Below are positions 1-10,382 of a DNA stretch of 10,382 nt, in pieces. This DNA is from Candidatus Thalassarchaeaceae archaeon (GTDB taxonomy: Archaea > Thermoplasmatota > Poseidoniia > Poseidoniales > Thalassarchaeaceae). The stretch lies in contig JASLKH010000073.1 of NCBI GenBank assembly GCA_030747675.1, forward strand, positions 1 through 10,382, read 5' to 3'. How positions within the stretch are numbered: position 1 is the stretch's first letter; the number at the start of each line of letters is the position of its first letter. A model generated the notes under the pieces. The model saw nothing but the letters and a program-made list of their open reading frames with translations, was not told where the DNA came from and did not search any database. The translations under genes and the position numbers were made by a program.

Positions 1-890
1 ATCTCTACCATAATGGCTACCGCAGCAGCGCTGTAGAGTACAATCAATACAATTCCAGCAAACCAAATGGGGTCGCTGAACAAACTGTTACTTGAGCCGA
101 TTTGTGTCAAAAATAATTGGCGAGATAAAAGAAATAGTAAACCAAATCCAACAACAGGTGCTAGGATATCATCAACCAATCGTTCCATTGGTTGCATTCT
201 ACGCTGTGATGTATCGGCAAACACCAATTCGCCATGACTTGCAGCCTTTACAATTACAATGATGCTAGTGAGAATCAGGAATAGAAGTACAGTGACTAAT
301 ATCCCAGCCCAAGTTGGCAGAGGCATATATGCTACAATAAGGAAACAGAATAACCCTAAGAATGCTGTAATAGGTAGCCTATGCATGTGTTTAACCATTG
401 CATCTTCTTCGCGAACCCCTTCTTCCAATCGATGAATCCCAATGATTCCCCAGTGCATGTAACGCATGATTAATTCCACAACTTTCGAGAGTAGTTTTTT
501 GTCAATTAAGATCCATTCTGCTGCCAATATCAATGGGAATAACAAGAGAAAGATAAGACCTCCAATTACCCCCACTAATGGTGAAAGAATCAGAACGGGT
601 AAGAGCATGAAATGTGGAAGTTTGAGGGGATGCAAAACATCCATTTCAATACGGCCTTGACGCCCAGTGTCAATCCCAGCGCGTTTGGCTTCATGATCCA
701 ATGCTAGTCGATAAGATGCAATCGGTTCACCTGAGTCTAAAACACGGCGAACAAAACTACGGTATTTGGCATGTTCTGGTTCATTACCAACACGATGTCC
801 CCACCAAAAACGCAAAGGTAAGGCCAAAATTACAGGTGTAAGCAAAATGCCAACTGCAACCATTAGGCCTGTGAAATCCTGCTCTGCCAC
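1..890 (-). CDS. Hypothetical polytopic membrane protein, 3'-truncated at the window edge (about 296 codons visible)
   Basis: Manual translation of the minus strand is stop-free from GTG at 890 to the left edge: (M)AEQDFTGLMVAVGILLTPVILALPLRFWWGHRVGNEPEHAKYRSFVRR...LLPVLILSPLVGVIGGLIFLLLFPLILAAEW...PITAFLGLFCFLIVAYMPLPTWAGILVTVLLFLILTSIIVIV...ILAPVVGFGLLFLLSRQLFL...IWFAGIVLIVLYSAAAVAIMVE. It has about 6-7 hydrophobic segments. An in-frame TAG (plus-strand 900-902) bounds it upstream, and an alternative ATG start lies at 863. It is absent from the ORF track because it runs off the edge. No family recognised. Confidence 0.8.
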   Translation of the reverse strand, partial: MAEQDFTGLMVAVGILLTPVILALPLRFWWGHRVGNEPEHAKYRSFVRRVLDSGEPIASYRLALDHEAKRAGIDTGRQGRIEMDVLHPLKLPHFMLLPVLILSPLVGVIGGLIFLLLFPLILAAEWILIDKKLLSKVVELIMRYMHWGIIGIHRLEEGVREEDAMVKHMHRLPITAFLGLFCFLIVAYMPLPTWAGILVTVLLFLILTSIIVIVKAASHGELVFADTSQRRMQPMERLVDDILAPVVGFGLLFLLSRQLFLTQIGSSNSLFSDPIWFAGIVLIVLYSAAAVAIMVE

Positions 891-913
891 GTAGATGCGC
901 TAATCCATTCTTT

Positions 914-921
914 CTTAATCG
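914..921 (-). promoter_or_regulatory. Putative archaeal TATA-like element (CGATTAAG) for the membrane protein gene
   Basis: GATTAA ends 24 nt upstream of the GTG at 890, the spacing expected for a leaderless or near-leaderless archaeal transcript. No SD is seen before the GTG. Inference only. Confidence 0.35.
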
Positions 922-978
922 AAACGGGTTGAATGTCGCATCTGAGTGTGATAATGCGAGTAGATTCAATTTGCGGGT

Positions 979-1575
979 TTAAGCCGTATTTTTGTAGTTC
1001 TCAGAAACAACTCTCCAATCCACTACGTTCCACCAAGCTGCAATATAATCTCCTCTCCCTGGCCCGAATTTCTTGTAGTATGCATGTTCCCAAACATCTA
1101 GTCCGAGAATAGGGTTACCACTTCCCTCCATCAAAGGATTATCTTGATTTGGAGTTGAGCAAATGCAGAGTCCCCCTCCATTGTCTACGCATAACCATGC
1201 CCAACCACTTCCAAATCTCGTCATTGCTGCATTGGCAAAATCTTGTTTCATTTTTTCAAAGGAACCGAAAGTTGCATCAATCGCTGCTCCGAGTTCTCCA
1301 CTGGGTTCACCACCACCATTTGGCGACATAGTTTCCCAGAAAAGACTGTGATTCCAATAACCTCCACCATTATTCCTTACAGATGCATTGCCATTATGGT
1401 TGGTTAGCAACTCCTCAATACTCATTCCAGACATTTCTGTTCCTTCAATTGCTGCGTTTAACTTAGCAGTGTAACCCGCATGATGCTTGCTATGATGTAT
1501 TTCCATTGTTAAAGCATCAAGATGCGGTTCAAGTGCATTGTATGCATATCCTAGTTTTGGTAGTTCAAATGTCAT
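979..1575 (-). CDS. sodA: Superoxide dismutase, Fe/Mn family, with Mn-type signature residues (198 aa)
   Basis: [18 protein letters not shown] start with a GGGAGA SD-like element at 1579-1584; the track start at 1668 is an upstream extension overlapping the next gene. Metal ligands lie in HHSKHH, NH(SLFW) and [10 protein letters not shown](E)IH, NNGGG and NQD match the Mn-type determinants. Also contains FGSGWAWL. Confidence 0.97.
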
Positions 1576-1666
1576 GGTTCTCCCAGCACATAGGAGGAAG
1601 TTATCGACTATCAATGTGCGTATTGAATAGCGAATATTGATGGGGTGTGAATTCTGGCTATCGTTC

Positions 1667-2623
1667 ATGGCGAGGATTGCTATAACTGATGGAATGGCTA
1701 CTGGTGCTGTCGAACGTTTGCGAAAGGCAGGTCACGATGTTGATGTCGAGCCAAACGCTCTCAATGGATTCGATGCGGTCGTCATTCGAAGTGCAACAAA
1801 AATGACTGAATCAGCAATCGCTGCTGCACCTTCTTTGAAACTCATTGGAAGAGCAGGTGTTGGAGTCGACAATATCGACTTGGATGCTGCTACAAAATCA
1901 GGGATATTGGTTTGTAACACACCAGCATCTTCGACGCATTCCGTAGTAGAGATGACCATCGCCCATTTGCTCGCTTCAATTCGTTTTTTACCGAAAGCTG
2001 ACCGTGACCTGAGGGATGGAAAATGGTCAAAAAAGTCGCTCAAGGGTTCAGAACTAGCAGGAAAGAGGCTGGGATTAATTGGCTTTGGAAGGATTGCACA
2101 GGGGGTTGGACGAGTTGCCCAAGCAATAGGCATGGAAGTACATGCTTATGACCCATATTTACCAGAGCATGTTGCTAGAGATCAAAATTGTCAACTACAT
2201 AGCAATGTAAAAGATGTATTTTCGATATGTACGCACATATCTGTCCATTGTAATTTAACTGACGAAACTCATCATCTAGTAAATGATGAGACTCTTCAAT
2301 TGATGCCAGGTGTTGGCGCTGATGGAATTGATTGCGGCAATCACTTGGTGAATTGCGCCAGGGGCGGTGTTGTCGATGAAATGGCTGCTCTTAAATCCCT
2401 AGAATCTGGACAATTGGCTTCCTGCGCTCTTGATGTGTTTGAAATTGAGCCCGTAGGGGATCATCCAATCATTCAACATCAATCATTCCATGGTACGCCG
2501 CATATTGGTGCTGCGACTAAAGAAGCCCAAGGGCGAATTGGAAATGAAATGGCAGATTTGTTAATTGGATTTTTCAGGGGGGAAACTCCTAATTCTGTAG
2601 TCAACCGCCAAGTCTTGAATTAG
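1667..2623 (+). CDS. serA: D-3-phosphoglycerate dehydrogenase-like D-isomer-specific 2-hydroxyacid dehydrogenase, short form without ACT domain (318 aa)
   Basis: Start MARIAITDG at 1667 (track start 1637 is an extension). Motifs: [15 protein letters not shown], Rossmann [12 protein letters not shown], catalytic Arg in NCARGG, Glu in DVFEIEP, His in TPHIGAAT. The family call is confident, but substrate specificity (3-PGA versus another 2-hydroxyacid) is less so. Confidence 0.78.
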
Positions 2624-2659
2624 CGAGAGTTCTTGAGCCATCTAGTTTCCAACTAATCC

Positions 2660-3769
2660 ATGGGCGAACGCATTCTCATTCATTGTGATTTGGATGCTTT
2701 TTTTGCATCTGTTGAAACTATTCACCAAAATTTGGATCCAACTCTGCCATTGATAATTGGCTCCGATCCCAAAAAGGGGTTGGGGCGAGGCATTGTATCG
2801 ACTTGCAACTATGCTGCTCGCGAATATGGTATCCGTTCAGCAATGCCAATTTCAGAAGCATGGAGGCGATGCCCAGGGTCGCCAGTCGGGAATGGTATTT
2901 ACTTACGGAGCAGATTCCGACTTTATCGAAGAGCATCTAAACGCGTCATGAGAATATTATATTCAAATGCCGATAAATTTGAACGTGCTAGTATCGATGA
3001 AGCATACCTAGATGTTACTGAAAGATGTGATGGAGATTGGGATAAAGCATTCTTACTCGCTCAAAAAATGCAAAGTGATATTTTGGATGATATTCAACTG
3101 TCTGCATCCTTTGGAATCGGACCTACGCGCATCATCGCTAAAATGGCTAGTGAACAACGTAAACCAGGTGGTATTTTCCTAGTTCCATCTGGTGGTTTTC
3201 AACAATTCTTTGAGCCACATCCTTGCAGAGCAGTCCCAGGTATTGGGAAAAAGGCCGCCCAATTATTGGGTGAAATGGGAGTTATGACTCTAAGCGATGC
3301 ATATGAAGAGGGTCCAGATTCTCTGATCCAATACCTAGGTCAGCGACGAGGAGAAAATCTGTGGGCTATATTGGAAGGTCGTTCATCAAACGAAGTATCG
3401 ACCCTTCGGACAAGGAAATCAATCAGTAAGGAAAAAACATTCCAGCATGATCAAAAAAATGTCGAAGTTGTATTTCATTCATTGGATACTTTAATCGAAA
3501 AAATAAGCAATAAGTTGCTACAATTAGAAATAACCGCTCGCAATGTTGAAGTGAAAATCAGATACAAAGGCTTTGAAACATTTACCCACGCAAGGTCATT
3601 ACCAGTATCGATGGATGATATTGATGTATTTCGCCGAATTGCAACTCGACTGCTTACAGAACTCTATGATGCGGACCGTCCAGTCCGATTAATTGGATTC
3701 AAGTTGGGTGATTTGGAAGCACCACCTAATCGGCAATCTACACTAGATAGGTTCCATGAAGAAGAGTAA
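2660..3769 (+). CDS. dinB: Y-family DNA polymerase IV (DinB/Dpo4-like), 369 aa
   Basis: Motif I HCDLDAFFASVE, STCNYAAREYGIRSAMP, motif III SIDEAYLD, AKMASEQRKPGG, HhH VPGIGKK, little-finger region RKSISKEKTF...VKIRY...VRLIG, and a C-terminal QSTLDRF clamp-binding-like motif. Confidence 0.96.
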   Translation: MGERILIHCDLDAFFASVETIHQNLDPTLPLIIGSDPKKGLGRGIVSTCNYAAREYGIRSAMPISEAWRRCPGSPVGNGIYLRSRFRLYRRASKRVMRILYSNADKFERASIDEAYLDVTERCDGDWDKAFLLAQKMQSDILDDIQLSASFGIGPTRIIAKMASEQRKPGGIFLVPSGGFQQFFEPHPCRAVPGIGKKAAQLLGEMGVMTLSDAYEEGPDSLIQYLGQRRGENLWAILEGRSSNEVSTLRTRKSISKEKTFQHDQKNVEVVFHSLDTLIEKISNKLLQLEITARNVEVKIRYKGFETFTHARSLPVSMDDIDVFRRIATRLLTELYDADRPVRLIGFKLGDLEAPPNRQSTLDRFHEEE

Positions 3770-3793
3770 ACCTATCAGTCGAATGCCCATTCG
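3746..3793. repeat. Two tandem inverted repeats at the dinB / SDR junction
   Basis: GATAGGTT (3746-3753) pairs with AACCTATC (3769-3776), a perfect 8 bp stem with a 15 nt loop containing most of the dinB stop. CGAATG (3780-3785)-CC-CATTCG (3788-3793) is a perfect palindrome ending 6 nt before the ATG at 3800. Confidence 0.5.
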
Positions 3794-3799
3794 GAAAAC

Positions 3800-4777
3800 A
3801 TGGAGACGCTTCGTTGCTATGTCACTGGTGGCAGTGGGCATCTTGGAGCGAATTTAGTACGTCAATTACTCCATTCGGGGCATGAAGTAAAATGTCTAGT
3901 CAGGAAGGATACTCGGGCTTTAGATGGCTTAGACGTTGAATTGTGTACAGGTAGTTTGCAATCATTAGATGAGATGGCATCAAACATGCGTGGAAATGAT
4001 GTTGTCATACATTCAGCAGGATTTGTTGCCGTCGAGAAATCAAACATTAATATTATGGAAAAAATAAATGTTGACGGGACTAGAATAATGGCGCAAGCCG
4101 CACTTCAAGAAAATGTTGACAAGTTCATTCACATTTCATCAGTCCATGCCTTTCAACAGCGCCCTACAAAAGAGACCTTGAATGAAAACCGCCCGTTAGT
4201 ATCATCAACCAAGGCTGCACCTTATGATCGAACAAAGGCAGCTGGACAGCGCGAGATATTGAATGCTGTTGGAAATGGCCTTGATGCAACGATATTACAC
4301 CCGACTGGTATTTTGGGGCCGTATGATTGGAAACCTAGTAGGATGGGTCAGGTATTACTCGATATTTCCAAAGGAAAAATGCCATTTTCCATCAATAATG
4401 GATTCAATTGGGTCGATGCCCGTGATGTAAGTACAACATGCATATCAGCCATTAATAAAGGGCGCTGTGGCCAAAATTATATTGTCCCTGGGTCGTGGAA
4501 TTCGATGAAGGAAATTGCAACTATGTGTGGCAAGAAACCAATACTAACTCTCCCCTTTTGGACAGCTTACCTTGCTCTTCCTTTCGCAGGTGTAAAATCA
4601 GTCATTACGAAAAAAAGACCCTCTGTTAGTCGCGGTTCACTTCACGCATTAGCAGTCCAATGTAGGGACATTCCGGGAACATTGGCGCGTGAAGAGTTGG
4701 GCCATTTTAATCGGCCATTATCTGAAACAATAAATGATTCAATTAGTTGGTTCAAGGCGCAGAATAGATTGGGGTGA
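3800..4777 (+). CDS. Extended SDR, NAD(P)-dependent epimerase/dehydratase family (dihydroflavonol-4-reductase / HpnA / 3beta-HSD-like), 325 aa
   Basis: N-terminal TGGSGHLG Rossmann motif (3824-3847), VIHSAG, INVDGT, HISS (catalytic Ser), YDRTK (YxxxK, 4223-4237), ILHPTGILGPYD, NWVDARDV and GRCGQNYI. Confidence 0.87.
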   Translation: METLRCYVTGGSGHLGANLVRQLLHSGHEVKCLVRKDTRALDGLDVELCTGSLQSLDEMASNMRGNDVVIHSAGFVAVEKSNINIMEKINVDGTRIMAQAALQENVDKFIHISSVHAFQQRPTKETLNENRPLVSSTKAAPYDRTKAAGQREILNAVGNGLDATILHPTGILGPYDWKPSRMGQVLLDISKGKMPFSINNGFNWVDARDVSTTCISAINKGRCGQNYIVPGSWNSMKEIATMCGKKPILTLPFWTAYLALPFAGVKSVITKKRPSVSRGSLHALAVQCRDIPGTLAREELGHFNRPLSETINDSISWFKAQNRLG

Positions 4778-4778
4778 A

Positions 4779-5555
4779 ATGTTGGGTATCGGAACTGAAC
4801 AATACAACATCGCCTTATGGATTTGGATAGCTATTGCTTCACTTACATTTCTTACTTTGATGTTTGTTCGTGCACCATACGGTCGCCATGAAAGGCCAGG
4901 TTGGGGTCCTAGGATTTCATCTCGCCTCGGTTGGATTATCATGGAGTCACCCAGCGTCATAGTAATGTCCATCTTTTTTGGTATATATGCAGTAAAATGG
5001 GGCACTACAGATTGGGTTGCAATCACATTTTTCATAATGTGGATTAGCCATTATTCCCATCGGAGTTTCATATGGCCAGTGAGGGCGAAAGTGGCACACA
5101 AAATGATGCCGTTGAGTATTGTATTATTTGCAATAATATTCAATGGAATCAATACATGGTTTAATGCGGAGTGGATTTACGCACTGAATCACCCATATCC
5201 AGAGTACTGGTTTTACGGTTGGAAATTCCGTGTAGGTGCATTAATTTTCATCTCTGGAATGATGATCAACATCACATCAGACAACATTCTTTTTTCACTG
5301 CGAAATGGTGAAAATAAAGGTTATAGTATACCCCATGAAGGATTACACAAATGGGTATCTTGCCCGAACTATTTAGGTGAAATTTTGCAATGGATAGGTT
5401 GGGCGATAGCAACATGGTCACTTGCTGGATTATCTTTCGCCCTATGGACGATTGCTAACCTCGCCCCTCGTGCACGAGCAAATCATATTTGGTATCACGA
5501 ACAATTCCCTGATTACCCGAAGAATAGGAAGGCACTGATTCCAGGTATTTACTGA
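4779..5555 (+). CDS. 3-oxo-5-alpha-steroid 4-dehydrogenase / steroid 5-alpha-reductase family protein (SRD5A1/2, DET2-like), 258 aa, integral membrane
   Basis: Start MLGIGTE at 4779, 1 nt after the SDR stop (GGGGTGA-A-ATG); the track start at 4734 is an extension. Motifs: APYGRH, WIIMESP (catalytic Glu), HYSHRS (catalytic Tyr), NG, INITSDNILFSLR, YSIP, VSCPNYLGEI, WAIATWS, NLAPRA..NH..Y and FPDYPKNRKALIP. Several hydrophobic helices. Confidence 0.92.
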   Translation: MLGIGTEQYNIALWIWIAIASLTFLTLMFVRAPYGRHERPGWGPRISSRLGWIIMESPSVIVMSIFFGIYAVKWGTTDWVAITFFIMWISHYSHRSFIWPVRAKVAHKMMPLSIVLFAIIFNGINTWFNAEWIYALNHPYPEYWFYGWKFRVGALIFISGMMINITSDNILFSLRNGENKGYSIPHEGLHKWVSCPNYLGEILQWIGWAIATWSLAGLSFALWTIANLAPRARANHIWYHEQFPDYPKNRKALIPGIY

Positions 5556-8029
5556 AGATGATGCATTGCTTTTAGCGCCCCTTCGAATTCTGTAATTTCA
5601 CTAGGGATTTTAACCCCTGATATCTCTGCTTTCAAACTAAGCCCTGCCTCTTTCTTTGCACGCCAAGTACCTGAGTTGAATTCGCAAAGAGTACTTGTTA
5701 AAGATCGCAAGCGCTCTGCCTCACTGTCGTCATCAATAGATGAAATTGGATATTCATCTACATCTACTGCACTAGTCCCATACAAAGTGTCACTAAGGTG
5801 ATGGCAGAAGAATGGGCAAATAGGGCTGAAAATTGTAAGCAAGTCCCTCACGATTCGATGTATGACCCAGGCCGCATTTAAGTCCCCATCATACAACCTA
5901 GTCTTTGCCATTTCCAACCAGTGGCTTGGCAGAACGTCCGTTCCGAAGTTTTTAATCGCTCTTGCAGCAGTGAATATGTCGATAGATTCCCAAGCATTCT
6001 TGACAGCTGAAAGGACACCAGCGAATTCAGAAAGTACCCAGCGATCTGCGACCTCTAAGTCAGATGGTAGAGTTTCCAAATCATTAGGTGCATCAAACTG
6101 GGAGGCAAATCGAGCCACATTGAAAATTTTAGTTAATACACCGAAATACTTCGCTTCAATTTCTTCAGGATTTATGTGGAAATCATCACCCACCTGGGCA
6201 TCACAGGCTTTCCATAATCGGAAACATTCTGAGCCGATTTTATTGGCCTTGAGCTGCACACTCTTCTCTGGTCCTTTAACGCGCCAGGAACCTGTTCGCC
6301 CACCTGCACCACATTCCAAAACGGAATCAGCATCAATACCATTTCCAAGCGATTTTGACATTTTACGCCCCCATGGATCCATACCTAAACCATCAATCCA
6401 AACATGCTTGAAACCAGGTTTGTCGAACAATAACACACTCTTCAATAGAGTATAGTACAACCATGTCCTTACAATTTCTTTACCCTGTGGCCTGAGTCCT
6501 GTTGGGAATGCTTTCTCGAAGGTATCCATCTGGTTGATGTAACCTGAAACAAAGAGATTTGAATTTGAGGAATCCATCCACGTATCGAAAACTTTCTCCT
6601 CACCAATAATGACTCCTAAATCTTCCTGCATATCCTCCCATGAACCCAAATCATCACGTGTTTCCCTATCCAAAACACGGCTACCTAGTGGTGGCACATC
6701 TTTCCATGGTTGCACATAAGTCCCCGGTGGAGGAACAATTACTCGCGAATTGTCCTCTGAGTACCAAATCGGAATTTCCGTGTGGTACCAACGACGGCGA
6801 CTTATTGGCCAATCGATGCTGATATTTTCCATCCAGTCGAGTAAGAATTGGCGATTTCGAGGTGGGTGAAATTCGATATCATCGATGTGTTCACGCATTC
6901 TCCCTTGGATATGCGTTTGCCTTACATACCACTCTTTTAGCAATATAATTTCGACTGGGTTTTTTCCACGTTCACTAACTGGGACCTCTTGCTCTTTTTC
7001 AACAATTTGTAAAATGGCACCCATTGCTTCTAAATCGGCAATCACTTTTGCTCTCGCATCATTTACCTTTAATCCAGAATATGGGCCTGCAATGGATGTC
7101 ATGCACCCGTCCAAATCAATCGCTTGGAATGGAGATAGTCCTAATTCCCTGAATACAGCAACGTCATTCTGGTCGCCGAATGAACAGACCATTAAAACCC
7201 CTGAACCAAATTCAGATTTCACTGAGGGATGCGTTCGAATTTCAACCGTCGCCTCTCTATTTTCTACTTCTACTGGCAGAACTATTTTTTGACCGACAAG
7301 GTGTCGATATCTATCGTCTTCAGGATGTACCACTACAACGCCACAAGCACAAATTAATTCTGGTCGCGTAGTCGATATGATGACTTCAGCACCACTCTCG
7401 GTATACCATTTTACATCCACTAACTTTGTCATTCGATTGAGTCTTTCAACTTCAGCATCAGCTATTGTCGTGCCTTCCACAGGATCGTAAATATTGGGCC
7501 GTAAATCTTCAACAATTTCTCCTCGACGAAATAAATCAACGAAAATAGCTTGCGTCACTGACCTATAATTTGGTGCATCTGTCAAATATTCCTTAGCAAA
7601 GTCGCAAGATAGACCCACTCTGCGAGCAGTATTGCGCATCGCGACAGTGTATTCCTCGATTGTATCTTTGCACAATTGTAAAAATTCTGCACGGTCATAT
7701 GATTTCATTTTCCGCTTAGTATTTTTTTCCACGGTGAATTCAATATTTATTCCATTCCGGTCAACACCCCATGGGAAGAATACTTCTTTCCCCAAAAGAC
7801 GTTGGCTACGTGCAATGACATCTATCATTGAATATTGTGCAACGGCACCGATGTGCCAAGTCCCACTCGGGTAAGGTGGAGGGGTATCGATAACGAATAC
7901 TTCCTTCCCAGAACCCGGGTTGAAACCATATCGATTATTGTAAAGTGAATCATCAGAATAATGCTCTTCTTGAATTCGTTTTTCAAGGTCAACAGACCAA
8001 CGCTTCTCAGATATTTTTGGTTTTGCCAT
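5549..8029 (-). CDS. valS: Valine--tRNA ligase, archaeal type (826 aa)
   Basis: Start MAKPKISEKRW at 8029 with a GGTGGGA SD 7 nt upstream; the track start at 8119 is an extension. Motifs: DTPPPYPSG..HIGA (HIGH equivalent), editing domain TTRPE and GSGVLMVCSFGD, DTWMDSS, LRPQG..I.RTW, KMSKSLGN, then an anticodon-binding helical domain. The bacterial C-terminal coiled coil is absent. Confidence 0.96.
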   Translation of the reverse strand: MAKPKISEKRWSVDLEKRIQEEHYSDDSLYNNRYGFNPGSGKEVFVIDTPPPYPSGTWHIGAVAQYSMIDVIARSQRLLGKEVFFPWGVDRNGINIEFTVEKNTKRKMKSYDRAEFLQLCKDTIEEYTVAMRNTARRVGLSCDFAKEYLTDAPNYRSVTQAIFVDLFRRGEIVEDLRPNIYDPVEGTTIADAEVERLNRMTKLVDVKWYTESGAEVIISTTRPELICACGVVVVHPEDDRYRHLVGQKIVLPVEVENREATVEIRTHPSVKSEFGSGVLMVCSFGDQNDVAVFRELGLSPFQAIDLDGCMTSIAGPYSGLKVNDARAKVIADLEAMGAILQIVEKEQEVPVSERGKNPVEIILLKEWYVRQTHIQGRMREHIDDIEFHPPRNRQFLLDWMENISIDWPISRRRWYHTEIPIWYSEDNSRVIVPPPGTYVQPWKDVPPLGSRVLDRETRDDLGSWEDMQEDLGVIIGEEKVFDTWMDSSNSNLFVSGYINQMDTFEKAFPTGLRPQGKEIVRTWLYYTLLKSVLLFDKPGFKHVWIDGLGMDPWGRKMSKSLGNGIDADSVLECGAGGRTGSWRVKGPEKSVQLKANKIGSECFRLWKACDAQVGDDFHINPEEIEAKYFGVLTKIFNVARFASQFDAPNDLETLPSDLEVADRWVLSEFAGVLSAVKNAWESIDIFTAARAIKNFGTDVLPSHWLEMAKTRLYDGDLNAAWVIHRIVRDLLTIFSPICPFFCHHLSDTLYGTSAVDVDEYPISSIDDDSEAERLRSLTSTLCEFNSGTWRAKKEAGLSLKAEISGVKIPSEITEFEGALKAMHHLQ

Positions 8030-8036
8030 TCGGTTT

Positions 8037-8065
8037 TCCCACCGGGGCCCTGAAACGGTTAATCG
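8037..8065 (-). promoter_or_regulatory. valS putative SD (GGTGGGA, 8037-8043) and TATA-like element (CGATTAACC, 8057-8065)
   Basis: The SD is complementary to the euryarchaeal anti-SD with a 7 nt spacer. The GATTAA hexamer ends 29 nt before the ATG. Confidence 0.45.
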
Positions 8066-8130
8066 ATACAGGTCCGGCCGAGCGTCGAGGCTTCTAGTTT
8101 TCAAGGCTCCCGTACTCATATTGGCGTGAG

Positions 8131-8171
8131 AGATTAAAGGGCACCTCTAGACACATCGCCCCGGAGGGGCG
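8131..8171 (+). promoter_or_regulatory. Putative TATA-like element (AGATTAAAGG, 8131-8140) and SD (GGAGGGG, 8163-8169) inside a GC hairpin, upstream of the MMPL gene
   Basis: A purine-rich GAGA precedes ATTAAAG (BRE/TATA-like). The SD lies 4 nt before the ATG at 8174. CGCCCC-GGA-GGGGCG at 8157-8171 is a perfect inverted repeat. Confidence 0.45.
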
Positions 8172-8173
8172 TT

Positions 8174-10382
8174 ATGACTAGCACTGATGGAGGGCCGAAA
8201 ACACCCTCTGGTCGCAAGCCTTTGGGCGCCCATGTTGGTGATTTCAAAAATAAAGTCCAGCGCAGCATTGCAGAATTTGAATCCGGGAAGGCCATGGGGA
8301 AAATCCTTTCAGCACCAAAATTAATTCGACGAGAATTGCAAGAAATGTCATTTGTTGGAGCGTTAACTAGATTTCCAGCCTTCACGGTAATCGCTTGTTT
8401 GATTTTGACAACGTTCCTGGCACTCGAATCAGGCATAACTGATCAATATACTGGTGAACGTTCAATGAACGTAAATGGAGACTTAGCTGCCTTCCTACCA
8501 GAAGGGAGTCAAGTTGCGGAAGACATCAAGGAAGTTGAAGCAGATTGGACAACAAATGTAATGATTGTATATGTCGAGTCTAACCAATTCAACATTACTA
8601 ACGTGGATATTTTGAACCAAATGGATGCCATCGAACAGGAATTGAACCGGGTTCCTTCCGATGAAGGTGAAAATGATGGGATCATCTATGTGTTGAGTAT
8701 ATCTTCAGTCATTAAGGAAATCAATTCTAGTGCTCCCCGTGTTGCAAAGGCATTTGCAACGAATTTGGGTACTGCAACAGGACTACCATCGGTCGCTGAA
8801 AATGCAACTGATGTCATCGATGAGTACGGGGGTGTTGTGGGCGGGTATGCGATACCTGAAGAACAAGACAGAGTCGATCAAATCATTGGCGAATTACCAG
8901 ACAACGCTCGAGACAAATTAGTTCGAGATGTAGGGTTGACTGAAAATGGTAAGACTATTGGTGAAAGTGCTGGGTATTGGAATAGAGCAGTGATTATCAT
9001 TGGTGTATCCGACAATGGCATAGGAATTGATGGACAACCAACTACGATTTCTGATTTAATTTCTGACACCCAGGCCCAAATCGATTCCATCGCAGACGAA
9101 AATGGCTGGGATAACCTGAGTTTAACCATGACATTGACAGGCCCTGTTCCCATCACCAATGCTGTTACAGAGTATACTTTCGCCCTATTTTGGAAAATTT
9201 TCCCAGTAGGAGTAGTCGCCGTCGCCCTCGTTCTCTTTACCTTCCATTGTGATGTAATACAGACGGGGAGAATCCGTGTAGTTCAGGGGATAAAGGTGGT
9301 GATCATAGCCGGTTTACCAACACTTTGCTCTGTTTTTGCTACACTGGGTTTGATTGGCCTTACCAATTATGAAGTTACAATGACTGTGATTATTGTAGGC
9401 CCTATCATTCTCGCTCTTGGCGTTTCGTATGGTTTACACATTACAAATCGCTATGCTGAATGCAAAGGCACCCCTAAAGAAAAAATGGCCCTTGCTCTTC
9501 AATCAACTGGTCGTGCCGTTTTTCTTTCTGCGGTCACGACAGTCATCGGTTTCGTATCGCTAATACTGACCCCTATGGCTCCAATCAAGACGGTTGGTGT
9601 TTCATTAGCAGGGGGAATCATCATTGTTTATCTTTACACGATGATGATGGTACCAAATCTCACAATGTTGCTTGATTTGGAAAAGCCTAGCCACCCGCCA
9701 CCGAAAATCTTTGTTGCGGCAGTTAGGGCACCAATTAAGTGGAGTAAAGTTGCCCTTACAGGTTTCATAATTTTGATGCTTTTCAGCGCACTCGTAAGTC
9801 GTACACAAGTAGTCGAAGACGTTGACTTACTGAGCATGGCCCCACAAGATGAGCCCGCCGTATCAAAGATGATTACCTATTCTGAAGAATTTGAAGCAGG
9901 GCAGGTTGGAATGATTTTAGTTAATGCCGATATTGAAGCTGATGCACAATTTTCTAATCAAGAATTTTCGGATCCTTACGATAATTTGGACAAAATTAGA
10001 ATACTTGCTGAAGAAGTGAATGATGTCAATAAAACCACAGCAGTTTCAATTGTGTTCCTGATGAAGTCAATTGGTGCATCTTTTAATTTATCAGGCGACG
10101 AAGTATCTACCCTTCTTTGTGACAATTTACCTGAAGATAGTGTTTTTGAAGAAGTATGTCGGATTTTATTTGACAGGGAATTCAATAACAAGGGTACATT
10201 TTGGGATGTTTTAAGAACACTCGATGCTGGTGACTCAGGAGGTCGTGAGTCACAATCATTCTTGATTTCAGTATTTTATGATAGTTTGACAGACGAAACA
10301 CGACATTTCTTCGTTTCCAAGGATTATCAGAAATCATTGATTTACATTGATATGCCTTTCATGCCAGTAAAAGAAACTGAAA
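8174..10382 (+). CDS. MMPL / RND-superfamily (HAE3-like) transporter, 3'-truncated (736 codons visible)
   Basis: Manual translation is stop-free from ATG 8174 (MTSTDGGPKTPSGRK...) to the edge. TM1 FPAFTVIACLILTTFLAL is followed by a large acidic loop (..LAAFLPEGS..), LTGPVPIT, then five TMs including PIILALGVSYGLHITNRY and TGRAVFLSAVTTVIGFVSL (MMPL signature GxAixxSaxTTxxGFxsL). A second repeat begins at WSKVALTGFIILMLFSAL...DLLSMAPQD. It is absent from the ORF track because it has no stop in the window. Confidence 0.88.
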   Translation, partial: MTSTDGGPKTPSGRKPLGAHVGDFKNKVQRSIAEFESGKAMGKILSAPKLIRRELQEMSFVGALTRFPAFTVIACLILTTFLALESGITDQYTGERSMNVNGDLAAFLPEGSQVAEDIKEVEADWTTNVMIVYVESNQFNITNVDILNQMDAIEQELNRVPSDEGENDGIIYVLSISSVIKEINSSAPRVAKAFATNLGTATGLPSVAENATDVIDEYGGVVGGYAIPEEQDRVDQIIGELPDNARDKLVRDVGLTENGKTIGESAGYWNRAVIIIGVSDNGIGIDGQPTTISDLISDTQAQIDSIADENGWDNLSLTMTLTGPVPITNAVTEYTFALFWKIFPVGVVAVALVLFTFHCDVIQTGRIRVVQGIKVVIIAGLPTLCSVFATLGLIGLTNYEVTMTVIIVGPIILALGVSYGLHITNRYAECKGTPKEKMALALQSTGRAVFLSAVTTVIGFVSLILTPMAPIKTVGVSLAGGIIIVYLYTMMMVPNLTMLLDLEKPSHPPPKIFVAAVRAPIKWSKVALTGFIILMLFSALVSRTQVVEDVDLLSMAPQDEPAVSKMITYSEEFEAGQVGMILVNADIEADAQFSNQEFSDPYDNLDKIRILAEEVNDVNKTTAVSIVFLMKSIGASFNLSGDEVSTLLCDNLPEDSVFEEVCRILFDREFNNKGTFWDVLRTLDAGDSGGRESQSFLISVFYDSLTDETRHFFVSKDYQKSLIYIDMPFMPVKETE

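Follow-up and report, generated by a model that had tools for sequence, protein, structure and literature searches.

A conserved gene pair for an extended SDR and an SRD5A-type reductase in a Thalassarchaeaceae archaeon: a candidate module for the saturation of sterol-like lipids

Which substrate is shared by an extended SDR (short-chain dehydrogenase/reductase) and a steroid 5-alpha-reductase-like protein whose genes lie side by side in an archaeon of the Thalassarchaeaceae (Poseidoniales, MGIIb)? The window analyzed here comprises 10,382 nucleotides (contig JASLKH010000073.1 of assembly GCA_030747675.1). An initial annotation read the two genes as a module that converts sterols to stanols, and this reading is partly supported by our data. 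We consider it about an even chance (a probability of roughly 0.5) that they encode a two-enzyme hydroxy/oxo and ene-reduction module that would yield 5-alpha-saturated sterol-like lipids from an exogenous substrate.

Both genes are located on the forward strand. P0001, the extended SDR of 325 amino acids, spans 3800..4777 and ends with a TGA stop at 4775-4777, and P0002, a predicted SRD5A1/2-type seven-helix NADPH-dependent ene-reductase of 258 amino acids, spans 4779..5555 and opens with the ATG at 4779. As initially read, the junction (4775..4781, TGA-A-ATG) has a spacer of a single nucleotide, the A at 4778. Upstream, an alternative in-frame ATG for P0002 at 4734 would create a 44-nt overlap with the SDR gene. 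The start at 4779 is the better one, because the alignments of P0002 homologues begin at its Met and because GGGGTGA (4769-4775), a Shine-Dalgarno-like run, lies immediately ahead of it. In Poseidoniales and Marinimicrobia the corresponding junctions are overlapping (TGATG), abutting (TGAATG) or separated by at most about 20 nt, and in several bacterial SDR/reductase junctions no ATG is present in the 27 nt examined. Promoter and terminator scans of the locus gave nothing that exceeded the shuffled expectation.

P0002 scores 165.6 bits against Pfam PF02544 (Steroid_dh, cut-off 22.6), which places it in this family, and its Pfam domains are Steroid_dh and DUF1295, with nothing else. Within the family it was compared pairwise with PDB chains by HMMER score. 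The closest relative with measured activity is PbSRD5A (PDB 7C83; GenBank RIL07334.1), at 219.9 bits (E 3.9e-64) and 44% identity, end-to-end with its 258-aa chain; human SRD5A2 scores 129 bits (E 2.4e-36, residues 25-258) and TECR art-1 57.7 bits (E 9.8e-15). By these scores P0002 belongs with SRD5A1/2 and not with TECR. An N-terminal ubiquitin-like domain was found neither in a Pfam search of the 258-aa protein nor in its alignment with PbSRD5A. Glu56 (codon 4944-4946, in MESP) aligns with Glu57 of human SRD5A2 and Tyr92 (codon 5052-5054, in HY) with Tyr91, and both residues are invariant across 90 homologues. Of eight NADPH-contacting residues in human SRD5A2 (N160, D164, R171, N193, E197, R227, H231 and Y235; PMC7815742), seven are identical in P0002 (N164, D168, R175, N197, E201, R231 and Y239); His231 is replaced by Asn235, next to an invariant His236. 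The initial annotation of the reductase therefore holds with respect to its catalytic pair, its NADPH-binding motifs, the missing TECR-type ubiquitin-like domain and its affinity to SRD5A rather than TECR.

P0002 resembles PbSRD5A in length, fold class, catalytic Glu/Tyr and NADPH contacts, but has Met-Glu where PbSRD5A has Gln-Glu. The same holds for human SRD5A2, in which this glutamine is Gln56 of the QEY signature; the signature is thus incomplete in P0002, where the position is Met55, and Met occupies it in 88 of the 90 homologues. Q56A and Q56L mutants of the human enzyme are inactive (PMC7815742). Met-Glu and His-Tyr are however also found in Bacteroidales reductases with the published bile-acid-cluster architecture, so that reduction of the steroid A-ring is compatible with a Met at position 55; the Gln of QEY may not be a defining feature among prokaryotes. 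Also unlike human SRD5A2, P0002 is encoded by a prokaryotic gene in an operon with an SDR. With 3899 clusters at E<=1e-3 the family as a whole is large, and its members differ in their partners: none, an extended SDR, an OYE with classical SDRs, or an SRPBCC lipid-binding domain to which the reductase is fused. No SDR domain was found in five long matches among the best 150 family representatives, of which one carries a C-terminal Polyketide_cyc2/SRPBCC domain and one PCMD.

For P0001, the Pfam Epimerase model scores highest (91.6 bits), above 3Beta_HSD (PF01073, 72.3 bits, cut-off 22). The best specific models for the full-length protein are the NCBIfam families HpnA (TIGR03466, 204.5 bits, cut-off 367.65), a hopanoid-associated SDR, and SdmB (NF052578, 182.8 bits, cut-off 600), which with SdmC is one of the bacterial reductases of sterol C-4 demethylation. 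SdmB is NADP-dependent and acts on sterol C3 (PMC10202945), and its locus differs from that of P0001, whose partner is an SRD5A reductase and not a Rieske oxygenase; no SdmA-like partner is present within the window. The proposal of a steroid-type SDR survives insofar as the best specific models describe enzymes acting on C3 of triterpenoids and sterols rather than sugar epimerases or flavonoid reductases, but P0001 stays under both curated cut-offs. Among the models that the initial annotation named for the pair, Steroid_dh and 3Beta_HSD score above their cut-offs and HpnA below. The top solved structure for P0001 is 3wj7 (130 bits, full-length alignment), which we take to be Gox2253; NSDHL scores 57 bits. 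Gox2253 has been described as an aldehyde reductase (bioRxiv 10.64898/2026.10.06.757028).

P0001 has an N-terminal Rossmann motif of the GxxGxxG type, TGGSGHLG, and none of N90, S113, Y142 and K146 varies among 63 partners of the reductase. With this motif, the canonical Asn-Ser-Tyr-Lys tetrad and a length in the typical range of about 320-350 aa, P0001 can be assigned to the extended SDR superfamily. In SDRs, an acidic residue that closes beta-strand 2 selects NAD, as in NAD-dependent 3beta-HSD/isomerases. Position 35 of P0001 is an Arg, and among the 63 partners it is Arg or His in 55 and Asp or Glu in none; the cofactor motif is predicted to be of the NADP type. A simple scheme in which an NAD-dependent 3beta-HSD/delta5-4 isomerase supplies the reductase is not indicated, because the NAD-selecting position is Arg/His rather than acidic, and this weakens the initial reading. 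A bidirectional or ketoreductase role, like that of SdmB, DHRSX and SpiR, would fit better, and we propose P0001 as a candidate C3 hydroxy/oxo (or allylic alcohol/aldehyde) oxidoreductase partner of P0002.

The tight pairing is conserved in related genomes. The reductase is present in 26 of 401 Poseidoniales genomes searched, and in every one of these 26 the SDR gene lies directly upstream, in line with the synteny expected from the initial annotation. The pair is near-universal in two Poseidoniales genera, occurs in 2 of 22 genomes of the window's own genus and was essentially not found in MGIIa, so that it cannot be regarded as a trait of Poseidoniales in general. Five related genomes without the pair (88-96% completeness) have a clean empty site, and in three genera the pair occupies an identical chromosomal site, at 52-77% identity. 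Bacterial carriers include Marinimicrobia, Chloroflexota, Myxococcota, Hydrogenedentota, Bacteroidota and others, and across many phyla the SDR precedes the reductase in most of about 80 prokaryotic loci (54 of 83 by ORF clustering). The trees of the SDR and the reductase are congruent, and a marine clade has 100/100 support in the concatenated tree, from which it follows that the two genes are inherited and transferred together. As the archaeal and Marinimicrobia copies form a single clade, the pair must also have crossed domains as a unit. The pair is a true operon, best described as a horizontally mobile, self-contained two-gene unit common to many bacteria rather than an archaeal speciality. 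Recent transfer was rejected, as the GC content of the pair equals that of its flanks and the insertion site is conserved in three genera. The ESM Atlas look-ups returned the same two families and nothing else, and we found no paper on the SDR/reductase pair in Poseidoniales or Marinimicrobia.

Does the genomic context identify the substrate? ORF clustering of the 83 loci gave no third conserved neighbor beyond the SDR, and no conserved gene for sterol uptake, isomerization or catabolism near the pair. A downstream MMPL/sterol-sensing-domain RND gene was considered as a third component and rejected, since it adjoins valS in genomes both with and without the pair; its score against HpnN is 52.7 bits (cut-off 752). 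A search for squalene/oxidosqualene cyclase domains found none in genome G000, in five carrier genomes of Poseidoniales (91-98% completeness) and in five genomes of Marinimicrobia, and no squalene-hopene cyclase domain, the hopanoid context of HpnA, in G000 and five carrier genomes. In the carriers examined any sterol substrate would therefore be exogenous, which agrees with the assumption made initially. The proposed link to phytoplankton sterols is weakened: this widespread bacterial module is also found in MAGs of Dehalococcoidia, Anaerolineales and Hydrogenedentota that, to judge from their isolate names, come from peat, fen and other settings outside the sea, so that its distribution does not point specifically to phytoplankton or marine sterols.

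Characterized systems offer precedents for a sterol reading, and suggest that one SDR and one ene-reductase may be enough. PbSRD5A converts progesterone to 5-alpha-dihydroprogesterone in vitro (PMC7815742). Enzymes of the SdmB type act on sterol C3 in both the oxidative and the reductive direction, and SdmB of Calothrix yields lanosterone by itself (PMC10202945). The SDR SpiR and the ene-reductase SpiE, which form an operon in some species, suffice to turn gut cholesterol into coprostanol (bioRxiv 10.64898/2026.10.06.757028), and in the three-step route of DHRSX and SRD5A3 the SRD5A-family enzyme reduces a 2-enal, and one SDR both forms this aldehyde and carries out the later re-reduction (PMC13586052). 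In both systems a single SDR thus oxidizes the alcohol and, after an ene-reductase step, reduces the carbonyl at the end; their substrates are cholesterol and polyprenol, respectively. DHRSX and SpiR differ from P0001 in belonging to the general SDR family, and the publications cited here do not link them to HpnA/SdmB-like proteins; SpiE, in contrast to P0002, is an SDR ene-reductase with 5-beta products and not an SRD5A membrane enzyme. In gut Bacteroidota, a 5-alpha-reductase occurs alongside a 3beta-HSDH: like the archaeal pair, the isoalloLCA cluster (5-alpha-reductase, 5-beta-reductase and 3beta-HSDH) has an SRD5A-family reductase beside an SDR of the hydroxysteroid type, by which the 3-oxo product is reduced. 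This architecture (reductase, Oxidored_FMN and classical SDRs) was found in 15 of 20 Bacteroidales loci, and P0002 is about 33-40% identical to such reductases. It comprises Oxidored_FMN and classical SDRs of ~265 aa, whereas the archaeal pair has one extended SDR of 325 aa and no flavoenzyme; in a Pfam search of the window no Oxidored_FMN gene was found, which sets it apart from the isoalloLCA cluster. In the metagenome scan, the nearest relatives of PbSRD5A (71-76% identical; L131 and L132) are without an upstream SDR, and relatives at 50-59% often have one.

In the reaction scheme that we favor, a 3-hydroxy or 3-oxo sterol-like lipid would be taken up from the environment and dissolve in the membrane, where it would be brought to, or arrive as, the 3-oxo-delta4 form. 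P0002, as an integral-membrane NADPH-dependent ene-reductase, would transfer a hydride to the beta-carbon of the carbonyl-conjugated C=C, with Glu56 and Tyr92 polarizing the carbonyl and the proton coming from Glu56, to give the 5-alpha-3-ketone. P0001, a cytoplasmic extended SDR that would interconvert the neighboring hydroxyl and carbonyl, could then reduce this ketone to the 5-alpha-3-ol. The net result would be the conversion of a stenol or stenone to a 5-alpha-stanol at the expense of NADPH. The order of the steps, the working direction of the SDR and the identity of the substrate are what we infer here. Several observations were counted against a sterol substrate: the Met in place of the QEY Gln, the nearest relatives of PbSRD5A that are without an SDR, the HpnA and SdmB scores of P0001 below their cut-offs, the lack of a conserved sterol uptake, isomerase or catabolic neighbor, and the non-marine carriers. 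The linear-lipid chemistry of SRD5A3-type and TECR-type enzymes, which have an identical catalytic apparatus, was counted likewise.

The pair could instead act on another carbonyl-conjugated alkene, such as an endogenous membrane lipid, a quinone or carotenoid derivative or a 2-enoyl thioester, with the steroid activity of its relatives being promiscuous. The size of the family, the diversity of its partners and the Met at the QEY position are in favor of this, as is the finding that PbSRD5A ignores testosterone (PMC7815742); we nevertheless regard it as a minority possibility to be taken seriously, as no conserved biosynthetic neighbor suggests an endogenous pathway and the nearest characterized relatives of both partners act on the steroid A-ring or C3. 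A more specific proposal is the alpha-saturation of linear allylic isoprenoid alcohols from the environment (chlorophyll-derived phytol, farnesol or geranylgeraniol), in which the SDR would oxidize the alcohol to a 2-enal, the reductase saturate C2=C3, and the SDR return the aldehyde to an alcohol (phytol to phytenal, phytanal and dihydrophytol). Like the pair, such isoprenoids occur in many habitats, and the closest structure to P0001, presumably Gox2253, is that of an aldehyde reductase. The three-step logic is identical to that of DHRSX/SRD5A3 (PMC13586052), and the pocket of the PbSRD5A crystal contains monoolein, a linear lipid. We find this unlikely, however, given that P0002 is much closer to steroid-assayed enzymes (44% to PbSRD5A), that the best specific models of P0001 are sterol- or triterpenoid-associated, and that no member of the P0002 clade is known for phytol-type substrates.

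Could the pair be the dolichol route that is missing in archaea (from polyprenol via polyprenal and dolichal to dolichol), for the dolichyl-phosphate of N-glycosylation? The eukaryotic pathway combines an SDR with an SRD5A enzyme, no alpha-unit reductase is known for archaeal Dol-P, and SRD5A3-like proteins have been reported absent in archaea (PMC5088576). The distribution makes this role very unlikely, as one would not expect an essential step in carrier-lipid synthesis to be so patchy, with a reductase in few Poseidoniales genomes, rarely in its own genus, and clean empty sites in five genomes. Moreover, the module is common among bacteria, and bacterial carrier lipids are reported to be bactoprenols that are fully unsaturated (PMC5088576); ORF clustering of the 83 loci gave no conserved glycosylation or cis-prenyltransferase neighbor. 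That the two genes are fortuitously adjacent, or decaying passengers without function in the archaeon, would fit their being missing in most genomes of the same genus. Both ORFs are intact with all catalytic residues kept, the pair is retained at 52-77% identity at one chromosomal site in three genera, its GC content matches the flanks and the two gene trees are congruent, and we consider such an explanation highly improbable.

If the favored reading, a module for 5-alpha-saturation of exogenous sterol-like lipids, is correct, it may bear on sterol geochemistry. The reduction of stenols to 5-alpha-stanols is the first step toward sedimentary steranes. To our knowledge, the environmental organisms and genes responsible have not been established. 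Stanol/stenol ratios serve as markers of anaerobic microbial organic-matter transformation (PMC7292411, citing Wakeham 1989). It is conceivable, though we advance this only tentatively and hold it to be somewhat doubtful, that the extended-SDR/SRD5A operon is the long-missing microbial system that reduces stenols to 5-alpha-stanols via delta4-3-ketones in sea water, sediments and peat, with MGIIb archaea and Marinimicrobia, which exchanged it across domains, acting in the ocean water column. The operon would offer a compact and widespread two-gene candidate for stenol reduction that is open to direct cloning and assay, carried by abundant planktonic lineages (MGIIb archaea and Marinimicrobia) as well as by Chloroflexota of sediment and peat. 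The pair also illustrates clearly how archaea and bacteria of one habitat share a metabolic operon. Should the substrate not be a sterol, the pair would still represent, across many uncultured phyla, a new step of lipid saturation.

In the window, one contig of a 1.68 Mb genome that is 78% complete, the genes for the extended SDR P0001 (3800-4777, plus strand) and the SRD5A-family membrane protein P0002 (4779-5555, plus strand) follow each other in tandem. As the initial annotation had described, a single base separates the SDR stop codon from the reductase ATG; GGGGTGA lies a short way 5' of this ATG. An alternative in-frame reductase start, the ATG at 4734, finds no support in the alignment of homologues. 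Upstream of the pair lie a superoxide dismutase gene on the minus strand (979-1668) and genes for a phosphoglycerate-dehydrogenase-like 2-hydroxyacid dehydrogenase (1637-2623) and DNA polymerase IV (DinB; 2660-3769, plus strand). Downstream are a convergent valine-tRNA ligase gene (valS; 5549-8119, minus strand) and a gene for an HAE3/MMPL-type RND transporter (8174-10381, plus strand), which scores 29 bits with Pfam Sterol-sensing and 24.6 bits with Patched but only 52.7 bits with the HpnN model (cut-off 752). At their 3' ends the reductase gene and valS share 7 nt (5549-5555), with no intrinsic-terminator-like site between the two genes.

The reductase was identified in 26 of the 401 Poseidoniales genomes searched (~6%), many of which are incomplete MAGs where failure to find it does not equal absence. 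Carriers are distributed over genus g5 (21/24 genomes), genus g8 (2/2), the genus of the window (2/22, window included) and the MGIIa family (1/199). In all 26 the SDR gene is located immediately 5' of the reductase gene on the same strand, with junctions that overlap, abut or leave a gap of at most ~20 nt; the pair is thus syntenic in related genomes, and this conservation rules out decay or chance adjacency of two genes. In five related genomes without the pair the flanking genes (dehydrogenase, optionally DinB, valS and RND transporter) are contiguous. The two genes are thus cleanly present or absent together at one chromosomal position, as a cassette to which the RND gene does not belong: this gene adjoins valS with or without the pair and is a core gene. 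The GC content of the pair equals that of its flanks. The same position shows a second indel, DinB: some members of the window's genus have this gene between the dehydrogenase gene and the pair, whereas G016, G024, G025 and genus g5 lack it there (loci L124-L128 compared). The SDR and reductase of the sole MGIIa-family carrier (L021, G368:C15) are identical in trees to those of the MGIIb record L056 (UBA126), and this contig is probably mis-binned.

A wider scan, in which a single genome stood for each prokaryotic species, gave 80 loci, among them loci in Marinimicrobia, Dehalococcoidia, Anaerolineales, Hydrogenedentota, Bdellovibrionales, Bacteroidota, Myxococcota (including Polyangium fumosum DSM 14668) and another Thermoplasmatota archaeon. 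The SDR is directly upstream in most of these (54/83 by ORF clustering), and clustering of all neighbouring ORFs of the scanned loci revealed no third conserved gene beside the pair. As a cassette, the module occurs widely in prokaryotes; it is probably not archaeal in origin, and it is not confined to the sea. Among Marinimicrobia, 43 of 301 genomes encode a reductase, ~11 of the archaeal-like type, and the genes around the pair are of bacterial type (TonB-dependent receptor, T9SS-tailed protein, SSB). Some 29 small (0.7-1.1 Mb) Marinimicrobia genomes encode a second reductase type (43-49% identical). The reductases of two Heimdallarchaeia genomes (L071, L094, on Heimdallarchaeum chromosomes) are ~51% identical to P0002, have no adjacent HpnA/SdmB-like SDR, and cluster in the tree with a Spirochaetota sequence.

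The SDR and reductase trees agree. In each, Poseidoniales and Marinimicrobia form one well-supported clade (95 for the reductase, 100 for the SDR) apart from other bacteria, joined in the reductase tree by a SAR86 sequence that has no SDR next to it. Concatenation gives 100/100 for the marine clade and moderate support (85/88) for Marinimicrobia beside the archaeal genus g8; archaeal monophyly was marginally rejected in an AU test (p 0.038) on a group named only after the tree had been seen. Based on these trees and on an insertion site that is one and the same in three archaeal genera, the most parsimonious history would be a single acquisition by an archaeon from a bacterium early in the Thalassarchaeaceae, numerous later losses, and a single passage of the complete pair from archaea into Marinimicrobia; the directions are inferred.

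P0002 matches PF02544 (165.6 bits) and aligns over its whole length with PbSRD5A, a bacterial steroid 5-alpha-reductase (7c83; 44% identity, E 3.9e-64). The match to human SRD5A2 has an E of 2.4e-36, and that to a TECR enoyl-CoA reductase is far weaker (E 9.8e-15). Invariant in 90 aligned homologues are Glu56, His91, Tyr92, Arg95, Asn125, Asp168, Arg175, Asn197, Tyr198, Glu201, Arg231 and His236 (P0002 numbering); the codon positions initially assigned to Glu56 and Tyr92 are exact, and only one of the eight published NADPH contacts differs. SRD5A-type reductases form a large family (3899 clusters at E<=1e-3), which includes fusions to a PCMD domain (P0353, 573 aa) and to a C-terminal Polyketide_cyc2/SRPBCC lipid-binding domain (P0402, 415 aa), the latter hinting at delivery of a hydrophobic ligand.

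The "QEY" signature departs in P0002, which has Met55 (Met in 88/90 homologues) whereas PbSRD5A has Gln; the human SRD5A2 mutants Q56A/L are inactive (PMC7815742). A reductase is also found in 78 of 401 Bacteroidales genomes. In 15 of 20 Bacteroidales loci (L224-L243), drawn from the lower-scoring reductase matches, it occurs with an Oxidored_FMN protein (~410 aa) and one or two classical SDRs, an arrangement that corresponds, in architecture only, to the published isoalloLCA (bile acid) cluster. Each of the 49 Bacteroidales reductases inspected carries Met-Glu (Tyr-Glu in two) and His-Tyr, and none has Gln-Glu. This suggests that prokaryotic enzymes sharing the architecture of the experimentally validated cluster can do without this Gln, and that Met55 is compatible with a steroid substrate.

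P0001 contains a Rossmann motif, and its Asn-Ser-Tyr-Lys tetrad is invariant in an alignment of 63 partners. It does not group with sugar epimerases: among specific models HpnA (204.5 bits) and SdmB (182.8 bits) score best, though each score lies far under the curated cut-off, and the closest solved structure is 3wj7 (130 bits; human NSDHL 57 bits). In NADP-type SDRs the pattern is Arg or His, not an acidic residue, where beta-strand 2 ends. Here P0001 has Arg (position 35), and Arg or His occupies this position in 55/63 partners, an acidic residue in none. P0001 thus looks NADP-type, unlike an NAD-dependent 3beta-HSD/isomerase. SdmB, a sterol C-4 demethylation reductase, is described as NADP-dependent (PMC10202945).

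All residues needed for ene-reduction of a conjugated C=C are present in P0002, which by family chemistry would reduce a C=C conjugated to a carbonyl. As the carbonyl/alcohol oxidoreductase is adjacent and co-inherited, both enzymes would act consecutively on one substrate, with carbonyl/alcohol interconversion around the ene-reduction. We put the probability of this generic mechanism on one lipid at about 0.85. That one SDR and one ene-reductase suffice to convert an alcohol via enone/enal and saturated carbonyl to an alcohol is known from three characterised systems: SpiR/SpiE, from cholesterol to coprostanol (bioRxiv 10.64898/2026.10.06.757028), DHRSX/SRD5A3, from polyprenol to dolichol (PMC13586052), and the 5-alpha-reductase with 3beta-HSDH of Bacteroidota.

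Dolichol formation is attractive for the pair because no archaeal alpha-reductase is known (PMC5088576), but the patchy distribution of the pair and the abundance of the module in bacteria make this role very improbable. Phytol or another linear allylic isoprenoid is an unlikely substrate, and some other enone lipid is only slightly less so. For both proteins, the nearest relatives with measured activity work on the steroid A-ring or at C3: PbSRD5A acts on progesterone (PMC7815742) and SdmB/SdmC, relatives of P0001, act at sterol C3 (PMC10202945). A sterol/steroid-type substrate, yielding 5-alpha-stanones or stanols, has roughly an even chance of being correct. The sterol-to-stanol interpretation of the initial annotation is partly supported: synteny and an SDR unlike sugar epimerases speak for it, whereas the wide spread of the module, its low frequency in Poseidoniales and the NADP-type look of the SDR weaken it, and no evidence ties the module to phytoplankton sterols in particular. 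The window's genome, five carrier Poseidoniales genomes (91-98% complete) and five Marinimicrobia genomes yielded no squalene/oxidosqualene cyclase domain, so a polycyclic substrate, if used, would come from outside.
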